Origin: an uncultured Candidatus Saccharibacteria bacterium
GTDB lineage: Bacteria > Patescibacteriota > Saccharimonadia > Saccharimonadales > JAGQNJ01
Direction: 5' to 3'
NCBI GenBank assembly: GCA_964426845.1
Contig: CAYRSA010000002.1
Span: forward strand, 34,495-98,494
DNA length: 64,000 nucleotides
In this document: positions 1 to 64,000 of the stretch, piece after piece
Layout of the letters: each line of letters starts with the position of its first letter
How positions within the stretch are numbered: the stretch's first letter is position 1
Program-made: the position numbers and the translations under genes
Notes under the pieces: model-generated
What the model saw: only the letters and a program-made list of their open reading frames with translations
Database searches by the model: none
Told to the model about the DNA's origin: nothing

Positions 1-1
1 C

Positions 2-274
2 GGTAAACCCTTGTCCGAACCGCTGGCTAAAAGCAAGCACTTTCCGGATATCGTGGCTCAAATGTTATCAGTTGGCGAAGAAAGCGGTCAAATCGACACC
101 ATTCTCATTAAAGTGGCTGACTTCTACGAAGAAGAGGTCGAGACCACCATTGACAGTATGGCTTCAATAATTGAGCCGATAATGATCATCGTCCTGGGGG
201 CTGTGGTTGGGGTAATCGCGGCCAGCGTCATGGGCCCCATCGCTAACCTCAGTAAGAACGTTGGTGGACAATAG
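2..274 (+). CDS. pilC: type IV pilus platform protein, PilC/GspF family, C-terminal fragment (5' end lies outside the window)
   Basis: The frame is open from the window edge. The sequence has a GspF-like C-terminus (SVGEESGQID...ADFYEEEV plus a terminal TM helix). It lies directly upstream of a pilin gene. Confidence 0.75.
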   Translation, partial: GKPLSEPLAKSKHFPDIVAQMLSVGEESGQIDTILIKVADFYEEEVETTIDSMASIIEPIMIIVLGAVVGVIAASVMGPIANLSKNVGGQ

Positions 275-287
275 CTAAAGAAAGCTC

Positions 288-315
288 TTGACCACTTGAC
301 GCTTATGGTTATAAT
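288..315 (+). promoter_or_regulatory. sigma70-type promoter for the pilin gene
   Basis: TTGACC (288-293), a 16-nt spacer, then TATAAT (310-315). An ~80-nt leader ends in the AAGGAGGG RBS. Confidence 0.55.
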
Positions 316-394
316 AGTACCCAGCAAAGCCTACCTCAATAAGGGTAGCTTAATGCAAAAACAATAAAGTAAATAAGAAGGAGGGTGGGTCCTA

Positions 395-838
395 ATGATC
401 TCACTTAAACGAAAAGAAAGCGGCTTCACAATTATCGAGCTCCTGATTGTGATTATCGTAATTGGAATTCTGGCGACGCTGGTTATAACCACGTTTAGCG
501 GAATCCAAAGAAACGCACGTAACCGAGCCCGAGAAGCCGACATTAACGCATTGCATAGCCAAATCGAGTACTACTATGGTCAAAATAGTAAGTACCCAAC
601 CTTGGCCAACCTAAATGATTCTGCATGGCGAGCAACTAACCTTAAGGGTCTAGATGCCGAAGCTTTGACAGATCCACAAGGTGCAGACGCTACTCTGGTT
701 AGTGCCCCAGCCGCTAGCGCTTACTCATACGCTGTTACTCCAGTCGATTGTAACAACGCTGGCACAGACTGTACTGCTTACGTATTGACCGCTACCTACG
801 AAGGTGGAGGCACATTCGTCAAGAACAGCTTAAACTAG
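395..838 (+). CDS. type IV pilin (prepilin N-terminal cleavage/methylation domain)
   Basis: The leader MISLKRKESG|FTIIELLIVI has G-1, F+1 and E+5. A strong RBS sits 8 nt upstream and a terminator follows. Confidence 0.9.
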   Translation: MISLKRKESGFTIIELLIVIIVIGILATLVITTFSGIQRNARNRAREADINALHSQIEYYYGQNSKYPTLANLNDSAWRATNLKGLDAEALTDPQGADATLVSAPAASAYSYAVTPVDCNNAGTDCTAYVLTATYEGGGTFVKNSLN

Positions 839-854
839 TAATAGTCAGCTAAAA

Positions 855-887
855 ACACGACCTCTAGCGCAAAAGAGGTCGTGTTTT
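855..887 (+). terminator. intrinsic terminator after the pilin gene
   Basis: Perfect 11-bp stem (acacgacctct / agaggtcgtgt), an 8-nt loop, then a T run. Confidence 0.75.
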
Positions 888-928
888 GCTATACTTAGAC
901 ATAAGCACTTTCAGCCGATAACCAGACT

Positions 929-1990
929 ATGGACAAAACACTTTTTTACCAAGACAAGCCCCTGTTCGGCCTTGATATTGGTTTTCGAACCGTCAAGGTG
1001 ATGCAAACCGAACACTCTGGCAAAAAACACTCCGTCACCGGCTATGGCATTACGTCCTTTGACCAAAATGCTGTTCAGAATGGGGTAATAGTTGACTTTG
1101 ATAGCATAGCGGCTAGCATCCATACGCTATTCTCTTCAGGCCTAACCGGCGAGATTTCGACAAGACGAGTAGCCGTGTCGGTGCCAGCTTCCAAAACCTT
1201 TAGCCGCATTTTGTCACTGCCTGTACTGGCCCAGAAGGATATCGCCGAAGCTGTCCGGCTAGAGGCCGAACAATATATACCGGTACCCATCGATGATTTA
1301 TACATTGATTTCATGATTATCAACAACGGTATCAAAACCATGGATGTGCTAGCCGTAGCCGTGCCCAGGAAGATCATCGACTCCTACGTAAAGCTGTGTG
1401 ACATTTTGGGCCTAGAACCCGTGGTCATGGAGACTACTACCGGTGCCACTAATCGCCTCTTCCGCTTTACCGACCAACACGACGTGCCAACGGTGCTGAT
1501 TGACTTTGGGGCGGTGGCCACCGATATCTCCATTTATGATAAGTACCTGGCTGTAACTGGAACTGTAGCCGGGGGTGGTGACGACATCACCGATTTAATA
1601 TCCGGTTCGCTAAGTGTCAAACCTCAAGAAGCCGAAATTATTAAGATCAAGTACGGCCTGGCCCTGAGCAAAAAACAACCGGAAATTGTAGCTGCAGTCG
1701 AACCACTACTGGAGAAGACTATCAAAGAAGTTCGGCGGATGATTCGATATTATGAGGAGCGCTCTGATAAACGGGGTAAGATCGAGCAAATTGTCACTTT
1801 TGGTGGGGCGGCTAATATGCCGGGTCTAAGCGAGTTCTTAATTGACCGTCTACGTGTGCCAGTACGGGCTTGCGACCCCTGGAATAGTATTGTTTTTAAG
1901 CACCTTCAGCCGCCTAACCCAATCGAGCAATCGCTATACATAACTGCCGCCAGCCTGGCCATTATCCAGCCGAAGGAAACCTTCTCATGA
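929..1990 (+). CDS. pilM: type IV pilus assembly protein PilM (actin-like ATPase fold)
   Basis: N-terminus FGLDIGFRTVKV and FGGAANMPGL, both typical of PilM/FtsA-like proteins. The 3' end overlaps pilN by 4 nt. Confidence 0.85.
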   Translation: MDKTLFYQDKPLFGLDIGFRTVKVMQTEHSGKKHSVTGYGITSFDQNAVQNGVIVDFDSIAASIHTLFSSGLTGEISTRRVAVSVPASKTFSRILSLPVLAQKDIAEAVRLEAEQYIPVPIDDLYIDFMIINNGIKTMDVLAVAVPRKIIDSYVKLCDILGLEPVVMETTTGATNRLFRFTDQHDVPTVLIDFGAVATDISIYDKYLAVTGTVAGGGDDITDLISGSLSVKPQEAEIIKIKYGLALSKKQPEIVAAVEPLLEKTIKEVRRMIRYYEERSDKRGKIEQIVTFGGAANMPGLSEFLIDRLRVPVRACDPWNSIVFKHLQPPNPIEQSLYITAASLAIIQPKETFS

Positions 1991-2577
1991 TTAATCTACT
2001 GCCTCCCGACACCAAGAAAACCGTTAAGTATGCGCGCTATAATTCTTTGTTACTACGAGCTTGCCTGGCTGTGATTGCCGTTATAGCTGGAGCCTTGCTA
2101 CTTCTAGGGGCTGGTCACTTCTACCTTAACTCTGCGACCAATCGCTACAAAAAAGATATAGCCGTTCTAAACACTTCATTGCAAGAACAAAAAATCGACC
2201 AAACCAAGAGCGAAATCCAAAGCCTGTCTGGCAGTGTCAACCTTGTTCTAAAAGTCTTGGCCACAGAGATCTTGTTTTCCAAGCTACTAAAGCAAGCCGG
2301 TGCGGTCATGCCGGCAGGCTCGTCGTTGTCATCTATTGAGATTACTGACGACCAAAAGGGTATCGATATTTCAGCCGGTGTTGACAATTACCAGGTCGGC
2401 ACCCAGGTTCAGGTTAACCTAGCCGATCCTAACAATAAACTATTTGATAAAGTTGACTTAGTCAGCGTTCAATGCAATACGGCCGGCACAAGTTCTTACC
2501 CCTGCGCAGCTCGTCTGAGAGCTTTGTTTGCAGACAACAGCCCCTACCTGTTCATTAATAATAAGGTGGGGCAGTAA
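1987..2577 (+). CDS. pilN: PilN-like pilus assembly protein
   Basis: Starts MINLLPP followed by a single TM helix. Coupled to pilM and pilO by start/stop overlaps. Confidence 0.7.
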   Translation: MINLLPPDTKKTVKYARYNSLLLRACLAVIAVIAGALLLLGAGHFYLNSATNRYKKDIAVLNTSLQEQKIDQTKSEIQSLSGSVNLVLKVLATEILFSKLLKQAGAVMPAGSSLSSIEITDDQKGIDISAGVDNYQVGTQVQVNLADPNNKLFDKVDLVSVQCNTAGTSSYPCAARLRALFADNSPYLFINNKVGQ

Positions 2578-3227
2578 TGAACAGCCGTAAATTTTACTTC
2601 GTAATGCTCGGTCTTTTTATCTTACTTGTTGGCGCTCTGGTAGTTACAGTCGTACTCGGCAATAATCATCTTAAGAAACAATCGGACGGTTTACTGGCCG
2701 CTAAGATCGATCAACGATCGCTCAACGAGCAGCAAACAGCTCTTGTTAAAGCTAAGAAAGATCTTGAAAAGTATAGCGACCTAAAGGATATTGCCCGGGC
2801 TATCGTACCTCAAGACAAAGACCAGGCCAAGGCTGTCCGAGAGATAGTCCGCTTGGCTGACGAGACCGGTGTTACTCTAGAATCAATAACCTTCGATGAC
2901 TCATCTTTGGGTCAAAAACCAGCTGCGCCAGTTGCCGCCCAAGGCGAAGGACAAACCGCCGCAACACCTACTGCCAAACCGGCCACTCCTCCCATCACAC
3001 AAGCCAAGCCAGTCGAAGGTATCCCCGGGGTCTATAGTCTGCCGATTGAGATTGTCTCAACTAAGAACAATAACCAATTCAATAACTTCATAAATTTCTT
3101 GGCTAAGATGGAAAACAACCGCCGAACTGCTCAAGTTGAGAAAGTTAGCATTACACCCGGTACCACTGCCAGCGGCCAGGAATACATTAACTTCACGTTA
3201 ACTGTAAATATCTTTGTAAAACCATGA
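2577..3227 (+). CDS. pilO: PilO-like pilus assembly protein
   Basis: N-terminal TM helix, a coiled-coil, and a Pro/Ala-rich linker. Occupies the position after pilN. Confidence 0.55.
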   Translation: MNSRKFYFVMLGLFILLVGALVVTVVLGNNHLKKQSDGLLAAKIDQRSLNEQQTALVKAKKDLEKYSDLKDIARAIVPQDKDQAKAVREIVRLADETGVTLESITFDDSSLGQKPAAPVAAQGEGQTAATPTAKPATPPITQAKPVEGIPGVYSLPIEIVSTKNNNQFNNFINFLAKMENNRRTAQVEKVSITPGTTASGQEYINFTLTVNIFVKP

Positions 3228-3523
3228 ATATAGATCTCAAAAACCTACCAGATAAATTGCTCGCCGGCGCCCAGTGGCTGAAGAAGTACGCCCTGTTTAT
3301 TTCAATTCTATTAGTGCTAGGCATATACCTGTTCTTGGTCTGGCAGATTCGCTATTACGCCTCAATCGAGCCGACAACTGCCGACGTCACCAATAAACTT
3401 AATGAACTAAACACACCTAAACTCGATCAGGACGCAGTCGATAAGATCCTTCTGTTAGAAGATCAGAATATTGATATCCAGACTCTCTTCAACGAAGCTC
3501 GTCAAAATCCCTTCCAGGAATAA
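3224..3523 (+). CDS. small membrane protein, last gene of the pil operon (function unknown)
   Basis: 4-nt overlap with pilO and one TM helix. Confidence 0.55.
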   Translation: MNIDLKNLPDKLLAGAQWLKKYALFISILLVLGIYLFLVWQIRYYASIEPTTADVTNKLNELNTPKLDQDAVDKILLLEDQNIDIQTLFNEARQNPFQE

Positions 3524-3526
3524 AAC

Positions 3527-4261
3527 CTAGTTTCCGTATTGCTTCAGGTTAGATTCGTGGGCATTAATAACAATCTTAGAGGTTTCGTACGGTTTCGGTA
3601 CAAAGGAAAAGGTGTAGTTTTGCTGCTCGCCAGCCGTCTCCACAACCAGGGTGCCATAGCCAACCAGATTGGGGAGGAAGCCGTTCTGCTGAACCGTGAC
3701 ATCCTGAACATCGCCGATACTAAGTTGGGATATCTTGCGGTTAAACAAGGTTATAAACAACACCTGAGCCAACTTTTCATTGGTTACAAACACCACATTA
3801 TTTCGGTACAGATGAGCATTGACTAGAGTGATCACTACCACAATGATTGCCAGAATAAATCCCGCAAATACTACTAGGGAGTTTAAGTCGCCGAAACCAA
3901 GCGTGTTCAAAAAGCCGGCCGCCGCCACGGCTGCTACGGCCGCAAATATGGCTAGGGCTATCAGGAAACCGGTTATCAAGATGATACAAAAGCCAAAAGG
4001 GTGTTTGCGTATTTCAGCCAGCAGGACCTCTTCATCGTCAAACTCAATCATATCAAAGTATTTCTTGCCGGTATGAGACAGGCGGTGCCTACCTTGGTCT
4101 GGTTCGGTTTTTGACTGAGCTCCGGCTGGGGGCGGCTGGGGCAAGATGGGATTTCGGGGCGTTTCTGGCTGAGGAGCCTGATAAGGAGCCGGCTGCTCGT
4201 CTACTGGCTCTATACTCGGCAAAGCCTCGTCCGGCAAATCAAATTGATCTTCAGGTTGCAT
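3527..4261 (-). CDS. membrane protein with a bacterial PH (bPH_2/YdbT-like) domain
   Basis: Pro-rich N-terminus, two TM helices, and a C-terminal FVTNEKL...GTLVVETAG pattern. Confidence 0.6.
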   Translation of the reverse strand: MQPEDQFDLPDEALPSIEPVDEQPAPYQAPQPETPRNPILPQPPPAGAQSKTEPDQGRHRLSHTGKKYFDMIEFDDEEVLLAEIRKHPFGFCIILITGFLIALAIFAAVAAVAAAGFLNTLGFGDLNSLVVFAGFILAIIVVVITLVNAHLYRNNVVFVTNEKLAQVLFITLFNRKISQLSIGDVQDVTVQQNGFLPNLVGYGTLVVETAGEQQNYTFSFVPKPYETSKIVINAHESNLKQYGN

Positions 4262-4272
4262 GTTACTGGCTA

Positions 4273-5310
4273 TTATACCAGTGTTTGTTGTTGGTCCGTA
4301 TCCTTTTTGGGCTTGGCCCGACCCAGGTGTCCATGAGCCTTAGAGGTGGTTTTGCGGCCCCGTGGAGTTCGTTCAATAAGTCCAATTTGCAACAAGTACG
4401 GTTCGTTGAAATCTTCAATGGTAGTTTTCTCTTCCGATGTCAGAGCCGCCAAGGTTTCCAGCCCCACTGGTCCACCTTTGTAATTGTCGATAATTGCTAC
4501 CAGCAGTCGCCGGTCCGACGGATCCAGACCCAGTTCATCAATCTCTAGTAGTTCCAGAGCTTTGTGACTGAGCGGCTCATCGATAAAACCGTCGCCGTTG
4601 ATGTCGGCGTAATCCCGCACACGTTTTAGCAGTCGGTTGGCAATCCGCGGCGTCAAGCGGGCTCGTTTGGCTAAATTCTTAGCGGCTTTGTCGTCAATCT
4701 TGATGTTTAAAATATTAGCCGAGCGTTTAATAATCGTGGCAATCTCGTCCGGTGTATAAAACTCTAGCCGATGAATCATGCCGAAACGGTCTCTCAAAGG
4801 TGCTGCCAATGAACCCGTCCTAGTGGTGGCGCCAATAATCGTAAATTTCGGCAAGTCCAGTCGCAGACTCTTAGCGCTTGGCCCCTTACCCAGCATTATA
4901 TCGAGCTTAAAATCTTCCATGGCGCTGTACAAGACTTCCTCTACCGATCTATGCAGTCTGTGAATTTCATCAATAAACAAAATGTCGCCGTCTTGAAGGT
5001 TAGTTAGCAAGCTGGCCAGGTCGCCGGCCCGCTCGATAGCCGGCCCGCTGGTAATCCGAATCTGAGCCCCCATCTCATGAGCAATCACACTAGCCAGTGT
5101 CGTCTTACCTAGCCCTGGCGGCCCATACAATAAGACGTGGTCAACCGGCTCGCCGCGTTTCTTGGCAGCATCGATAGCCAGCTGCAAGTTTTTCTTAATT
5201 CTTTGTTGGCCAATATAGTTTTTAAAGTCATGCGGTCGCAGTGTCACCTCGAATTCTTGCTCGACTTTGTCCTCCGGTTCGTCTGGTTGGGCTATGCGTT
5301 GTATGGCCAT
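4273..5310 (-). CDS. ruvB: Holliday junction helicase RuvB
   Basis: Walker A motif [17 protein letters not shown], and the RuvB C-terminal winged helix. Confidence 0.95.
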
Positions 5311-5889
5311 TTATTTTCCTTGCAGAGCCTGTTTAACTCGATCTTCGGTCGACAATTTTTTATCAACACCTTGCAGAGCCAACATGGCATCGGTGTGTTC
5401 ATAACCCAAAGCCACCAGGGCTTGGACGGCTTCATCACCTTGGTTAACGCCGCTACGCATGGCCACATCTTCGGCGCCCGAGCCCGCCACCACCCCAACC
5501 TTATCGCGTAGTTCAACGATGATTTGCTCGGCCGCTCGTTTGCCGACACCCTTAGCGGTTTGCAAGGTCTTAACCTCCCCCGAGGCAATCGCTGTCCGCA
5601 CATATTCTTCGTTGCCAATGTCTAGTACCGCCAAGGCTACTTTTGGACCAACATTCTTGACGCTCAACAACTGCTCAAATAACTCCTTGGTGGCCTGCTT
5701 GCGAAAACCAAACAAGTCATGCGAGGTTTCGCGGATGTGCTCATGAACAAAAACTTTAGCCTTCTCGCCTTTTACCAAGCTGGCAAAGTCATCGCTTGTT
5801 ACCAGTAAGCCATAACCGACACCGCCCACGTCCAGCACCACCGAGTCTAAAGACTTGGCGCTGACCATACCCTCGAGTGTCGCAATCAT
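5311..5889 (-). CDS. ruvA: Holliday junction DNA-binding protein RuvA
   Basis: MIATLEGMV...VLDVGGVGY OB fold, followed by HhH motifs (VKNVGPKVA, AKGVGKRAAE). Confidence 0.92.
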   Translation of the reverse strand: MIATLEGMVSAKSLDSVVLDVGGVGYGLLVTSDDFASLVKGEKAKVFVHEHIRETSHDLFGFRKQATKELFEQLLSVKNVGPKVALAVLDIGNEEYVRTAIASGEVKTLQTAKGVGKRAAEQIIVELRDKVGVVAGSGAEDVAMRSGVNQGDEAVQALVALGYEHTDAMLALQGVDKKLSTEDRVKQALQGK

Positions 5890-5896
5890 TACTATA

Positions 5897-6367
5897 TTAT
5901 CGCATATTCATCGAACAGGTGATAGCACAGGCCAGAGCGTCAGCCGCATCATCTGGCTTTGGAACCACCTTGAGTTTCAGTACAGTTCGGACCATTTCCT
6001 GGATCTGAGCTTTGGTAGCTTTGCCATACCCAGTTAAGCCTTGTTTGATCTGCATCGGTGTAAATTCGTAAAGTTCCATCTTGTGTTGCTTGCCAAGTAA
6101 AAGAACCACACCGCGGGCCTGAGAGACTGACATAGCCGTAGTAACATTCTTGGCAAAAAATAACTTTTCGACGGCCATGACTGACGGCTTGCACTCAGCA
6201 ATAACTTCGCTCAGTTCGTTAAAGATCGTCTCTAGACGATCGGAGTCAGCTTGGTGAACCGGCGTTTTAATCACGCCAGCGTCGACCAGCTTCAATTGGC
6301 CGTTCTCGACATCTATAACGCCAAAGCCCAAAATGCCAGTGCCGGGGTCGATTCCTAAAATTCTCAT
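5897..6367 (-). CDS. ruvC: crossover junction endodeoxyribonuclease RuvC
   Basis: MRILGIDPGTGILGFG N-terminus, and its position upstream of ruvA-ruvB. Confidence 0.92.
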   Translation of the reverse strand: MRILGIDPGTGILGFGVIDVENGQLKLVDAGVIKTPVHQADSDRLETIFNELSEVIAECKPSVMAVEKLFFAKNVTTAMSVSQARGVVLLLGKQHKMELYEFTPMQIKQGLTGYGKATKAQIQEMVRTVLKLKVVPKPDDAADALACAITCSMNMR

Positions 6368-6388
6368 GGTGTATATAAGTATACTGCA

Positions 6389-7792
6389 TCAAACTTCCTG
6401 ACCTCGGCGACTAAAGAAGTTCCCTATGCTATGGCGATACTCATAGATTGAATAGGCCAAGCCCAACAGGGCCACAATTCCCAATACGTAATAACTAACC
6501 TGTTTGCTGGCCGCTTTCGCCGGCTGAGCCATAGGGTTGGTACTTTTAGCCGAAGCCACGTTGCGGCAACGGTTGGTCTCGGGGTTGCGCTCTTGACCTT
6601 CCTTACATGCCGCCAAAGCACTTGCAGCAGCGGTGTCTTTTCTACAACGATTGGTTTCTGGGTTACGCACTTGGCCAGGATCGCAGGGCGTTAAACCGGC
6701 CTCAGTTTCGATATTGCGACAACGGTTGGTCTCCGGATTTCGGTATTTGCCGGCCGGACAGGCTTGCAGTTCGTCGTTTTTTGACTCCTCGCTCGTCGCT
6801 ACTAACATTAAACTAGCCGCGTTAGGCGATGGTACTAATCCTGCCTGCCATGTACCATCCACTAAAGCATAGGCCTTGTCATCTCCTAGATTTGCTGGGT
6901 AGCTAACGATTACTGAACCTGTGCTTGTCTCCAGCTCCACTTGCCCACCAGCCGAATTAGGCAGAGTCAAGCCGTAGAAAGCTCGGTAGGTCAGTGGTTC
7001 GATGGCGCCACTCAAAACTTGCTGAGCATTGCCGACTTTCAGGGTACAACCAGTCAAGTCTACGGGGCTGCTGGTCTCGTTGTATAGTTCGACAAATTCT
7101 TGACCGCTATCATCACCGGCTGGGTTGGGTAGAATCTCACTGATGATGATTCCTTGGCAACTTGACGAAGATGTGGGTTCGGGTTCCGGTTCGGGCTCGG
7201 GCATATAGACACCACCTCCCGTTGGCGTGGAGGGTCCTAATTGAAAGTCAACAAAATTGTTGTCGGTGTCCTGTAAGACCAGGGTCTCAGCAGAACCCTT
7301 GCGGGTCAGGCTGGGATTAGCCGTGCTTGGTATGGTTGCAGCCAGGCTCTCTGGGTCGACGGCTGGCCCCCAACCAAGCTTGTCAACCACCTCCCCCTCA
7401 GAGTTCAATAGCACTACGTGCCCCCCGGTTGTGGCCATGGTCGATGAGAAACACGGAAAATCAGCAACAGAACAAGCTGTTAGGTGATTAGTGCTGGCCA
7501 GCAGAGCATGTTGATGCCCTTTCAAGATTTCTGTCAAAGCTACACTGCGGTTCAAGGCATTGTTGGAAGAGCGCATTTGCACCACCCAGCCCTCGATAGA
7601 AACGTCTGCAGAACTATTGTTATACAACTCAATGAATTCTTGGCTGGCGTTGTCGGCTTCGGTTGAAACTTCGCTGATAACCACATTTGGGCTAGCCGCC
7701 AAGACTTCAGGCAAGAATACTAAAACTTGAAGCAAAGGCAACAGGAAAGCAACAGAGATCAGGCTGGTAATTCGGAAATACTTTTGGGTCAT
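6389..7792 (-). CDS. secreted, membrane-anchored protein with two lamin-tail domains and three Cys-x5-RNPETNRC-R repeats
   Basis: Signal peptide; two copies of ISE(V/I)...EF(I/V)ELYN (LTD signature); a PEPEPEPEP linker; three RNPETNRCR repeats; a C-terminal TM helix. Confidence 0.8.
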   Translation of the reverse strand: MTQKYFRITSLISVAFLLPLLQVLVFLPEVLAASPNVVISEVSTEADNASQEFIELYNNSSADVSIEGWVVQMRSSNNALNRSVALTEILKGHQHALLASTNHLTACSVADFPCFSSTMATTGGHVVLLNSEGEVVDKLGWGPAVDPESLAATIPSTANPSLTRKGSAETLVLQDTDNNFVDFQLGPSTPTGGGVYMPEPEPEPEPTSSSSCQGIIISEILPNPAGDDSGQEFVELYNETSSPVDLTGCTLKVGNAQQVLSGAIEPLTYRAFYGLTLPNSAGGQVELETSTGSVIVSYPANLGDDKAYALVDGTWQAGLVPSPNAASLMLVATSEESKNDELQACPAGKYRNPETNRCRNIETEAGLTPCDPGQVRNPETNRCRKDTAAASALAACKEGQERNPETNRCRNVASAKSTNPMAQPAKAASKQVSYYVLGIVALLGLAYSIYEYRHSIGNFFSRRGQEV

Positions 7793-7798
7793 GCCCCG

Positions 7799-7828
7799 AT
7801 ACTAACGCTCGAATATTTGACATGTCAA
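7799..7828 (-). promoter_or_regulatory. promoter of the LTD gene (apparently leaderless)
   Basis: On the minus strand: TTGACA (7828-7823), an 18-nt spacer, TAGTAT (7804-7799), then 6 nt to the ATG at 7792. The -35 lies inside the palindrome TTGACATGTCAA. Confidence 0.5.
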
Positions 7829-7883
7829 AAGAAAGTGGTTTTGGTTAATCTTGGTTTAATACGTCTTAAATCGGGCTTAAACT

Positions 7884-8591
7884 TTAGCCGAAATTGGTGT
7901 GCGTGTTGGTAACATCGTCCAGCTCGTCCAGGGCATCCATCAAGCGCATAATCTTGCCCAAGGTAGTCTCGTCTTCTACATTAACTGTGTTGTTGGGCAC
8001 GAAGGTCAGCTCGGCTTCGGTAATTTCCAGACCGGCCTCCTGCAGGGCCGTCCGCACTTTGGCTAAGTCCTTGGGATCAGTGTAGACTACCGTCTCGCCG
8101 TCTTCCTCGATAGCGTCTTCGGCTCCAGCGTCTAAAACCTGTAGTAGCAAATCTTCACCGACTCCCTTGACGCGAATGACTCCTTTGCGGTCAAACTGAA
8201 AAGCCACGGCACCCTTCTCGGCCATGTTGCCGCCGTGCTTAGAAAAAGCCAGCCGCACTTCTGGATAGGTCCGGTTCAAGTTATCGGTTGCGCATTCCAC
8301 TAAGATCGCCACGCCGCCCGGACCATAACCCTCGTACATGACTTCTTGAATTTGCTCGCCACCCAGCTTGCCACTACCGCGGTCAATGGATCTTTGAATA
8401 TTGGCATTGGGCATATTAGCGGCCTTGGCCCGATCGACGGCCAAGCGCAGGGCAAAGTTCATATCGGGATCGGCGCCCGCCCGCGCGGCAATAGCAATGG
8501 CATTACCGAGTTTGGTAAACACCGCTCCACGAGCCGCATCTTTAGCTCCCTTTTGGCGTTTAATTGTTGACCACTTGCTGTGTCCGGACAT
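7884..8591 (-). CDS. yebC: YebC/PmpR family DNA-binding regulator
   Basis: MSGHSKWSTIKRQK N-terminus and full-length family pattern. Confidence 0.92.
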   Translation of the reverse strand: MSGHSKWSTIKRQKGAKDAARGAVFTKLGNAIAIAARAGADPDMNFALRLAVDRAKAANMPNANIQRSIDRGSGKLGGEQIQEVMYEGYGPGGVAILVECATDNLNRTYPEVRLAFSKHGGNMAEKGAVAFQFDRKGVIRVKGVGEDLLLQVLDAGAEDAIEEDGETVVYTDPKDLAKVRTALQEAGLEITEAELTFVPNNTVNVEDETTLGKIMRLMDALDELDDVTNTHTNFG

Positions 8592-10074
8592 GACTTGGCT
8601 TCTCCTCTATCTCTGTTAGTATAGCAGACCGCGCCTTGATTTTCACCCTCAACAGTACCACCAACGCCAGAATCGCTAGGTTCAAAATAACCATCTGTAA
8701 GACATCAATATGTACCTCTATGTTGGCGTAGGGCACCTTGGCCAGCAAACTGGAAATACTTAACATATATTCCAGCACGATTTGGCCCGGCAAAACTATG
8801 AGCTTAGAAAACATGAAATTGAACATTCCAGCCAGACCCGCCAGGAAACTCAGCAACATAGCTAGAGGAGTTAGTGGCACCACCAGCAGATTAGCCAGAA
8901 TACTAATCAGTGACAAGCGACCGAAGATGTATAAAATGACCGGCAAGGTACACAGCTGAGCCGAAACCGTCTCTGATAAAACCGATGGAATCATTTTTTC
9001 CTGCCACCGCTCTGGCACGAACCGCTGGTTCAATAGCGGTCCTACAACTAATACTCCGAAAAAAGCCGTGAAGGACAAGTACCAGCCGATGTTGGACCAT
9101 AAATACAGAGGGTTGATGCCGGCCGTCAAAGCGGCCACCGACAACAGTAGCAACATCGGTTTGAAAGCTCGGCCCCACAGCCAAGCTATAAGACTAATGC
9201 CACTGACAACCGCCGCTCGGACGATCGACGGAGCATAGCCAGTAAATAGTAAGAATATGCCGATCAAAGCCAGTGAGAAAAAAAGCGACTGAAATCTAGA
9301 CCGCCGGCGGAACAGACGCCGGACAATCTCGATAATCACGGTCAAGTTATAGCCCGAAACAGCCACGATATGAATCAGGCCGACAGTAATCATCTCTTCC
9401 TCCAGGGTCGGATCAAGAGTAGTCCGCTGACCAATCAGAATACCCAAGCCAAAGGCCGCCAAGCGTTCCGGTAACATATCTTGCATGCCGGCGGCGAAGT
9501 CCCGCCGAATCTTCTCAACCGGTGACTTGGACCGTGAAATCAAAGACAGCTTCGCGAAACTAGTCCCAACAATCTGGCCACCACGTTTGCGAAACAGCCG
9601 GCCCTGAATCATCAGCCGATCACCGCGGTAAACAATTGGCAAACCCTGGCCTTCGACATCCATTTCACCGACCAAATCGACGGCAAACGGTTCGTGTAAA
9701 ACCATGCTGCCAACCGCAAATTCTAACTGACCACGATCGCTATAGACTGCATCATCAATGGCCGTGGCCTGAATAGTCACCGTCCTGCCGATCAAGCCAT
9801 CGTAGATAGCAGTCTGTTGCATTACTAATGCCCCGCGCCACCAACCAAGCAAGAACAAAGTCAGTGATAGGGCCAGCATCAAGAACGGTCGCTTACGGCT
9901 GACAGAAAATACAAAACCCGTAACTCCAAAAGCCACAACTACCCATATCCCTTCTATCACCGGCAGTCGCCGAGCCGCCCCTAACCCGGCCAAGAACATG
10001 GCGAGAGCAATCGTAAAGATTAAAGTCAGGCGCAGCGGCTTTTTCCTACCCATAGCCCGCAGGCTAGCAAACAA
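8560..10074 (-). CDS. comEC: ComEC/Rec2 DNA internalisation channel, short form without the C-terminal metallo-beta-lactamase domain
   Basis: Polytopic membrane protein with a competence-domain pattern (GLIHIVAVSGYNL). An ATG at 10053 is an alternative start. The 3' end overlaps yebC by 32 nt. Confidence 0.8.
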   Translation of the reverse strand: MFASLRAMGRKKPLRLTLIFTIALAMFLAGLGAARRLPVIEGIWVVVAFGVTGFVFSVSRKRPFLMLALSLTLFLLGWWRGALVMQQTAIYDGLIGRTVTIQATAIDDAVYSDRGQLEFAVGSMVLHEPFAVDLVGEMDVEGQGLPIVYRGDRLMIQGRLFRKRGGQIVGTSFAKLSLISRSKSPVEKIRRDFAAGMQDMLPERLAAFGLGILIGQRTTLDPTLEEEMITVGLIHIVAVSGYNLTVIIEIVRRLFRRRSRFQSLFFSLALIGIFLLFTGYAPSIVRAAVVSGISLIAWLWGRAFKPMLLLLSVAALTAGINPLYLWSNIGWYLSFTAFFGVLVVGPLLNQRFVPERWQEKMIPSVLSETVSAQLCTLPVILYIFGRLSLISILANLLVVPLTPLAMLLSFLAGLAGMFNFMFSKLIVLPGQIVLEYMLSISSLLAKVPYANIEVHIDVLQMVILNLAILALVVLLRVKIKARSAILTEIEEKPSHVRTQQVVNN

Positions 10075-10097
10075 AGATTAGCTTTTGCTTAACTGCG

Positions 10098-10126
10098 TTG
10101 ACTTTTGGGCCAAAAACAGAGATAAT
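10098..10126 (+). promoter_or_regulatory. promoter of tRNA-Lys
   Basis: TTGACT, a 17-nt spacer, then GATAAT. It ends 26 nt before the tRNA. Confidence 0.55.
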
Positions 10127-10152
10127 TCACTCTGTTTTAGCCGTAGTTTTAC

Positions 10153-10229
10153 GGGTCCGTAGCTCAGCTGGTTAGAGCACCTGCCTTTTAAGCAGGGTGT
10201 CGTGGGTTCAAGTCCCACCGGACCCTCCA
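10153..10229 (+). tRNA. tRNA-Lys (anticodon UUU), CCA encoded
   Basis: Manual cloverleaf: GGGTCCG-TA-GCTC-AGCTGGTTA-GAGC-A-CCTGC-CTTTTAA-GCAGG-GTGTC-GTGGG-TTCAAGT-CCCAC-CGGACCC-T-CCA. Confidence 0.95.
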
Positions 10230-10254
10230 GATCAACTTGAGTTATACTTAGGCT

Positions 10255-11199
10255 ATGGACAAAACTGACGAAAATACTATCAAGAGCGGTCATCTCGCTG
10301 TTGGCCAAGGCCACAAGCTGTTCTGGGAAGATTGGGGTAACTCAAAAAGCTTTCCAATTATATTTCTCCATGGCGGTCCTGGTGGCGGCTACGGCATGAA
10401 ACATAAATTGTTATTTGATCCTAACCGGCACCGCGTTATTTTCTTTGACCAACGTGGCGCAGGCAATAGCACACCTTATGCCAGCACTAAAAATAACACC
10501 ACCCAAGACTTAATAAGTGACATTGAAAAGCTCCGTAAACATCTTGGTATCGACAAAGCTCACATAACTGGAAGGTCATGGGGCTCAGCCTTAGCTTTGG
10601 CTTATGCCATTGCCCATCCCAGCAGCGTCAAGAGTATGTTAATCGGCGGGGTTTATTTTGGTTCACGATTTGAAAACGACTTTATTTCAACAGGCTATGT
10701 CCGCTATACCTATCCTGAAGCTTGGGAGAGATATATCGCCCTGGTGCCGGAAGATCATAGAGCCACCGGAACATCCATAACTCAGTACTACTCGGGCAAA
10801 ATGCACTCTTCCAACGCCAAGGAAGCTAAAAAGTATGCTGATGAGTGGACCTTGTGGGAAGCTTCAACTCTATCTATAAACTACGACCAAAGAGCAGTTG
10901 AAGCCGATGTACTAGGCGAAGATAATCTAGCCATTGCCAGACTCGAAACTCACTACTTTCTTAATGACTGTTTCATGCCCGATAACTTTATTCTTGATAA
11001 TGTTAAAAGGATAAAGCATATCCCTTGCTACGTGGTCCAAGGACGTTTTGACAACTGCACTCCACCCGATACAGCCTATAGATTATCGAAAGCATACGGT
11101 GAAAAGCTAACACTGCAATGGGTCAACGCCGGTCATCGAAGCTCTGAACTCGAGGTCCGTGCCGCTGAACGAGCAGTGATTAACACATTAATGGTTTAG
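10255..11199 (+). CDS. pip: prolyl aminopeptidase (proline iminopeptidase, alpha/beta hydrolase)
   Basis: FLHGGPGGG, the GRSWGS nucleophile elbow, and the overall pip pattern. Confidence 0.85.
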   Translation: MDKTDENTIKSGHLAVGQGHKLFWEDWGNSKSFPIIFLHGGPGGGYGMKHKLLFDPNRHRVIFFDQRGAGNSTPYASTKNNTTQDLISDIEKLRKHLGIDKAHITGRSWGSALALAYAIAHPSSVKSMLIGGVYFGSRFENDFISTGYVRYTYPEAWERYIALVPEDHRATGTSITQYYSGKMHSSNAKEAKKYADEWTLWEASTLSINYDQRAVEADVLGEDNLAIARLETHYFLNDCFMPDNFILDNVKRIKHIPCYVVQGRFDNCTPPDTAYRLSKAYGEKLTLQWVNAGHRSSELEVRAAERAVINTLMV

Positions 11200-11241
11200 C
11201 CAAACAAAAAACCCCAAGTCCCCCAAGCGTTCTTTGCAATA

Positions 11242-11270
11242 TAGACTTTGATTAGTATTTGTTGTATAAT
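11242..11270 (+). promoter_or_regulatory. promoter with its -10 box 6 nt before the ATG (leaderless)
   Basis: TAGACT, a 17-nt spacer, TATAAT (11265-11270), then ATG at 11277. Confidence 0.5.
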
Positions 11271-11276
11271 TAACTC

Positions 11277-12626
11277 ATGACAGAGGTGCTTGACCACGCC
11301 TGGATCGACAGCTATAAAGGCCTATTAACTGTTCCTCGAAATATCCACGAGCATCTTCGTGTGGCCGACGGCGATACTCATAAAGCCATGTTTCTTGATT
11401 CCGGCTTCACTGTTAATCCTGACTTGACTCCGGCTGTCGATCTGGAGAGAGTTGACTCTGTCGACCAAGACCTAGCCCACCTTCGAGATGACATAGCAAC
11501 CCACGAAGAGCAGCAAGTAGTCCGAGATGCTTACCTACCAAGATTAACCGAGTTACGAACGAACCTGACTATTCTAAAAGCAGCTACAGCAGGCGATCCA
11601 GAAGAATTTGGAACTGCCAACGTCGAAAACTTCGGCGAACCTGACCCCGGGCTAACCAACTCAGTGCTAGCCTTCTTCCACACCTTTGCTGAAAAAGAAT
11701 TTGCTGAAGGTCGCACACCTGAAATCGTGGAGGCTGCCCGCCGAGTCCGAGCCGTGTTGCCACCCTACCAGCCAACCGATACTATGCTCGGCATCAGCGA
11801 CCAGGATTTCGCCAAAGGCCAAGCTCTATATGCCGACTTCTATGATGAGCTCCTGGAGGGCATTGACATCCCCGAAGAAGTCACAGGACAACAAGGTTTG
11901 GGCATTGTACAGGCCATCCTAGATAACGGCGGATCCGGTTACACAGCAATTGAGCAAAAACCCGGCGTCACCACTGCTTCTGTACAACACGAAGAACAAA
12001 AACTTAAATTTCCTATGGACGTAGTTTATTCTCGCCAACAATTCATTGGTTTGATGGGTCATGAGGGCGAAATTCACATTAAGGAGCGTGTCAACGGCTA
12101 CCAACAACCGCTACAGATTCTCGGCAGTGGCTTAGCCTTTTATCTACCAGGTAGCGAAGGTAAAGGCGTCATGGCCGAGCAAGTTTTGGGCAGCTCTTTC
12201 GTTGAATTCATGGACAGTCAACGCTTCTTCGACATTGCCCGTCGCTACTTATCGCTGGGACTGGCCCGAGGAGCCGACGGCCATGAACCTCGCGACTTTA
12301 AAGATGTTTTTCAAATCATGAATGCCTTGGATAGTCTATGGGAGCTGATTCAAAACCCCGACCAGCCCGGGTCGGCTGGATTGCACTCAGTTGACCGAAC
12401 CTGGGAGCTTCTAGCTATGCGTACGCACCGTGGCTATAGCCACCCGGGTATGGCCTTCCTAAAAGATAAGCTCTATCTCGAAGGTAATCTGGCTCAATGG
12501 AATGTGCTGATGCGCAAACCCGATCTGTTCCCCTACCTGAACCTGGGCAAATATGACGCCTCTAACCCGGATCACATCGCTGTTCTTTGCGAAGCCAACA
12601 TTCTGCCTGGCAAGTTCTGTCTCTAG
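11277..12626 (+). CDS. hypothetical protein, possibly a DUF1704-like metallopeptidase
   Basis: MGHEGEIH (HExxxH-like) followed by NG..QPL...GL....PGSEGKGVMAE, which resembles the QEGLA-motif family. The assignment is tentative. Confidence 0.4.
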   Translation: MTEVLDHAWIDSYKGLLTVPRNIHEHLRVADGDTHKAMFLDSGFTVNPDLTPAVDLERVDSVDQDLAHLRDDIATHEEQQVVRDAYLPRLTELRTNLTILKAATAGDPEEFGTANVENFGEPDPGLTNSVLAFFHTFAEKEFAEGRTPEIVEAARRVRAVLPPYQPTDTMLGISDQDFAKGQALYADFYDELLEGIDIPEEVTGQQGLGIVQAILDNGGSGYTAIEQKPGVTTASVQHEEQKLKFPMDVVYSRQQFIGLMGHEGEIHIKERVNGYQQPLQILGSGLAFYLPGSEGKGVMAEQVLGSSFVEFMDSQRFFDIARRYLSLGLARGADGHEPRDFKDVFQIMNALDSLWELIQNPDQPGSAGLHSVDRTWELLAMRTHRGYSHPGMAFLKDKLYLEGNLAQWNVLMRKPDLFPYLNLGKYDASNPDHIAVLCEANILPGKFCL

Positions 12627-12662
12627 TACTAGCCCCTGGGGCGTGTATAATAAACCTTAAGC

Positions 12663-13058
12663 ATGAGCAGAAATAATCAGTCGGGTTTTACTCTAGTAGA
12701 GCTAGTCATCACCATTCTAGTGCTGGGCGTGGTTCTAACCAGCGTCGTGACTTTATTTGTCAACATCCAACAGGCCCAAACTCACACTCGCTATCTTGAG
12801 ACCGCCACCTACGCCGCTCAGGCCGAAATCGAATCGCTTAGAAACATCAACTACAACAATCTGACGCCTGGACAAACTATCAACTTCACTAATGAACTAC
12901 CCGACAGCCTGCCCCCGGGAGCCACCGGGACAGTCACGGTCAGCGAACCTGTCTCCGGCCTCAGGCGCGTAGACGTGAATGTTAGCTATAGTTATAAAGG
13001 CAAGGACCGCACTGTCAGTCTCAGCTCCTTAATTGGCGTATTGGGGATTACTCAATGA
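12663..13058 (+). CDS. minor pilin (prepilin N-terminal methylation domain)
   Basis: MSRNNQSG|FTLVELVITI. Confidence 0.85.
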   Translation: MSRNNQSGFTLVELVITILVLGVVLTSVVTLFVNIQQAQTHTRYLETATYAAQAEIESLRNINYNNLTPGQTINFTNELPDSLPPGATGTVTVSEPVSGLRRVDVNVSYSYKGKDRTVSLSSLIGVLGITQ

Positions 13059-13714
13059 TCCGCTCAAACTCCAAGGGCTTTACTGTAGTCGAACTAGCAA
13101 TTGCTATTAGTGTAACTGGAATTCTATTGGCTCTTATCTTCGGCTTTATGACCAATAGCTTACAGCAATACTCCAACGACACTAATCGGGCTAATCTACT
13201 GAATAGTGCTCAGACTGGCTTCGAGGTTATCACCAACGATATTCGCCTCAGCGCCAACGCTGACGAAAAAAACCGCTGGCCAGATGCCCATGCTCCAAGC
13301 GGTGACTTTAGCTGGGAAAGCGATTCCGACACCTTGGTGCTGGCCACGGCTGTCGAAGACAACAACGGCAATATTATCTTTGCCGACCCGGCCAACTATA
13401 TCTCTCAGAAAAACAATGTCATCTACTTCCTACAGAACGACACCTTGTATAAGCGCGTTATCGCCGCCCCGGACGCTAACAACTCCCAAAAAAACACCTG
13501 TCCATCGGCTCAAGCCTCAACCAGCTGCCCGGCCGACAAAGTAATCCTACAAAACGTCAAGGAATTCCAGATTAAATACATTGACGAAAAAAATAGTGAA
13601 GTTGCGCCAACTGAAGCCCGATCCGTCGAACTGTATGCCAAACTAGAGAAGAAAGCTTTCGCCGAGCCAGTAACTGTAGATTACAGGACGAGGATGGTGT
13701 TTAGAAATGATTAA
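13055..13714 (+). CDS. minor pilin (prepilin N-terminal methylation domain)
   Basis: MIRSNSKG|FTVVELAIAI. 4-nt overlap with the upstream gene. Confidence 0.85.
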   Translation: MIRSNSKGFTVVELAIAISVTGILLALIFGFMTNSLQQYSNDTNRANLLNSAQTGFEVITNDIRLSANADEKNRWPDAHAPSGDFSWESDSDTLVLATAVEDNNGNIIFADPANYISQKNNVIYFLQNDTLYKRVIAAPDANNSQKNTCPSAQASTSCPADKVILQNVKEFQIKYIDEKNSEVAPTEARSVELYAKLEKKAFAEPVTVDYRTRMVFRND

Positions 13715-15107
13715 ACTGCGCAATAACCAGAATGGTATGATTCTTGTGAGTGTATTCATAATTGTCGGCGCTTTGCTAATTATCGGCATATCTCTGGCCG
13801 GTTACACCATGAGCCAATACACAATCGCCAACCGCAAAGTCGGCTCGACCAATGCCAATCTAGTGGCTGAAGCCGGGGTCGAGCAGTCTATGCAAGGCCT
13901 GAATGAAAACGACAACTTCGCCGGTTATCCGACGCCACAAGTTTTCTTCAACAGCCCAACCCAGGGCCGAGGAGTTTTCACTACTACGGTCGAGAACGCC
14001 CAGGCCAGCAATACCAAGATAATTACCGCCACCGGCACAGTCTATAAATACAACCAATCCGCCAATCCAATTTCTACCAGAAAAGTTAAAGTTACTGTTG
14101 TAGGAACCACATCGGAGGGCTACTCAGTTCATTCGGGGCCGGGCGGCCTAATTCTGGGTGGTTCAGCTAATATCACTAACTCCGACGTCTTTGTCGGCGG
14201 TACCATCACCATGACCGGCGCTGCTCGCATCGGCACAAACTCCCAGCCCCTGGATGTAAACGTTGCGCACCAATCCTGCCCGACTGGCAATAATCCCGGC
14301 TCCACCTACCCAACTGTCTGCACCAGTGGCCAGCCTATTAGCCTGCAACAGAGCACCTTTATATACGGCAACGTTTGCGCTACTGGTCAAACTAGCTACG
14401 GTCCTAATCCGAGCAAAAACATCCAGCCGGGCAACGGTGGCCAGGGCTTGATGTTGGGTTGTGTAGCCCCGCCAACCTCGCCGCCGACTTATGACCGAGC
14501 CGCCCACATCGCTGCTATGACTACAACCGGGGCCGGTAACAGCAATACATACGTCTGCAGTAACTGGCCCTTCACCCGTAACTGGCCGGCCAATCTAAAA
14601 CTCACAGGTAATGTCAGCATAGGTAGCAGCTGCGACCTGACCATCAATGGCGATGTCTATATTACTGGCGACCTTAGCTTTGGGGGTGCCGCCCGTATCC
14701 GGATTGCTGATTCAGTCGGCACCGATCGGCCGGTGATTGTTGTTGACGGCAATATTAGCGTCGGCGGCTCGGCTCAGATTATTGCCAACTCATCAGGCAC
14801 TGGCGCTCATTTCATCAGCTTCCGAACCAACGCTGCTTGCAACCCTAATTGTACAGCTTTGACAGGTACGGCTCTAAAAACCTCTCAGTCTCTGCAAACC
14901 GTGACAGTTGGCGGGGCTGCCAACTTGCCAGGCATGATCTTCCAGTCCTATTGGGGCAAAATAAATCTAGCCGGCAGTGGCAACCTAGGGGCCGCCGCCG
15001 GTCAAACCATTGACCTCAGCGGTGCCGGCACCATTACTTTTGGAACTACCCTATCGTCCGGCGAGCGCAGTTGGACCATTACCAGCTATCAGCAAAAATT
15101 CGACTGA
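13707..15107 (+). CDS. PilX-N-like pilus-associated protein with a large Gly/Thr-rich, beta-helix-like C-terminal region
   Basis: N-terminus NQNGMILVSVFIIVGALL...ANLVAEAGVEQ (PilX_N pattern). Repetitive G-x-a-x-I-t-g segments. 8-nt overlap with the upstream pilin. Confidence 0.65.
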   Translation: MIKLRNNQNGMILVSVFIIVGALLIIGISLAGYTMSQYTIANRKVGSTNANLVAEAGVEQSMQGLNENDNFAGYPTPQVFFNSPTQGRGVFTTTVENAQASNTKIITATGTVYKYNQSANPISTRKVKVTVVGTTSEGYSVHSGPGGLILGGSANITNSDVFVGGTITMTGAARIGTNSQPLDVNVAHQSCPTGNNPGSTYPTVCTSGQPISLQQSTFIYGNVCATGQTSYGPNPSKNIQPGNGGQGLMLGCVAPPTSPPTYDRAAHIAAMTTTGAGNSNTYVCSNWPFTRNWPANLKLTGNVSIGSSCDLTINGDVYITGDLSFGGAARIRIADSVGTDRPVIVVDGNISVGGSAQIIANSSGTGAHFISFRTNAACNPNCTALTGTALKTSQSLQTVTVGGAANLPGMIFQSYWGKINLAGSGNLGAAAGQTIDLSGAGTITFGTTLSSGERSWTITSYQQKFD

Positions 15108-15108
15108 C

Positions 15109-15597
15109 CTAATCTTTGCGACGACGCCTACCCTTGCCTTCGCCACGGTTCAAGACCCACAAAGCCACCAGTTGAATCAAGACCACCCCGCCAATAATGG
15201 CGCTACTGGTATCTAGTAAACTGCGACCTAGCGGCACCTTGGCCACTTCGGCTTTAATCTCCGGTGGAAGTACCGGCAAGATAAAGGCCGCGTATACGAT
15301 ACTGGTAATAATCAGCGGGAAGAAGTTCAATATTCCCTTGGTACGCGAAATACTGCCTTTCAAAAACAAGGCCGTTAGAATAATCGGCAAAGTTATAACT
15401 ATGGCTTCCGAATAATGAGCCAAGCTGCCGTCTTTAAAGGTGTTACTGATAAAATGTTCGACGTCTTTGCCAAAATAGCGACCCAGGAGTTCCCCGGCCA
15501 TAACGCTAAAGAATAGATGCGAAGCGCTGACTCGGAAGAACAAGCCAAAGAATATTGGAATTCCGATAATGACACCGAGAATTATGTACGAAAGCAT
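15109..15597 (-). CDS. polytopic membrane protein, function unknown
   Basis: About 5 TM helices and a basic C-terminal tail. TATTAT sits 7 nt upstream of the ATG. Confidence 0.6.
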   Translation of the reverse strand: MLSYIILGVIIGIPIFFGLFFRVSASHLFFSVMAGELLGRYFGKDVEHFISNTFKDGSLAHYSEAIVITLPIILTALFLKGSISRTKGILNFFPLIITSIVYAAFILPVLPPEIKAEVAKVPLGRSLLDTSSAIIGGVVLIQLVALWVLNRGEGKGRRRRKD

Positions 15598-15622
15598 AAG
15601 CCTAATAATACCAGAGGTACGC

Positions 15623-16183
15623 CTAAAACTGTAGTTGGCTACCTGGAGTAAGATAAGCCTTTTTGGCTACGCCAGCATTGACCTCTATAACATAAACGGC
15701 CGGCTGAGGGGGACATATTTCATCCGGGTAGCTCTCTGGCTGAACATCAGCTTCGACGTGAACGACTTTCTTGTTAGTATCCACCCAGATCATGTCCAGA
15801 GGAAATTGCATGTCCTTCATCCAAAAACAGTGCTTACTGGACTCGGGGAAGACGAACAACATACCTTGATTGGCTGGCATAGATACTCGGCCAGACAGAC
15901 CCCTAGCTAAATCATCGGGCTCACTAACCCGCTCTAGGCTTAGGCATTCATGGTTCGGCCCAGATATGCGTTTCGGGCTGTCGGCGACGTCATCGAAGTC
16001 AGTGTTATCAATTACCTGGATACAACCTGGTCCGCCGCGACTAGTAATCATATATGCTAGAGCGCCCAGCATCACTACGACCAGCAGAGCCAGAACTGCC
16101 AGCAGAACCCACTCTTGAAGAGACCGACGCTTAGGCGCCGACGCGGTCTTTTTTACGGGTTCGCCCGGCGTTTTGTTCGACAT
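15623..16183 (-). CDS. DUF192 domain protein with an N-terminal TM anchor
   Basis: MLFVFP....FWMKDM.FPLDMIWVD pattern. The start overlaps the rimK 3' end by 53 nt. Confidence 0.75.
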   Translation of the reverse strand: MSNKTPGEPVKKTASAPKRRSLQEWVLLAVLALLVVVMLGALAYMITSRGGPGCIQVIDNTDFDDVADSPKRISGPNHECLSLERVSEPDDLARGLSGRVSMPANQGMLFVFPESSKHCFWMKDMQFPLDMIWVDTNKKVVHVEADVQPESYPDEICPPQPAVYVIEVNAGVAKKAYLTPGSQLQF

Positions 16184-17036
16184 ACTCTATTATCTTACCG
16201 GCAACGTTGCGTTCCGTCACACTTTCTACGCTATACAATCCGGGGCTAGAGTTAACCTCCAGGACCAATGGCCCTCGTTTACTCCGCACCATGTCCACTC
16301 CACAAATTGCTAGACCCATAGCCTTAGCGGCCTTCTGAGCCGTCTTGCGCTCTTCTTCTGTCAGTTTTACGGCTGTAGCACTACCACCTTGGTGTAGGTT
16401 GGAGCGGAAGTCATCATCTAGACCCTGGCGCTTAACGCTGGCTACTACTTTCCCACCAACAATGAAGGCTCGGATATCGGCACCATCGGCTTCGTCAATA
16501 AATTCTTGTACCAAAAAGTTCACCTGCTCGACGTAGAAAGCTTGCATTACGGCTTCGGCAGCTTTCTTAGTCTCGGCTAGTACCACTCCACGGCCATGAG
16601 TGCCGCGGGCTACTTTAATAATCAGCGGCGTGCCACCAGCTTGCTCAATAACATCTTCGACATCTGCCGTTTCCCGAGCAAACACCGTTTTTGGAATACC
16701 AACACTAGCTTTTGCCAGAATTTGAGTCGCCCGCAGTTTATCACGGGTTCTATTGATAGCCAGTGAGCTGGCTGAAGAAAAAACACCTTGCATCTCAAAT
16801 TGGCGCACCATGGCGGTGCCGTACTTGGTCAACCCAGCCGCAATGCGCGGGATCACCACATCAATATCTTCTAGAGCTTCACCTTCATAGCGAACCACCG
16901 GAATGTTTTGCTCGATCGTGACATAACACTGAGCATAGTTAATTACTCGAACGTTATGTCCTCGCGCTAAAGCCTCTTCTTTTAGACGCTTGGTAGAGTA
17001 GTTACCTGGTCCTTTAGATAAAATCGCAATATTCAT
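16131..17036 (-). CDS. rimK: RimK family alpha-L-glutamate ligase (ATP-grasp)
   Basis: Full-length RimK pattern (IPRI....T.YG, ATP-grasp motifs, NSSPG). Confidence 0.9.
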   Translation of the reverse strand: MNIAILSKGPGNYSTKRLKEEALARGHNVRVINYAQCYVTIEQNIPVVRYEGEALEDIDVVIPRIAAGLTKYGTAMVRQFEMQGVFSSASSLAINRTRDKLRATQILAKASVGIPKTVFARETADVEDVIEQAGGTPLIIKVARGTHGRGVVLAETKKAAEAVMQAFYVEQVNFLVQEFIDEADGADIRAFIVGGKVVASVKRQGLDDDFRSNLHQGGSATAVKLTEEERKTAQKAAKAMGLAICGVDMVRSKRGPLVLEVNSSPGLYSVESVTERNVAGKIIEYVEQNAGRTRKKDRVGA

Positions 17037-17039
17037 AAT

Positions 17040-17519
17040 CTACTCCAAGTCTTCCGCATCATCTGGTAGCTTAATGCCAAATTCTTTTTTAAGCAACTGA
17101 CGATTTACACTGCCGGTGCTGACATCGACAAGAAAACGGCCCTTTAACAGCTTTCGACCCACCAGTACTGGGAATAAATTCTTAGAACGATCGGCTAGTG
17201 TGAAGGAGGTGTTAAAAATCTTTGGGCCCATCTTTACCCGCAGCTCAACCTCGTATCGATACTCTTCGTGTCCAAAAGAATTAGTGATTCTTACACGGCT
17301 AAACTGGGTGGTCTCAAAAGTATGACTTTCTGGAGCAGCTCTATGCCCGAGTAACTTACAGGTCAGGAAGTTCTTGCCATTTTTTTTTGCTACATTAATG
17401 TTAGACGCATGAATAGCCGACCGGAAAGCTCCAGTATCAATTTTCGCTGGAACGCCCTGAGCTACACCAACAAAATCGATGGTCTCGTTTCGACTGATAA
17501 CGACCTGGTACTTACTCAT
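17040..17519 (-). CDS. RimK-associated retropepsin-like aspartic protease (DUF785 / putative ATP-dependent zinc protease family)
   Basis: AKIDTGA motif, about 160 aa, immediately upstream of rimK. Confidence 0.75.
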   Translation of the reverse strand: MSKYQVVISRNETIDFVGVAQGVPAKIDTGAFRSAIHASNINVAKKNGKNFLTCKLLGHRAAPESHTFETTQFSRVRITNSFGHEEYRYEVELRVKMGPKIFNTSFTLADRSKNLFPVLVGRKLLKGRFLVDVSTGSVNRQLLKKEFGIKLPDDAEDLE

Positions 17520-17559
17520 ATTTTCGTCCTTTTTGACATTATACTAGCTATTTCTCGGT

Positions 17560-17588
17560 ATTATACCAATATTCAACTCCAATGTCAA
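17560..17588 (-). promoter_or_regulatory. consensus sigma70 promoter of the protease-rimK-DUF192 operon
   Basis: On the minus strand: TTGACA (17588-17583), a 17-nt spacer, TATAAT (17565-17560). Confidence 0.65.
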
Positions 17589-17602
17589 TATATGCGCCTC
17601 TG

Positions 17603-17941
17603 TTAACCGGCGCTGACAACTCGCCAAAAAACTAAAGCAATCGCCCCTAAAACTAGCAGTAACAGGATAACAATCATGGTGATGAAACCACTCTGATCAT
17701 TCGGTAGTCTTCTCTTGGCACTCGCTACTCGCTGGTCCCAATTACTATCATCTGTCAAATCTTCTTGGTGGCCATCAAGCAACGACTTAACCCCAGCCGC
17801 CAGGGCCTCGTCGTGTCTGGTTATCTGATGCGGTGGTCGGTCTTCGGCCAACATGTGAACAACCTCAGGCCAAGTGAGGTTAGCGCCATCCATGGTGTCA
17901 GGCAAGTGCTCGCCGGCGCCCGTAATAGGTATCTCGCTCAT
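17603..17941 (-). CDS. hypothetical protein with a C-terminal TM helix
   Basis: It is the only long ORF in this interval. TATACT sits 6 nt upstream of the ATG. Confidence 0.55.
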   Translation of the reverse strand: MSEIPITGAGEHLPDTMDGANLTWPEVVHMLAEDRPPHQITRHDEALAAGVKSLLDGHQEDLTDDSNWDQRVASAKRRLPNDQSGFITMIVILLLLVLGAIALVFWRVVSAG

Positions 17942-17984
17942 GATTGTAGTATAGCCAAAGTCCGACCCCTTGACCAGTCGGCCG

Positions 17985-18635
17985 CTACAACAACGGCGAG
18001 CCCTCCTCCGGAGGCTTCTGGGACTCGGTTTCGAATAGTGGCTCGGCTTCGATTACCACCCGGCCATCGGCCGAGCCTTGCAAAGTGCAGGTATAGAGAG
18101 TCAGTCTAGGTTCTTCTAGTTCGGCTTCGATTTCCGTGGCGTCGGGCTTGACTGAATATCTCTTAGTAACTTGATATTCGTACCATTCTCCTTCATAAAA
18201 TATCCGGATTTTGTCGCCTTCATTTAGGGTGTCCAGCTTATAAAACGGTGACCTGGCTTTAGTCCCGGCCGGCGTAGTACCAAGATAGAAGCGGTGCGCA
18301 CTCAGAATAAAATTACCGCCTTTTTCGGGGTTGCCTCTTTCTGGAAAACGCCACCAAGCCCCCCTCTCGAGGGTGGCTGGCGTATTGTCAGGGTAGTAGG
18401 GAACCTCGATGCCCATCTTTTCAATCTGAATTCGGTTTCTGCTGTCTTTGGCATCGTCGCTAGTATCAAGATCAATTGGCGATGGCAGTGGCAGATTGGC
18501 TGATTGAGTCAGTATCAATATGTATGCCCCGGCCCCCATCAGTAATAGCGATACCAAAACCAAAATAGCATTGCGCAGATGCTTTTTCTTGCGCATCGGC
18601 GCGTCGTACTGATAGTAAACCTCTTTTTTGGCCAT
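17985..18635 (-). CDS. sortase (transpeptidase), class E-like
   Basis: N-terminal TM anchor, a catalytic LTLYTCT motif, and a conserved His region (ILSAHR). Confidence 0.85.
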   Translation of the reverse strand: MAKKEVYYQYDAPMRKKKHLRNAILVLVSLLLMGAGAYILILTQSANLPLPSPIDLDTSDDAKDSRNRIQIEKMGIEVPYYPDNTPATLERGAWWRFPERGNPEKGGNFILSAHRFYLGTTPAGTKARSPFYKLDTLNEGDKIRIFYEGEWYEYQVTKRYSVKPDATEIEAELEEPRLTLYTCTLQGSADGRVVIEAEPLFETESQKPPEEGSPLL

Positions 18636-18663
18636 GAACCCTTATTGTAGCAAAAGCCGCGCG

Positions 18664-19764
18664 CTACAAGCCGGTATTTTTGAGGTCTTCCAGCAGTTGC
18701 TTTTGATGCCGATTGAGCTTGTCCGGTGTCATAACGTGAATAGTCACAATATGCGGACCTCGAGCTTTGGAATTGATGTGCGGCACACCGTGATCGGACA
18801 GCTTGAAGTCGGTGCCGGACTGGGTACCGGCTGGAACCTTCATAGTCACCATGCCGTCAACTGTCTCAACATCAATCTCAGTCCCCAACGTAGCATCTAC
18901 AAAACCGATGTGTTCTTCTGACAGGATAATATCGCCCTCGCGGGTGAATTTTTTATGGGCCTTAACCCGGACATTAACATACAGGTCACCTTTGGCGCCC
19001 CTGGCGATGGCCTCACCGCGTTCTCTCAGGCGAATGGTCGCGCCATCATCAATACCGGCCGGCACTTTTAGCTTAATATTTTGTTTTTGCTTGGTGACAC
19101 CCTTACCCCGGCATACTGAACAGACTTTTTCCGGAACTTTGCCAGTACCTTCACATTCGTTACAGACGCTAGCTTGCTGAATATTGCCAAATACAGTGCG
19201 CATAACGCGGGTAACCTGGCCAGATCCTTGGCAGGTTGGGCAAGTTTTAAGTTCATGACCCGGTTCGACTGTTGAACCTTTGCAGTGTTCACACTCAGTG
19301 TTCAGGTTTAGGTTTAGGTCAATTTCAGTGCCGAAAATGGCGTCTTCGAATGATAGCTCTATATTTGTCTGGATGTCGTGGCCCCGGCGCTCCCTTTGAC
19401 CGCGTTGTTGCTGGCCGCCAAAGAAACTGCCAAAGATATCGCCCAAGCCTAGGTCGCCAAAGTCAAAGTTGATGTTCTGACCTTGACCACCAAAACCACC
19501 GCCAGCAAAAGGATTACCATCGCTGGCGGCACTTGAGCCCACGCCAGCATGACCGAACTGATCGTAGCGCTGGCGCTTGGACGGGTCCTTTAGGACTTCG
19601 TAGGCCTCGTTAATCTCTTTGAACTTGGTCTCGTCACCGCCCTTATCTGGGTGATGTTCGACAGCCGCCCGTCGGTAAGCCTTCTTCAGCTCATCAGCAC
19701 TAGCCGACTTGCCAACTCCCAAAACTTCGTAGTAGTCGCGTTTACTCATCAGCCTCTTCTCCAA
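18664..19764 (-). CDS. dnaJ: molecular chaperone DnaJ
   Basis: J domain with HPD, a G/F region, and four CxxCxGxG zinc-finger repeats. Confidence 0.97.
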
Positions 19765-20086
19765 ACGGGATATCTACGTGGGTTCTGTTGTTCGCAATAG
19801 TTTGCTGGCGGAGAGATCTTAAGGTATTTACAGCGTGAGCCACCCAAGAATCAGGCATAGATGCTTCTGTGGCTTCAGCCAATGCTCTTTCTTCTTCAGT
19901 TAAGGGCACCTCAATAATCCCGGTTTCAGGGTCTGGTAGGGCCATCTCTGTAACTAATCTTTTAAGATGGGCGTCAGCCACCTCCTGCCTAACACGTGGC
20001 TGACTTACAATATACGCACCATCGGCTTCCTCTGGGAATAGAGGGACTACATTGCCTGCGTCTTTTGGGCCTTCTGGGCTTGACAT
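19742..20086 (-). CDS. acidic hypothetical protein inserted between dnaK and dnaJ
   Basis: Starts 1 nt after the dnaK stop and overlaps the dnaJ start by 23 nt. Confidence 0.55.
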
Positions 20087-20087
20087 G

Positions 20088-22010
20088 TTATTTTTCTTTC
20101 TTGTCGTCTACGACTTCACCTTCTACAGGCTCGTCATCTTTCTTGTCTTTTTTTCCTTCTTTTGGCTTCTCGTCTGACTGGTCGTCAGATTTTTCGTCCT
20201 TGTCGGCCTGTTCGTATAGCTTGGCACCGATCGGCATCATTTTGTCAGTCATCTCTTTGGCCGCGGCCTCCAGTTTATCCTTGTCGGCCTTGTCGTCTTT
20301 CAAGACTTCCTTGGCCGCTTCCACAGCCTCGTCCAAAACTTTGATGTCGTCCTCTGACAACTTTTCCTTGTTGTCGTTCTTCAATTTCTCAGCTTGGTAA
20401 ACAGCACTGTCTAATTGGTTGCGAGCTTCGATAGCTGCCCGTTTTTTCTTATCTTCGTCAGCGTGAGCTTCAGCCTCTTTAGCGGCCTTCTCGACTTCTT
20501 CTTTGTCTAAGTTGCCGCTGTTTTGGATGGTAATGGACTGCTCCTTACCAGAGCCCTTGTCCTTGGCTGAAACATTTAGAATACCGTTGGCGTCGATGTT
20601 GAAAGTAACTTCCACTTGCGGCACACCACGCGGCGCTGGTGGGATTCCGTCTAGGACAAAGCGTCCCAAAGACTTGTTATCGGCCACCATTTCGCGCTCA
20701 CCTTGCACAACGTGAATCTCCACTTGCGGCTGGTTGTCAGCCGCCGTCGAAAATACTTCCGATTTACTGGTCGGGATAGTCGTGTTGCGCTCAATCAACT
20801 TAGTGGCTACACCGCCCAGGGTCTCAATGCCTAGAGACAGAGGAGTTACATCTAGCAACAACACGTCTTTGACATCACCTTGAAGGACTCCGCCCTGAAT
20901 AGCTGCACCCACAGCCACAACTTCGTCAGGATTAACGCCCTTCAGAGGCTCCTTGCCAAAAATGTCTTTTACTTTAGCGATTACAGCCGGCATGCGAGTC
21001 ATTCCACCCACTAAAATTACTTCGTTGATGTCTTTGGCATCTAACTTAGCGTCTTTCAAGGCCTTCTTGCACGGCTCGGCCGTCTTGTCGATCATGTCTT
21101 GAACAAGCTCGACAAGCTTAGCCCTAGTCAACTTGTACTCGAAGTGCTTTGGACCTTCGGCATCGGCGGTCAAGAATGGCAGGTTGATGTCGGCAACTTC
21201 AGTCGTCGACAATTCTTTCTTAGCCTTCTCAGCTTCTTCCTTTAGTCGTTGCATGGCGGCTTTGTCTTTCTTGACGTCAATGCCCGACTCTTTTTTGAAC
21301 TCATCAACAAAGTGGTTGACGATCTTAAGGTCAAAGTCCTCTCCGCCCAGATGAGTATCACCGTTAGTAGCTAGCACCTCGAAGACTCCGTCGCCTAGTT
21401 GCAAGATGGAAACGTCGAAGGTTCCACCACCAAGGTCGAAGACGGCTACTTTCTCTTCTTTTTTCTGGTCAAGGCCATAGGCCAAAGCCGCAGCGGTTGG
21501 CTCATTAATGATTCGCTTAACTTCTAGTCCAGCAATTTTACCAGCATCCTTTGTAGCCTGCCTTTGAGAATCGTCGAAGTAGGCTGGTACGGTAATGACC
21601 GCTTCGGTAACTGGTTCGCCCAGGAACTTCTCGGCGTCAGCCTTCAGCTTACCTAGAATCATGGCGCTAACTTCTTCAGGGCTGTATTCTTTGTCGCCCA
21701 TCTTCACTTTTACGCCGTTGCCAGACTTTACAATGTCGTAAGGCATTAGATCGATGTCTTTTTGAACTTCCTTGTCGCCAAACTTGCGTCCAATAAGTCG
21801 TTTGATACCGAAAATAGTATTCTTCGGGTTAGTCACTCTTTGGCGGTTAGCCACTTGGCCAACCAAACGCTCTTCATTCTTATTGATGGCCACTACTGAT
21901 GGTGTCGTTCGATTGCCCTCGGTATTAGCAATAATCTCCGGCTTACCAGACTGCATCACAGCCATAGCCGAGTTTGTTGTTCCTAAATCAATTCCAATTA
22001 TCTTTCCCAT
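20088..22010 (-). CDS. dnaK: molecular chaperone DnaK (Hsp70)
   Basis: [17 protein letters not shown] and a full-length Hsp70 pattern. Confidence 0.98.
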
Positions 22011-22024
22011 TATTTTTCTCCTTC

Positions 22025-22531
22025 TTAATTAAACGTTACCGCTTCATGTGCTTGACGTCTTTGAATTGCTTCAGCAACCAAAAAAGTCAGCGTTGCACCA
22101 CTAATAAACATATCGCCGGCAACTCGTTGGTTTACGGGCTCAATAGCATCGACATACTCAGGATTACGGTTCTGGAAAGCGCGACCGAAACTATTTCCGT
22201 CTTCACCTATGATTACGCCGTCTCTAAGACCCATGCTTGTGCCTAGCATAACAACCGCTACTCCTCTGTCGATTGGTGTAGAGTTCAGGTTTACACCCTG
22301 ATCATCAAGTACTAGTCCGCCAACCGCCAAACCGCAGGCATTTGATATATAATCCGACTCGTCCCATCCGTGCTGCTCGGCGGCAGCCTTTGTGCCATTA
22401 GCCATATCGTTCAGCCATGTATAGCGTCTGAATATTCTAGTTATTTGGTTTGCTTCAAAACGTTCAGCCACCTGGCTGGCTCGATAGCCATCAAGTCTAA
22501 TCGGTAAGCTCGGGCCAAATGGGATTGTCAT
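22025..22531 (-). CDS. hypothetical protein inserted between grpE and dnaK
   Basis: Its start shares nucleotide 22531 with the grpE stop. No recognisable motif. Confidence 0.55.
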
Positions 22532-22995
22532 TACTTCTTCTCCTTCTTAACTTTTACCATAGCGTGTCGGATGACTTGGTCACCAAGGGTATATCCGGGT
22601 GTCAATTCCTCGCACACAACTTCGTGATCACCATCGCCATCTTCCATACCGACTGCTTCGTGCAAAGCCGGATTAAACACTTCGCCGACAGTTTTAACCT
22701 TATGGACACCCATGTCGGCCAAAGTCTGCTCGAATTGCTTAACTACTCCCTGCACGCCTTTGATATACTCATTGCCTTCTAAATCCTTGGGTACATGTTT
22801 TAGGGATCGTTCGAAGTTATCGATAACTGGCAGGAGATCCTCAACAACCCGAGATTTTACAAGATCTTTAAGAGCTGCTATCTGCTCTTCGTGACGACGG
22901 CGGATGTTAACGGCGTCGGCCCGCTCACGTTGCAAAGCCTCAGTCAGCTCGCCAATTTGCTGTTGTAGTTCTTGAGTTGTCGGTTTCTTAGGCAT
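22531..22995 (-). CDS. grpE: nucleotide exchange factor GrpE
   Basis: Coiled-coil N-terminus and a GrpE C-terminal pattern (FNP..HEA...E). Confidence 0.92.
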   Translation of the reverse strand: MPKKPTTQELQQQIGELTEALQRERADAVNIRRRHEEQIAALKDLVKSRVVEDLLPVIDNFERSLKHVPKDLEGNEYIKGVQGVVKQFEQTLADMGVHKVKTVGEVFNPALHEAVGMEDGDGDHEVVCEELTPGYTLGDQVIRHAMVKVKKEKK

Positions 22996-23263
22996 GAGCT
23001 TCTCCTAATCCCTCCAAAGCATCGAATACTCTACCAAAGCTGTCGCTAGCAGCCTGTCTTACTTCGCCTAAAACCTCTTGGTCGACTGCCTCGCTAACTT
23101 TTCGAACTCGAGCATCGCTAGCCCGGACCCGGGTATCTAGCTCGGCAAAGTCTGCCGGACGATTTAACCCGTCTGTCATCAGGTCAGTTCTAGCCAAAAC
23201 CTGTTCCTGAAAAACTCTACGCTCTAAAACATGGGGCCCAAGTTCGGGCTTAGGGTTAAACAT
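22988..23263 (-). CDS. hypothetical protein inserted between hrcA and grpE
   Basis: 8-nt overlaps at both ends, with the hrcA stop and the grpE start. Confidence 0.5.
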
Positions 23264-23963
23264 ACAAAGCCTCCTCCAACGCTTCGCCGGTTCGCTGCAC
23301 TAAACTGATCACTCCGCGGTAGCTTTGGCGAGTCGGTCCTAGAACGCCGATATAACTTTGATCGGAATAGGGGCTACGAAAGCGGCTGATAATTAAACTA
23401 CAGCCTGCGCCGCCACCAACCGGATTTTCTTGACCGATATAGACATTTAATGGTTCGTTCGGAGCCGCCTCGCGTAACCAGGGCTGCAAATTATCCAATA
23501 ATCTTGCAACTTCCTGAACCTGGCCTCTCTGCATAAATTCTGGTTGACCGAATAAGTTACTAAGGCCACTCATGTACAGCTGATCGCCAATAGTAGCTAA
23601 TCCCAAATTACTGGTTAACTCTACTAAGGTGTCGACGGCGTTGCGGATGGTCTGATCGGGCACACTGGCGTTGTTAACTCGGGCTGTCAGAGCCCGCTCG
23701 GCAGATTTGGTCGGTTTAGCGGCTGCCGATTCTTGAATTTCGTTAACATAATGCCGATAACCCTTGTCGGTCGGTATACGGCCGGCGCTGGTGTGGGGCT
23801 GTTTGATGTAGCCTTGGCGCTCTAATTCAGCCATTTCGGCCCGGATTGTGGCCGAGGACACCTCAAAGGCTTTAGCCAGCAAACTTGAACCGACCGGAGC
23901 AGCAACTTCGGCGTATTCTTCGATAATGGCGGCTAGTAATTTCTCTTGTCTATTCGTTAACAT
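23256..23963 (-). CDS. hrcA: heat-inducible transcription repressor HrcA (short, 235 aa)
   Basis: N-terminal winged helix (LT.RQ..LL..I...Y....PVGS..L......S.ATIR.EM..LE..G). CIRCE elements lie upstream. Confidence 0.88.
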
Positions 23964-23964
23964 A

Positions 23965-24027
23965 TTGGCACTCGTTTAACCTTGGTGCCAGTATATAAAA
24001 CTGGCACTCACGTGTCAAGAGTGCTAA
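23965..24027 (-). promoter_or_regulatory. tandem CIRCE operators with the embedded hrcA promoter
   Basis: Minus-strand reading: TTAGCACTC-TTGACACGT-GAGTGCCAG-TTTTATATA-CTGGCACCA-AGGTTAAAC-GAGTGCCAA, then T and the ATG. The -35 TTGACA (24018-24013) lies in the first spacer. The -10 TATACT (23995-23990) lies 17 nt downstream. Confidence 0.8.
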
Positions 24028-24030
24028 ATA

Positions 24031-24498
24031 CTAATCTACTTGGGTTTCAGACTGTCCATGTTGTGACAAAAGGTCAAAAGTCATCATTTCTGGGCTGCCG
24101 GCCAGCTGACTGCTTGCTAATCTAAGTGCACCTAGCAAGGCATGGCGACCAAGATCGCCACTGGCTGTTATGCCCTCAGTCGTTACCTCAACAGTTCGGT
24201 GTATCTCAGTAACTGCGGCCGGTATTTCTCGGTCGGCAACTTGGGTTGCCCTCACTGATACCGGTGGTTTAATTTCGCCGATTTTGTCTAATGTGTCGGG
24301 CTTTTCAAACTCCACCGTAACAGTGGTGGCTTTACGACCATACGGGGTGACTTCAATTTGCATAACCCCTTCTTCATCGAAGTGGACCGAGGTACCGAAA
24401 GGCCCCGACGCACCTGTGTACTCTTTAAGAATACTTATTTCCTCAACCAACCCCGCCCATTCCCATTTACGAACTAAAGATTCAATTTTAGCTATCAT
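24031..24498 (-). CDS. hypothetical protein
   Basis: 155-aa ORF upstream of hrcA. AATACT sits 6 nt before its ATG. Confidence 0.55.
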   Translation of the reverse strand: MIAKIESLVRKWEWAGLVEEISILKEYTGASGPFGTSVHFDEEGVMQIEVTPYGRKATTVTVEFEKPDTLDKIGEIKPPVSVRATQVADREIPAAVTEIHRTVEVTTEGITASGDLGRHALLGALRLASSQLAGSPEMMTFDLLSQHGQSETQVD

Positions 24499-24583
24499 AG
24501 TCTCAGTATTACTCTGCGACTAAATATTTGCAAGGATTAGCATTTTACTTTGTGCAAACCATGCTATTCTTTATAATCAAACT

Positions 24584-25198
24584 ATGGAAGAGGCCAAGAT
24601 AGAGGTAATTAAGCGCTGGCTGGGCACCGGATCAATTAATATGTTCGGTCGTCCCTTTTCTGGCAAAGATACTCAAGCAGGAATTCTATCAAAGCTTTTG
24701 AATGCCCCGATTATTGGCGGTGGTGAGATAATTCGAAATAGCCAGAATGCGGCGGTCAAAGATATCGTCGGCAAAGGTTCTCTAGCACCAACTCAAGCTT
24801 ATCTGGATATGGTCTTGCCGTATTTTGCTCAGCAAGAATTCGCGGGGGGGCCGTTAATTCTTAGCTCTGTCGGCAAATGGTCGGGTGAAGAAAAAAGCAT
24901 TATTGCGGCTCTCAAAGAATCTAATCACCCCTTAATGGCTGTTGTTTACCTCGACTTCTCCGAAGACCAAGTCTTAAAACGCTGGAAAGCCGCCCAAGAT
25001 CTTGGTGACCGTGGTTCGCGCGCCGATGATGACCGTCATGCCCTGGATGTTCGTTTTGAAGAGTTCAGGAACAAAACTCTGCCAGTTGTTGACTTCTACC
25101 GCCAGCAAGGCTTATTGATTGAGATCGACGGCGACCAGCCCCTAGACAAGGTCACTGAAGAAATTTTAGAAGCCCTACTTAGTCGCGCCGCAGCATAA
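24584..25198 (+). CDS. adenylate kinase family nucleoside-monophosphate kinase (degenerate P-loop)
   Basis: GRPFSGKDTQ in place of GxPGxGKGTQ, and an RADD....R...Y pattern typical of short-lid Adk. TATAAT sits 6 nt before the ATG. Confidence 0.65.
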   Translation: MEEAKIEVIKRWLGTGSINMFGRPFSGKDTQAGILSKLLNAPIIGGGEIIRNSQNAAVKDIVGKGSLAPTQAYLDMVLPYFAQQEFAGGPLILSSVGKWSGEEKSIIAALKESNHPLMAVVYLDFSEDQVLKRWKAAQDLGDRGSRADDDRHALDVRFEEFRNKTLPVVDFYRQQGLLIEIDGDQPLDKVTEEILEALLSRAAA

Positions 25199-26957
25199 CC
25201 GTAAAGGCCTCGGGTGGAATCTCGACATTGCCGAACTTCTTCATGCGAGCTTTACCCTTCTTTTGCTTAGCCAGTTGTTTCTTTTTGCGCGATACGTCAC
25301 CACCATATAGTCCGACGGTCACATCCTTGCGAAAAGCACTTAGGTCTTCCCGGGCGATAAACTTACCACCAATGGCCGCTTGCAGAGCCACTTTGAATTG
25401 TTGGCGGGGGATAACGTCTTTAAGCTTGCCTACCACCTCACGTCCCAAGGCCACCGCCTCAGATCGGTGCGTCACTACCGACAAGGCCTCGACAGCTTCG
25501 CCGGCTACATAAAAGTCAATTCGCACCAAGTCCTCAGACCGGTAGTTGTCCAGTTCGTAGTTAAACGAACCATAGCCACTAGTCACGGTTTTTAATTGGT
25601 CGTAGAAGTCGGTCAACAGATTAGCCAAAGGAGCCTCAAACATTACTACTGTTAAATCATCGACGTAGGATAGGTTCTTTTGCTGGCCGCGCTTGGACGA
25701 GATTAGCTGTATAACTGCACCTACGTAATCTTTAGGCACCACAATTTCACCCTTAATCCAGGGCTCGCGGATTTCGGCGATGGTCGAGATATCTGGTAAG
25801 TCAGCCGCCGACTTGATATCCAATTGATCGCCGTTGGTCAGCACCACTTGGTAATCAGTTGACGGGTTGGTGACGATGAGCTCTAGGTTATATTCGCGTT
25901 GCAGTCTTTCTTTGACGATATCCATGTGCAGCAAGCCTAAGAAACCAATTCTCAGACCAAAACCCAGTACCGGCGAGTTCTCTGGGTCGTAACGCAGAGC
26001 TGAATCCGACAGGCTCAACCTCTCTACCGCCTCTTTCAATAAGTTAAACTCTTCGTTGCTATTCGGGAAAAATCCAGCGTAGACAAAGGGCTGGACATCT
26101 TTATAGCCGGGCAGGGACTGGGTAGCCTTACGCGCCTTCAGCGTCACCGTATCGCCAACCTTGGCCTCCCGAGTACTCTTTAGATTGGTCACAACGTAGC
26201 CAATCTCGCCTGTATCGAGGGCCGGAAGCTTGCTCATATCCGGCGTCAGCTGACCAACTTCCAAAGCAATAGCATCGGCGCCGCTGGCCATCATGGTGAT
26301 TTCGTCATTCTTGCGGATAGCTCCGTCTTTGACCCGAGTATAGAGAATCACGCCTCGATAGTCGTCGTAATAACTATCAAAAATCAATGCCCGGGTTTGG
26401 TCAGAGTCACTGCCCTTCGGCGCCGGAATGTCTTGGACAACCCTCTCCAGAACCTCCTCGACGCCTTGCCCGGTTTTGGCCGAGATGTGCAAGATGTCTT
26501 CTTTAGCACAGCCGAGCAGTGACACAACTTCGGCGCTGACTCGCTCGACATCGGCGGCTGGTAGATCAATTTTGTTCAGTACCGGAATCAGCTTCAAGTC
26601 GGCGGCCATAGCTAGGTAAACATTGGCTAAAGTTTGAGCTTGAATGCCTTGGCTGGCATCCACCACTAAGATCGCTCCCTCGCAGGCCTCAAGGCTGCGT
26701 GACACCTCATAAGAAAAGTCGACATGCCCGGGGGTATCTATCAGGTTAAGTTCGTAGTCCTTGTATTTCATGCGCACTGGCTGAAGCTTAATGGTAATGC
26801 CCTTTTCCCGCTCCAAATCCATCCGGTCCAACAGCTGATTCTTCATGGCCCGCTTCTCAACCGTACCAGTCAATTCCAACAGCCGATCGGCCAAGGTCGA
26901 CTTGCCGTGGTCAATATGAGCAATTATGCAAAAGTTGCGGATGTGGTCTTGTTTCAT
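25179..26957 (-). CDS. lepA: translation elongation factor 4 (LepA)
   Basis: IRNF.IIAHIDHGKSTLADR G domain and a LepA-specific C-terminus. Confidence 0.97.
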   Translation of the reverse strand: MKQDHIRNFCIIAHIDHGKSTLADRLLELTGTVEKRAMKNQLLDRMDLEREKGITIKLQPVRMKYKDYELNLIDTPGHVDFSYEVSRSLEACEGAILVVDASQGIQAQTLANVYLAMAADLKLIPVLNKIDLPAADVERVSAEVVSLLGCAKEDILHISAKTGQGVEEVLERVVQDIPAPKGSDSDQTRALIFDSYYDDYRGVILYTRVKDGAIRKNDEITMMASGADAIALEVGQLTPDMSKLPALDTGEIGYVVTNLKSTREAKVGDTVTLKARKATQSLPGYKDVQPFVYAGFFPNSNEEFNLLKEAVERLSLSDSALRYDPENSPVLGFGLRIGFLGLLHMDIVKERLQREYNLELIVTNPSTDYQVVLTNGDQLDIKSAADLPDISTIAEIREPWIKGEIVVPKDYVGAVIQLISSKRGQQKNLSYVDDLTVVMFEAPLANLLTDFYDQLKTVTSGYGSFNYELDNYRSEDLVRIDFYVAGEAVEALSVVTHRSEAVALGREVVGKLKDVIPRQQFKVALQAAIGGKFIAREDLSAFRKDVTVGLYGGDVSRKKKQLAKQKKGKARMKKFGNVEIPPEAFTVMLRRD

Positions 26958-26996
26958 CGAACCCGTATTATAACAGAGATAGAGGCAAGCCAGTTA

Positions 26997-27494
26997 TCAA
27001 AGAGTTCGGGCTGGGTTCCAGGCGATCACTTGTTGAGTGGCGACTATCCCAAAATGAGCGTCTTGCACTGGATCAAGACCCCTTGGATGTATAACATCTG
27101 TATAAGGCGCAGCGGCAATTTCCGCGTCTGGATTAGCTCTCGTTCTAGCTTCTGCCAAATGCGTTTCACCTTGGAGAATTACTGGAACATCGAAGAAAAT
27201 CTCTCTAACTAGCGCCGGCACTTTGGCGACAGCTTCTGCCTCTTGGCCTGGCTCAGGCACCACTAGTATACCGTCAGGCATTTCTTCTGCTTTTTTCTTA
27301 TCGTCTATCTTGGCTCTGGCAGTAGGTAGGTCACTTGGGTCATTAACAGCAAAGGCTAACTCTCCAGTACTGGCCACAACTGCCTCCACATAAGTTTCAA
27401 GTACTTCAGGACTGCCACAAACCAAGCCTATCCGGGTTGGGCGGGTTTTGGCTGGGAAGGTCGTTTTGGTTTCTGGATACAGTTCAACGTACAC
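26997..27494 (-). CDS. hypothetical protein (GTG start)
   Basis: It is the only long ORF between lepA and murJ. Confidence 0.45.
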   Translation of the reverse strand: MYVELYPETKTTFPAKTRPTRIGLVCGSPEVLETYVEAVVASTGELAFAVNDPSDLPTARAKIDDKKKAEEMPDGILVVPEPGQEAEAVAKVPALVREIFFDVPVILQGETHLAEARTRANPDAEIAAAPYTDVIHPRGLDPVQDAHFGIVATQQVIAWNPARTL

Positions 27495-27551
27495 TCATTT
27501 CATAATAGTCCGCTTGAATACCAAGCGCAAGAGCTTTTAAGGTGATTTTTG

Positions 27552-29144
27552 TCACCAATTAATGCGAATCGGTCGCAATATCAGATTCTTGATGCGGGTC
27601 ACTACTGGCTTTGACTCCTCAATGTTAAACAGCCAGGAGATTAACAGATATACGCTGAAGGTCACAAAGCTAATTGCCACTAATTTACTGCCCAAGGTGA
27701 TGAAGCCTTTGTCGCCAACCTGTAAGGGGAATAGCGTTACCATGATATAAGTTGCTACTATGGCGAAGCCGGTGGCTGATAAAATCCGCATCAGGTCGCC
27801 CAAGAACTTCATGGTGAACAAGTGTCGATCGCGAATCATGATGATGATTACTAGTATTATCACTTCAAAGGCCGCCGCCAAGGTTTGCGCCAGAGCCAAG
27901 CCGGCCACGTTATAGGTGCTGTTGCGAGTTAAAGTCCAGGCTAGATAGATGTTGAGGGCAATCGTAACAATTGAAACAGCCAAAGGGGTCCAACTATCTT
28001 TATGGGCATAGAAATAGCGCGAAATTATCTGATAAATAATCCTAAAGAATATGGCTCCGCACAAGAATCCCAAGATCAAGGCAATCTGGGGCGCATCTTT
28101 GGTAAAGATAATACGAGCCAAGTAGCCCCGGGCAAAGTAGGACACCAGAATCACCGGCATCGATATCCAGATCATGGCTCGTAAGACCTGGATAAATTCC
28201 TTGCGGAACAGATCCGGCCGACCCTGGGACAATCTCTCCGACAGCTTAGGAAAAGCTGCCGTCGAAATAGCCGTACCAATTAGTAGAATTGGCGTGGTAT
28301 GAATGACATAAGCATTTTCGTAGTACGAAATCCGCCCCTCGCCCAGTCGAGCCGCGAAGTTAGTCTCGACGATAGAGTTAATAGCGTCAATTCCCTGGTC
28401 CACCGACCTGGCCGGCAGTTGGCGTAAAATCCCTTTGAAGGCCGTGTCGTGCCAAGCAATCATCCTTGAATAACGGAAATGCGTACCCCACATACCAATT
28501 ATGGCCACAATTAATTGCAGGAAAGCACCAACGGCTGCCCCGATTCCTAGACCGACAATACCGATGTTGTTACGAAAAACGAAAATGCTAACGATAATCG
28601 CTAGGTTATAAAACAGCGGGGCGATGGCGTAGAAGAAGAAGCGGCCAACCGTCTGTTGAACAGACATCAAAATACCAGCAATGGTAAAGAATAGGGGGTT
28701 CAAGGCAATCAGCCGCATAATCAGCACGGCGTTATCCAGCTGTTGGGGGGTGAGTCCCGGCGCCACCAGATTAGAGATTAGCGGCTCGGCAAAAACAAAG
28801 ATAGCTATACCAATCAGGAAGGTCAAGAACCACAGCAGATTCAGCAAACTCGAGGTGATCCTCCAGCCGCCCTTACGGTCGCCCTTCTCTAGTTTGTCGG
28901 CCAAGAAGGGGATGAAGGCCACGCCCAGGGCTCCGGCGGCAATGGTCACAAAGAACAGATCAGGAATCTTAAAGGCTGCGAAAAATGCATCGGTACTGCC
29001 TGGACCGGTGGCCGCAAAGTTGGCGTTAACCAGCTTGACCCGTAAAAAGCCCAGAACCTGACCAATCAAAGAGATCCCAATCAGCAGTGTCGCCGCACCA
29101 CTGACTGACATGCTCTGCGTAGCTTTTCTTATCAGTCGATTCAT
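27552..29144 (-). CDS. murJ: lipid II flippase MurJ (MviN)
   Basis: 14-TM MOP-family pattern (FFAAF.IPDLF...). Confidence 0.88.
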   Translation of the reverse strand: MNRLIRKATQSMSVSGAATLLIGISLIGQVLGFLRVKLVNANFAATGPGSTDAFFAAFKIPDLFFVTIAAGALGVAFIPFLADKLEKGDRKGGWRITSSLLNLLWFLTFLIGIAIFVFAEPLISNLVAPGLTPQQLDNAVLIMRLIALNPLFFTIAGILMSVQQTVGRFFFYAIAPLFYNLAIIVSIFVFRNNIGIVGLGIGAAVGAFLQLIVAIIGMWGTHFRYSRMIAWHDTAFKGILRQLPARSVDQGIDAINSIVETNFAARLGEGRISYYENAYVIHTTPILLIGTAISTAAFPKLSERLSQGRPDLFRKEFIQVLRAMIWISMPVILVSYFARGYLARIIFTKDAPQIALILGFLCGAIFFRIIYQIISRYFYAHKDSWTPLAVSIVTIALNIYLAWTLTRNSTYNVAGLALAQTLAAAFEVIILVIIIMIRDRHLFTMKFLGDLMRILSATGFAIVATYIMVTLFPLQVGDKGFITLGSKLVAISFVTFSVYLLISWLFNIEESKPVVTRIKNLILRPIRINW

Positions 29145-29191
29145 TTACTCTTTATTATAGGAGTTGCGCCGCCATTTGGCCACGCTAAAGT

Positions 29192-31063
29192 TTAGTACAA
29201 TGCGGCGGTTTTCGGCATGCGTGAGCCTTTGAGGATTTCCAGGACTTCCTCAGCTTCGACGGTTTCTTTCTTAATCAGTGCGTCTTTTAGAGCTTCCAGA
29301 GTCGTGCGGTTAGCCTTGATGACCTCACGAGCCCGACGAGCAGCTTCGGAGATCAATGACTCAATCTCGTCATCAATGATCTTGGCTGTGTCTTCGGAAT
29401 ATTGGCGCTCGTGCATTAGTTTATCCATCATAATGCCTTCATCGCTGTGAAAGACTTGGTCGCGCAACTTCTTACCCATGCCCTGTTCAGTGACCATATC
29501 GCGGGCCAGCTCGGCGGCTTTTTGCAGGTCGCTGCCGGCACCGGTGGTTACTCGATCCGGACCATAGATAACCTCCTCGGCTACTCGTCCGCCCAGCATT
29601 CGGGCCAGCACATCTTTGAACTCAATAATACTGTGGTAGCTCTTATCTTCTGGCGGAATGAACCAAGTTACGCCGCCTGTGCCACCACGGGGAATAATAG
29701 TCACCTTGTGTACCATATCGCTGTCTGGCAAGACGTGGCCGACAATAGCGTGGCCAGCTTCGTGGTAAGCCGTCAGTTCCTTCTCGTGTTGGCTCATCAC
29801 TTTCGATTTGCGCTCTGGTCCAATGGCTACTTTTTCGAAAGCTTCGGTTATGTCGTGCTGGCTTATTTCCTTGCGGTTGTGCCGGGCCGCAATAATGGCC
29901 GCCTCGTTGATAATATTCGCTAGATCCGCGCCCGATGTGCCGGCCGTTTTGGCCGCCAGCGCGTCTAGGTCAACTGATTTAGCAAAAGGCTTCTTGGCGG
30001 CGTGGACATTCAAAATTGCTTCGCGGTCCTTACGGTCTGGCAGGCCAATGTTAACCCGGCGGTCAAAACGACCAGGGCGGAGCAGGGCAGGGTCCAGCAC
30101 GTCAGCTCGGTTGGTGGCGGCCAGCACAATCACATTAACGCCTTGTTCAAAGCCGTCCATTTCTACCAAAATCTGATTCAAAGTCTGTTCGCGTTCATCG
30201 TGGCCACCGCCCATGCCCGAGCCGCGTTTGCGACCGACAGCGTCAATCTCATCGACGAAAATAATGCACGGTGCATTCTTCTTGGCCTTAGCGAACAAAT
30301 CACGAACACGAGAGGCACCGACACCGACAAACATTTCTACGAACTCTGATCCGGAAATACTGAAAAATGGCACACCGGCTTCCCCGGCTACAGCCCGAGC
30401 CAACATAGTCTTACCAGTTCCCGGTGGCCCTACTAGTAATACGCCCTTAGGAATCTTGGCTCCAACTGACTCGAACTTCTTCGGGAACTTCAAAAACTCC
30501 ACAACTTCTTCTAGGTCTTGTTTGGCCTCTTCGGTACCAGCGATATCTTTGAAAACCACCTTGTCCTTCTCGTTGCCATATAACCGAGCCTTAGACTTGC
30601 CAAAACTCATAGCCTGATTACCTTGGCCCTGAGCACTACGAAGCATAAAGAATAAGAATCCAGCGATGAAAATGACTGGAATTACTGATATGCCGACGTT
30701 CAACCAGGTGTTGCTACTGTTGCTGACTGGCTTGTTGATAATCTCAACCTCTTTGTTAGTCAGACCTTGCTCATAGATGCTAGAGCCAGTTTCTTTGCGC
30801 GATTCTTCGGAGGCTACGTCCTCGCCCTTTTTAGTGACAGTCAATTCGTCGCCGGTGATAACAATAGTCTTAACTTCGCCACGGTTGGCTCGGTTAACCA
30901 CATCGTTGAAAGGAACTTCCTTGAGGGTGCTAGGCTTCTGGTAAGCCGCATAGCCAACCAGGCCGATTAACACAATCAGAGCTATAAAGCCAAAGTTCCG
31001 GAAGCCCCGCCGCTTGGCATAGTCATTGGGTTTCTTGTTCTTGTTAAACGGCTTGTTATCCAT
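29192..31063 (-). CDS. ftsH: ATP-dependent zinc metalloprotease FtsH
   Basis: Two TM helices, AAA+ motif GPPGTGKT, second region of homology (SRH), and the HEAGH zinc site. Confidence 0.98.
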
Positions 31064-31110
31064 ACAAGTGCCTATTATACGAAAGAGACGACCAGTTTAC
31101 CAGAGGTGTT

Positions 31111-32403
31111 TTATTTAGTAACACCTTCAAGCTTTCTAATAACAGCTCCTGACAATATTTCGTTTCTGCGAATAAGTGCCAGGAGTGGAACTTGAGCTGC
31201 TTGAATTTGTTGTCTTCTAGCATTTTCTACATCTGTGTAGCCTTTTTCTTGTGGCCAAATATCTGGGTCAGCTCGTAAATCAGTGTCTAGCAGGGCGACC
31301 GCTAGCAAGCCAACCAGATTTGACCCCAAGACATCAACGTCGTCGCCTGTCGTATCTGTAAGCTGGGTGCGCCTAGCGTCGAATCCTCTATCGGATTCAA
31401 TTTCACCCGGTCTTGTCGAAGTCCATTCCAAGTAAGGCACTACCCTTGGGTAGGCATGACTAAGTTTTTCGATTGTGGCCGGAACAATAATTTTCCGCCG
31501 TCCTACTACCATCAACTCAGCAGCAAATGCTCCGCCTCTCGATGTTATTAGTTGCCTTTCTTCGTAGGCTCTTTGAAGATTCTCAGAATTTACATGGGTG
31601 CCATCCACATAGAACCTTTCTCCGTCGTCTTTGGTGTAGCCCGGAAAAGCCTCCACATATCTTTCGAAGATTCTTTCCCGCTCGTCTTCGTCAAGCGTTT
31701 CAAAATACTCTGCAATGCCACGCGATCGACGTCCCGTGCCCCATTGAGTAAATAGATCGTAGGCATTTTCTGGCTTCCCCGGCATGTTCCTCCGCTTGCC
31801 CATATTTTTTCGAACAAAACTAACCACAAAATCTCGGAAATCTGGCAAGGTGGGTTCTCCAGCAAACAAGCCTTCTAACTGAGCGAGGGGTAGGCGGGAA
31901 TACTGGTTTTGCCACTTGGCTCGGAGTTGCGGTACACCCAATGTCACGTTCCGCTCTAAGGCTTGGTTCTCAACATGATCGTAAAAACGTGGGGTTTCCT
32001 CCTCCTCTTGCATAACTCGAATAAACATATCTGCTTGGTCAACAAAGTCAACCCAGTCGTCACCGAAGGCATTGGTGTGACGTCTATATAGAGTTCCCCC
32101 TGGACGCCTAGTCTCCTCCCAATCAGCAATCGTGCCAATCATACTACCTTCACGACCCGGAGCCACATCATTAAGAAATCCCAGAAAACGCCTTCTGCGC
32201 ATTGGCTCAATATCAAAATATGCGCTAAAGCGGGCTGACTCGGCTTCATCACATTGCACGCGTAACAGAATATCTGCTTCCGCTAAGCCTACTTTGTCAC
32301 TTTCCAGTGCTGTTTGCCCTAATAGTTCGGCTGCGTTAACAACATGAAAGTTAAATTCCGGTATTTGTCCCATCGCCTCTAGTTTTTCTCTGTCGGCAGC
32401 CAT
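31111..32403 (-). CDS. hypothetical cytoplasmic protein (430 aa) between tilS and ftsH
   Basis: Long ORF tightly packed in the operon. No PRPP-binding motif or other recognisable motif. Confidence 0.6.
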   Translation of the reverse strand: MAADREKLEAMGQIPEFNFHVVNAAELLGQTALESDKVGLAEADILLRVQCDEAESARFSAYFDIEPMRRRRFLGFLNDVAPGREGSMIGTIADWEETRRPGGTLYRRHTNAFGDDWVDFVDQADMFIRVMQEEEETPRFYDHVENQALERNVTLGVPQLRAKWQNQYSRLPLAQLEGLFAGEPTLPDFRDFVVSFVRKNMGKRRNMPGKPENAYDLFTQWGTGRRSRGIAEYFETLDEDERERIFERYVEAFPGYTKDDGERFYVDGTHVNSENLQRAYEERQLITSRGGAFAAELMVVGRRKIIVPATIEKLSHAYPRVVPYLEWTSTRPGEIESDRGFDARRTQLTDTTGDDVDVLGSNLVGLLAVALLDTDLRADPDIWPQEKGYTDVENARRQQIQAAQVPLLALIRRNEILSGAVIRKLEGVTK

Positions 32404-32414
32404 AATTCAGAAAA

Positions 32415-33347
32415 CTATACACTGTTAATCGCTATTTTGGTAGGCTCAATACACACAAACTTCTGGCCCAAGCTGATTTTTTTGCCCGGTGGCAAGGTTT
32501 TGACCGCCACCACTAGTTGGTCAATCAGCCGACGATCGATTTCCTGCACCTCGTTTTCTCTAAGCCAAGCCGCCATCACTTCTGAAGACACATAGTAGGG
32601 GAGAGCGATAAACTTCTTGCGATCTATACCCTGCCCGATTCGCAAATCTTGTAGTTGAGCCCTCACAGCCTCGTCCAACACCTGGTTTCGGACCTTAGCC
32701 GCGGAATATGACTCAGTCAGTTCCCTCTTCTGCTTTTTACTCAACCGGGGGAGTAGCTTCCGCCTAATCCAGTTGCGGGTGTACTTTTCGTCAGCGTTAG
32801 TACTGTCCTCCCGCCACAGCAAGTTATTAGCCCTGGCGTACTCGTAAATGTCCTTTTTGGTATAGCCCAGCAGCGGCCGAATAATACCGTCAGTTGATTG
32901 TAGGGATGACATCCCTTTCCGCCTGGTACCTCTAAGGACATTGAAAGCCAAAGTTTCAACCGCATCATCTTGATGATGAGCTAAAATCACCCCAGTTGCA
33001 TTATGCTTATTGCGAATCTGTTGCAGAAATTCATGGCGCGCTTGCCGGGCCGCATCTTCACTAACACCGGAACCCAGCTTTCCCTCTTTAAATTCATACT
33101 TTAGTCCATGTTTCTGAGATAAAGTCGCAACTAATTGTTGGTCCTCTGTTGAGTCGTCACGGATCCCGTGATCAAAATGTGCCACCACCAGTTCCAGCTC
33201 CGGTTGTTTCACCAACAAATCCAGCAACACCACCGAATCCACGCCACCCGACACGGCTACCACATACTTGCCAGGCGGCAAGGCCAAGTTCTTAGATGAC
33301 AAATTACTCATATTACCGCTTATTGTATCAGCCGTCTTGTTGGGCAA
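32415..33347 (-). CDS. tilS: tRNA(Ile)-lysidine synthase TilS
   Basis: PP-loop VAVSGGVDS and HFDHG.R. An ATG at 33311 is an alternative start. Confidence 0.9.
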   Translation of the reverse strand: MPNKTADTISGNMSNLSSKNLALPPGKYVVAVSGGVDSVVLLDLLVKQPELELVVAHFDHGIRDDSTEDQQLVATLSQKHGLKYEFKEGKLGSGVSEDAARQARHEFLQQIRNKHNATGVILAHHQDDAVETLAFNVLRGTRRKGMSSLQSTDGIIRPLLGYTKKDIYEYARANNLLWREDSTNADEKYTRNWIRRKLLPRLSKKQKRELTESYSAAKVRNQVLDEAVRAQLQDLRIGQGIDRKKFIALPYYVSSEVMAAWLRENEVQEIDRRLIDQLVVAVKTLPPGKKISLGQKFVCIEPTKIAINSV

Positions 33348-34479
33348 ACCTCAGCGCATAAGGATGTCTTAGTTGTCTTTCCCGTGGCTCGAGCCTGCGC
33401 AGTGAGTACTGGCCAAACCCGGTACGAGCGTGGGCTTCTCTAAGCGACTTCTTTTTGGCAATAATTTCTTCGGCTGTAGCCCTTCGGAAACGACCGGTAG
33501 GCTTCATCTTCATAGACTCCTCATCCCAGACTGATACTTCTACTTTCTGCTCTTCAGCACCAAGCCGATTGATGGCCTTGGTAGTTTCAGACTTTTTAGT
33601 CTGCAATTCATTCGCCTGAAAAGAGAACATCATGTCGTTAAGAGCAGTCTCAATCATTACAACCGTATCGCGAACTTCTTCTTCGTCCATATCCCTCAGC
33701 GACTTGCGGCCACCGGCGTGGTCAGTCTCTTCAATAAGACCCTGTACCCCCTTGCGGCTAGCACGAAGTTGCATGGTGAGCGATCCTGCACTAGGCGTAG
33801 ATACTGCGTACTGCCAAACAAATTCTTTATCATCCCCATCTCGACCCTCAATGCCCAGAGCCAGAGTATGAGCCAAAGGTTGCTCAATTTCTGCTTTATC
33901 TTCAACATCGTAATGCTCGCCAGTTGAGCCGTCTACGTAAAATTGCCGAAGACTTGACGTGTCGTGGACCAACAGATCGCCGTACTCTCTTATTACATAC
34001 TCTCCCAGAAAGTACGCACACTTGGCCGCTTCCAATTCAGCATTCAAGTCAGATTCAAACTGAGCATGTTCCTCATCACTAGCCTCAGTGTACAGGCCGT
34101 ACGTATCTTCTGATAGTTCGGCAGGCCCGGTTTCAGCCGTAGTCGGACCGGTCAGAAGGCCAAAGCCGTTATATCCAAAGACCACGTACCGGTCTTCCAC
34201 CGGAACGTTCAGGACTCGACCGCCCACTTCTTCTTGTACAACGCCCTCTCCGGGTATTACACGGCTCAAATACTTACAACTATCATCGAATGCCTGGGAA
34301 ACAAGATAAAGACTGCCGTTTAGGTGTATAGAGCCCAGCGAATGCTCAGCCGCAAAGCTATCAGCCAGCTCAAGCCTTCGGCTAATACGATCAGCTGAGG
34401 CCTCGTTATCTAAAGGGTTTAAAAAAGGAGCTTCAAAAGCTCCGTCGATTCGATTTGGCCCAGCATACTGCATAGTCAT
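33328..34479 (-). CDS. hypothetical acidic protein (383 aa)
   Basis: Long ORF and first gene of the tilS-ftsH string. TATAAT sits 11 nt upstream of the ATG. Confidence 0.6.
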   Translation of the reverse strand: MTMQYAGPNRIDGAFEAPFLNPLDNEASADRISRRLELADSFAAEHSLGSIHLNGSLYLVSQAFDDSCKYLSRVIPGEGVVQEEVGGRVLNVPVEDRYVVFGYNGFGLLTGPTTAETGPAELSEDTYGLYTEASDEEHAQFESDLNAELEAAKCAYFLGEYVIREYGDLLVHDTSSLRQFYVDGSTGEHYDVEDKAEIEQPLAHTLALGIEGRDGDDKEFVWQYAVSTPSAGSLTMQLRASRKGVQGLIEETDHAGGRKSLRDMDEEEVRDTVVMIETALNDMMFSFQANELQTKKSETTKAINRLGAEEQKVEVSVWDEESMKMKPTGRFRRATAEEIIAKKKSLREAHARTGFGQYSLRRLEPRERQLRHPYALRFAQQDG

Positions 34480-34527
34480 ACTGAGACTTAATTATAACAG
34501 CCAAGCATAAGCATGCGCAAATAAAAA

Positions 34528-34604
34528 TGGTGTCGGTGGTTGGAATTGAACCAACGACCTCAGGCTTATGAGTCCTGCGCTCTAACCAACTGAGCTACAC
34601 CGAC
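34528..34604 (-). tRNA. tRNA with anticodon CAU, probably elongator tRNA-Met, CCA encoded
   Basis: The reverse complement folds as GTCGGTG-TA-GCTC-AGTTGGTTA-GAGC-G-CAGGA-CTCATAA-GCCTG-AGGTC-GTTGG-TTCAATT-CCAAC-CACCGAC-A-CCA. The G1-C72 pair rules out an initiator. Confidence 0.85.
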
Positions 34605-34653
34605 GACAAGGGGCAATATACCACGTTTGGCCCCTGTAATGCTAGCCAAATAT

Positions 34654-34683
34654 AAAACAGAGGCCCTCGCAAAGCCTCTGTTT
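34654..34683 (-). terminator. intrinsic terminator of the small KGG gene
   Basis: cagaggc/gcctctg stem flanked by A and T runs, so it could be bidirectional. Confidence 0.6.
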
Positions 34684-34709
34684 ATGTCTGATTGGGGCTA
34701 GCCTCGGGT

Positions 34710-34853
34710 TTAGCTTTGCCCACCCCTCCGGCCAGCTTCGCGGGCCCTGTCAGGATTGTGTTTGAAATTGCCACCGCTGGCTCTACCACCCATAGCTGCA
34801 ATCTTCTTAACTTTATCCTTGTTCATTGATGCGAATCCTCGCTTACCTGCCAT
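34710..34853 (-). CDS. KGG-repeat general stress protein (47 aa, below the ORF-track size cutoff)
   Basis: Translates to MAGKRGFASMNKDKVKKIAAMGGRASGGNFKHNPDRAREAGRRGGQS. A GGAG RBS sits 6 nt upstream and a terminator lies downstream. Confidence 0.75.
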   Translation of the reverse strand: MAGKRGFASMNKDKVKKIAAMGGRASGGNFKHNPDRAREAGRRGGQS

Positions 34854-34857
34854 ATGC

Positions 34858-34901
34858 TCTCCTTCTGGTTACGTTAGCCTGGTAATAGTAACCGGAGGGA
34901 G
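34858..34901 (-). promoter_or_regulatory. 5'-UTR hairpin occluding the RBS of the KGG gene
   Basis: On the mRNA, CUCCCUCCGGUUAC pairs with GUAACCAGAAGGAG (12 of 14 bp, two C.A mismatches, 16-nt loop). The 3' arm contains the SD sequence. Confidence 0.5.
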
Positions 34902-35103
34902 CGCATACGCGCTGTAAGGAAATTAACTAAGTATAACTTTGTCGAGCTCTAAAATCCGCTGATCGGTAGTCTCGCTGGTTTCGTAATCTAGTTCTAACAT
35001 TTTGCTTACTGCCCTTTTGTTGTTTTTGTTATCGATTTAACGATACTTAGTATTATACATGATTTTGCATAAATTGCAAGTACTTTACATTGAGAGTTAG
35101 TGT

Positions 35104-35133
35104 TTGACACAGACTACCCCTGTTTGCTAAGAT
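35104..35133 (+). promoter_or_regulatory. promoter of initiator tRNA
   Basis: TTGACA, an 18-nt spacer, and TGcTAAGAT (extended -10). Confidence 0.5.
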
Positions 35134-35158
35134 ATGGACTGCTCTTAGGCGGCACTAT

Positions 35159-35233
35159 CGCGGGGTGGAGCAGCGGCAGCTCGCGTGGCTCATAACCACG
35201 AGGTCGCAGGTTCGAGTCCTGCCCCCGCAACCA
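35159..35233 (+). tRNA. initiator tRNA-fMet (CAU), CCA encoded
   Basis: CGCGGGG...CCCCGCA-A-CCA acceptor with the C1xA72 mismatch, identical to the E. coli initiator acceptor stem. Anticodon loop is CTCATAA. Confidence 0.92.
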
Positions 35234-35247
35234 AGCATAAGCGTAAT

Positions 35248-35272
35248 GACTCCAAGAGATTGGAGTCTTTTT
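35248..35272 (+). terminator. intrinsic terminator after tRNA-fMet
   Basis: gactcca-agagat-tggagtc followed by TTTTT. Confidence 0.7.
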
Positions 35273-35333
35273 CATTGGTCGACTTCTTCTACCGTAACCG
35301 ATATAATGTCTACCTAAATAGGTGTGATAACGC

Positions 35334-36743
35334 ATGGTTAGCTTTCCCAAAATGAAAAAACTTTTCTCGGCACTACTAGCAATTTGTTTCTTGGTCTTGC
35401 CGCTACTGGCGGCAATGCCTGTGTCAGCAGCTACTACAGTAGCCATTACTTCACCGACCAGTGGAGCTAGTGTTAGTGGTAGTTCATTTACGGTTACTGG
35501 TACAGCCACAGCAGCTAGGAATATTAGCGTCAAGGTGAATGGTGCGGTAGTTGGAACAACTACTTCGGATGGCGGTGGTAACTGGAGCCTGGATGTCACA
35601 GGACAGAGCCCGGGGGTTAAAACAATTGAAGCGACAGCTAGTTACCGGCAATTGTATGTAAACAGCTTAAACGTTGGATCTTTTTCAGATTCAGTTATGA
35701 CCAAAATCAATCCCGTCAATAACCAAACGGAAGGTACTTTCTCGTTGTTAAGTGGTGGTACTGCGCCGCTCTTCTGGAAGCCTAACACGACCTTTACCAA
35801 AGCCTATGGTGCAGCCGGCCCTTTGGGCTCTCCGTTGGTATATGTAATAGATTTGGTCAACGAAACTACCTCAAGCTTCACTATGGCTGGCACTAGTCCA
35901 AACCCTTCCGGCATTGCTTACAATGCTGACGAAACCAAGGTCTATATACCGGATGCAGACGGAAATAATGATGTTGTCCATGTATACAACACCACAACCA
36001 ATGCTGAAATTGGGTCGGGAATAGCAGTTGGTGATGTGGCAGCTTCCCCCGCTTGGCGACCCGGCACCAATGAAATCTGGGTACCGAATCAAGGGGACAG
36101 CACTATCTCAGTAATCAATACTGTTACAGATACTGTAGTTGACACCTATGCTCTTGGTGGCCCAGCCGGCTGTGTTTTCTTTAATGACGATGGCTCCAAA
36201 GCATATGCTGGTCAATGCGGGACGGGCAATACTATTTATGAAATTGACGGAGCTACTGGCACAACAACCGATACATTAGTGGCTAGCGGCACAATTGGCT
36301 ACTTACCAGCAATAAACCACGCAGGGACTAGGCTGTACTTTCCTATTGTTGGCTTAGGCGATAATAGTGTCGATGTGTTTGACACCTCAGGTGGTACCCT
36401 CTTACAGACTATTGCTGTAGGACCTTCTCCGATAGGCGTAATAATTTCTGATGACGATAGCAAGCTTTATGTAACCAACGCCAATGGTGCTGGGGGCTTT
36501 AACGGTACAACTATATCAGTAGTTGATACCTCTAATAACACGGTTATCAACACAATTACCGTAGCCATAGCCCCTGCCGTAGGCTATTTTAAACCCCTGG
36601 AGTCGGCGAGTACATCAATATCGTTCACCCTAAGTGGCTTAGCCGATACGGGACAAAACCAAGTCAATTACATGTGGCTTGGCGTAGCACTAATCGGAGC
36701 ATCCGCGCTAATTATTGTCCGCCAACGATATAGCTCTAGATAG
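35334..36743 (+). CDS. cell-wall-anchored surface protein: Ig-like domain plus YVTN-type beta-propeller repeats plus an LADTG sorting signal
   Basis: Signal peptide (an ATG at 35352 is an alternative start); SGASVSGSSFTVTGTA Ig-like segment; repeated ..YV.N.....ISVI(D/N)T units; C-terminal LADTG, hydrophobic helix and RQRYSSR tail. Confidence 0.85.
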   Translation: MVSFPKMKKLFSALLAICFLVLPLLAAMPVSAATTVAITSPTSGASVSGSSFTVTGTATAARNISVKVNGAVVGTTTSDGGGNWSLDVTGQSPGVKTIEATASYRQLYVNSLNVGSFSDSVMTKINPVNNQTEGTFSLLSGGTAPLFWKPNTTFTKAYGAAGPLGSPLVYVIDLVNETTSSFTMAGTSPNPSGIAYNADETKVYIPDADGNNDVVHVYNTTTNAEIGSGIAVGDVAASPAWRPGTNEIWVPNQGDSTISVINTVTDTVVDTYALGGPAGCVFFNDDGSKAYAGQCGTGNTIYEIDGATGTTTDTLVASGTIGYLPAINHAGTRLYFPIVGLGDNSVDVFDTSGGTLLQTIAVGPSPIGVIISDDDSKLYVTNANGAGGFNGTTISVVDTSNNTVINTITVAIAPAVGYFKPLESASTSISFTLSGLADTGQNQVNYMWLGVALIGASALIIVRQRYSSR

Positions 36744-36787
36744 ATTTCGTTCCAATTCGACTGCACGTGCGCAAACATAAGCACTTT

Positions 36788-36813
36788 GACCTCTTTAACT
36801 AGAGGTCTTTTTT
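36788..36813 (+). terminator. intrinsic terminator
   Basis: gacctct-ttaact-agaggtc followed by TTTTTT. Confidence 0.75.
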
Positions 36814-36864
36814 ATGGTTTACTTTTACCGTTAGAGGTATAATGATTTGTAATGTATAAGGTTA

Positions 36865-38667
36865 ATGACTGAAGTGAAAAAAATAACAAGCACGGTCGTC
36901 TTGTCAGTAGTCTTAGTGATGTTGATAGTTATGGCCGTTACCCCAAATTCAGCTTCTGCCGCAACCTTTACTGTAACCAAGATAGCCGACACGAATGATG
37001 GAACATGCGATGCGGACTGCTCTCTACGGGAGGCAATTACCGCCGCCAACGCAGCCGGTGGCACAGACACTATTAATTTCGCTATCCCTGGCACCGGAGT
37101 GCATACCATACAGCCTACTTCTTCACTTCCAGATATATCATCTCCAGTAATTATCGATGGCTATAGTCAGTCGGGCTCGAACCCAAATACAGCCGTATCG
37201 CCTAACCCCTTGAACGGAACAATAACTATCCAGCTAGACGGACAATTATCCGGCGGTGCCAGCAATGGGATAACTTTTGTATCCGGATCGGACGGTAGTC
37301 AAGTCAAGGGTCTGGTTATCAACCGGTTTGCTCTAGATGGTATCGACATCGCCGATGCTGGCAGCATTTCGGTAACAGGCAACTATATTGGCACAGACAC
37401 TAACGGCATGACTGATTTAGGTAATGGCGGCAGAGGTGTCGGCAGTGTAACAAATGTGGTTTCGAATAATAACCTTGTTGGTGGCACCAGCCCAGCAGAA
37501 CGTAACGTTATTTCTGGTCAAAGTGGTAGTGCCGGCAATGAGGGTATTGCGATTTGCAATGTTTGTAATGATTGGATAGTCCAGGGCAACTATATCGGTG
37601 TGGGAAGCGATGGACAAACAGCTATTCCAAACGAGGATGCTGGCATAAGTTCAAATACTGGATCTGCTGGCATGTTGATTGGTGGAACCTCTTCTGGAGC
37701 CACAAACGTTATTGCAGCCAACGATGATGCTGTCAACGGCTCGCAAGCTTCATTGTATTCGGATGGCGCTTTAATCAATAACATAATTGGAACTGACTAC
37801 ACAAAAACACTCAACCTGGGTACAGCGGCTTTTGGTGTCGGTGCACAGGGTAACAACAACTCGATCCAAGGAAACACCATTCGGTTTTCTAAATTAGCAG
37901 GTCTCTTCTTAGCTGCAAGCAGTAACACACTCATTGGAGGAACCACAGCCGCTCAAGCGAACACCATAACCAACAATGGTGGTGGTGTGATGGTGGGATC
38001 GATTGGAGGAGCTGGGGGCCTGAATAATTCTATAATTGGCAACAGTATTTATGACAATGCAGGTGGGGCTATTTCAGGCTTAGACATCGACTTACTCGGA
38101 AATACTAATGATTTTTTATCTTTTTCATCTCTTGGTGTTACTCCAAATGATACCGGAGATCCAGATGTTACCTCGAATGTCCTGATGAACTTCCCGGTTA
38201 TTAACTCCATTTCGTCATCAAACGGCCAGGTTACCATAAACTACAACTTAGATATCAACAACTCCGAAACAGGCGCACTCGGGTATAGAATTGAATTCTT
38301 CGCTAACGACAGTCCTAACCCTAGTGGCCATGGTGGAGGTCAAACGCTTCTTGGAGTTGACAATATTGACGGAGACGTAACCAATAGAAGTCTTACTCTC
38401 ACCCTTCCAGCTGGCGTCAGTGGTGCAAAATATATATCAGCTACGACTACTATGAAGGATGCTTCAACCGATGGATTCGGCCATACTTCAGAATTTGGTT
38501 CAAATGCTTTAGCCACGCTGCATGCTGCCTCATTAGACAGCAATCTAGCAGACACCGGCCAAAACCTTCAGATAATCCAGTTATTTGGTTTGGTTGTCAT
38601 TACTGGTGGGTTGGCTATAATTATGCGACTAGCTCGAAAAGGTCGTACCGGCATTTTAGGAAGATAG
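36865..38667 (+). CDS. cell-wall-anchored surface protein: CSLREA domain plus parallel beta-helix repeats plus an LADTG sorting signal
   Basis: Signal peptide; DGTCDADCSLREAITAAN; many G.N.I.GN repeats; C-terminal LADTG, hydrophobic helix and RLARKGR tail. TATAAT lies at 36838-36843. Confidence 0.85.
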   Translation: MTEVKKITSTVVLSVVLVMLIVMAVTPNSASAATFTVTKIADTNDGTCDADCSLREAITAANAAGGTDTINFAIPGTGVHTIQPTSSLPDISSPVIIDGYSQSGSNPNTAVSPNPLNGTITIQLDGQLSGGASNGITFVSGSDGSQVKGLVINRFALDGIDIADAGSISVTGNYIGTDTNGMTDLGNGGRGVGSVTNVVSNNNLVGGTSPAERNVISGQSGSAGNEGIAICNVCNDWIVQGNYIGVGSDGQTAIPNEDAGISSNTGSAGMLIGGTSSGATNVIAANDDAVNGSQASLYSDGALINNIIGTDYTKTLNLGTAAFGVGAQGNNNSIQGNTIRFSKLAGLFLAASSNTLIGGTTAAQANTITNNGGGVMVGSIGGAGGLNNSIIGNSIYDNAGGAISGLDIDLLGNTNDFLSFSSLGVTPNDTGDPDVTSNVLMNFPVINSISSSNGQVTINYNLDINNSETGALGYRIEFFANDSPNPSGHGGGQTLLGVDNIDGDVTNRSLTLTLPAGVSGAKYISATTTMKDASTDGFGHTSEFGSNALATLHAASLDSNLADTGQNLQIIQLFGLVVITGGLAIIMRLARKGRTGILGR

Positions 38668-38737
38668 CTTTCCAGCGAGCTAGCTCACGAAGCAGTTCGT
38701 TCCAATTCGAATGTACTAGGGCAACCATAAGCACTTT

Positions 38738-38764
38738 GACCTCTCGAAAGAGAGGTCTTTTTTT
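38738..38764 (+). terminator. intrinsic terminator
   Basis: gacctctc-gaaa-gagaggtc followed by TTTTTTT. Confidence 0.8.
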
Positions 38765-38776
38765 GTTGGCTTTGAT

Positions 38777-40000
38777 ATGATTACTTACATGTCTTCTGAT
38801 CAGTCGTGGCTTTCTCGAAAATACTTATTGTATAAACTTTTCTCCAATCTGTGGTTTCTAAGTGCTACCTGGCTATATTTTTATAGGATTTTTATCACTG
38901 ACCAACTGGTTGGTTTTCTAGATGGAATGGCTTTCGCAATTGGTCTGCTAGCCGAAGTACCTTCCGGAGCTTTAGCCGACAAGTTCGGACGGGATAAAAT
39001 GGTTCGCCTTGGTCAAATTTTGGCTGGGGGCGGGCTATTGGTACAAGCGGCTGGAAGTAGCTTTATGCCCTTCTTTGTTGGCCAGGCAATTATGATGATT
39101 GGCGTAGCCTTCGTTTCTGGGGCAGATGATGCTTTATTCTTTGAAAGGCTTAAGTTCAGTCAAGAGTCCAAGCAGTGGCGAAAGTTGCTTATGAGGGGCT
39201 CTCAGATAGCGCTGGTTGGCACCTTGGTGGCGACTGTAGCCGGAGGGTGGTTATATGGTTTCGGGCCAAGGATTCCGTGGATACTCACCGGCTTGTCATT
39301 TATATTATCAGCCCTGATTATATGGCCGGTTAGCGACGGTAGAGAACGAGCTAAACGAAAGAAATTTATTCCCGAGCTAAAGGAGTATCTATCTGACATA
39401 AAAACTGGTTTTGTTGAGTTTAGATTACCCAAGCTTTGGCTATACGTGCCAATAATTATTACCGTGCAAGGCTTATTTTATGCAACTGGGTATGGCTTGT
39501 TGCGCTTGATATTGCTGGGACGGTTCGGCTTCAGCCCCTTCTGGGGATCGGTTGTTATTGCCTCAAGTAGCCTAATAACTGTGGGTTTGCTCTCACTTAT
39601 GCATAAGCATGCTGATAGTTTGAGCGAAAAGAAGGTTATATCAATCATTTCTCTAAGTGCCGCGGCCGGCTTAGTTCTATCTTTGGCAAACATCGGTTTA
39701 TGGGGTTACGTGGTCATACTTGTTTTATACGCGGGCGAGTACCTACTACAGCCGTTTATGAGCGAAACAATTAATTACCACGCACCGGAGCGACAAAGGG
39801 CAACGATATTGTCTGTTGCTTCTTTCCTCAGAGCCCTACCTTATGTAATATTAGCCCCCATTATTGGCTACCTGAACACTCAAGGTAAACTTAGTTATTT
39901 CCTGATTGGCTGGAGCTGTTTGATAGTTGCGGCTGTACTTTATTACTTGGCCAAGAAAAGAACTGACGATAAGATTAAACTAGATGGTCTAGTTGAGTAG
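38777..40000 (+). CDS. MFS transporter
   Basis: 12-TM profile and a GALADKFGRDK loop motif between TM2 and TM3. Confidence 0.8.
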   Translation: MITYMSSDQSWLSRKYLLYKLFSNLWFLSATWLYFYRIFITDQLVGFLDGMAFAIGLLAEVPSGALADKFGRDKMVRLGQILAGGGLLVQAAGSSFMPFFVGQAIMMIGVAFVSGADDALFFERLKFSQESKQWRKLLMRGSQIALVGTLVATVAGGWLYGFGPRIPWILTGLSFILSALIIWPVSDGRERAKRKKFIPELKEYLSDIKTGFVEFRLPKLWLYVPIIITVQGLFYATGYGLLRLILLGRFGFSPFWGSVVIASSSLITVGLLSLMHKHADSLSEKKVISIISLSAAAGLVLSLANIGLWGYVVILVLYAGEYLLQPFMSETINYHAPERQRATILSVASFLRALPYVILAPIIGYLNTQGKLSYFLIGWSCLIVAAVLYYLAKKRTDDKIKLDGLVE

Positions 40001-40035
40001 TTTCCAACTATCTTAAACATGTTTATAATACTGTT

Positions 40036-40563
40036 ATGATTAGAAAACTAAATTCGCATGGTTTTGGTGCAATCGGGATTGTCGTAGTAATTTTTATAGT
40101 TGGAATTTTAGGTTTTGTCGGTTATTCGGTATACACAAATAACTCGGATGATCCCGAGCCTAGTGTAGAGCAGCAAAGCAACGTCGAGGAGAATAAAAAA
40201 GACACGAAGGAAACAGTCATAACGACTGGCGACAGCGAGTTCGGCACCATACTCTTCGACGATAAAGGGCAAGCAATTTACATATGGGCGGTTGAGGAGT
40301 CAACCACCCCTGAATGCTACGGAGATTGTGCTGAAGCCTGGCCTCCCGTGCTTACCGACGGAGCACCCCAGGCAACTGGTGATGTTAGTAATGAACTGCT
40401 CGGTACGACTAAACGCACCGATGGTAGTACTCAGGTCACCTACAACGGCCACCCGCTATACTACTATGCCCACGAGAAACCCGGAGAGGTAAAGTGCCAC
40501 AACATCAGCACCCACGGCGGCCTGTGGTGGGTGATCCAGCCCAATGGTGTTCGGGCAGATTAA
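40036..40563 (+). CDS. secreted/anchored protein of the Yx(FWY)xxD-motif lipoprotein family (COG4315-like)
   Basis: Two repeats of the form G..L.D..G...Y.....CYG.CA..WPP and G.PLYYY..D. TATAAT sits 6 nt before the ATG. Confidence 0.7.
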   Translation: MIRKLNSHGFGAIGIVVVIFIVGILGFVGYSVYTNNSDDPEPSVEQQSNVEENKKDTKETVITTGDSEFGTILFDDKGQAIYIWAVEESTTPECYGDCAEAWPPVLTDGAPQATGDVSNELLGTTKRTDGSTQVTYNGHPLYYYAHEKPGEVKCHNISTHGGLWWVIQPNGVRAD

Positions 40564-40607
40564 TAGCCCGTGCTAATATGTAGTCAATAACTAATAAAGG
40601 TGGGATC

Positions 40608-41105
40608 ATGGCTAAAAAAGCTCAGGATAAGAAAATAACAGTTTCAAGTTTAGTATTGCCGGGAATGTTGGTGGCCGCATGGGTGTTTGCCCTATCCGGA
40701 TCAACGGCTCCGGGGGCCATGGCTTCTGACACGGCCGCAATCAGTGATTTAAGGTGGCTTCTATACTTTGCCGGTTGGGTGTTTATCTTCTCATCAATTA
40801 TGCACTCGGTGTTTGCTAAGAAAATGGCCGCCAGCATTGGCTGGAAAACTAATGGCTTTCAATATGAATTGGCTGGCTTTTCTCTGGGTCTAGGCCTGGC
40901 CAGTTTTTATGCCGCCTATCACGGCTTGGAAGCTTGGGTGGCTGTATCGATTCCCATCATCTGTTTCTTGGCACTAGCCGGCCTTAATCACCTTAAGGAA
41001 ATCGTCAAGGACGGAAACTACGCTCCCAACAACACAATGATTCTGATCTGGGATTTCGGAATGCCCTTGTCGCTAGCCCTCTTGCTTTGGCCAATGGTCG
41101 GCTGA
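40608..41105 (+). CDS. membrane protein, function unknown
   Basis: Four or five TM helices and an AAAGGTGGG RBS. Confidence 0.6.
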   Translation: MAKKAQDKKITVSSLVLPGMLVAAWVFALSGSTAPGAMASDTAAISDLRWLLYFAGWVFIFSSIMHSVFAKKMAASIGWKTNGFQYELAGFSLGLGLASFYAAYHGLEAWVAVSIPIICFLALAGLNHLKEIVKDGNYAPNNTMILIWDFGMPLSLALLLWPMVG

Positions 41106-41837
41106 TTACTCGATATTCAAGCGTTGTTCGAGGCGCATAATCGGATCATACCAACCGTTCTCCAGTACGTAGGTTTGGATTTTCTTATCAACTCCGAACA
41201 ACACCGCCATACCGACAATAATAAACAAGATACCCATAATCCGTCGAAACCAGCCGTGCGGATCGCTCAACCAGCCCATTTTGCGGACTGCCGCTTGGCC
41301 GGCTATGGCCACTAGCAATAAGACTGAGGCCAGGCCCAGAGCGTAGGCAATCAAGTAGGCCAATCCCCGTCCGAAAGATTCTGGCAGGACGGCCGCTACA
41401 ATTAGGGCGTAGGTCGGGCTGCAACTGCTAAACACTGGTCCTAGGGCTGCACCGGTCAAGATGTCCTTGCCCACCCCTTCTTGACCGACGGTTTTGCCCA
41501 GCAACTTGTTAGAGCTAATCGGCAGCCGCGAAGCTACCATTAGTTTTTCCCAAGCTTGCGGGAATACAAGATTAAGACCCAACAAGATTACGATAACCCC
41601 GGAGATTGAGCTCCAAACCATCTGGGGCACGCCCAAAAGTGTGGTTGTCGCTTTGAGCAGTAGAGTGAAAACCACCACTGAAACCGCTAGGCTAGCTGTG
41701 ACGATCAGGGGCCGGTACCAACTTTTCTTGTCGTCGCCCGACACACTACCGCCAACGATAATTGGCAGCAACGGCAAAATACACGGAGCCGCCACCGTCA
41801 ACACCCCGGCAATAAAGGACAGTACCAACAAAGCCAT
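41106..41837 (-). CDS. ccdA: cytochrome c biogenesis/thiol-disulfide electron transporter CcdA (DsbD family)
   Basis: Six TM helices with the CILPLLP motif and a second Cys (SSCSP). Confidence 0.85.
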   Translation of the reverse strand: MALLVLSFIAGVLTVAAPCILPLLPIIVGGSVSGDDKKSWYRPLIVTASLAVSVVVFTLLLKATTTLLGVPQMVWSSISGVIVILLGLNLVFPQAWEKLMVASRLPISSNKLLGKTVGQEGVGKDILTGAALGPVFSSCSPTYALIVAAVLPESFGRGLAYLIAYALGLASVLLLVAIAGQAAVRKMGWLSDPHGWFRRIMGILFIIVGMAVLFGVDKKIQTYVLENGWYDPIMRLEQRLNIE

Positions 41838-42301
41838 TACAAAATATTCTGTTTTAGGGCCGCCAAAGTAGGGTCGTCGTAAGCCACGTATTTTTCCACC
41901 AAGTTACCCTGGTCGTCGACTTTTACCAAAGTAGTTTGCAGGGTCACGCCATATTTTTGGCGTAGGGCTTGATTGGTATCGTAATCAACTTTAAAAATTG
42001 TCGTACCGTCTGGCAAGGGTCCGGCCTTAATCTCTGTCTCCAGTTGGCGACACTGCGGACACCACGGCGCGTGAAAGAAGAGAATCTTAGTCCCGGAGGT
42101 ACTGGCCAGCTGCTCCTGGCTGTAATCGACATAAGCACCAGCCGATCCGGTACTAGATCCCGTACTACTTGGGGTCTCAGACGCCGGCGCTTCAGCTACT
42201 TCAACCTGACTTTCCGAGGGGCTGTCTTGGCTCATTAAGTAAACAAAACCGCCGACGATTACCAAGATGACGATCCCGGCAATAGCCATTAGTTTTTTCA
42301 T
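41837..42301 (-). CDS. membrane-anchored thioredoxin-fold protein
   Basis: WCPQC active site and an N-terminal TM helix. 1-nt overlap with ccdA. Confidence 0.85.
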   Translation of the reverse strand: MKKLMAIAGIVILVIVGGFVYLMSQDSPSESQVEVAEAPASETPSSTGSSTGSAGAYVDYSQEQLASTSGTKILFFHAPWCPQCRQLETEIKAGPLPDGTTIFKVDYDTNQALRQKYGVTLQTTLVKVDDQGNLVEKYVAYDDPTLAALKQNIL

Positions 42302-42316
42302 GACCCTATTGTATCA

Positions 42317-42805
42317 CTAGCAACTTGCGGCCGCTACGGCGCCTTGGAAGACATTTTCAATTTCAACCAATGTGCCCTGATGCCTAGCTAACTCGTCCTC
42401 CAAGTATCGCCGGTTGATCCGGGATATCAAGCGAATCTTGTCCAGTTGACGTTCGTGCAAGGAGTTCTCTTTCTCAATTTGACTAGCCCGAGCCGCCTCG
42501 GCCGCTTGCTTTTTAGCCTGGTCGCAAACCGGACCAGGAGATGGCTGGGCAACGGGCTGCTTTTCGGTCACTATGGCCGGTTGTTCGGCTTGGGTGATGG
42601 GCTGAGGAGTCGTAGATTCACCATTTGATGACGAGGTCTCTACGACCTCAGATCGAATAGCATCATCGGTCAAGCCATTAACCGCCGATTGCGGCGCATT
42701 CTGCCTAGTAATACCCAGCACTACCAAGGAGGCCGGTACCAGGACAACCAGCCCAATCAGTATCATAAAAGGGTCTTTAACCAGTTTTTTGACTTTAGAT
42801 ATCAT
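42317..42805 (-). CDS. hypothetical membrane-anchored protein
   Basis: N-terminal TM helix, a Pro/Gln-rich linker, and a coiled-coil. Confidence 0.5.
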   Translation of the reverse strand: MISKVKKLVKDPFMILIGLVVLVPASLVVLGITRQNAPQSAVNGLTDDAIRSEVVETSSSNGESTTPQPITQAEQPAIVTEKQPVAQPSPGPVCDQAKKQAAEAARASQIEKENSLHERQLDKIRLISRINRRYLEDELARHQGTLVEIENVFQGAVAAASC

Positions 42806-42870
42806 CGTTATAAGCGTCAGGATTGTACCTCTGTTAGCACAGCCTGTATGTGAGATTTTTCACACCTGCC

Positions 42871-43323
42871 TCAGTTACTAAGCAATTTATTCTGCGACTT
42901 CCGGAAGAAAAAGCTGCTCCAGGCCTCGAGGTTTTGTTGATACTGGGGCTTCTTGCTACTAGCTTTGGCTGCTTCATCTGCCGGCGGTGTCACCTGGGCT
43001 AAAGCCACTTTCTTGGGCACAATATAGAGCGTCTCCCCGGGAGCCGCCTTGCCAAACTGCCGCCGCGCGGCCAGCTCTAGAAATTCATTAGTTTCCAGGT
43101 ACTTATTCTCGAGTTTAATATTGTCGTTCTCTAGTTTACTGATTTCAACCTCTTGCTCCAGGCGAACGATCTTCTTCTGTAGCTCATAGTTGGCCTGGAT
43201 AGCTTTGACGCCGCTCCAACTGATCAAGATTACGATGATGGCAAAAAACACCTGTCCAACCACTCGTAGATCGGTCAGAGATTTTATGAATTCAACTATT
43301 TTTGTTTTAAGCTTTTCAAACAT
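42871..43323 (-). CDS. septum formation initiator (FtsB/DivIC family)
   Basis: Single TM helix followed by a leucine-zipper-like coiled-coil and an LE..AR..LG...PGE tail. Confidence 0.75.
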   Translation of the reverse strand: MFEKLKTKIVEFIKSLTDLRVVGQVFFAIIVILISWSGVKAIQANYELQKKIVRLEQEVEISKLENDNIKLENKYLETNEFLELAARRQFGKAAPGETLYIVPKKVALAQVTPPADEAAKASSKKPQYQQNLEAWSSFFFRKSQNKLLSN

Positions 43324-43427
43324 AACGACCCTTGTATTGTATCAAAGTCTAACGATTTGGCTCATGCTTATACAGATAGCCACCCCGCCATATTGCTTTT
43401 ATTATACTTTAGTGGTATAATAAGACT

Positions 43428-44573
43428 ATGTCAGAACAAAAACCTGCTAACTACTTCGACATCGCCTCTGGCACACTACTGATTGGTCAGGCTGCTTTTG
43501 ATGCGCATATAGAGGCCGGCGGCCACCCTGCCGACGTCGTTAGCTTGCCAGATTACCTAGCCGGCCACGTTGAAGTGGAACCGGTTGTAGACATACCAAA
43601 AACGCGAAAATCTGATTGGGATTCTAATTTGGATGTGCCCTATGCTCAGTGGCTACATGCCGAAACTATGCAAGCCGACCCCCCTGGCCGTATTACCGAA
43701 GAAGTGGTGCGAAGAGCAGCTAAGCTAGGGCTCGGCGCTTCATATAAGCACCTGAAAAGTTTGCCAGGCGGCCTTACTAGTTTGTATCAAAAAGCCGAAC
43801 TACAAGGCGTAAAGACTCACCGCCTGTTTGACAGCTGGACGACCACAGATTGGGTCAACTACGTTGCGAAACTCGGGGAAAGCTTGCAGAGAAAACCAAC
43901 CTACGTAGATATTAATGAGGCCAGCGCCTTGCCAGGCAACCCAAGCTGGACTCTGATGAAGAAACACGGAGTTCGACTTTCTGAGGTTAATGAAAAGGCC
44001 GGCTGGGTCGATGTGCGAGACTGGGATCAGGATAAGTTTATTGACTGGGGAGTCAAATTCATGCTGGCTAACGATGGTCATAAGCCAACAGCTGTATTAA
44101 TGCGTATTTTGTCAAAAAAAGGTTACGGCTTCTCGCCAAGCACAATTTTTAAAGGTGATTTTTTCGACGGTTTAGTCGACTATCAAAACCAAGTTGAGGC
44201 CGCTTACGACCAATTAGTTGAAGGAAAGCAGCTGGCCGACGCTATGCGCGAAGCCGAGTATGAAACAGCCCTAGAGTCAGATCCTTTCTTTAAAAAGCTC
44301 ATGTCCGCGGGAGCTACAGAGGACAGGAAGATTCAAACCCATGCTCGCTACATGCTGAGTATTCAGTTAGTCCCCGACATATCGGATGAGCAACTTAGAC
44401 AAATCTGTAAAACCTACTCAGGCATAGCCTTTGTTCGCCAACTACAGATCGCCGACCCGACCCTAACGGCTCAGCAAATCGAGGAAATGGCCAAAAGCTC
44501 GTACCTATATGACATTATTTGGCCGGACACTGGCTTCCTAGAACGAATGCGTGTCATCGACGAGCAAGACTAA
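43428..44573 (+). CDS. hypothetical protein (381 aa)
   Basis: Long ORF. TGgTATAAT sits 6 nt before the ATG. Confidence 0.6.
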   Translation: MSEQKPANYFDIASGTLLIGQAAFDAHIEAGGHPADVVSLPDYLAGHVEVEPVVDIPKTRKSDWDSNLDVPYAQWLHAETMQADPPGRITEEVVRRAAKLGLGASYKHLKSLPGGLTSLYQKAELQGVKTHRLFDSWTTTDWVNYVAKLGESLQRKPTYVDINEASALPGNPSWTLMKKHGVRLSEVNEKAGWVDVRDWDQDKFIDWGVKFMLANDGHKPTAVLMRILSKKGYGFSPSTIFKGDFFDGLVDYQNQVEAAYDQLVEGKQLADAMREAEYETALESDPFFKKLMSAGATEDRKIQTHARYMLSIQLVPDISDEQLRQICKTYSGIAFVRQLQIADPTLTAQQIEEMAKSSYLYDIIWPDTGFLERMRVIDEQD

Positions 44574-44574
44574 C

Positions 44575-44621
44575 TTGTAATTATCAGCGGTACTCCTATA
44601 ATATTATCCAGAATAGGAGTA
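44575..44621 (+). promoter_or_regulatory. promoter overlapped by a 9-bp inverted repeat (candidate operator)
   Basis: TTGTAA, a 16-nt spacer, TATAAT (44597-44602). The inverted repeat TACTCCTAT-N13-ATAGGAGTA (44591-44621) covers both the -10 box and the SD. Confidence 0.5.
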
Positions 44622-44624
44622 GTC

Positions 44625-44849
44625 ATGGGAGCCCCCCAAGAAATACTGGATGATAGAATTTTAGCCGCCGTGGAGGAGGCTGCACCTGATGTAATGAGTC
44701 CTTCACAAGTTGCTGAGGCAATTGACCCAGAGGGTGTTTTGGGTAGCGGCACCGTATTTCGTCACTTAACACACCTAGCAGCCCGAGGCTCTGTAAAAAG
44801 AGTCCTCGTAGATACACAGGTTCGCTACGGTTCAGAACACCAAGTTTAG
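44625..44849 (+). CDS. small winged-helix-like DNA-binding protein (74 aa)
   Basis: PSQVAEAI....TVFRHLTHLAARGSV resembles an HTH plus wing. An AGGAG RBS is present. Confidence 0.5.
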   Translation: MGAPQEILDDRILAAVEEAAPDVMSPSQVAEAIDPEGVLGSGTVFRHLTHLAARGSVKRVLVDTQVRYGSEHQV

Positions 44850-45065
44850 CTAGGCTGATGAGCCCTTAGCGGGCATGACTATAGCGGCAATAATGTAGGT
44901 CAGTAAGCCGGGCACAAAGCCGGTCAACACTGTAAACAGTATCCAAGCTAGGCGAATGATAGTGGGGTCGATGTCGAAGTATTCACCTATGCCGCCACAC
45001 ACACCTGACAGCTTCTTATCCTCAGACAAATACATTTTCTTGGTAGCTGAGTTATTTGCTTTCAT
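44850..45065 (-). CDS. PspC domain protein
   Basis: L.R...D.KL.GVCGG.GEYF..DPT..R pattern plus a TM helix. Confidence 0.85.
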   Translation of the reverse strand: MKANNSATKKMYLSEDKKLSGVCGGIGEYFDIDPTIIRLAWILFTVLTGFVPGLLTYIIAAIVMPAKGSSA

Positions 45066-45261
45066 GGCTTTGTTCCTTCTTATGAGTTAGTAGATAAAAA
45101 ATGGGTAGAATGCCGAGCGTGTTAACCACCAACATTACCACAAACCATCCTGATTCATTGCGTCGCCCGGCCCGCCACAAGGCTAATCCTTTCCAGACCA
45201 TTTCCCAAACCGCTGCAATAATTATTGCTGTTGTCCAAGCTGTTGATATTTCGTAGCTCAT
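45052..45261 (-). CDS. small two-TM protein (DUF5652-like)
   Basis: WKG.ALW.A....... W F....NT.GILPI.YL pattern. Confidence 0.6.
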   Translation of the reverse strand: MSYEISTAWTTAIIIAAVWEMVWKGLALWRAGRRNESGWFVVMLVVNTLGILPIFYLLTHKKEQSHESK

Positions 45262-45265
45262 AGTT

Positions 45266-45523
45266 TTATTCCTTCCCTTCTGCTTCGGCTTCCATTTTCG
45301 ATAGGCGGGTGTAGTAATCCGGGATCTCTTTTAGGTGAGCCCAGGCGATACGCCCTGTGAAATGAGGGTCGTCTTTAGTAACGTTTGTCTCGTCGCCAAA
45401 GTGTGACCCATGCTCCATTTCTACAGCCAGCCCCATGCGGAATTGCTCTAAATCATACTGGCCAAAGTCGATACCTATCTCCTGGCCTATTTTTCTTGCT
45501 TCTTCGGTTGTGAATTGTTTCAT
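45266..45523 (-). CDS. hypothetical protein (DUF5661-like, EMEH motif)
   Basis: 85-aa ORF with GL.VEMEHG. 4-nt overlap with the upstream gene. Confidence 0.5.
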   Translation of the reverse strand: MKQFTTEEARKIGQEIGIDFGQYDLEQFRMGLAVEMEHGSHFGDETNVTKDDPHFTGRIAWAHLKEIPDYYTRLSKMEAEAEGKE

Positions 45524-45870
45524 TGTTTTTCTCCGGTTATTGTTTCTACTGTCGGAATTATACGGGATCTTTTCTTCTGTTTAGTGGGCAAGCCCGTGAG
45601 TAGCAAGTAGCCTTGCCAGACCTCCGGCGCAACTTCAAGCTCTAAGTGGATATTGTCAGAGATATCTGGCTCGTCATCAACATCATATATATGAAAGTGT
45701 CCCATACTGAGAACGCAGTCAGTTTTATGAGGGTTACTGGAGGATACCAAGATCTCTCCAAGGTAGGCCGGCTCTATCCAAGCATAGACATCGTCATCAA
45801 GGTAAAGAATCTTGGTGTTGCGCTTGGTTTCAACCAGTTTATAGTTGCCGTTGCGAAGCGATTTAATCAT
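45520..45870 (-). CDS. hypothetical protein, first gene of a four-gene operon
   Basis: AGGAGG RBS, with a CRP-type box upstream. Confidence 0.55.
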   Translation of the reverse strand: MIKSLRNGNYKLVETKRNTKILYLDDDVYAWIEPAYLGEILVSSSNPHKTDCVLSMGHFHIYDVDDEPDISDNIHLELEVAPEVWQGYLLLTGLPTKQKKRSRIIPTVETITGEKQ

Positions 45871-45938
45871 CTTGTCCTCCTAGTCTCTATTAAACGCCGT
45901 TTACTAAGCCGGCGCTGTGATTAGGATCAAGTACGTGA

Positions 45939-45954
45939 TGTGATTCGGGTCACA
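45939..45954. promoter_or_regulatory. perfect CRP/FNR-family binding site TGTGA-N6-TCACA
   Basis: TGTGATTCGGGTCACA, flanked by two additional TGTGA half-sites at 45916 and 45967. It lies between the crp-family gene and the downstream operon. Confidence 0.7.
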
Positions 45955-45979
45955 GTCCATAAATCTTGTGATTCGATAC

Positions 45980-46630
45980 CTAGACTTCTTGGCCGAGTTT
46001 CTTTTCTAGCTTTGGCAGGCTAGTAATGCCAATGTGCTTGGGACTTAGGGTTACTAACTTTTCTGTCTTAAGTTTATGGAGCTCCCGGCTGACCGTTTCC
46101 CGACTAAGTCCGGCCCTGGCTCCCAGGTCCGTTTCGCTGATGTCTATAGTGCAAGATTCATCCTTTCCAGGTTTGCCGAAGCGGCGAGCCTCCAGCAGGA
46201 GTTCGTAAATCAGGCGGCTCTTAGCGCTACTGCCCATCAGATGAGCCATGCGGCCCAGCAAGCCATCGGCTCCGCGGTACACCCGACTGAGTAAGTCAAA
46301 CATGACGTCGGGGTTGTCCTTGATAAATTCGACAGCTTCATCGGCGGGAGCTTGATGCAACTTGAGAGCAGTGTCGGCTTCGTATATGTAAGGATTCTCG
46401 ACTTTATTGATAGCCAGTGACATCGGGAAAAAAGCCGGTGGCTTAAAAATGTTTAGGATAACCTCATCGCCGCGGTAGGTGACATCGTATTGTTTAACCT
46501 TGCCCTCGACCAAGTTGTAGACATAGCCGGCTTCATCGCCAGCCATAACCAGGATCTGGCCCTTACTATAAGAGCGCACTGGATACTTAGCAAAAAAGCT
46601 CTCAATTTTCTCGCCGACGTCGTCGGTCAT
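45980..46630 (-). CDS. Crp/Fnr family transcriptional regulator
   Basis: N-terminal cNMP-binding beta-barrel and a C-terminal HTH (RETVSRELHKLK). Confidence 0.88.
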   Translation of the reverse strand: MTDDVGEKIESFFAKYPVRSYSKGQILVMAGDEAGYVYNLVEGKVKQYDVTYRGDEVILNIFKPPAFFPMSLAINKVENPYIYEADTALKLHQAPADEAVEFIKDNPDVMFDLLSRVYRGADGLLGRMAHLMGSSAKSRLIYELLLEARRFGKPGKDESCTIDISETDLGARAGLSRETVSRELHKLKTEKLVTLSPKHIGITSLPKLEKKLGQEV

Positions 46631-46692
46631 AAAAACTCCTCTGTCCTCAATATACGCCTCTTGAGGAAGGGTAGCTACTTATGGCTTGACGG

Positions 46693-47082
46693 CTAAGCTC
46701 GGTTCAAGTTCACGATTTTTGAAATCAGCCATGCCAAAACTAGATAGACGGCGATGGCGATCAGGGTATAGAGCTCGAATCGACCAACCCCAGTGTACGT
46801 ACTGTCGTAGCTGAAGATTCCGAAGAATGGAGCTACAAAAGGTTGCGACAAGCTATATATGAAATCGACGAAGCCGTTATTTGGATTGGCGCCAAGTAGA
46901 GCCAGTACAAATCGAAACGACAATAGTATAGTTATTACCCCGGCTATTAGCCAAATGATTCGGTCGGCTACGTTTGCGCTGTGTTCTTGCTCTACCGATC
47001 CATCTCGCACCTGAGTGGTTTTTTCAACCGTGTTACCTGCACGAGTAGTAGTTTCTTTTACCTCACTGGTTGGCTCTGTCAT
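46693..47082 (-). CDS. YggT-like membrane protein
   Basis: RFVLALLGANPNN.F..FIY..S.PFV.PF..IF pattern and two TM helices. Confidence 0.5.
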   Translation of the reverse strand: MTEPTSEVKETTTRAGNTVEKTTQVRDGSVEQEHSANVADRIIWLIAGVITILLSFRFVLALLGANPNNGFVDFIYSLSQPFVAPFFGIFSYDSTYTGVGRFELYTLIAIAVYLVLAWLISKIVNLNRA

Positions 47083-47139
47083 AGTTTCTCCCTTGTATTA
47101 ACTACAAGGCATATTAACGTACGCTTGACTATCGAGCCG

Positions 47140-47358
47140 TTAGATATCTAACACGGATAATACGAAATACAGTGCTGTTATTAACAGTGCGTAAACCACC
47201 AGGGCTTTAATGAATAGGTGTTTGGGCAGAGGTTTATTTCTGCTTCTTTGAACAAAGTAATAAATTAACCAGGTAGTCAGTGCTAGTAAGATTGCGAATA
47301 GTGCGTAAAGAGGGATCATGACTTCCGGTACATTGAACCCTGCCAATACTGTAAGCAT
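47140..47358 (-). CDS. small two-TM membrane protein
   Basis: 72-aa hydrophobic ORF. Confidence 0.5.
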   Translation of the reverse strand: MLTVLAGFNVPEVMIPLYALFAILLALTTWLIYYFVQRSRNKPLPKHLFIKALVVYALLITALYFVLSVLDI

Positions 47359-47378
47359 GGTTTAATCATACAACATCT

Positions 47379-47449
47379 CATAGACAACCCCGCTCCTTAA
47401 GCTTGGAGGAAGCTCAGCAAATAAAACTGAGCAGAGTTGGCGGTACTAG
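47379..47449 (+). repeat. decayed partial copy (copy 0) of the 185-nt module
   Basis: ATAGACAACCCC ... GAGCAGAGTTGGCGGTACTAG aligns with the 3' half of copies 1 and 2. It ends in E-Q-S-W-R-Y-stop, but indels break the frame. Confidence 0.6.
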
Positions 47450-47466
47450 AAGCTCATTTGTGAAGA

Positions 47467-47495
47467 TTGACAGATCAAACGTTTTTGCTTATAAT
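47467..47495 (+). promoter_or_regulatory. perfect consensus sigma70 promoter
   Basis: TTGACA, a 17-nt spacer, TATAAT, then 7 nt to the ATG at 47503. Confidence 0.7.
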
Positions 47496-47502
47496 TAGTT
47501 TC

Positions 47503-47724
47503 ATGGATAGAATAATGGACGGCGAAAAGATAGTTAAGGGTTTATCAGCTGCAGCTTCTTGTATCGCTGATGGTGCTGAACCAGAGACTCTAGTTGATGA
47601 TCAAAAGGCTGCATTAGGAATAGTTGCTGGTATGCCCCCAGTAGTTGCTGAGCCGTTTATTGTAGCTGCTGCACTCGATAGCGCTTATGATGATTTGTTT
47701 GGTGATGACGGTCTAAGTTTCTAG
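47503..47724 (+). CDS. hypothetical acidic protein (73 aa), probably leaderless
   Basis: In-frame ATG at the predicted transcription start site (TSS). The ORF-track start at 47467 is the -35 hexamer itself. Confidence 0.5.
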   Translation: MDRIMDGEKIVKGLSAAASCIADGAEPETLVDDQKAALGIVAGMPPVVAEPFIVAAALDSAYDDLFGDDGLSF

Positions 47725-47736
47725 TAACAAAATTCG

Positions 47737-47921
47737 TGGTGGCGATAAAGCGAAGACTTTTGAACCTTTGGAGTCTATTGTGGAGTGGCTGATTTCTAAC
47801 CCTAATCCTGCGTGGTCAAAGCAGCTGAAAGAAGCTAGCTACGTAAAGATCGAACAGGGTTGGCGTTACTAGAAAAGAGTAAGATAAAGAGCGTTGAACC
47901 TAACCACTTGCTATTACTTGT
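47737..47921 (+). repeat. 185-nt module, copy 1 (contains a 44-codon frame at 47738-47872 with no start codon)
   Basis: Aligns end-to-end with 49022-49214. Identical blocks are TGGTGGCGATAAAGCGAAGA and AGAGTAAGATAAAGAGCGTTGAACCT. Confidence 0.85.
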
Positions 47922-47994
47922 AAGTGGTGATAAAGTATTTTCTATTATGATATTCAGCCAGAAGCACCAGTTGGAACTATTCCTCAGCCTACAT

Positions 47995-48080
47995 GGGCTG
48001 TGCTTCACTATGGTTGAAGCCACTGAGTAAAACTCAGTCAGCACAGCCCCAATAACAGGCTTCAACCGAAGTCTGTTTTT
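47995..48080 (+). promoter_or_regulatory. attenuator/riboswitch-like leader with mutually exclusive helices
   Basis: A:A' is 10 bp (47995-48004 / 48040-48049). B:B' is 10 bp (48012-48021 / 48058-48067). Hairpin C is at 48022-48038. A terminator-like hairpin at 48054-48077 reuses B' and is followed by a T-rich run. Confidence 0.45.
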
Positions 48081-48099
48081 AATTGTAAGGAGAAATGAA

Positions 48100-48282
48100 A
48101 TGTACGGAGAAGGATACCCTGCTCGTAAAGCAGTAGAAGTAGAGCACATCAGTGATGGTGTGTACGTCTGGTATGACCCAGATGAATATGGAATTGGTCA
48201 TGAACACTATGGAGAGCAACACCCAGCCATGACAGAACAAGGTCAACCTGACCAGGATCAAACAACAAACGAGGTACAATAA
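48100..48282 (+). CDS. small acidic His/Glu-rich protein (60 aa)
   Basis: AAGGAG RBS 8 nt upstream. It ends 15 nt before alaX. Confidence 0.55.
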   Translation: MYGEGYPARKAVEVEHISDGVYVWYDPDEYGIGHEHYGEQHPAMTEQGQPDQDQTTNEVQ

Positions 48283-48297
48283 TACAAAGGAGTGTAT

Positions 48298-49017
48298 ATG
48301 ACAGAACTAATCTACATGAACGATTTCGACGTAGTTACTTGTGAAGCCAGCGTTGTCAAAACAGAAGAGCACGAAGGCAAAGATGTAATCGTATTGGATC
48401 AGACGTGCTTCTATGCCAAGGGTGGCGGTCAGGACTTTGACCAGGGTGTCATTAAGTCAGAGGACGTAGAGTTTCAAGTTGAAGCTGTCTTCTTTGTAGA
48501 CGGCGAAGTGAAACATATTGGATCATATACTACTGGCAAGTTTGCAGTCGGAGATAAAGTCGCTTGTGAGGTTGATGTAGAAAGACGCAACCTCAATAGT
48601 CGACTTCACTCAGCTGGTCATGTGATAGATATGGCAGTACGAGAGTTGGGATGGGATTGGAAACCAGGCAAAGGTGCACACTATCCTCACATGGCTTTTG
48701 TGGAGTACGAAGGTCCTTACGACGCCGAGGAAAAGCAAAAACTCATAGAGCAGTTACAAGATACTCTTACCAAGATGATTAAAGCTGGCTCTACTAACAG
48801 CATTAAGTTTATGACACCAGAAGAGATGGCTGAGACTGGAGCATTTGTGCCTGATAACTTACCAAAGGGTAAGCCGTCACGAGCAGTCTTCTATGATGAC
48901 TTTGCTGTTCCTTGCGGAGGCACGCATGTTAAAGACATTAAAGATATTGGTTCGGCAACTATAACTAATATGAAGCGAAAAGATGGCAATGTGCGAGTCA
49001 GTTACAAGGTTGACTAG
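48298..49017 (+). CDS. alaX: AlaX-type Ala-tRNA(Ser/Gly) editing protein (free-standing AlaRS editing domain)
   Basis: HSAGH (HxxxH) and CGGTH (CxxxH) zinc motifs; about 240 aa. AAAGGAG sits 5 nt before the ATG at 48298, whereas the ORF track starts at a GTG at 48292. Confidence 0.8.
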   Translation: MTELIYMNDFDVVTCEASVVKTEEHEGKDVIVLDQTCFYAKGGGQDFDQGVIKSEDVEFQVEAVFFVDGEVKHIGSYTTGKFAVGDKVACEVDVERRNLNSRLHSAGHVIDMAVRELGWDWKPGKGAHYPHMAFVEYEGPYDAEEKQKLIEQLQDTLTKMIKAGSTNSIKFMTPEEMAETGAFVPDNLPKGKPSRAVFYDDFAVPCGGTHVKDIKDIGSATITNMKRKDGNVRVSYKVD

Positions 49018-49021
49018 TCTT

Positions 49022-49214
49022 TGGTGGCGATAAAGCGAAGAGTTTTGAACTTTTGGCTGGTGTCGTAAACTGGCTGATAGATAACCCTAATCCTGACTGG
49101 AACTTACAGCTTAGAGAAGCCAGTAAAGTTTCTACCGAACAGAGTTGGCGATACTAAAGAAGAGTAAGATAAAGAGCGTTGAACCTCTAATGCTTGCTAC
49201 TTGTCGCCCAGACA
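49022..49214 (+). repeat. 185-nt module, copy 2 (contains a 44-codon frame at 49023-49157 with no start codon)
   Basis: See copy 1. Confidence 0.85.
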
Positions 49215-49245
49215 ACTATATTAAGGATGAAATAAGGAGGAATAC

Positions 49246-49920
49246 ATGGCAGAGCCAACACTAGAAGTAGCGAGAGGTGGATTAGTACCCGTAGCAGCAG
49301 CTATCGAACAACCCTTAAGAGATGGTCATAATCTCCACGCCTTCCAGTCTGGTGGCGGTCTTAGAGTAATCCGCATAGAAGATGCGGCCGAAGAATTAGT
49401 CGGTTATGGTGAAGCCCTTCAAGTAGAAGAGGCTCTCGCTCATGCTGCTCTAGATTACTTACTCGGTCATGAAGATTACGACCAACAATATAATGGCGAT
49501 GGTGCGAGATACCCACACTACCTGACAGGTACAACGGAGGTAAGTTCTCCCCTCGACGGTCACTTACGACGTGGAGCAACCTTTGACGCTTATAAGTCTC
49601 GTACAAGCGACCTAATTGTCTGTTCACTTGCTGGCATATCTTTCCCACCAGACATCCCTGAGGGAATGCAAGAACGAGTGGTTGCATCTATGGACGTAGA
49701 AACCTTTGAAGAACGTGGCATAACCTATCAAGCAGAACCTTACCAGTTCCCAGGCAATGGAGAATGGGGTATCTCAGTCAAAGTTATCGATAATCCTAAA
49801 GGTATTTCAACCATGTCTTATCGCTACACCAAGACTGGTGAAGGCGATACTTTTGAAAAAGCTGTGAGAGAAGCGTTTGAAGCTCCTGAGGTCGAGCTTA
49901 TGGACGAACAGGAAGATTAG
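49246..49920 (+). CDS. hypothetical acidic protein (224 aa)
   Basis: AAGGAGG RBS 6 nt upstream. No recognisable motif. Confidence 0.6.
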   Translation: MAEPTLEVARGGLVPVAAAIEQPLRDGHNLHAFQSGGGLRVIRIEDAAEELVGYGEALQVEEALAHAALDYLLGHEDYDQQYNGDGARYPHYLTGTTEVSSPLDGHLRRGATFDAYKSRTSDLIVCSLAGISFPPDIPEGMQERVVASMDVETFEERGITYQAEPYQFPGNGEWGISVKVIDNPKGISTMSYRYTKTGEGDTFEKAVREAFEAPEVELMDEQED

Positions 49921-50097
49921 TCGCTAAATCTAGCTTGTACGAAGCCAAATTGACCTCAAAAGACGTCGCACAATAACGATTGGATGACCAACACATACAG
50001 GGGTGACGAGCTTGTTTTTCCAGAAAAAGGCAAAGTCAAGGCCTGATCAGTTTTGTCCCACCCCTGTTAAAAACCTATTATGCCATATGGAAATTCG

Positions 50098-50437
50098 TGG
50101 TGGGGCGAGAAGGAATTGAACCTTCGACCAATCAGTTATGCTTACCACTACAACTTTCGTTGCCTCTTTCGTGTTTGTGGTCTGGACTGTCTCTTCGTCC
50201 GCTGGTTAGCGGATGCCTGCCGTTCAGTCTCTACACCTTTCCTGGTTAAACCGGGACTTGGCTCGGGATTACCAATCTTATTAAAGATAAGGCTTCCCCG
50301 AATTTGACAGGATATACTTACCGGTTACCCGCGTAAGCAGCCCTAAACATTTTGGCATATCTAACACAGAATATGGGCTTAGACTTAGCCAAATTGTTAA
50401 CTCAAGCCGACTGCTCTAACCACTGAGCTACCGCCCC
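50098..50437 (-). tRNA. tRNA with anticodon CAU interrupted by a group I intron; non-initiator, possibly tRNA-Ile2 (lysidine)
   Basis: The exons (50437-50405 and 50140-50098) join into a 76-nt cloverleaf: GGGGCGG-TA-GCTC-AGTGGTTA-GAGC-A-GTCGG-CT|CATAA-CTGAT-TGGTC-GAAGG-TTCAATT-CCTTC-TCGCCCC-A-CCA. Confidence 0.85.
50141..50404 (-). ncRNA. group I intron (IC3-like, 264 nt, no ORF) in the anticodon loop between U33 and C34
   Basis: It follows an exonic U and ends in G. Core blocks UGUCAAAUUCGGGGAAGCC, CCCGAGCCAAGUCC and GAAAGGUGUAGAGACUGAACGGCAGG resemble the bacterial tRNA-intron catalytic core. Confidence 0.8.
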
Positions 50438-50507
50438 TTAATTCTCGTCGACCTTCACAGGTTCGAACACAGGGAAGTATAACAGAGCGCAGATAGGTTG
50501 AGTAGTG

Positions 50508-51071
50508 TTACCGCGCCGGTTTCAGCAACTCTGCCCACCACTTCAGGTTATCAACCAATCCATCAACCTTGCCGCGAATAAATGTTTCGTCGATTTCACC
50601 CTCTGGGCTAATGCCGTTCCAAGGCTCTAACAAGCCAACAAATGTTTTTGTCAGAGGAACCATGCCTACTTTAGCTGTAATATTTGTCAGTTGCTCAACC
50701 GCTCGGGTCGCCCCGTAAGTACCATAGCCAACAAAGGCCACGGGTTTCTTGTCCCACTCGTTATATATGCTGTCGATAGCGTTCTTCAGTGGCGCTGGTG
50801 GCCCATTGTTATACTCGGCCGTCACAAAGACAAAGCCATCTAGACTGTCGATCTTGGCACTCCACTTCTTGCTAGATTCTAGTTCATACTTACCACTGGA
50901 CGGCGACTCTTTTTCCATTAAGAATGACAGGTCCCATTCCTTAAGATCGATAAGCTCGAACTCGGCACCCTCGGTACCTGAAACTTTTTCTATAAACCAT
51001 TCCGCCACGTGTCGGCCAGACCGGGTAGGGCGGGTAGTGCTGACAATTACTCCGATTTTTACGCTCATCAA
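50508..51071 (-). CDS. NADPH-dependent FMN reductase family oxidoreductase
   Basis: Flavodoxin-like fold pattern (I.VI..STR..R....VA.W, EYN...P..LKNAID). Confidence 0.8.
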   Translation of the reverse strand: MMSVKIGVIVSTTRPTRSGRHVAEWFIEKVSGTEGAEFELIDLKEWDLSFLMEKESPSSGKYELESSKKWSAKIDSLDGFVFVTAEYNNGPPAPLKNAIDSIYNEWDKKPVAFVGYGTYGATRAVEQLTNITAKVGMVPLTKTFVGLLEPWNGISPEGEIDETFIRGKVDGLVDNLKWWAELLKPAR

Positions 51072-51169
51072 TCAATCCTCTCAGTTATACTAATCAAATT
51101 ACTTCTGTTCACTTTACTAAGTATAGTTACTTACTATATTTTGTAAAGTCTTTTTTGTATAATATTCTT

Positions 51170-51478
51170 ATGAACACCAAATCCGATACCAACTGTCTGC
51201 AAAATACCGTCGACGTACTGGGGGACAAGTGGACTGCCCTGATTATCAATGAACTGGCCCAGGGGCCCTCTTGTTTTTGTGACGTCGAAAAGACCCTGTA
51301 TGGCATTAGCCCGCGAACTCTGTCCCAACGCCTCGACAAACTGCAATTAGAAGGCATCATAGCCAAAGAAATGTATAAAAAACGGCCGCCGCGCTATCAC
51401 TACTACCTAACCAGCAAAGGCCAAGAATTGACCAGCATCCTGGATGCCATGTCTACCTGGGGCGCCAAACACCGCTAG
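51170..51478 (+). CDS. HxlR family transcriptional regulator
   Basis: C......LGDKW...I...L......F.......GIS...LS.RL..L...G pattern. Divergent from the FMN reductase gene. TATAAT sits 6 nt before the ATG at 51170, and the ORF-track TTG start lies inside the promoter. Confidence 0.85.
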   Translation: MNTKSDTNCLQNTVDVLGDKWTALIINELAQGPSCFCDVEKTLYGISPRTLSQRLDKLQLEGIIAKEMYKKRPPRYHYYLTSKGQELTSILDAMSTWGAKHR

Positions 51479-52449
51479 CCCAGCAGCTTCAGCAATTCCT
51501 CAGTCGAGCCAGCCTTCATTAACTTTTCACGCATCTCCTTGGCGCCTGGAAAATCATTAACGTAAATCTTGCAGAATTTGTTGAGAGTGTAGATTTTGCG
51601 CTCGCGGTTGGCCCAAGTCTTGGCAAACAACTCGACGTGCTTCTTATACAAAGCTAGTTTGTCGTCCCGGGTCTTGTCGGGCCAGGGCGACTTAGCTGCA
51701 AAGACATAAGGGTCATGAAAGACTCCGCGGCCAATCATAATGCCGTCCAGTCCGTGTTCCTTGGCTAGATCGAACCCTTGTTGACGGCTCAGCACATCAC
51801 CGTTACCAATAATCTTGGTGGTAGGGGAGATTCGATCGCGCATGGCCCGTATTTCACCAATCCTACCCCAGTCTGCTGGGACTTTAGACATTTGTTTAGC
51901 GGTCCGGCCGTGGACGATTAGCGCGTCTAGATTTTGTTGTAATAAAAACTCGGGCCAGGTCATGTCTAATTCACGATTCCCTAGTCGAGTCTTAACCGAG
52001 ACAGGGAAGTGGCGGTGGGGGAGTGATCCCGGTTTTTCTGTCTCCCCTACTGCCCTCTTGACCTCTGTTATGATCTGTCGAGCCAGGTCTTTGTTGTCGA
52101 TCAGCGCCGCGCAACAGCCATTCTTGAGTACCGCTTTGTCTGGGCAACCCATGTTTATGTCTACCCCGTCGAAGCCCATCTTAATTAGATCTTGGGTGGT
52201 CTTGTAGTAATTTTCTGGCTTTTTACCCCAAATTTGGGCAATAATCGGCCGCTCTTTCTTGGAAAACTGCAGTTTGGGCAGTAGCTTGGCCCTACCCGGA
52301 CTTTGCAGACCGTCAACGTTAACGAACTCAGTGTAGTAAAGATCTGGTGGTGCTGTCCCAGCCACAACCTGCCGAAACACCGTGTCGGTTACGTCATCCA
52401 TCGGGGCCAAAATAAAAAAAGGCCTGTTCAGCTCATTCCAAATATTCAT
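51475..52449 (-). CDS. tRNA-dihydrouridine synthase
   Basis: LAPM...TD..FR, GVD.N.GCP and the TIM-barrel Dus pattern. Confidence 0.88.
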   Translation of the reverse strand: MNIWNELNRPFFILAPMDDVTDTVFRQVVAGTAPPDLYYTEFVNVDGLQSPGRAKLLPKLQFSKKERPIIAQIWGKKPENYYKTTQDLIKMGFDGVDINMGCPDKAVLKNGCCAALIDNKDLARQIITEVKRAVGETEKPGSLPHRHFPVSVKTRLGNRELDMTWPEFLLQQNLDALIVHGRTAKQMSKVPADWGRIGEIRAMRDRISPTTKIIGNGDVLSRQQGFDLAKEHGLDGIMIGRGVFHDPYVFAAKSPWPDKTRDDKLALYKKHVELFAKTWANRERKIYTLNKFCKIYVNDFPGAKEMREKLMKAGSTEELLKLLG

Positions 52450-52467
52450 AGCCTGTATTATAAACGA

Positions 52468-52698
52468 TTAAAACGGATCGCCAGATTCAGTACGCCAATC
52501 AAAAGGAAACCTACCTTGAACTGGGGGCTTAGGAGGCGAAGTCGGTTGCGGAGCCTGGTCTTGTCGTGGGGCTGGGGGTTGCACAGAGTTCAGGGCTGTT
52601 CGGGCGGCCGCTACACCGACTTGGCCAATTCGACGAGTTTCTTCATCAATCTTCCATTCACTTTCGTAGGGAACCGTAAAGCGTAACTGCTGTTTCAT
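52468..52698 (-). CDS. hypothetical protein (76 aa)
   Basis: The ATG at 52698 is preceded by TATAAT 7 nt upstream and TTGCAA at the -35 position. Confidence 0.45.
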   Translation of the reverse strand: MKQQLRFTVPYESEWKIDEETRRIGQVGVAAARTALNSVQPPAPRQDQAPQPTSPPKPPVQGRFPFDWRTESGDPF

Positions 52699-52809
52699 AC
52701 TTACTATTATAGCACTTAAATGTTTTATTTGCAACCAGGTGAGCTGTATTGCTCGGTTCGGCTAAGAAAACTCTTTGTAATTTCAAGCTTAAACGGCATA
52801 ATTATAGCA

Positions 52810-53493
52810 ATGGATCAGATTATTTCGACCGCCGCCCCGGCCGCAGCCGCCGTTGTTATTGCTTTGTTCGCCTTGCCCAGTTATATCGGCCTAATTCGCC
52901 AAAAGGGCTGGTTAAAAGCCTTGGGTATGGTTGTTGTCATCGGAGCGATCTTGCTGGCCGTTCAAGCCGCCGCCATTCGCTTCACCTTCCCCTTCGGCGA
53001 TTTCAGTTTTGGCGACGCTCTGGGTTATAAGATTTTTGGCCTGGTTCCTTGGGCTGTAGCTTTTGCTTACACCCCCCTGGTATTAGCCACATTTTGGCTG
53101 TCAAGCAAATTGACCAAGAACGGATTCCGCGTCGTCCTGGCTGGACTATTCTTGGCCGCTAGCAATGTCGTCCTGGATCCCGCTCTAGCCTTCATGGGCC
53201 TCAGGTCCTGGGAAAACGGCGGACCCTTTTACGGCGTGCCTATTCTGAACTTTGGTGGCTGGCTCTTAACTGGCCTGATTACGGCCTGCGTTCTGCACGC
53301 TATGTGGGGCAAAGAAGACAGCGTTGGCCGCTCGGTAGCCTACAGTGGCTTTGCTATTGTCTGGTTCTGGGGTGGCGTCAACTTGGGACTCAAACAATGG
53401 GTGCCGGGTGGCATTGGTATAGCTATTGGCGTGCTTATCCTAGTTCTTATGTCTATCGAGCGTCGACGTCAGAAGAAAGCCAAGGACGACTAA
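52810..53493 (+). CDS. polytopic membrane protein, carotenoid-biosynthesis-protein-like (DUF422 family, tentative)
   Basis: About 7 TM helices and an N.VLDPA......W pattern. ATG at 52810 with CATAAT 7 nt upstream. Confidence 0.4.
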   Translation: MDQIISTAAPAAAAVVIALFALPSYIGLIRQKGWLKALGMVVVIGAILLAVQAAAIRFTFPFGDFSFGDALGYKIFGLVPWAVAFAYTPLVLATFWLSSKLTKNGFRVVLAGLFLAASNVVLDPALAFMGLRSWENGGPFYGVPILNFGGWLLTGLITACVLHAMWGKEDSVGRSVAYSGFAIVWFWGGVNLGLKQWVPGGIGIAIGVLILVLMSIERRRQKKAKDD

Positions 53494-53759
53494 ACCTTCG
53501 TGAAACGCAGTACTTTTTGGGCGTCAACCTCGACAGTTTCCAGCCATGCTTTCACTGGCCGCAAAAAAACCAAGCCAGGCCCGTAGAGAGCTTGGTAGAC
53601 CACAGTTAACTCCATATCGCTCTCATTAATGGCGATACAAAGAACTTTGTAATCCTTTTGCTTGTAGTGCCGATAAGTGGCGCCGATCTCGATACGCTTG
53701 CAGGCCTCGTCAACCTCTCGTTGCAGGGCCGCTTCTGACTTGTGGTCATCCTCGGCCAT
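53490..53759 (-). CDS. DUF1653 domain protein
   Basis: YRHYK...Y.V......E.....VVYQALYG......RP...W pattern. Its ATG at 53759 lies 1 nt after the permease stop. Confidence 0.7.
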   Translation of the reverse strand: MAEDDHKSEAALQREVDEACKRIEIGATYRHYKQKDYKVLCIAINESDMELTVVYQALYGPGLVFLRPVKAWLETVEVDAQKVLRFTKV

Positions 53760-53760
53760 A

Positions 53761-54879
53761 CTATTCCCAGCGGAATGATCTGAAAGCAATGATATAGATA
53801 ACGATAATCCAGACACCGATAACCAACAACTGCGGACCTAGGTCGACCAGCGATTTGCCTTCGGTGACTACATAACGGATACTGTCGATAATCGGGGTCA
53901 GTGGAATGAACTTAGTTACTGACTGCAACCACTCTGGCATAAGAAAGACCGGAAAGAAAACGCCCGATAAGAACATCATTGGGAAAGTCACCAGCTGAGC
54001 TATCGGAGCGGCTTGATTCTCGTTCTTAGCCCATCCGCCAACCGCCAGGCCTATTCCGAAGAGCAGGGTGGCGCCTAGAACTACCACAGTTATGAAGCTG
54101 GGGTAATCGCCGCGCATATTGAGGTCAAAAACCAACACAGCCATCACAAACATCACTGCCACTGACAAAATACCGACAAAGGCATTGGAAATGACGTTAC
54201 CGGTGAAGTACTGCCAAACCTTGAGGGTTGTAGTGTGATAGCGGCGCAGAACGCCCTTCTCTTTTAGTCTCGGGAAAACTGTGGTCGGACCGAAAACGCC
54301 CAGCGACAACAGGGCAAAGCCCAGAAGTCCCGAGAAAGTGTAATCAAACCTGGTTAGGCCTTTTGTGGCCGTCGACTCGGTCCGTACCGAGAATGGTGTT
54401 TCGTTCTGGACAAACTGGGCGTTGATGTCTGTAAACATACCCTCAAGCACAGCTTTTAGAGTTTGGCCGGCTTGCTCATTATTCTGGTCATATAAAACCG
54501 TAATTTGGCCCGTCGGGTACTGACCGTTAGCGGCTATGTTGCCATAGTCTTCGGGTAGGATTAGGGTAGCGCTGACCTCACTGCGGTTCATTTTCTCGCG
54601 GGCTTGGTCCATGGTGGTAATTTCCTCGTCAACATCCAAGAACTCTGCGGCCTTGGCCTGCTCGACAAACTTCCCGGCTACTTCACTGTTTGACTGATTA
54701 ATAAGCGCTACTTTGAAGTTGACGTTGTCGTCGCCACCGAAGATGGTGCCAAAGACAAACAAGAAGATTAATGGGAAAATAAAGACAAAGAAAATTGCAA
54801 CTTTGTCGCGGAAAAGCCGCTTAACATCGATGGGTACGAAAACTTTAATCGGTAGCAAGGCCTTGCGGAGCTTTTTCAT
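53761..54879 (-). CDS. ABC-2 type transporter permease
   Basis: Six TM helices with a large first extracytoplasmic loop. Follows the ATPase gene. Confidence 0.85.
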   Translation of the reverse strand: MKKLRKALLPIKVFVPIDVKRLFRDKVAIFFVFIFPLIFLFVFGTIFGGDDNVNFKVALINQSNSEVAGKFVEQAKAAEFLDVDEEITTMDQAREKMNRSEVSATLILPEDYGNIAANGQYPTGQITVLYDQNNEQAGQTLKAVLEGMFTDINAQFVQNETPFSVRTESTATKGLTRFDYTFSGLLGFALLSLGVFGPTTVFPRLKEKGVLRRYHTTTLKVWQYFTGNVISNAFVGILSVAVMFVMAVLVFDLNMRGDYPSFITVVVLGATLLFGIGLAVGGWAKNENQAAPIAQLVTFPMMFLSGVFFPVFLMPEWLQSVTKFIPLTPIIDSIRYVVTEGKSLVDLGPQLLVIGVWIIVIYIIAFRSFRWE

Positions 54880-54880
54880 A

Positions 54881-55639
54881 CTAGTCCCGTAGGTCCTTTC
54901 CGGTCAGATCGATGAAGACATCTTCCAGATTAGCCTGCTCGACATGTTGCTCCTTCTTAAAGCCTTTTTTAAGCAGATTCTTAATCAAATTCTTAGGAGT
55001 GTCCATGGCAATAATCTTGCCGTTATCCATTACTGCTACCCGATCGCACAACATTTCAGCTTCGTCCATGTAGTGAGTGGTCATAATCACCGTCACCCCG
55101 CGCTTCTTAACGTCTTTTATCAGGCCCCAGAGGTTGCGGCGAGCTTGGGGGTCTAGACCGGTGGTCGGCTCATCCAAGAAAAACACCTTTGGCCCGTGCA
55201 CTAGGGCAGCAGCGATACTAAAACGTTGTTTCTGGCCACCAGATAACTGCTCGACGTAGCTATTGGCCTTATCTTCTAGTTGGACGTCTTTTAAGAACTT
55301 TCGGGGGTTAACAGTTTCACCATAAGTAGCCGAGAAGAATCTAATCAACTCTGTTAGTTTAGTCTTCTCTTCGAAAGACGGAGACTGGGGCTGAACACCG
55401 ATCAAGGCTTTGACTTTCTCGGCGTCTTGAGACACGTCCAGGCCATCTAGGATGGCCGTACCGCCGTCGATCGGACGTAGGGTCTCGATCATCTCCAGAG
55501 TAGTTGTCTTGCCAGCGCCATTAGGTCCAAGGATACCGAAGACCTCACCCTCTTCAACAGAGAAGCTGATATCTTTAACGACAGTTTTCTTGCCGTACTT
55601 TTTGCGTAGCTTGGTAACCTCAACAATAGTTTTCGCCAT
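54881..55639 (-). CDS. ABC transporter ATP-binding protein
   Basis: Walker A GPNGAGKTT, signature LSGGQKQR, and Walker B FFLDEPT. GGAG sits 6 nt before the ATG at 55639. Confidence 0.92.
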   Translation of the reverse strand: MAKTIVEVTKLRKKYGKKTVVKDISFSVEEGEVFGILGPNGAGKTTTLEMIETLRPIDGGTAILDGLDVSQDAEKVKALIGVQPQSPSFEEKTKLTELIRFFSATYGETVNPRKFLKDVQLEDKANSYVEQLSGGQKQRFSIAAALVHGPKVFFLDEPTTGLDPQARRNLWGLIKDVKKRGVTVIMTTHYMDEAEMLCDRVAVMDNGKIIAMDTPKNLIKNLLKKGFKKEQHVEQANLEDVFIDLTGKDLRD

Positions 55640-55705
55640 GAATCTCCATTGTATCAAAAACCAAAAGACGCCCCAAGGGGGCGCCCTTACCGGTGAAAAG
55701 CTATG

Positions 55706-55903
55706 TTAAACTTTTTTCTTAACTGTTAGGAAACCGTTTCGTGGGTTCTCTGTTACTTCTTTGCCATCAGGAAGATCGCAAGCCTCTGGGCGTTGGTCCT
55801 TACTGAAGTAGTAAATTGTCTGTGTCTTGCCGCCGCGTAGGACAACGTCTTTGCTGTTTAGGTAGTATGTAACACCCTTACTGTTTGTGTGGCTGTATCC
55901 CAT
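55706..55903 (-). CDS. small hypothetical protein (65 aa)
   Basis: Has its own promoter and a GAGAGGGAG RBS. Confidence 0.5.
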   Translation of the reverse strand: MGYSHTNSKGVTYYLNSKDVVLRGGKTQTIYYFSKDQRPEACDLPDGKEVTENPRNGFLTVKKKV

Positions 55904-55941
55904 AGGAATCTCCCTCTCTCTTAAATTACCTTAGTATCACC

Positions 55942-55971
55942 ACCATACTCCAGGGGTAAATTGTTTGTCAA
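55942..55971 (-). promoter_or_regulatory. promoter of the 65-aa gene
   Basis: On the minus strand: TTGACA (55971-55966), an 18-nt spacer, TATGGT (55947-55942). Confidence 0.5.
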
Positions 55972-56042
55972 CCCTTGTAAGATGAAAAAATGCTGGTTTT
56001 AAAGGGTTAGCTAATGGTTGTCGCCAAATTTAACAGAGGTGG

Positions 56043-56663
56043 CTAATCACTTGCCCGCAGGCGGTGCTTGAACCATTTTTCCAGGGTAAAACGTACAACG
56101 AACAGTAAAAAACAGATAAAGGCCAGTAGTAAGCTAATACCGGCTAGATCTGGTGACCAAACTGGGGAGACGAAGTCGAATTTATAGAGGGCGTCGGGAA
56201 TTTGACTCTGGGTAACTCCGTGACTGCTGACGTATTGCTCGATGCAACTAATCCGGCCGCCACCGGAGGCGCCGACTTGGCCGGCTGGGAATTGACGCTC
56301 ACACTCGGCCTGAGCCTGGGTATACACGCCACCACTAGCCGCGTCTACCCTGGCCTTCTCGGCCTCGACCAAGCGATCGTATCTATACTTCAGCTGAATC
56401 GGCTGTTGGACTCCCGTACCAGATGACAGGTCGGCGTTCATATGGGAGTAAATGTGCTCCCTTAAAGCTCTTAGGGGCGTCTCAACGTCGCCATTCTCCA
56501 TGTCAGCCTTAGTCACCACTTCGCGCAGTTCAATGGACCTCAAATTATTCTGGCGCATAGCGTAGACGCCGATAACTGCGAAGCCGGCTGCTAGCCCTAA
56601 GAATATCCAGGCATTTATGGGTCGCAGCCGTCGCCAAACATGATGCAAGTGACGCTTATCCAT
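56043..56663 (-). CDS. hypothetical bitopic membrane protein
   Basis: TM helices at both the N- and C-termini, with an extracytoplasmic central part. Confidence 0.55.
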   Translation of the reverse strand: MDKRHLHHVWRRLRPINAWIFLGLAAGFAVIGVYAMRQNNLRSIELREVVTKADMENGDVETPLRALREHIYSHMNADLSSGTGVQQPIQLKYRYDRLVEAEKARVDAASGGVYTQAQAECERQFPAGQVGASGGGRISCIEQYVSSHGVTQSQIPDALYKFDFVSPVWSPDLAGISLLLAFICFLLFVVRFTLEKWFKHRLRASD

Positions 56664-56710
56664 TAACTCTTATGGTAACTCCTTTGGGCGCGGAATGGTA
56701 GACTATAGTC

Positions 56711-57997
56711 ATGCATATCTTCTTTAGCGGCATCGGTGGCACAGGTATTGGACCGCTGGCTCTGATCGCCAGACAAGCTGGTTACACGGTCTCTGGCTCA
56801 GACAAGCAAGACTCGCAGTATATTAAGTATCTGCGCGACAAGGGTATCACTAATGTGTATATCGGCCAGACTGAAAAAGCTATCGCGGCCGCGCATGCTA
56901 AGAATCCAATCGATTGGTACGTTTACTCCTCAGCTGTCGGCCGGGAGGACGCCGAGCATCCTGAACTGAAATTTGTCGAGGCCGAAGGCATCCGCAAGAG
57001 CAAACGTGATGAGTTACTGAATCAGATTCTAAAAGATAAGAAACTCAAGCTGTTTGCCGTAGCCGGCACCCACGGCAAGACCACTACTACAGCCATGGCT
57101 ATATGGCTATTCAAGCAGCTAAAAGTGCCGGTCAGCTATTCAGTTGGAGCTAAGCTTAGCTTTGGTGACATGGGCCACTACGAGCCTGGTTCAGAATACT
57201 TCATCTACGAAGCCGACGAGTTTGACCGCAACTTCCTAACCTTTCACCCGCACCTAAGCATCATCACTGGGATTGGCTGGGACCACCCCGACATTTTCCC
57301 AACCGAGGAGGAGTACTACGCGGCTTTCCGACAATTCTTAGACCAGAGCGAATACGCTTTTATATGGAATGACGATGCCGCAACGCTTGGTTTAACTGAG
57401 TCGACAGCCAAAATGAGCATCATTCACAAGTCCGACTACGTCAACTTCACTCAGATCGGAGCCGTCAACCGTGAAGACGCCGCCCTTGCCACCCAGGGCG
57501 TAATGGATATCTTACAAAAAGAAGATATTACTGAACTCACCGACCTGATGAACACCTTCCCGGGTGTTAGCCGTCGCTTTGAAGAGATTGCCAAGAATGT
57601 TTATAGCGATTACGCCCATACACCCGAGAAAATCCGTGGGGCCCTACAGTTGGCCCGCGAAGTCGCCGGCCAAAATGTCGTCGTGGTCTACGAAGGCCTG
57701 CACAATACAAGGCAACACTTCATTAAAGATGACTTAGGCCGGTTGTTTGAAGGCACCAAAAAGTTATATATCGTACCGAGTTACCGAGCGCGTGAGGACG
57801 AGTCGCTAGAGGACTTAACGCCGTCGAAGCTAGCTGAACTTATCAATACGCCTAAAGATATCGAGCCATCAAAACTGGACGATACTCTTAAGCATAAGCT
57901 TGCCCAGCACGCCCAAGCTGGCGACCTAGTATTGTGTCTCAGCGCTGGTGGTGGCGGCTCGTTGGATGAATGGATCCGCCAAGGATTTAGTCAATAA
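56711..57997 (+). CDS. murC: Mur ligase family, UDP-N-acetylmuramate--L-alanine ligase (MurC) or Mpl-like
   Basis: N-terminal FSGIGGTG Rossmann fold and the GTHGKTTTT P-loop. Confidence 0.75.
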   Translation: MHIFFSGIGGTGIGPLALIARQAGYTVSGSDKQDSQYIKYLRDKGITNVYIGQTEKAIAAAHAKNPIDWYVYSSAVGREDAEHPELKFVEAEGIRKSKRDELLNQILKDKKLKLFAVAGTHGKTTTTAMAIWLFKQLKVPVSYSVGAKLSFGDMGHYEPGSEYFIYEADEFDRNFLTFHPHLSIITGIGWDHPDIFPTEEEYYAAFRQFLDQSEYAFIWNDDAATLGLTESTAKMSIIHKSDYVNFTQIGAVNREDAALATQGVMDILQKEDITELTDLMNTFPGVSRRFEEIAKNVYSDYAHTPEKIRGALQLAREVAGQNVVVVYEGLHNTRQHFIKDDLGRLFEGTKKLYIVPSYRAREDESLEDLTPSKLAELINTPKDIEPSKLDDTLKHKLAQHAQAGDLVLCLSAGGGGSLDEWIRQGFSQ

Positions 57998-58595
57998 CCA
58001 GGCCGCTGGCTTCGTCGATTTTGACCGAGCCCTGCCGCACTATTTCAACAGCGTCATCGACAATTCGAATAATCGTCGAGGCTTCGCGCTTGGACAGGTC
58101 ACCGCCATCCACGTAAAAATCGACTTGATCTTTGAAATATTTCTCGGCTTGGTTAATTGTGCTAGCTTGTGGCTCGCCGGGGTGATTAGCACTAGTCGTC
58201 AGTACTGGCCCGGTCTCCTCTAGTAACCGCTGTAACTTTTCGTCTTTGGGAATACGGCAAGCCAGAGAGAACTTGCCGAGGTGCAAGTAGCTAAGGTTTG
58301 CTTCGGCCGGTACAATAATGCTTACCGAACCCGGCCAGTATTGCTCGACCGGCTTGAGATAACGACGCGGTATACCAAGATCTACTAGCTGGTTAATGCT
58401 GGCGGCGATGATGGTACCTGGTTTCTTGTCGCGGGACTTCAGACTATAAACTCGACCGGCAGCCTCTTGGTTTCCGGCGGCGGCTACTAATCCGTAAATT
58501 GTATCGGTCGGCAGGACGCCAACTGCGCCGCCTCTGATTAACTCGATTAATTTGGTGTTGTCTAGGCTTTTAAATTGTTGCAAACCGTTGACCAT
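57987..58595 (-). CDS. tsaC: L-threonylcarbamoyladenylate synthase (TsaC/YrdC family)
   Basis: LPTDTIYGL and TSAN..G motifs. Confidence 0.88.
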   Translation of the reverse strand: MVNGLQQFKSLDNTKLIELIRGGAVGVLPTDTIYGLVAAAGNQEAAGRVYSLKSRDKKPGTIIAASINQLVDLGIPRRYLKPVEQYWPGSVSIIVPAEANLSYLHLGKFSLACRIPKDEKLQRLLEETGPVLTTSANHPGEPQASTINQAEKYFKDQVDFYVDGGDLSKREASTIIRIVDDAVEIVRQGSVKIDEASGLVID

Positions 58596-58610
58596 TATAT
58601 ACTGTTATTA

Positions 58611-59492
58611 ATGTTAGAACAGGTGGGACAACGAATCTCCGACAGTTGGAGCGAAGTCTGGGCAGTAATGGCCCAGTGGTTCGTGGAACACGCCCTCAAT
58701 ATTGTTGTCATCTTAGTACTGGGCTGGATTGCCCGAATACTGTTGACCAAGCTGGTTCGTAACATCGTCAAACAGACCGTTCGCCACGATCTCTTCCCTA
58801 CTGAGGCCGATCGCAAAAAGCGCCTACAGACCCTGGACGGTCTAGTCGGCACCGTCGTTAAGATTATTGTTTGGGTGGTGGTCACAGTTATGTTAATTAA
58901 CGAGCTCGGTATCAACACCGGCCCGCTGATTGCTAGCGCCGGAATTATCGGTATCGTGGTTGGTTTCGGAGCTCAGACCCTAATCAAGGACTTTACCAGC
59001 GGCTTGTTTATTATTGCCGAGAACCAGTACCGTGTCGGCGATACTATCGAGATTAACGATATTACTGGGGTTGTCGAGGAAATCACCATTCGCACCACCG
59101 TCCTGCGTGACATTAACGGCTATTTGCACCACATACCCAATGGCAGTATTGAAGTCACTACCAACATGACTATGGACTACGCTAAACTGCACGAGAACAT
59201 TACCGTCGACACCGACACCGACATTGAACTGCTAGAGCACGTTATCAACCACGTTGGCGAGCAATTAGCCAGCAAGCCGGACATGCACAAGCTGATCATC
59301 GAGCCGCCACAATTCGTCCGGGTGACTGGCTTTAATAACGAAGGCCTAGCTATTAAGATTATCGGTAAGACTAAACCCGGTGATCAGTGGAAGGTTCAAG
59401 GCGAATTCTACAAACAGCTTAAAAAAGCCTTCGAAAAGCACGGCATTAAAGTTCCTCATCAACCCTTACTGGTGGCTAAGCCGAAGCCTTAA
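58611..59492 (+). CDS. mechanosensitive ion channel (MscS family)
   Basis: Three TM helices followed by ...F.I..N.YRVGD.I.I....G.VEEI..R.T. The ATG at 58611 is preceded by TTGTTG, 17 nt, TATACT, then 7 nt. Confidence 0.85.
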   Translation: MLEQVGQRISDSWSEVWAVMAQWFVEHALNIVVILVLGWIARILLTKLVRNIVKQTVRHDLFPTEADRKKRLQTLDGLVGTVVKIIVWVVVTVMLINELGINTGPLIASAGIIGIVVGFGAQTLIKDFTSGLFIIAENQYRVGDTIEINDITGVVEEITIRTTVLRDINGYLHHIPNGSIEVTTNMTMDYAKLHENITVDTDTDIELLEHVINHVGEQLASKPDMHKLIIEPPQFVRVTGFNNEGLAIKIIGKTKPGDQWKVQGEFYKQLKKAFEKHGIKVPHQPLLVAKPKP

Positions 59493-60027
59493 GCCAATTC
59501 AAGAACTTTTTATTTTTTCTCAGCTCAGCCAGTTGATCTTTACACCAGTAGGAGTACTTGTTGCCCTTGTCGGCCAGTAGGTCTTCAGAATACTCATCCC
59601 AAGTCATCCAGGTTAAATCTTCGACTTCATCGGCATTGGGCTGAGGCTGGCTGGTGAGGCGGGCTACATAAACTGGACAAAGCTCGTTTTCAATAATTCC
59701 TTTGAACGGCGGGGTCTTATAACGGTAATCTGGTAAGATGGCCTCAAAATCCTGGGCCGTCATGCCCAGCTCGTAATCCAGGCGCCTGTTTATAGCGTCA
59801 ACTACGTTCTCGCCGGGTCCCGGGTGCCCGCATACGGTGTTGGTCCAAACTCCGGGCCATACTTTCTTTTTCAAGGCCCGCTGAGTAACTAAGACCTGGC
59901 CTTTGTCGTTAAATACATAGCAAGAAAAGCCCCGGTGCAAGGGTGTATTAGCATGGTGCGATGATAGTTTCTCGGCTGTGCCGATAGGCACGTTGCCATC
60001 ATCGACTAGAACGATTAGTTCCGACAA
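59476..60027 (-). CDS. idi: isopentenyl-diphosphate delta-isomerase, type 1 (Nudix)
   Basis: LH.GFS.....KGQ.LVT.RAL.KK.WPGVWTN..CGHP pattern. Confidence 0.92.
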   Translation of the reverse strand: MSELIVLVDDGNVPIGTAEKLSSHHANTPLHRGFSCYVFNDKGQVLVTQRALKKKVWPGVWTNTVCGHPGPGENVVDAINRRLDYELGMTAQDFEAILPDYRYKTPPFKGIIENELCPVYVARLTSQPQPNADEVEDLTWMTWDEYSEDLLADKGNKYSYWCKDQLAELRKNKKFLNWLKASA

Positions 60028-60029
60028 GT

Positions 60030-60494
60030 CTATAGACCTAGATTAGCATCACTGACGTCATTCGGAGTAACATCGGTAGAGTCATTTAGAGTGTTGAGGG
60101 TTTGGTCGATGCCGGTAATAGTAGCGTCAATCTCTTCGACGTCAACTCGCTCGACTTGGTTATCGGTTTGGCTGGTGGCTGGAGCTGGCTTGTTACTGTT
60201 CTTGTACCAGATAAAGCCGCCGACACCTAAGCCAATTAATAAAACGACCACACCTGAAACGATGGCTATAACTAGGCCTGGCCGTTTCCTCCTCATCTTA
60301 ATTGGTTTAGTTTGTTGCAGAGGTTCTTGGCCCGTAGCCTGGCCGGGGTCGGGTGTCATACTGGTAATGCTGTCTGCCGGGGCCATAGGATTATCCATAG
60401 GACTACTGACTTCTGATGGGGCTGGGTTGGGACGTGGCCGCTGAACGTCCATGACTGGTCCTGATGGTTGGGGTGTTTTTGACTGAGGATTCAT
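60030..60494 (-). CDS. hypothetical Pro-rich, single-TM protein
   Basis: Operonic with the two upstream genes (1-nt overlap). Confidence 0.5.
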   Translation of the reverse strand: MNPQSKTPQPSGPVMDVQRPRPNPAPSEVSSPMDNPMAPADSITSMTPDPGQATGQEPLQQTKPIKMRRKRPGLVIAIVSGVVVLLIGLGVGGFIWYKNSNKPAPATSQTDNQVERVDVEEIDATITGIDQTLNTLNDSTDVTPNDVSDANLGL

Positions 60495-61138
60495 TATTGG
60501 CTTCCCCCTACTGTTCGGCCGGCAGCAATCTGGTCGCGCACCTGCACCAAAGTTGGTTTAACAGTGTTAGTTATATAGGCTCTGATGTCGGCAATTTGTG
60601 GCTGGACAGCTTGGTGAGCCTTGCGAGCGGCCTGCAATGTTGCCGCGAAGGCTACTGGATCGTTCATGCAATCAATAGTGGCCAGATCGTTAACCGCTAG
60701 GTAGTAATTATTCATACCAACCTTAAAGGCGTCGACTTTAGCTTGCAGAGCGTCAATATTCTCTTTCAAAGCCGTTGTTTCATAGGCTTGGTTCTCGAGT
60801 CGGCCCAATAAGACATTAAGGTCGCCTAAGATCTTGTCGTAGGCTGTATTACGAGCTTTTTGAACACCGGCCAGCCGAGTCGCCAGTGTCTTAGCATTAG
60901 CCTGAGCCACGCTACAGCGTAGTTTAATCTTGTCCTGCTCACCCTTCTTGATATCTTCTACTAGGTCGGCTTTGTAGGCCGCCACTCTCTGGGCCTGGGC
61001 ACTATCTGGTTGAGTCTGAGCTTGGGTAGGCGGAGCGTAATGGCTTTCTAGGCTAAGTACGGGGACAATCACAGCAGCCGGCAACAACAAGAGAGTTACC
61101 AACACTTTACCCAATTTATTAACCCGCTTTTCAGACAT
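60494..61138 (-). CDS. hypothetical secreted coiled-coil protein
   Basis: N-terminal signal/anchor and a helical repeat character. Confidence 0.5.
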   Translation of the reverse strand: MSEKRVNKLGKVLVTLLLLPAAVIVPVLSLESHYAPPTQAQTQPDSAQAQRVAAYKADLVEDIKKGEQDKIKLRCSVAQANAKTLATRLAGVQKARNTAYDKILGDLNVLLGRLENQAYETTALKENIDALQAKVDAFKVGMNNYYLAVNDLATIDCMNDPVAFAATLQAARKAHQAVQPQIADIRAYITNTVKPTLVQVRDQIAAGRTVGGSQ

Positions 61139-61203
61139 AAGCTATTTGCTATTGTACTCCACCCGCTTTAGATTAGCCAAGTAGTACGTGTAGTAATTAT
61201 TAA

Positions 61204-63063
61204 CTAGTAATAATACCAGCTGTCGATGCCGGCGGTATTGGTTACATTGACAATTTTCTTAGGCTGTCCGCCGTTGGTACTGACTACGTAGTCCGCGGTC
61301 TCGGTGTCATTATTGATTCGGTAGACGGCCGTGGTGTCATTAAGCCAGCGAACTGGATAGCTTAGGCCGCTTTGACCAACCAAAACTTTGTCTTCTTTTT
61401 TGGCCAGGTCAAAACTAATCAACACGCCTTTTCCGTCGCGCTCATCTACCCACAAACTTTGGCTATTATTAGCATTGTTAGTGTATACTCGGGTTCTTTG
61501 ATCGGCCGGTGGGCCACCAATTCGAGCCACCTGGGCCGCGCCCAACTTGAGTTCGTACCAGTCCTTGCCTGTCGACAAAGTAATGGTGTCGTAATTAGAG
61601 CGAATCATACTCCAAACTTCCTGATCCAAAAGTTTCTTGATTTCTGTACCGCTGGCGTTAGACATGTAGAAACCGACGGTCGTGCTGTCGTTGGCCTCTC
61701 CGCCCACCGATGCTTCTGTTGCCGGCGCGTAGTAAACCTTGTCACCAGCCACGATAACGTCGTTAAAGTAGGTGGCCGAGGTAATATCTAGTTTTTGGCC
61801 GGTTTCCAAGTTATAGCTGACCAGCCGTTGCTTTTTGGCTCCGTTGGCTGGTGCCTGCTCGCTGACCACAATATATACGAGAGTATTTTCAATCCAGCCG
61901 GCCACTTGAATGCGATCACCGCTGTCTAATTTTTTGACCTTGTTATCGCTCAGGTTAACGATATTTAGGGTGCTTAGGAGTGTACCGTCTGAAGATCGTT
62001 GATTGTCTCTGGTTGATACCAGGGCGACATTATTGCCAGACGGTTGGGGCGACAAGATGATGTCGTCGCGCTCGTAGCCTGTACCCGACAAGACTAAGGT
62101 CTCGCCCTGGCCATCGGCATAAATTTTATACAGGTCATACTTGCCGGAGCGCTTACTAATGAAGGCCTGCTCCTGGGCCGGCACCATCTTGACTGGTTTA
62201 TCCATGACACTCTCGGCTGTCTCGGTCAGTTTCTCTTCGCGGTAGCCATTGGCCTTGATGGTGATGTCGACAGGCTCATCTGAAGTTGTGTCTAGGGTCA
62301 GGATAATCTTGCCTTCTTTGTCCGAGAAAGCGCTGGCGTCCCCGCTAATGGCCTCGGCTTTTTCCAAAGGCTTGCCAGATAGGAAATCGGTGACAATAAA
62401 TGAGTACTGCAGTCCCTCGGGATCAAGAATGACTTCGCCGTAAGGGTTGCTGCCCCAGCCAACAGTCACTGGCTTTTCTGAAGTTGTAAAGGCCTTACGC
62501 TTAACTACCAGGGTCGTCTTGCCTAGTCTGACTTTCTCTAATTTTACATAGCCGTCTTGGTTGGTCACCCCACTGGCATTATTCAACTGGACCTCGACAT
62601 TCTTAAGGGGTTGCCGAGAATCGTTATCGATAACTATTACCGAAGCGCTGCTTCGTACTCCAGCTGTGTTGAGCATGAAGTAGCGAGTCTGAGGGTAGAC
62701 AGCCGCTCCCACAACCAGCAATAAGACAATAATGATAGTTGCCCATCGGGCCTTTTTGTTTTCCCACCAGCTACGGAAGAAATGCCTAATCCCACCTTTT
62801 GTTTTCGGTCGGGGGGGTTTGTCAGCGTTCTCGTCCTGGGTTAGAGCATCGCTGGCCTGTTTGGCTGTCTCATCATCGCTGACATCGTCTATTGTTTCTT
62901 CTTTAGGTTCAGGCTTCGGAAGGTCTTTTGGCGTTTCCTTCGGGGTCTTTTCCGCTTCTTTAGGCACAGCCCCCGGCCCAACCTTAGTATTTATTACTGG
63001 CGGCGCCCCGGGCAATTCTGTGTTTTTTTCATCTTTCATAAGCTTTCCGATTACCATAAGCAT
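61204..63063 (-). CDS. membrane-anchored protein with carboxypeptidase-regulatory-like (PEGA-like) domains and a PD40/TolB-like beta-propeller region
   Basis: TM helix near residue 110; V.V.D......L.NV.V......G.TN.DG.V.L segments; D.Y......G....LS repeats. The start is uncertain (alternative ATG at 63039). Confidence 0.6.
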   Translation of the reverse strand: MLMVIGKLMKDEKNTELPGAPPVINTKVGPGAVPKEAEKTPKETPKDLPKPEPKEETIDDVSDDETAKQASDALTQDENADKPPRPKTKGGIRHFFRSWWENKKARWATIIIVLLLVVGAAVYPQTRYFMLNTAGVRSSASVIVIDNDSRQPLKNVEVQLNNASGVTNQDGYVKLEKVRLGKTTLVVKRKAFTTSEKPVTVGWGSNPYGEVILDPEGLQYSFIVTDFLSGKPLEKAEAISGDASAFSDKEGKIILTLDTTSDEPVDITIKANGYREEKLTETAESVMDKPVKMVPAQEQAFISKRSGKYDLYKIYADGQGETLVLSGTGYERDDIILSPQPSGNNVALVSTRDNQRSSDGTLLSTLNIVNLSDNKVKKLDSGDRIQVAGWIENTLVYIVVSEQAPANGAKKQRLVSYNLETGQKLDITSATYFNDVIVAGDKVYYAPATEASVGGEANDSTTVGFYMSNASGTEIKKLLDQEVWSMIRSNYDTITLSTGKDWYELKLGAAQVARIGGPPADQRTRVYTNNANNSQSLWVDERDGKGVLISFDLAKKEDKVLVGQSGLSYPVRWLNDTTAVYRINNDTETADYVVSTNGGQPKKIVNVTNTAGIDSWYYY

Positions 63064-63102
63064 ATCAGATTAGCCCGCCTCTGTAACTAGTTTTCGCCAG
63101 TC

Positions 63103-63408
63103 CTAGCCACCAACCGCCCATTGGCTTAGGGGTATATAGAATATGGCAATTACTGCCAGAATTGCTGCTAAGCCAATAATGCCGACGTCCGGACTCAGCT
63201 TTTTTTGGTAAACCACTATGGTGTAGGCAACAACTGCTACGGCGTTAACGATACCCAGCAATAAAAACAGCAGATCTGGTAGCAACGAACCGAATATAGC
63301 CGGGTCACCAGACCGGTAGCGAGAATAGTAAAACTCTATCGAGCAAGCCCACACAAACATGGCTATCTGCAGGGCTAAACTGGCCTTTATGATCCATAAT
63401 CTTTTCAT
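63103..63408 (-). CDS. small three-TM membrane protein
   Basis: Hydrophobic 101-aa ORF with a 4-nt overlap with the upstream gene. Confidence 0.5.
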   Translation of the reverse strand: MKRLWIIKASLALQIAMFVWACSIEFYYSRYRSGDPAIFGSLLPDLLFLLLGIVNAVAVVAYTIVVYQKKLSPDVGIIGLAAILAVIAIFYIPLSQWAVGG

Positions 63409-64000
63409 CTCATCCTCCTTCTTTTATACACGTACACGAGCACCCAAAACACCATTAACAACACCGGTGCGAAGACAGCCGGCCTACCCCGGAGCTTGGC
63501 CGGCAGAATATGGTTACTCCAAGCGCCAAGCTTGGCCTTGGACTGAGTCGGCTGACTGGGTTGACCTTGGCTTGCTGTCTGGTGAATTTCTCCCGGTGTA
63601 CTTGCTGCCGATGTTGATACTTGGTCTTGTTCGGTCGCCGGGCCTGTTGGTTTCTGTTTTGATGTGCTTTGGTTAGCAGGTGGACTAGCCCTGACTAAAT
63701 GAACGGTTTTGTAAATATCGATACTGTTGCCTAGAATGGTACGTCCAAAAATGTGCAGGGTGTGAAAGCCGGCCGGCAAATCTTCTGGAATAGTAACCGA
63801 GGCCCTAACTCCACCTTTTTCATCGGCCTTGAACTTGCCAAGCAGAGTGGACTCGGAGTGAAGCTCTATACTAACTTCACTACTAGGTTCTAGTAAATGC
63901 TGCTGGTGGTCAGCGGCAACCGCCACAACCGCCTTCGAGTATATTGTGTCTTCGGCAATGGTGTCGTCATTGACGGTTTCATTGATCGCGCGATTAGTTT
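63405..64000 (-). CDS. surface protein fragment with a C-terminal TM anchor (5' end lies outside the window)
   Basis: The frame stays open from 63926 to the window edge. It has an Ig-like beta-rich segment, a Ser/Thr/Pro/Gln linker, a TM helix and a KRRRMR tail. Confidence 0.6.
   Translation of the reverse strand, partial: TNRAINETVNDDTIAEDTIYSKAVVAVAADHQQHLLEPSSEVSIELHSESTLLGKFKADEKGGVRASVTIPEDLPAGFHTLHIFGRTILGNSIDIYKTVHLVRASPPANQSTSKQKPTGPATEQDQVSTSAASTPGEIHQTASQGQPSQPTQSKAKLGAWSNHILPAKLRGRPAVFAPVLLMVFWVLVYVYKRRRMR

What the first reader, a model, noticed from the sequence alone, without database searches (positions are those of the whole stretch)
47379..50097. Cassette-like array next to the tRNA 3' end, punctuated by three copies of a ~185-nt module
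The interval between the 72-aa membrane gene and the 3' end of the intron-bearing tRNA differs from its surroundings. It is visibly more A/T-rich. Its genes (48100, 48298, 49246) use strong AAGGAG-type RBSs, whereas many neighbouring genes are leaderless.

It is organised as: module remnant (47379-47449), consensus promoter, orf73, module copy 1 (47737-47921), structured leader, orf60, alaX, module copy 2 (49022-49214), orf224, tRNA.

Copies 1 and 2 share identical end blocks, TGGTGGCGATAAAGCGAAGA and AGAGTAAGATAAAGAGCGTTGAACCT, around a diverged middle.

Copy 1 begins AAATTCG-TGGTGG. The tRNA 3' end on the same strand reads AAATTCG-TGGTGG-GGCGAGAAGGAATTGAACC (TGGTGG is the complement of CCACCA). 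The module continues ...GCGAAGACTTTTGAACC, which is loosely tRNA-3'-end-like.

This looks like serial insertion or recombination at a tRNA-proximal site, or a cassette system. However, no integrase, transposase or reverse transcriptase is present in the window.
Basis: partly seen in the sequence, partly recalled or inferred. Interest (0 to 1): 0.75.

Follow-up and report, generated by a model that had tools for sequence, protein, structure and literature searches.

The report
Split-integrase footprints beside a tRNA gene
The repeated 165-base modules are the cut-off tail ends of a serine integrase gene, left behind each time a small mobile element inserted at the end of a tRNA gene in this Saccharibacteria genome, so the region is a stack of captured foreign genes.

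Summary
Two 165-nt modules (47737-47901, 49022-49186) and a decayed third (about 47365-47453) punctuate an A/T-rich, low-GC3 stretch that abuts the 3' end of an intron-bearing tRNA-CAT (50098-50437, minus strand).

At least seven related Saccharimonadales contig sets carry modules, and where contigs reach far enough they lie beside the same tRNA. They hold 1 to 8 modules and almost entirely different genes between them.

Each module starts at TGGTGG, the complement of the tRNA's CCACCA end. It encodes a conserved ~45-aa peptide that ends in a stop codon. That peptide is the true C-terminus of a large serine recombinase (LSR) whose attP site lies inside its own gene.

- A 5.2-kb probably circular contig (L146) carries the intact 563-aa LSR with the module-type C-terminus.
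- In L144 and L033 the LSR reading frame runs straight into the tRNA 3' end. In L144 the missing 45 codons sit 3.3 kb away, across the cargo.
- About 87% of the best 120 LSR homologues are truncated at that junction.

The window keeps only footprints plus cargo (orf73, orf60 with alaX, orf224) and no LSR body. How the LSR bodies were lost, and whether cassettes can move in trans, is unresolved.

The closest precedents are phage Mx8 IntP/IntX and the archaeal "suicidal" integrases, both tyrosine recombinases. I rate this a new variant of a known kind.

The parts
47365..47453 (+). Oldest module, decayed. It lacks the 5' block and the block after the stop, and is frameshifted, but still ends in ...TEQSWRY*.
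   Evidence: nhmmer E=2.9e-4 for 47377-47453.
47467..47495 (+). Perfect sigma-70-type promoter, TTGACA-17-TATAAT. It would drive a leaderless orf73.
   Evidence: 12/12 matches. The ATG at 47503 lies 7 nt after the -10 element (sequence).
47503..47724 (+). Cargo gene orf73 (70 aa if read from the second ATG at 47512). No family match. GC3 is 0.25.
47730..47736 (+). AAATTCG, identical to the 7 nt left of the tRNA's TGGTGG. I interpret it as a stub of the attP left (P) arm left by the preceding element.
   Evidence: The same K-I-R codons lie left of L003 module 1. L141 has a similar GAAATTTCG before its module.
47737..47901 (+). Module copy 1. It runs from the core TGGTGG (47737-47742) through 44 codons, GGDKAKTFEPLESIVEWLISNPNPAWSKQLKEASYVKIEQGWRY, to a stop at 47870-47872. 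A conserved block with TTGAACCT follows (47876-47901). It is the displaced 3' end of an LSR gene, i.e. the attL side.
   Evidence: the L146 LSR hits 47738-47869 by tblastn, E=6e-5.
47902..48099 (+). Highly structured leader upstream of orf60-alaX, with alternative pairings typical of a terminator/antiterminator. It belongs to the cargo.
   Evidence: MFE -65.3 kcal/mol, z=-5.2; terminator-like hairpin 48054-48077; repeat I7; no Rfam match.
48100..48282 (+). Cargo gene orf60. No family match. It has a strong ribosome-binding site.
48298..49017 (+). Cargo gene alaX, a free-standing alanyl-tRNA editing domain.
   Evidence: PF01411, 2.1e-17; PF07973, 6e-6.
49022..49186 (+). Module copy 2, with the same anatomy: TGGTGG at 49022-49027, peptide GGDKAKSFELLAGVVNWLIDNPNPDWNLQLREASKVSTEQSWRY*, and the conserved block at 49161-49186.
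   Evidence: the L144 LSR hits 49023-49148.
49194..49222 (+). Promoter-like site TTGCTA-17-TATATT directly after module 2. A similar TTGCTA follows module 1.
   Evidence: and the sequence. A consensus match only.
49246..49920 (+). Cargo gene orf224. No family match. GC3 is 0.35.
49921..50097 (+). 'Tail' between orf224 and the tRNA 3' end. 49965-50096 is 77% identical to the tRNA-adjacent sequence of L139, which has different cargo. It ends in AAATTCG. It is possibly a decayed P arm or LSR 3' remnant. It holds a promoter-like TTGTCC-17-TATTAT.
   Evidence: homology to LSR 3' ends is not demonstrable.
50098..50437 (-). tRNA-CAT, the integration target (attB/attR side). The 3' exon is 50098-50140, the group I intron 50141-50404 and the 5' exon 50405-50437. 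CCACCA is the complement of 50098-50103.

Best explanation
The interval is a stack of three remnants of small integrative elements that inserted one after another at the 3' end of a tRNA-CAT gene.

**The recombinase.** The elements belong to a family found in Saccharimonadales that encodes a large serine recombinase (LSR) of about 560 aa. Its attP site lies inside its own coding sequence, about 45 codons before the stop.

**The reaction.** Recombination happens at or next to TGGTGG, which is the complement of the tRNA's CCACCA end. After integration the LSR body sits against the tRNA and reads into it, ending for example ...SGGGGWI*. The last 45 codons, plus about 30 nt of downstream sequence, land at the far end of the inserted DNA. 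That displaced piece is the module.

**How the array grows.** Each new insertion at the tRNA pushes older elements outwards.

**State of this window.** The LSR bodies have since been lost. What remains is cargo (orf73; leader-orf60-alaX; orf224) separated by modules.

**Shown here.**
- Homology of the module to LSR C-termini.
- The intact form and the split form, in relatives.
- The same tRNA as target.
- Variable cargo between genomes.
- Independent origin of the module copies.

**Inferred.**
- The exact crossover position.
- The order of the insertions.
- That the very strongly conserved 5' block is the LSR's P' half-site.
- How the LSR bodies were removed.
For: 1. **Same locus, different cargo.** Modules lie in a fixed orientation facing the 3' end of tRNA-CAT in the window, L003, L103/L088, L139, L143 and L144 (L138 is rearranged; no tRNA was detected on the fetched part of L108). 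They number 1 to 8 and cargo genes lie in either orientation.

2. **The module is coding.**
- Diversity at codon positions 1, 2 and 3 is 0.25, 0.20 and 0.34.
- An exhaustive HMMER search of 1.84e9 representative proteins finds 33 relatives. Nearly all are 46-105 aa and match at their C-terminal end.

3. **The split form.**
- In L144 a 515-aa ORF with Resolvase, Recombinase and Zn_ribbon_recom domains runs into the tRNA 3' end...EPFATLVKATEFQS|GGGGWI*.
- Its only module lies 3.3 kb away on the same strand.
- Both junctions share AATCTGGTGG.
- L033 has the same LSR-tRNA junction.

4. **The intact form.**
- P0124, P0058 and P0044 (559-563 aa) carry module-type C-termini.
- An HMM built only from window-clade modules scores P0124 residues 517-561 at 30.1 bits. 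The family HMM scores 62.9 bits.
- L146, a 5204-nt contig with a 30-nt terminal overlap, is probably a circle. It carries the intact gene with TGGTGG in the same reading frame and no tRNA.
- Its LSR hits window 47738-47869 directly.
- L140 and L141 show LSR C-terminal codons contiguous with a module.

5. **Most database copies are split.** Of the best 120 LSR homologues, 104 stop within 30 aa of the junction motif.

6. **Independent acquisitions.** Modules within one genome are no more alike than modules from different genomes (identity 0.711 against 0.732). The nearest neighbours of both window copies are in other genomes.

7. **Foreign composition.** The window's array genes differ in GC and GC3 from the rest of the window. 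The 13-mer AAATTCGTGGTGG repeats at the tRNA junction and at module 1.
Against: - **No LSR body in this clade.** None is present in the window or in the fetched stretch around any array of the closest module clade (GGDKAK type: window, L003, L108, L138, L139, L143, L088/L103).
- **No intact LSR with a GGDKAK-type C-terminus was found.** The link runs through more distant family members at 40-45% identity.
- **Most modules begin exactly at TGGTGG with unrelated DNA to the left.** Random deletion of a 1.5-kb LSR body should more often leave stubs or bite into the module.
- **A second integration is not expected for characterised LSRs.** From general knowledge of serine integrases, they do not integrate into a hybrid attR site.
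- **The conserved block after the stop codon is unexplained.** It is a second GATAAAG..GCG..TTGAACC motif in direct orientation.
- **L138 is rearranged.** There the tRNA lies on the same strand as the modules.
Confidence: 0.75

Rival explanations
1. The array is an integron-like capture platform. LSR-less cassettes, each a module plus cargo, circularise and are inserted or shuffled by an LSR supplied in trans by an autonomous element such as L146. The module acts as the cassette's recombination site. The arrays would then never have held an LSR body for each cassette.
For: - Arrays of the window clade have up to 8 modules and no LSR.
- Module boundaries are sharp, and the two end blocks are 100% identical between species whose proteins are about 70% identical.
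- Cassettes are mostly single genes of 0.3-1.1 kb, as in integrons.
- L141 keeps only about 20 LSR codons left of a module, next to an unrelated gene.
- Two cassettes recur between modules in different genomes: L143 and L108 at 62%, L143 and L003 at 50%.
Against: - No conserved left half-site is visible at most junctions.
- No circular cassette was found.
- There is no hairpin or dyad symmetry of the attC kind.
- No trans-acting LSR was seen in the 64-kb window.
Confidence: 0.15
2. After one founding integration, the array grows and turns over by natural transformation and homologous recombination. Modules and the tRNA serve as homology arms, and no site-specific step follows the first.
For: - ComEC is encoded in the window and pilin-like genes are present.
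- Modules give 165 nt of homology.
- Module copies are intermixed between genomes.
Against: - Homologous recombination cannot by itself place a new gene between two modules.
- It does not predict that every one of more than 20 modules starts exactly at TGGTGG.
- It does not predict hybrids of tRNA end and module (L138 at 7849, L143 at 15783).
- It does not predict ends that are more conserved than the middle.
Confidence: 0.07
3. The module is an independent small gene or a repeated regulatory element of an ancestral operon, unrelated to mobile DNA.
For: - Some copies have an in-frame ATG (L003 module 3, L138 module 3, L139, L093).
- The peptide family is conserved at the protein level.
- Promoter-like sites follow both window modules.
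Against: - Gene content between modules is not conserved.
- Many copies lack a start codon or carry stops or frameshifts.
- There is no RNA structure or covariation on either strand.
- The peptide is the C-terminus of full-length LSRs.
- Composition is foreign.
Confidence: 0.03

Closest known systems
Myxophage Mx8 IntP/IntX
   Same: attP lies inside the 3' part of the integrase gene, so integration gives the integrase a new C-terminus without removing its catalytic part (PMC6070905). From my own recollection, not checked in a paper here, the Mx8 attB sites also overlap the 3' end of a tRNA gene (tRNA-Asp).
   Different: Mx8 Int is a tyrosine recombinase of a 49-kb phage. Here it is a large serine recombinase on elements of about 5 kb. 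Here the displaced C-terminal fragments pile up as a repeated array.
Archaeal 'suicidal' (SSV-type, pTN3, pT26-2) integrases and the gene capture model
   Same: The att site lies within the integrase ORF. Integration at a tRNA gene partitions the gene into two fragments that flank the captured DNA. Split forms dominate in genomes (PMC8371274).
   Different: Those are tyrosine recombinases (PF16795). The split separates a short N-terminal part from the catalytic C-terminal part and inactivates the enzyme. The review calls them exclusive to Archaea. Here only the last ~8% of a serine recombinase is removed, so loss of activity is not implied.
Tycheposons and other tRNA-anchored genomic islands
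   Same: Successive integrations at one tRNA push older elements outwards. Degenerate elements and cargo remain, separated by att-derived repeats. One tycheposon target is a tRNA-Met(CAT) (10.1101/2020.12.28.424599).
   Different: Tycheposons use tyrosine recombinases, and their repeats are partial tRNA copies of about 40 nt. Here the repeat is a 165-nt integrase 3' fragment and shares only 6-13 nt with the tRNA end.
Chromosomal integrons and integrase-less attC clusters (e.g. Vibrio VCR arrays)
   Same: Arrays of mostly single-gene, compositionally foreign cassettes are separated by a homogeneous repeat of 120-170 nt. The repeat has conserved ends and a variable middle. Arrays can lack a nearby integrase.
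   Different: There is no IntI, and no inverted-repeat or hairpin attC structure. Cargo lies in either orientation. The repeat is a coding fragment.
Phage and ICE large serine integrases (phiC31, Bxb1, A118, TP901-1)
   Same: The parent protein has the same domain set: Resolvase, Recombinase and zinc ribbon.
   Different: In the characterised integrases, as far as I know, attP lies outside or beside the int gene and the targets are protein-coding genes. A 2014 survey stated that serine integrases were not known to target tRNA genes (PMC4383910). From my own recollection, not checked here, the small serine recombinase of phage phiRSM was later reported to target a tRNA.

Membership tests
Integrative element of a large serine recombinase with attP inside its own gene (module = displaced LSR 3' end) | The parent protein has Resolvase, Recombinase and zinc-ribbon domains. 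| tested here: met
   for the L144, L033 and L088 proteins, and for the precomputed Pfam of 120 homologues. This was met in relatives only. No such ORF exists in the window.
Integrative element of a large serine recombinase with attP inside its own gene (module = displaced LSR 3' end) | The module peptide is homologous to the extreme C-terminus of full-length LSRs. | tested here: met
   the window-clade HMM scores P0124 residues 517-561 at 30.1 bits and P0058 residues 515-559 at 25.2 bits; the family HMM scores 62.9 and 38.2 bits; tblastn of the L146 LSR against window 47738-47869 gives E=6e-5 at 45% identity. One search gives a matching result.
Integrative element of a large serine recombinase with attP inside its own gene (module = displaced LSR 3' end) | An unintegrated form exists in which the LSR body and the module form one continuous ORF. 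| tested here: met
   L146, with a 30-nt terminal overlap and a 563-aa ORF, and L147 with a 559-aa ORF. L140 and L141 show the same contiguity. No such form was found for the GGDKAK subclade itself.
Integrative element of a large serine recombinase with attP inside its own gene (module = displaced LSR 3' end) | In the integrated form, the LSR ORF is fused to the tRNA 3' end, the module lies at the other end of the insert, and a short core is identical at both junctions. | tested here: met
   L144: LSR|tRNA junction and module 3.3 kb away, shared AATCTGGTGG. L033. In the window, AAATTCGTGGTGG occurs at 47730 and 50091.
Integrative element of a large serine recombinase with attP inside its own gene (module = displaced LSR 3' end) | The LSR catalyses attP x attB recombination at this core. 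| not testable with these tools
   This needs in vitro or in vivo recombination assays, or read-level junction evidence.
Integron | An IntI tyrosine recombinase with attI lies next to the array. | tested here: not met
   No recombinase flanks the array. The neighbours are FMN_red, HxlR, Dus, a 72-aa ORF, YggT and Crp. Ten further unannotated ORFs have no recombinase domain.
Integron | attC sites: imperfect inverted repeats (R''/L''...L'/R') that fold into a hairpin. | tested here: not met
   No inverted repeat lies within the modules. The consensus fold is -8.4 kcal/mol on the plus strand and -3.1 on the minus strand, with no covariation. The conserved ends are direct repeats.
Classical tRNA island / tycheposon | A tyrosine integrase, and a direct repeat of a partial tRNA (about 20-50 nt) at the distal end. 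| tested here: inconclusive
   There is no tyrosine integrase. In the window only 6-13 nt are shared with the tRNA end. L143, however, also has two true 21-nt partial tRNA copies, at 15604 and 16563, so other element types use the same tRNA.
Archaeal suicidal (SSV-type) integrase | A tyrosine recombinase of the PF16795 type, whose split inactivates it by separating Int(N) from the catalytic Int(C). | tested here: not met
   The enzyme is a serine recombinase. The catalytic N-terminal domains stay in one piece and only about 45 of 560 residues are displaced.
Structured RNA / known RNA family | A match to an Rfam model, or a conserved structure with covariation. | tested here: not met
   (only the group I intron matches)..

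The most novel reading that the evidence does not exclude
This LSR family may be a bacterial, serine-recombinase counterpart of the archaeal self-partitioning integrases. Cutting off the last 45 residues at integration would act as a built-in directionality or stability switch. The displaced fragments would keep a functional half-site: their 5' block is 100% identical between species. They could therefore still serve as landing or exchange sites. The tRNA-CAT locus would then be an integron-like gene-capture platform in genome-reduced Saccharibacteria, which otherwise have few known mobile elements.
Probability: 0.3. Interest if true: 0.8.

Novelty: new variant of a known kind. Interest (0 to 1): 0.66.

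Why it matters
**Gene gain in Saccharibacteria.** It identifies how one lineage of Saccharibacteria (episymbiotic bacteria with genomes of about 1 Mb) acquires accessory genes. Cargo seen here includes an AlaX editing protein, a copper-resistance operon, an EamA transporter, an APH-type kinase and peptidases. All of it arrives at one hotspot beside tRNA-CAT.

**A new setting for a known trick.** An integrase whose recombination site lies inside its own gene was documented for tyrosine recombinases: Mx8, and the archaeal "suicidal" integrases that a 2021 review calls exclusive to Archaea. Here it appears in large serine recombinases that target a tRNA 3' end.

**Practical uses.**
- The module is a ready-made sequence tag. 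It can locate these islands, and it flags LSR annotations that are junction-truncated, as about 87% of the best 120 homologues are.
- The family supplies natural pairs of full-length and C-terminally truncated LSRs. These could be used to test what the extreme C-terminus does for directionality, a question relevant to serine integrases used in genome engineering.

Tried and rejected
- **Structured RNA or riboswitch in the module.** RNAalifold on 16 copies gives no consensus structure and no covariation on either strand. There is no Rfam match.
- **attC-like hairpin.** No inverted repeats.
- **3' end of a host gene present elsewhere in the window.** tblastn and blastn find no other copy.
- **A long parent protein, first attempts.** The word-indexed search and the 50%-representative HMMER search returned only short ORFs. 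The parent was found only after noticing LSR codons fused upstream of distant modules, and then searching with the reconstructed 560-aa protein.
- **Viral origin.** Two viral-contig scans gave only chance matches. PHROGs gave nothing.
- **An integrase in the window.** None found by Pfam on 10 unannotated ORFs, by tblastn with two LSRs, or by an HMM of the LSR 3' end.
- **The 'tail' (49921-50097) as a decayed LSR 3' end.** Alignment is unconvincing beyond the last ~10 nt. Left open.
- **AlphaFold of the 46-aa peptide.** It gives only two short helices at pLDDT 72. No fold search was run, because such a small model would match anything.
- **History of the rearranged L138 locus.** Not resolved.
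- **A mis-specified pattern search** was replaced by regex and nhmmer scans.

Full report
**1. The observation**

The repeat is real.
- Copy 1 (47737-47901) and copy 2 (49022-49186) are 165 nt long and 78% identical.
- Two end blocks are exact and unique to these two places in the 64 kb.
- A third, decayed copy lies at about 47365-47453.
- The 13-mer AAATTCGTGGTGG occurs only at the left edge of copy 1 and at the tRNA 3' end.

The tRNA is a tRNA-CAT on the minus strand (50098-50437). A group I intron interrupts it after U33. ARAGORN misses it.

The interval differs in composition from its surroundings. GC is 0.441 against 0.486, in the lowest 2.3% of 2.7-kb windows. GC3 of its four genes is 0.25-0.41, against 0.516 +/- 0.061 elsewhere. 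A perfect sigma-70 promoter precedes orf73, and alaX is confirmed. The ribosome-binding-site contrast is only partial: 3 of 4 array genes against 17 of 67 others.

**2.

In one frame each module is open and ends in a stop codon at the same position:
- ...GGDKAKTFEPLESIVEWLISNPNPAWSKQLKEASYVKIEQGWRY*
- ...GGDKAKSFELLAGVVNWLIDNPNPDWNLQLREASKVSTEQSWRY*

There is no start codon inside the conserved part.

**3. Comparative evidence**

The organism is a Saccharimonadales (Saccharibacteria) bacterium known only from metagenomes.

The closest species representative is L003, whose Dus protein is 69% identical. It has the same flanks, Dus-HxlR-FMN_red-tRNA-CAT ... YggT. Between them lie four modules, a lone 5' block, and five genes unrelated to those of the window, some on the opposite strand.

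A metagenome scan, peptide searches and context look-ups added more arrays:

| Locus | Modules and content |
|---|---|
| L103/L088 | one module; EamA transporter |
| L108 | three modules plus a lone block |
| L114, L093, L116 | short contigs carrying modules |
| L138 | three modules; rearranged |
| L139 | one module, then a CsoR-DUF305-CopA copper operon, then the intron-bearing tRNA |
| L143 | eight modules over 8.5 kb |

Common features of these arrays:
- Modules always share one orientation. Except in L138, that orientation faces the tRNA's 3' end.
- Homology starts sharply at TGGTGG and ends at ..TTGAACCT.
- Cargo is almost never shared between genomes. Two cassettes do recur, still bracketed by modules: L143 with L108 at 62%, and L143 with L003 at 50%.
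- Cargo with a family match is miscellaneous accessory material: EamA, APH, peptidase S51, P-loop kinases, copper resistance and AlaX.
- None of the other 78 Dus-anchored loci has a module.

**4. Nature of the module**

It is not a structured RNA, and it has no inverted repeats.

It shows a modest coding signature. Codon-position diversity is 0.25, 0.20 and 0.34, and 3 to 4 of 15 copies are disrupted.

Searches for a longer parent protein first returned only short ORFs:
- A word-indexed search of 5.8e9 proteins found only four ORFs of 46-53 aa.
- An exhaustive HMMER pass over 1.84e9 representatives found 33 relatives. Nearly all are 46-105 aa and match at their C-terminal end.
- Together they define a family: G(G)xEAKxFEPLxxIxEWLIxNPxPxWxxQLxEASxxxxxQxYRY*.

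**5. The parent gene**

Three distant members (P0024, P0028, P0025) carry a shared extra peptide upstream, in frame...W[KR]EPFA[ST]L[VM]KA[IT]E.S. In L144 the same peptide abuts the 3' end of tRNA-CAT.

*The split form*
- Translating upstream in L144 gives a 515-aa ORF with Resolvase, Recombinase and zinc-ribbon domains, i.e. a large serine recombinase.
- It reads straight into the tRNA: ...KATEFQS|GGGGWI*.
- The only module in L144 lies 3.3 kb away on the same strand, with cargo between.
- Both junctions share AATCTGGTGG.
- L033 shows the same LSR-tRNA fusion.

*The intact form*
- Searching with the reconstructed 560-aa protein returned 724 homologues at E<1e-20. Those that carry a source name are from Saccharimonadales or Saccharibacteria.
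- Of the best 120, 104 stop within 30 aa of the junction motif.
- Seven have tails of at least 55 aa after that motif; six of them are 559-569 aa long. Three of these (P0124, P0058, P0044) have C-terminal tails that belong to the module family.
- P0124 is encoded on L146, a 5204-nt contig with a 30-nt terminal overlap and therefore probably a circle. There the intact gene holds TGGTGG in the same reading frame, then the 45 codons, a stop, and a TTTGAACC motif. The contig has no tRNA.
- That LSR hits the window modules directly. A profile built only from window-clade modules scores the last 45 residues of P0124 at 30.1 bits and of P0058 at 25.2 bits.

**6. Mechanism**

*Shown*
- The module is the displaced 3' end of an LSR gene that spans its own attP.
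- The target is the CCA end of tRNA-CAT.
- Both split and intact forms exist.

*Inferred*
- Each integration places the module and cargo distally and the LSR body next to the tRNA. Repeated events build the array, and LSR bodies are later lost.
- The events look independent. Modules within one genome are no more alike than modules from different genomes (0.711 against 0.732), and the nearest neighbours of both window copies are in other genomes.
- The very high conservation of the 5' block, identical between species whose proteins are about 70% identical, fits an LSR P' half-site.

*Unexplained*
- A second, similar motif lies after the stop codon, and distant family members keep it.
- The left boundaries of modules are clean.
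- Every array of the window's subclade lacks an LSR.
- L138 is rearranged.
- The tRNA-adjacent 'tail' is conserved between the window and L139.

These open points leave room for cassettes mobilised in trans by an LSR from elsewhere, which would make the system integron-like.

**7. Comparison with known systems**

- **Mx8.** attP lies inside the int gene, and integration gives Int a new 3' end without inactivating it (PMC6070905).
- **Archaeal suicidal integrases.** They split their own gene at tRNA sites. The review describes them as exclusive to Archaea (PMC8371274).
- **Both of the above are tyrosine recombinases.**
- **Serine integrases and tRNAs.** A 2014 survey stated that serine integrases were not known to target tRNA genes (PMC4383910). 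From my own recollection, not checked here, the small serine recombinase of phage phiRSM was later reported to do so.
- **Tycheposons.** They show the same outward stacking at tRNA genes, with partial tRNAs as separators (10.1101/2020.12.28.424599).
- **Integron criteria** (IntI, attC hairpin) were tested and not met.

I found no paper describing these arrays or this LSR architecture in Saccharibacteria. Those searches cover open-access text only.

**8. Verdict**

The finding is genuine and its interpretation holds. The modules are integrase-gene footprints of serial insertion at a tRNA. This is a new variant of a known kind, and moderately to highly interesting.

Noticed in passing
window 50098-50437 (-); intron 50141-50404: The tRNA-CAT carries a group I intron between positions 33 and 34, and ARAGORN does not see the gene. 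The intron is polymorphic: L139 also has one, and L018 shows a similarly split match. It is absent from the orthologous tRNA in L003, L103, L138, L143 and L144. Introns at 33/34 in Met(CAU) tRNAs of Patescibacteria are described in PMC13011429.
   Followed up: partly
window 47902-48099 (+): The 198-nt leader upstream of orf60-alaX folds far better than shuffled sequence (-65.3 kcal/mol, z=-5.2). It has a terminator-like hairpin at 48054-48077 and a competing pairing at 48007-48021. It matches no Rfam family. It is a candidate attenuator or riboswitch controlling a tRNA-editing gene.
   Followed up: partly
window 49921-50097 (+); L139 3323-3456; L138 10647-10708: The 'tail' between the last cargo gene and the tRNA is conserved between genomes that carry different cargo. 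It contains a promoter-like TTGTCC-17-TATTAT (50053-50081) that points into the antisense of the tRNA. If joined to a module, ATGGAAATTCG would supply an in-frame start (MEIRGGDKAK...). That ATG is not conserved in L139.
   Followed up: partly
L088 2474-4103: A second, distantly related large serine recombinase (532 aa) has the same architecture at a different target. Its ORF ends inside the antisense of the initiator tRNA-fMet (...VAGPGLEPGTSWL*). Other LSR homologues end in ...SGADERT*, which points to further targets, probably other tRNAs.
   Followed up: partly
L143 15604, 16563, 15783: Two true 21-nt copies of the tRNA 3' end (TGGTGGGGATGGTAGGATTTG) lie inside the array. One module has a hybrid start, tRNA-like for 10 nt and then module. 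Elements with a crossover in the T-loop probably use the same tRNA.
   Followed up: no
L138 7847-7960 and 10762-10837: In this genome the tRNA lies on the same strand as the modules. A 12-nt fragment of its 3' end (TTGGTGGGGATG), fused to a decayed module, lies at the far boundary next to FMN_red. This suggests an inversion between att-type sites.
   Followed up: partly
L146 3099-3287; L144 11688-11903; L147 ~1879-1992; L033 ~14112-14219: A conserved small ORF of 62-71 aa, with no family match, sits immediately upstream of the LSR gene in all four elements. It is a candidate directionality factor or regulator.
   Followed up: no
L003 ~15399-15421; L108 6654-6684: The distal boundary of two arrays is a lone 5' block (GATAAAGCGAAGAGCTTTGAACCT) without the peptide-coding part. 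It looks as if the DNA between the two TTGAACC motifs of a module had been deleted.
   Followed up: no
window 8560-10074 (-), 32415-33347 (-), 34528-35233: The window also encodes ComEC (DNA uptake) and TilS. It holds two further CAT-anticodon tRNAs, one of them the initiator. The array's tRNA is therefore either elongator Met or Ile2.
   Followed up: no
L001, L002 (Logan contigs of SRR14932609 and SRR14932608): One of the two independent short-read contigs of the same organism (L002) begins inside module 1. The other (L001) begins just upstream of orf60. Repeats like these may fragment assemblies and hide such arrays.
   Followed up: no

Follow-up and report, generated by a model that had tools for sequence, protein, structure and literature searches.

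Integrative elements that cut their own integrase gene on insertion have been described in archaea. The SSV-type 'suicidal' integrases of archaeal viruses and plasmids (SSV1, pTN3, pT26-2) target tRNA genes and have attP within the int ORF, so that the int gene is split by integration; the att sequence also encodes part of the protein, and tandem insertion can rebuild hybrid integrase genes (PMC7253208, PMC8371274). This trait has been called exclusive to archaea and to tyrosine recombinases (PMC7253208, PMC8371274). A second relevant system is that of the tycheposons of Prochlorococcus, which insert beside tRNA genes, push older elements outward, carry variable cargo and leave behind fragmented integrases and partial tRNA repeats; a tyrosine recombinase is present in 910 of 937 of them (10.1101/2020.12.28.424599).

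Here we analyse an array of repeated modules that lies beside a tRNA-Met gene within a 64-kb stretch of DNA (hereafter the window, meaning the whole stretch), together with related islands that carry an integrase gene. Like the SSV-type elements, these islands would have attP within the integrase ORF, a tRNA as the target, and the two pieces of the gene flanking the island. Unlike the SSV-type integrases, which are tyrosine recombinases (PF16795) of hyperthermophilic archaea, the enzyme here would be a large serine recombinase (LSR) in Patescibacteria, and the cut would remove only the last ~44 of ~565 residues (~8%). In 20 of the 24 loci with a tRNA over its 3' end, moreover, the large fragment is still an intact ORF, and so may not be inactivated by integration. 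Stacking at a tRNA and variable cargo are shared with tycheposons, but where the tycheposon scar is a partial tRNA copy, the scar here would be a 165-nt integrase tail that has 6–8 nt in common with the tRNA.

Among phage-type serine integrases, those that have been studied keep attP apart from the int coding sequence and seldom target tRNA genes. The recombinase considered here has the same domain set, short core and 5-bp shift of the outer motif as the phage LSRs (A118/LI, Bxb1, phiC31, SPbeta), yet differs from those studied in that attP would lie inside the int gene and in having a tRNA as its target. An attP near the 3' end of a phage gene is found in the mycobacteriophages BPs and Brujita, the basis of their integration-dependent immunity: integration alters the C-terminus of the product, and the 3' piece of the gene is stranded at the other junction. 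In these two phages it is the repressor gene that is split, and they integrate by a tyrosine recombinase, whereas in our islands the gene with the internal attP and the stranded 3' piece would be that of the integrase. The arrays also resemble integron cassette arrays in their co-oriented, short and promoter-poor cargo units, their repeated site of ~100–170 bp and their strain-variable cargo, but there is no intI and no hairpin-forming attC, and the anchor is a tRNA 3' end. They differ from classical tyrosine-integrase tRNA islands in that there is no displaced tRNA 3' segment, only TGGTGG being common to the two and no T-arm pairing being present. In the literature searched, we found no account of a serine integrase whose gene is split when its element integrates, and no description of these Saccharibacteria arrays, though such absence is not proof of novelty.

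Results

Layout of the window array and its target tRNA

The array consists of a decayed module, a 76-aa ORF, module 1, a 60-aa ORF and an AlaX-like gene, module 2, a 224-aa ORF, a 133-nt block and the tRNA-Met gene, in that order. The features, with the roles that we assign to them below, are as follows.

~47362..47476, + strand: decayed third module copy (tblastn matches 47365-47397 and 47396-47446; repeat family)
47477..47736, + strand: cargo segment 1; 76-aa ORF at 47494-47724, no Pfam match
47737..47901, + strand: module 1, putative attL-type junction (direct repeat, frame, half-site geometry)
47737-47742, + strand: core TGGTGG of module 1
47760-47765, + strand: P'-type half-site motif TTGAAC of module 1
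47738-47872, + strand: 44 codons and stop of module 1, read as a stranded integrase gene end
47875-47901, + strand: conserved 27-mer of module 1, AAGAGTAAGATAAAGAGCGTTGAACCT
47902..49021, + strand: cargo segment 2; 60-aa ORF at 48100-48282, AlaX-like editing protein at 48298-49017
49022..49186, + strand: module 2, putative attL-type junction (direct repeat, frame, half-site geometry)
49022-49027, + strand: core TGGTGG of module 2
49045-49050, + strand: TTGAAC of module 2
49023-49157, + strand: 44 codons and stop of module 2, likewise read as stranded
49160-49186, + strand: conserved 27-mer of module 2
49187..49964, + strand: cargo segment 3; promoter-like site at 49194-49222, 224-aa ORF at 49246-49920, no Pfam match
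49965..50097, no strand assigned: 133-nt block abutting the tRNA 3' end, common to the window and locus L001
50098..50437, - strand: tRNA-Met(CAT), putative integration target (Rfam Intron_gpI, intron-less orthologues, exon alignment)

Modules 1 and 2 form a 165-nt direct repeat and are 78% identical. The decayed copy corresponds to module residues 14–44, with a frameshift and a stop, and its final CGG TAC TAG lies at 47442-47450; it lacks the 5' third of the module and with it the TGGTGG/P' part. It would be the oldest scar. Directly 3' of it, where it would drive the 76-aa ORF, is a promoter that matches the sigma-70 consensus at 12 of 12 positions (TTGACA-17-TATAAT, 47467-47495), the TTGACA of which may derive from the terminal TTGAAC of the decayed module. 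In the second cargo segment, a 15-nt inverted repeat and a terminator-like hairpin with a T-run (48007-48077) lie in the 200-nt leader before the 60-aa ORF and AlaX, and the AlaX stop codon falls 4 nt ahead of the next TGGTGG.

The tRNA-Met gene, 0.9 kb downstream of module 2, is interrupted just 5' of the anticodon by a group I intron (50141-50404; Rfam Intron_gpI, 61.5 bits). Its exons, 50405-50437 and 50098-50140, were defined against intron-less orthologues (tRNA-Met being called in L002, L003 and L013). The L001 orthologue also carries a group I intron, which is absent from L002, L003, L013 and L014. The CCACCA 3' end of the tRNA reads as TGGTGG on the + strand at 50098-50103, and a B'-type half-site motif, TTGAAC, lies at 50116-50121. 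A longer, 13-nt match between the left edge of module 1 and the tRNA end (AAATTCGTGGTGG, 47730-47742 versus 50091-50103) was set aside, as it is not significant alone (blastn E = 0.29) and only TGGTGG is general.

The 133-nt block between the third cargo segment and the tRNA is non-coding and ~82% identical to L001 3323-3458, while the module and cargo to its left differ between the two loci. Within it are a long imperfect hairpin (CAGGGGTG...CACCCCTG), a promoter-like TTGTCC-17-TATTAT and, in the module's frame, an ATG at 50088. The block has no Rfam match and no match to an integrase C-terminus profile. That it might be a relic of an integrase 3' end, as a comparison of MEIRGG with EFQSGG by eye would suggest, was rejected when a profile of 22 integrase C-termini found no match in the window.

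A conserved reading frame with no start codon

An earlier note on this DNA, made from the sequence alone, had described the module as preserving a 44-codon frame with a coding-type substitution pattern but no start codon, and on each of these points our reanalysis agrees with it. Its translations of 47738-47872 and 49023-49157 were reproduced exactly by direct reading and tblastn, and direct reading shows that the two frames share their stop position. In neither copy is there an ATG, GTG or TTG between the upstream in-frame stop and the frame, that stop being TAA at 47714-47716 in module 1, seven codons before the GGT, and TGA at 49011-49013 in module 2, three codons ahead. All that is present is an ATT at 47732 and an internal TTG at 47768/49053.

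Where a codon differs at a single base between modules 1 and 2, the change falls once in the first, four times in the second and eight times in the third position, with all eight third-position changes silent, exactly as had been counted; ten further codons differ at more than one base. The Arg codon before the terminal Tyr is CGT, CGA and CGG across the three copies, again as noted. For this pair pS is 0.40 and pN 0.23, and the bias persists in a larger set: among 17 intact module copies from seven loci, pN is lower than pS in 136 of 136 pairs, with a median dN/dS of 0.28. The remaining two frames of the module have no pN<pS bias and contain 3–7 stops. The coding-type substitution pattern thus exceeds chance.

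Both ends of the module behave differently from its interior. The first 20 nt (TGGTGGCGATAAAGCGAAGA) are identical between the copies at the DNA level, as are the last 27 nt (AAGAGTAAGATAAAGAGCGTTGAACCT), which lie 3' of the stop codon, whereas the interior is saturated with synonymous change. The ends are therefore constrained as DNA, not merely as codons. We also observed a second TTGAAC motif at the sharp 3' edge of each module (47894-47901 and 49179-49186), found 25–37 nt past the module stop codon in related loci and absent from 6 of 22 array modules. In L030 and L036 this second motif and the P' motif both read TTGAGC, having changed together.

Related arrays in Saccharibacteria

The window was compared with one metagenomic contig and three Saccharibacteria genome bins, located through the module peptide, and with two further contigs, all of which carry arrays of the same kind. 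The number of modules is three in the window, one each in L001 and L004, eight in L002, five each in L003 and L013, and three in L014. The arrays share the flanking genes FMN reductase, HxlR and Dus and an orthologous tRNA-Met(CAT); every one of them is on the 3' side of this tRNA, with its modules on the opposite strand. In L014 (7850-10840), the array and tRNA-Met are inverted relative to the FMN-reductase/HxlR/Dus flank when compared with all other loci.

Across 22 copies from the seven loci, homology starts exactly at TGGTGG in every copy and mostly stops exactly at GTTGAACCT, beyond which the flanks are unrelated. To the left of the junctions, 40 nt of flank are virtually devoid of information content and contain no conserved P half-site. 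Five of the 22 copies carry stops or frameshifts and six have lost the 3' motif, so that many array copies are decaying; in L002, the most decayed copies are not those farthest from the tRNA.

The cargo differs in every genome, with essentially none common to the arrays, which meant that shared cassettes could not serve as a guide to which flanking module moves with the cargo. It includes a copper-resistance operon, a DMT transporter, many unknowns and, judged from translated sequence, an aminoglycoside-kinase-like gene and an ABC-F gene; types that can be named at these sites are AAA-ATPase genes of defence type, a CdiA_C toxin domain and the AlaX editing protein. The cargo often comes within 0–12 nt of the next TGGTGG.

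Neither tblastn nor an HMM of the last 92 residues found an integrase homologue within the 64-kb window, and no recombinase was present among the ten Pfam-scanned ORFs around its array. The same two types of search found no integrase gene or relic in the seven Saccharibacteria arrays, and the called-gene tables of the related loci list no integrase adjoining them. An integrase-free array of three modules also occurs beside a tRNA-Leu(CAG) in an unrelated lineage (L062 9359-11950, also L063), with an inositol phosphatase-family gene and a CdiA_C toxin-domain gene as its cargo.

The module frame continues a serine recombinase gene

Modules do occur with an integrase in other islands, those of more distant relatives. 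At the tRNA-proximal end of islands L009 and L011 is an ORF of 521–525 aa that reads into the opposite-strand tRNA, running about 20 nt into it. Pfam finds Resolvase, Recombinase and Zn_ribbon_recom domains in the L009 ORF and Resolvase in that of L011, which identify it as an LSR; its closest solved relatives are the SPbeta and TP901-1 integrases. A metagenome scan with the LSR protein gave 47 related loci, and the hosts of LSR islands and modules are Saccharibacteria/Patescibacteria. An opposite-strand tRNA overlaps the 3' end of the LSR gene in 24 of the 47, most of the others being contigs that end before the 3' end of the gene. The overlapping tRNAs are those for Met, Leu (TAG, CAG, GAG) and Pro (GGG, CGG, TGG), and the frame that enters the tRNA at T followed by GGT is open for 513–533 codons in 20 of the 24.

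Sixteen of these islands (17 with L064) contain exactly one module, 1.5–11 kb upstream of the LSR gene and on the same strand, and the 16 have exactly one P-type and one B-type site each. When the integrase is joined to the module at their shared core, the result is one continuous ORF to the module stop in 15 of 15 cases, and the database ORFs P0021, P0093 and P0107 physically span the integrase-module junction. In an AlphaFold model of the integrase C-terminal fragment with the tail, the tail forms one helix, with a pLDDT of 55–68, which is low confidence.

In two loci, L030 (1-142) and L008 (1-410), an integrase 3' fragment runs in frame into a module. Such tandem or hybrid junctions show that an integrase 3' end can be restored, in chimeric form, by a subsequent insertion. 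Immediately upstream of the LSR gene there is a conserved ORF of 52–91 aa with no Pfam match (L009 11688-11903, L011 13634-13792, L064 14263-14421, and others). It clusters together in nine loci, has a length of 52 aa in both L011 and L064, where its position is the same, and is a candidate directionality factor or regulator.

Attachment-site geometry

The module and its tRNA share a prefix of 6–8 nt in 20 of 20 pairs, this being TGGTGG in the window, and beyond this core there is no long block of identity, the next 17 nt of the module being different. The core tracks the tRNA: Met targets have TGGTGG, Leu targets TGGTGC or, in a variant, TGGTAC, and Pro targets TGGTCG; residue 2 of the module is accordingly G, A, T or R. 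In all 20 pairs, both window modules included, the first base of a TTGAAC motif, which in the tRNA is the antisense of the T-loop, is at position 24 of the module and position 19 of the tRNA.

Rutherford et al. reported that the motif bound by the zinc-ribbon domain of serine integrases lies 5 bp nearer to the site centre in attB than it does in attP (PMC3783163), and the 5-bp shift of TTGAAC between module and tRNA matches this attP/attB rule. By this rule the first ~30 nt of the module would be a P' half-site and the tRNA end a B' half-site, which in turn would make the module an attL junction and the tRNA side attR.

The module in protein databases

Profile searches with the module peptide found 31 matches in an exhaustive pass through 1.84 billion representative proteins and 39 among 5.8 billion protein clusters. 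Apart from three long repeat proteins, to which the profile aligns repeatedly at a 16-residue repeat, the matches are ORFs of 35–105 aa with no Pfam domain, nearly all of them in single-member clusters. The match to the module is always C-terminal, and the N-terminal extensions are unrelated. Members of the family share 40–50% peptide identity; their indels are codon-sized, the Trp residues are invariant and the position of the stop is conserved. Selection at the protein level is real, but it cannot have acted on these short ORFs.

The earlier note had raised the possibility that the 44-aa sequence is the C-terminus of a full-length protein family. The profile searches returned short ORFs only, and we discarded the idea of a long family after the search of 1.84 billion proteins and two indexed searches gave the same outcome. 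Nor did we find a full-length, unsplit integrase with the 44-residue tail in the 5.8 billion protein clusters or in the phage, plasmid and viral collections; a free circular form was likewise absent from viral contigs, phage records and plasmid records.

Discussion

Probable stranded integrase gene tails

On the sequence evidence above, we think it very probable that the modules are the tails of integrase genes, stranded at attL junctions. The elements concerned would be driven by an LSR whose gene runs across the element's own attP. Crossover would take place in the core of 6–8 nt that is the antisense 3' end of the tRNA gene (here TGGTGG, from the CCACCA of tRNA-Met), and which would encode Gly-Gly in the integrase frame. 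Integration would then cut the integrase gene, such that ~520 codons stay beside the tRNA, terminating a few codons into it, while the far end of the island, attL, receives the 44 terminal codons with their stop and ~30 nt of 3' flank. The window would hold three such scars, one of them decayed, with unrelated cargo between them, stacked against tRNA-Met by repeated insertion.

This explanation would account for the unusual properties of the module. A start codon would be missing since the fragment opens at the crossover core, and the substitutions would be of the coding type because divergence accumulated inside functional integrase genes. The first ~30 nt would be fixed as DNA because they are a predicted P' half-site, where the recombinase binds. 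The offset to the preceding gene would vary because the left neighbour is unrelated DNA, and the copies would decay because nothing maintains them after insertion.

The elements of this model that are backed by data are the homology of the window modules to integrase-linked modules, the continuity of the frame, the covariation of core and tRNA, and the geometry of the half-sites. Given that there is no integrase in the window or in the seven arrays, the link to the integrase runs through module homology in other lineages; the window modules have 40–49% peptide identity to modules of those lineages, with HMM E-values of ~1e-20. Steps that we infer are a free circle in which the gene is whole, the order of insertion and the route by which the integrase was lost.

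Two readings offered in the earlier note are partly borne out. It had suggested target-gene 3' ends left by serial integration, and serial integration scars beside a tRNA are indeed what we propose, although the stranded ends would be those of the integrase and not of the target. It had also suggested silent 3' cassettes of a gene located elsewhere; the module would be the 3' end of an LSR gene that is absent from the window, but a pilS-like mechanism is unsupported. Its third suggestion, an unconventional initiation, finds no support, given the copies with in-frame stops and frameshifts and the database ORFs of 35–105 aa, which are almost all single-member and have unrelated N-termini.

How integrase-free arrays are built

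We are clearly less confident of how arrays without an integrase arise. Recombination of attP with attR is not known for serine integrases, so that stacking at one tRNA needs regeneration of attB. The junctions themselves are clean, with cargo ending 0–12 nt from TGGTGG and no P half-site, which suggests that a mechanism of greater specificity than random deletion is at work. The window and L001, which share the 133-nt block beside the tRNA and yet have different cassettes, do not fit a model of simple insertion at the tRNA end, and the position of the most decayed copies in L002, which are not those farthest from the tRNA, also counts against serial insertion. We also considered a second attL-like site inside the island, through which the integrase could exit and the cargo stay behind, but rejected it given the single P-type and single B-type site of the 16 islands.

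A further possibility, which we hold only tentatively and judge doubtful, is that cutting of the gene is a built-in switch. Only the circular form or a tandem junction would then give full-length enzyme, which would perform integration; the tail-less enzyme would have altered activity, stability or directionality; and the stranded tails would still be usable, both as attL sites and as donors of alternative integrase C-termini. Were this so, Patescibacteria would possess a tRNA-anchored cassette platform run by a serine recombinase, integron-like in its role.

Alternative explanations

Of the alternatives to stranded integrase tails, the one that survives best, though we regard it as unlikely, is that the arrays are an active integron-like platform. 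The modules would then be live attC-like sites at which a recombinase encoded elsewhere in the genome shuffles, excises and captures integrase-free cassettes at the tRNA, and they would owe their coding signal to the site's origin inside an integrase gene. Such a platform would explain arrays of 1–8 module-cargo units with cargo unique to each genome, the lack of any integrase relic in eight integrase-free arrays (counting the tRNA-Leu array L062/L063), and the frequent closeness of cargo to the next TGGTGG. Perfect conservation of the 20-nt and 27-nt module ends fits it too, but is equally explained by constraint in active elements before insertion. Other observations are harder to reconcile with it: no junction has a conserved left half-site, so a cassette circle would be without a complete attP; no recombinase of the family is encoded in the window; and truncated or stop-bearing modules, with 6 of 22 lacking the 3' motif, are what would be expected of decaying scars. 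As for a true integron attC site, this candidate was dropped because the module has no inverted repeats and no hairpin.

It is very improbable, in our view, that the module is a free-standing small protein of ~46–53 aa, translated in at least some copies. Some copies do have an ATG 2–6 codons upstream (L001, as MNVKPCGG..., P0001; also P0003, P0009 and P0029), and the peptide is conserved throughout a broad family. A start is missing, however, from the two window copies and from most of those in arrays, and several copies have in-frame stops; the N-terminal extensions are mutually unrelated, and nearly all clusters have a single member. Only those ORFs that chance to have a start reach the protein databases. 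Conservation starts at the recombination core, and extends upstream only where the integrase gene is attached.

We find it extremely hard to sustain a host origin of the modules, as 3' ends of a protein-coding target gene that were displaced when, at each integration, a copy borne on the element took their place. This is a common pattern for elements that enter the 3' ends of genes, and the copies are co-oriented, as it would predict. But no host gene body precedes any array, the upstream neighbour varies by locus and is mostly on the opposite strand, the modules equal the cargo segments in number with the tRNA as an extra site, and the upstream continuation of the frame is the integrase gene.

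Finally, we give virtually no credence to a structured RNA or hairpin-type DNA site with an incidental open frame: although the ends are conserved as DNA beyond the needs of codons, the module has no inverted repeats within it and no Rfam match, folds no better than shuffled sequence on either strand (single-sequence z-scores of -0.7 and +0.9), has a consensus fold of -4.7 kcal/mol with 0 compensatory pairs, and is under purifying selection that is strongly frame-specific. A tRNA- or tmRNA-like fragment was likewise rejected, as the reverse complement of the module has no T-arm pairing and Rfam finds nothing.

Implications and further observations

If the modules are stranded integrase tails, then a body of annotation noise would be explained, namely the hundreds of patescibacterial 'hypothetical' ORFs of 35–105 aa, mostly in single-member clusters, which would be such tails. 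Self-splitting integrases would be extended to bacteria and to serine recombinases. The arrays would constitute a hypervariable, tRNA-anchored cargo site in Saccharibacteria, whose genomes are tiny and have few recognised routes of gene gain. The islands would also provide natural attP/attB pairs for many related integrases with different tRNA targets, and the 6-nt core that tracks the target may help in the study or engineering of serine integrase specificity.

The window also contains two further tRNA-Met(CAT) genes, at 34528-34604 (- strand) and 35159-35233 (+ strand), which are divergent, lie 0.55 kb apart and have no modules nearby.

Follow-up and report, generated by a model that had tools for sequence, protein, structure and literature searches.

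A tRNA(CAU) gene interrupted by a 264-nt group I intron was identified on the minus strand of the 64-kb window, that is, the whole stretch of DNA analysed here. In the reading that we prefer, with a probability of about 0.8, this is the gene for tRNA-Ile2(CAU), the precursor of the lysidine tRNA for AUA, and the intron is an IC3-like, ORF-less group I intron inserted between tRNA positions 33 and 34. The features of the locus and the related genes in the window are presented in Table 1.

Table 1 Position and evidence for the split tRNA gene, the parts of its intron, and the related tRNA and tilS genes in the 64-kb window
Feature	Window position	Strand	Details	Evidence
5' exon	50405-50437	minus	tRNA positions 1-33, ending ...GUCGGCU33; GGGGCGGTAGCTCAGTGGTTAGAGCAGTCGGCT (33 nt)	sequence; ARAGORN on joined exons
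3' exon	50098-50140	minus	tRNA positions 34-76, CAUAA..., encoded CCA at 50100-50098; CATAACTGATTGGTCGAAGGTTCAATTCCTTCTCGCCCCACCA (43 nt)	sequence; ARAGORN on joined exons
Group I intron	50141-50404	minus	264 nt, IC3-like, without ORF	Rfam RF00028; structure on the 23-intron alignment; core identity
P1-extension hairpin	50351-50393	minus	intron 12-54, UUUGGC...GCCAAA	helices 87-96% paired, compensatory changes; MFE fold
Internal guide sequence	50338-50343	minus	GGGCUG, intron 62-67, directly 5' of P2	covaries with exon
P2	50317-50337	minus	intron 68-88, CUUAC-G-CGG GUAA CCG GUAAG, GNRA loop	MFE fold
P3 5' strand and P4-P5-P6 domain	50235-50311	minus	intron 94-99 and 103-170	covariation in the 23-intron alignment
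Catalytic core	50184-50231	minus	P7 5' strand, P3 3' strand, P8, J8/7, P7 3' strand	
P9 domain	50141-50181	minus	intron 224-261, two GAAA-capped hairpins, terminal omega-G	
tilS	32415-33347	minus	310 aa, short form, adjoins ftsH	TIGR02432, PF01171
Elongator-type tRNA-Met(CAU)	34528-34604	minus	C3-G70, A31xG39 mismatch	Silva 2006 discriminator
Initiator tRNA-fMet	35159-35233	plus	C1xA72, A11-U24, G12-C23	Silva 2006 discriminators

When the two exons were joined and submitted to ARAGORN, a 76-nt tRNA(CAT) with a full cloverleaf was obtained, in which all stem pairs are standard or G.U. This confirms that the tRNA(CAU) gene lies on the minus strand in two pieces, as the preliminary description had proposed from the sequence, and the intervening 264 nt indeed follow an exonic U at 33/34 and end with a G (50141). 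Default ARAGORN and the Rfam tRNA model did not call the split gene in the 64-kb window. ARAGORN in intron mode placed the outer ends correctly but the splice sites wrongly, and its tRNA-Ser(GGA) call was therefore rejected. The locus is not an assembly artefact, because a Logan contig of an independent assembly (L243, run SRR14932609) is 100% identical over window positions 48055-51163, which include the whole split gene; run SRR14932608 shares this sequence too. In simple scans of the minus strand near the gene, neither a sigma-70 promoter nor a terminator was found, the results being no better than those of shuffled sequences. The gene dus is adjacent to the split gene, an FMN-reductase protein is encoded upstream, and a 224-aa ORF lies nearby. 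In public assemblies, the 224-aa ORF was found but the FMN-reductase protein has no entry, probably owing to a different start codon.

Three tRNAs with the anticodon CAU are encoded within the window, and the exons of the split gene were compared with the identity rules for Ile2 and Met tRNAs of Silva et al. (2006; PMC1635315). Pairs G1-C72, C11-G24 and U12-A23 occur in the split gene, and a genuine initiator is present elsewhere in the window (Table 1), which bears out the earlier view that the split gene does not encode an initiator. The same authors found that tRNAs for Met and fMet do not combine G3 or A3 with C70 or U70, and the G3-C70 pair of the split gene therefore puts it on the Ile2 side and marks it as a tRNA-Ile(CAT). 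The separate elongator-type tRNA carries C3-G70 and an anticodon stem of 4 bp, the stem length most frequent in elongator tRNA-Met (27%; PMC13092985). Since this tRNA covers the Met function, the split gene is left as Ile2. In addition, the window contains tilS, whose product matches the NCBIfam model TIGR02432 (lysidine_TilS_N) with 174.5 bits (cut-off 93.6) and also Pfam PF01171, and AUA makes up 218 of the 18,973 codons in the window (11.5 per 1000). With tilS and AUA use both in the window, a gene for tRNA-Ile2 is required, and no candidate other than the split gene was found in the 64-kb window. The tentative assignment to tRNA-Ile2 in the preliminary description thus gained support from the G3-C70 pair, the second elongator-type tRNA(CAU) and the tilS gene.

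Sequence comparison with other tRNAs pointed in the same direction. At least 120 metagenomic contigs contain an exact copy of a 26-nt core from the 5' exon, and the CAU tRNAs that share it (about 100) all have G3, many of them with the C4-G69/C5-G68 acceptor of Ile2. Homologous split genes of Acidobacteriota have been published as Ile2 (PMC13011429), and the Burkholderiales hosts of such introns fit the description of tRNA-Ile2 in B. cenocepacia, which includes G3:C70 and a D-loop of 11 nt. For neither the joined tRNA nor the tRNA at 34604-34528 did BLAST against annotated E. coli genomes give information on the isotype, the best matches being tRNA-Lys, Asn and Thr.

The chief reservation lies in the acceptor stem of the split gene. 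[quoted passage not shown] The C5-G68 pair is present here, and position 4-69 is G-C instead of C4-G69. We nevertheless regard the split gene as quite probably a tRNA-Ile2 gene. The pair C4-G69 is critical for the TilS of E. coli, and the determinants of TilS vary between species. Short-form TilS enzymes are described as making contact with the anticodon stem and not with the acceptor stem, and a 310-aa TilS that makes such contacts would fit the deviation at G4-C69.

The best competing explanation is that the host is an elongator tRNA-Met with the same intron, the spliced product of which would read AUG. This is in line with the encoded anticodon CAU and with G4-C69 in place of the pair common in Ile2; introns named 'Met.2Ug' and 'Met (CAU) 33/34' exist, the separation of Ile2 from Met is hard in some phyla (PMC1635315), and some CAU tRNAs are assigned differently by published tools (PMC13011429). 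Against it stand the G3-C70 pair, which Met and fMet tRNAs are reported not to have, the distinct C3-G70 tRNA(CAU) that is already present in the window, the identity of the exon core to that of many tRNAs with Ile2 acceptors, and the demand of tilS and AUA for an Ile2 gene. On balance, we consider an elongator tRNA-Met unlikely and treat the split gene as tRNA-Ile2 in what follows.

The preliminary description had assigned the intervening sequence to group I on its preceding exonic U, its final G and three core blocks, and a covariance-model scan matched this assignment. Rfam RF00028 (group I intron) hit 50358-50168 on the minus strand with 61.5 bits (gathering score 50) and an E-value of 3.6e-13, calculated with the entire 64-kb window and all 4227 families taken into account, which is far beyond chance. 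All three quoted blocks are present, at intron positions 96-114, 138-151 and 164-189 (position p in the intron is 50405-p in the window), and match the Azoarcus-type seed Aol6.Ile2.5Ug of Williams (2020). The insertion divides the anticodon loop of the CAU tRNA between 33 and 34 (...CU/CAUAA...), and the omega-G is G264 (window 50141). The intron was aligned with 22 Ile2-hosted homologues, which gave an alignment of 23 ORF-less introns hosted in the same type of tRNA, and every sequence in this alignment has the G that precedes the 3' splice site.

The core of the intron is 76-82% identical to those of published 33/34 introns in Ile2, fMet and Met tRNAs, with 82% for the fMet.2Ug seed (Tpc1), 78% for an Ile2 33/34 intron of Acidobacteriota and 76% for the Met.2Ug seed; the value for the Azoarcus-type 36/37 intron is 62%. 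Two introns of this comparison, one of Ile2 and one of fMet, were taken from Table S5 of PMC13011429 and are labelled IC3 there, and it is from homology to such published members that we call the present intron IC3-like. A search of the accessible part of the tables of PMC13011429 for its exon or intron sequence gave no exact match.

A fold from P1 to P9 was derived from the sequence under the guidance of the seed alignment that Williams (2020) published for bacterial tRNA introns. On the 23-intron alignment, 89.2% of the cells are paired in this fold, compared with 31-47% when the partners are slid by 1-3 columns. Compensatory changes on both sides were found at 45 of the 71 pairs, and none of 500 shuffles reached the observed values. 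P3 (94-99 with 184-189) is 100% paired with five of its six pairs covarying, P4 (103-108 with 138-143) is 97.8% paired, P5/P5a occupies 112-134, and within 144-169 P6 is 100% and P6a 94% paired. All five pairs of P7, formed by GAGACU (174-179) and AGUCC (217-221) with a bulged A, are invariant (23/23). P3 crosses P7, the G-binding helix, and the two make a pseudoknot. P8 (192-207) is 82% paired with compensatory changes, P9 is 91% paired, and P9b is 100% paired with all four pairs covarying. The outer two pairs of P2 are 100% paired, and its inner part is poorly aligned across phyla (60%). The MFE fold of the intron alone (-78.9 kcal/mol, z = -2.8) recovered P1x, P2, P3, P4-P6, P8 and P9. Single mismatches occur at the periphery, namely C152xA162 in P6a, A233xA240 in P9a and A191xC208 at the base of P8. 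In the stem of the P1 extension, a GCUAAG/UAUGC motif appears by eye to resemble the 11-nt tetraloop receptor.

P1 is formed by C29-G30-G31-C32-U33 of the exon plus U1 of the intron with the guide sequence GGGCUG, with a U33.G63 wobble at the 5' splice site. The U-1.G pair is present in all 23 sequences of the alignment, the +1 pair is CG in 12 and UG in 11, and exon position -3 changes together with the guide (AU in 14, GC in 9), which is compensatory. The helix is weak, three of its six pairs being wobbles. Earlier, the GGCU at intron 15-18 had been taken as the P1 partner of the exon GGCU. The comparative counts led us to reject this pairing, which holds in only 62% of the cells of the 23 homologues and was equalled by 313 of 500 shuffles; that GGCU makes up one side of the P1-extension stem. 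We also rejected a strong P10 in which CAUAAC would pair with GUUUAG, since it is discontinuous here and not conserved.

Species-representative genomes were scanned with the pattern AGTCCRGACCACAAA...GGTNNGCATAA, and at least 120 loci were obtained in Cyanobacteria, Acidobacteriota, Proteobacteria, Patescibacteria, Nitrospirota, Planctomycetota, Bacteroidota and others. Among the matches listed, the host is an initiator tRNA in most cases and a tRNA of the Ile2 type in about a quarter. The closest among the matches listed are in three Saccharibacteria/Saccharimonadales MAGs, L113 (83% identity, with an identical 5' exon), L029 (82%) and L082 (78% over the full length), and the Dus encoded beside the split gene is 60% identical to its homologue in L029. 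The window thus probably derives from Saccharibacteria.

The introns of L113 and L029 and many copies in Acidobacteriota are about 600 nt long and carry an antisense ORF of 108-147 aa in the loop of the P1 extension. With PHROGs, the product of this ORF was assigned to the HNH endonucleases (E 2e-20); in a PDB profile search the only match was a weak one to the endonuclease domain of LtrA (E 0.024), and a Pfam search of the relatives' intron ORFs gave no significant HNH match. In one further relative (L139), the intron of 338 nt holds a degraded remnant of the endonuclease. The present intron has no endonuclease ORF, and about 20 nt are left at the corresponding spot of the P1-extension loop; the form met most often in this 33/34 family is an ORF-less intron of 245-300 nt. 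A 63-aa antisense frame that runs through the ribozyme core and the 3' exon has equivalents in relatives and was taken as spurious. Most of the contigs that share the 26-nt exon core lack the intron (about 99), and an interruption at 33/34 is seen in about 15. In the relatives L207 and L200, an intron-less tRNA lies directly downstream of dus. The sequence of the intron-less tRNA-Ile2 gene reads ...GGCTCATAAC.... Judged by these comparisons, the intron is an endonuclease-less derivative of a mobile lineage. The pattern is that expected when a mobile intron has been spread by homing, then loses its endonuclease and in the end disappears itself. Together with its relatives, it outlines the usual cycle of gain and loss, from a full HNH gene through a degraded remnant and an ORF-less intron to the empty site.

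The loss of the endonuclease also raises the alternative that the split gene is a decaying pseudogene, which has gathered mismatches and lost splicing while another copy of tRNA-Ile2 is used. The peripheral mismatches noted above, the weak P1 and P10 and the failure to find a promoter-like site near the gene would agree with this, and our view covers a 64-kb window of the genome. On the other hand, no core pair is broken in P3, P4, P6 or P7, the joining regions invariant across the 23 homologues are preserved, the exons form a clean cloverleaf, with standard and G.U pairs only and an encoded CCA, and the ORF-less form is the one most common in the family. Genomes of the Saccharibacteria lineage are small and usually have single tRNA copies, which also counts against decay. 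We therefore hold a pseudogene to be very improbable. A chance resemblance of two tRNA-like halves with a spurious covariance-model match, for which only the silence of default ARAGORN and the Rfam tRNA model speaks, is refuted by the E-value of the intron, the full cloverleaf of the joined exons, the exact coincidence of the exon ends with U-1 and the omega-G, the covariation and the dozens of homologous split genes of the same architecture.

By homology, we infer that the tRNA-Ile2 gene is transcribed, that its intron is catalytic and that splicing comes before modification. The pre-tRNA would be transcribed from the minus strand, and the intron would fold into the P3-P9 core. The 5' exon end CGGCU and U1 of the intron would pair with the guide GGGCUG to form P1, with U33.G63 at the splice site. 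A free guanosine nucleotide bound at P7 would then attack after U33, G264 would enter the G-site, and the 5' exon would attack after G264. Ligation of the exons (...CU/CAUAA...) would restore an intact CUCAUAA anticodon loop, and the spliced product would read ...GUCGGCU/CAUAACUGAU.... The exons are probably held together by the anticodon stem and not by a strong P10; the Anabaena pre-tRNA intron offers an analogy for exon alignment by the anticodon stem (Zaug et al. 1993, via PMC13011429). Only after splicing would TilS (33347-32415) lysidinylate C34 and IleRS charge the tRNA. It is reasonable to assume that the unspliced precursor would not be open to lysidinylation, because in it 264 nt separate U33 from C34 and both are engaged with the guide.

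A further step would be to suppose that, if this is the sole tRNA-Ile2 gene in a reduced genome, self-splicing is obligatory before TilS can act and the intron serves as a regulatory checkpoint and not as a passive passenger. If that were true, AUA decoding and the avoidance of a Met-accepting CAU intermediate would be gated by the folding of the intron and by the guanosine-nucleotide pool. We regard such a role as improbable.

Among known systems, the cyanobacterial tRNA-fMet intron was reportedly described by Biniszkiewicz, Cesnaviciene and Shub in 1994. The fMet.2Ug introns share the site CU/CAUAA and belong to the same intron family, with the core identity to the Tpc1 seed given above, and they too are sporadically distributed, some copies having a homing endonuclease. 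They differ in their host, an initiator tRNA with C1xA72 and a GGG/CCC anticodon stem as opposed to the Ile2-type host here, and the published endonuclease of the fMet intron is of the PD-(D/E)XK type (I-Ssp6803I type, PF11645), whereas the Ile2-hosted relatives found here carry an antisense HNH gene. The Azoarcus tRNA-Ile(CAU) intron ('Ile2.5Ug', IC3; Reinhold-Hurek and Shub 1992) is hosted in the same isoacceptor class, is likewise small and has the same IC3-type core blocks P3-P4, J6/7 and P7-P3'-P8. However, it is inserted after U36 (36/37) and not after U33, it has no P1 extension, and its core is only about 62% identical. The insertion site thus does differ from that of Azoarcus, as the preliminary description had remarked, but it is not unusual, for 33/34 is the classical fMet site and has already been published for Ile2.

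In the classification of Williams (2020; bioRxiv 10.1101/2020.01.27.920355), fMet.2Ug (33/34) is one of four classical types of bacterial tRNA introns, and Met.2Ug and Ile2.2Ug are among the new types. Gba28, a seed labelled Ile2.2Ug, belongs to a more distant lineage (69%). 'Ile2 (CAT) 33/34, IC3' is tabulated in Table S5 of PMC13011429, for example for the Acidobacteriota genome GCA_016700075.1. These Ile2 introns resemble the present one in host tRNA type, insertion site, U-1 and omega-G, in the layout of P1 with the guide adjoining P2 and a P1-extension hairpin, and in a nearly identical 3' domain (...AGUCCAGACCACAAAC...GAAAG...GGUAAG/CAUAA). They have exon GACU with guide GGGUU where GGCU with GGGCU is found here, and the present intron differs further in its short P2 and its host lineage, the nearest relatives being in Saccharibacteria MAGs. 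The intron type is already catalogued in many bacteria, and the 33/34 site is not new.

Patescibacteria tRNA introns are described in PMC13011429 as nearly all IA, enriched at 35/36 in tRNA-Asn and tRNA-Asp, and capable of self-splicing in vitro. Like the intron described here, they interrupt a tRNA gene that may be single-copy and are missed by standard annotation; the present intron differs from them in being IC3-like and in lying at 33/34 of tRNA-Ile2. What is mildly unusual is only the occurrence of an IC3-like intron in a probable Patescibacteria host, together with the antisense HNH gene in its relatives. The finding adds an IC3-like, Ile2-hosted 33/34 intron to a catalogue in which the tRNA introns of Patescibacteria are almost all IA, and it leaves the understanding of group I introns unchanged. 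Its consequences are mainly practical: since default finders miss the gene, automatic annotation would report no AUA decoder for this organism in spite of its tilS.

The split tRNA gene was called neither by ARAGORN with default settings nor by the Rfam tRNA model. When introns were allowed, ARAGORN proposed a tRNA-Ser(GGA) with a 244-nt intron at this locus, which was rejected for its wrong positions. A weak Rfam match to "Plastid-ycf2 5'UTR" was also found there on the plus strand, and it may be a mere antisense likeness to plastid trnI-CAU-like sequence. Among Logan assembly contigs matching the window, L243 crosses the split gene without a break, while L244 ends 2-3 nt into the 3' exon, by the 3' splice site. 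A branch in the assembly graph may explain why L244 stops at the edge of the intron; such a branch might arise, for example, from coexisting intron-plus and intron-minus alleles or from other similar introns.

All three CAU tRNA genes lie in one 18-kb part of the window, together with the gene for TilS, the enzyme separating Ile2 from Met. The window's TilS is of the short type: the long C-terminal extension seen in the E. coli enzyme is missing from it. Its gene adjoins ftsH. The elongator-type tRNA-Met carries an A31×G39 mismatch and thus a 4-bp anticodon stem, a trait that 27% of bacterial elongator tRNA-Met genes showed in a 2026 survey, whose authors speculate that it permits a degree of AUA reading (PMC13092985).

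Coordinates of the features, in window positions unless a relative (L-number: genome locus or metagenomic contig) is given
Feature	Position	Strand	Remark
ftsH	29192-31063	-	
tilS	32415-33347	-	310 aa
elongator-type tRNA-Met	34528-34604	-	
split tRNA gene	50098-50437	-	
GGCUAAG	50384-50390	-	P1-extension stem
UAUGCC	50354-50359	-	P1-extension stem
L244	47742-50138		run SRR14932608
L243	48055-51163		run SRR14932609
introns with antisense ORF	L113:5611-6205 (intron); L029, L053, L006, L103, L108, L164, L239	antisense to tRNA	
Patescibacteria initiator-tRNA introns	L009, L013, L015, L019, L040, L046, L061, L065, L078, L080, L083, L110, L115, L120		

Within the P1-extension stem, the motif GGCUAAG/UAUGCC resembles the 11-nt GAAA-tetraloop receptor (CCUAAG/UAUGG), whose canonical form is a feature of the Acidobacteriota homologues; the check on this motif is the pairing of its flanking stems. 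In the window intron, P9a and P9b are both capped by GAAA, and, judged from sequence, these loops could dock at the candidate receptor.

Among the matches listed, many Patescibacteria MAGs carry introns of the same family at 33/34 of initiator tRNA genes, sharing with the window intron's family the 3' domain AGTCCAGACCACAAA.... This contrasts with a study of 95 complete genomes, in which Patescibacteria tRNA introns were nearly all of subgroup IA (PMC13011429).

Some relatives of this intron, close and distant ones alike, carry an antisense ORF of 108-147 aa, which sits in the P1-extension hairpin's loop. Its product has the motifs CxxC...FHHL...CxNCHxExH and was assigned as an HNH endonuclease by PHROGs (E about 1e-20), while a Pfam search of it gave no significant match. 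The metagenomic relative L139 has a 338-nt intron in which the HNH gene is reduced to an antisense fragment between the receptor halves, and this intron represents a stage in between the forms of roughly 600 nt and those of roughly 255 nt. Since 33/34 introns of fMet genes have a published endonuclease of the PD-(D/E)XK type, whereas that of the Ile2-hosted relatives is HNH and antisense, the ORF looks, from its sequence, like a different homing enzyme belonging to the Ile2-hosted branch.
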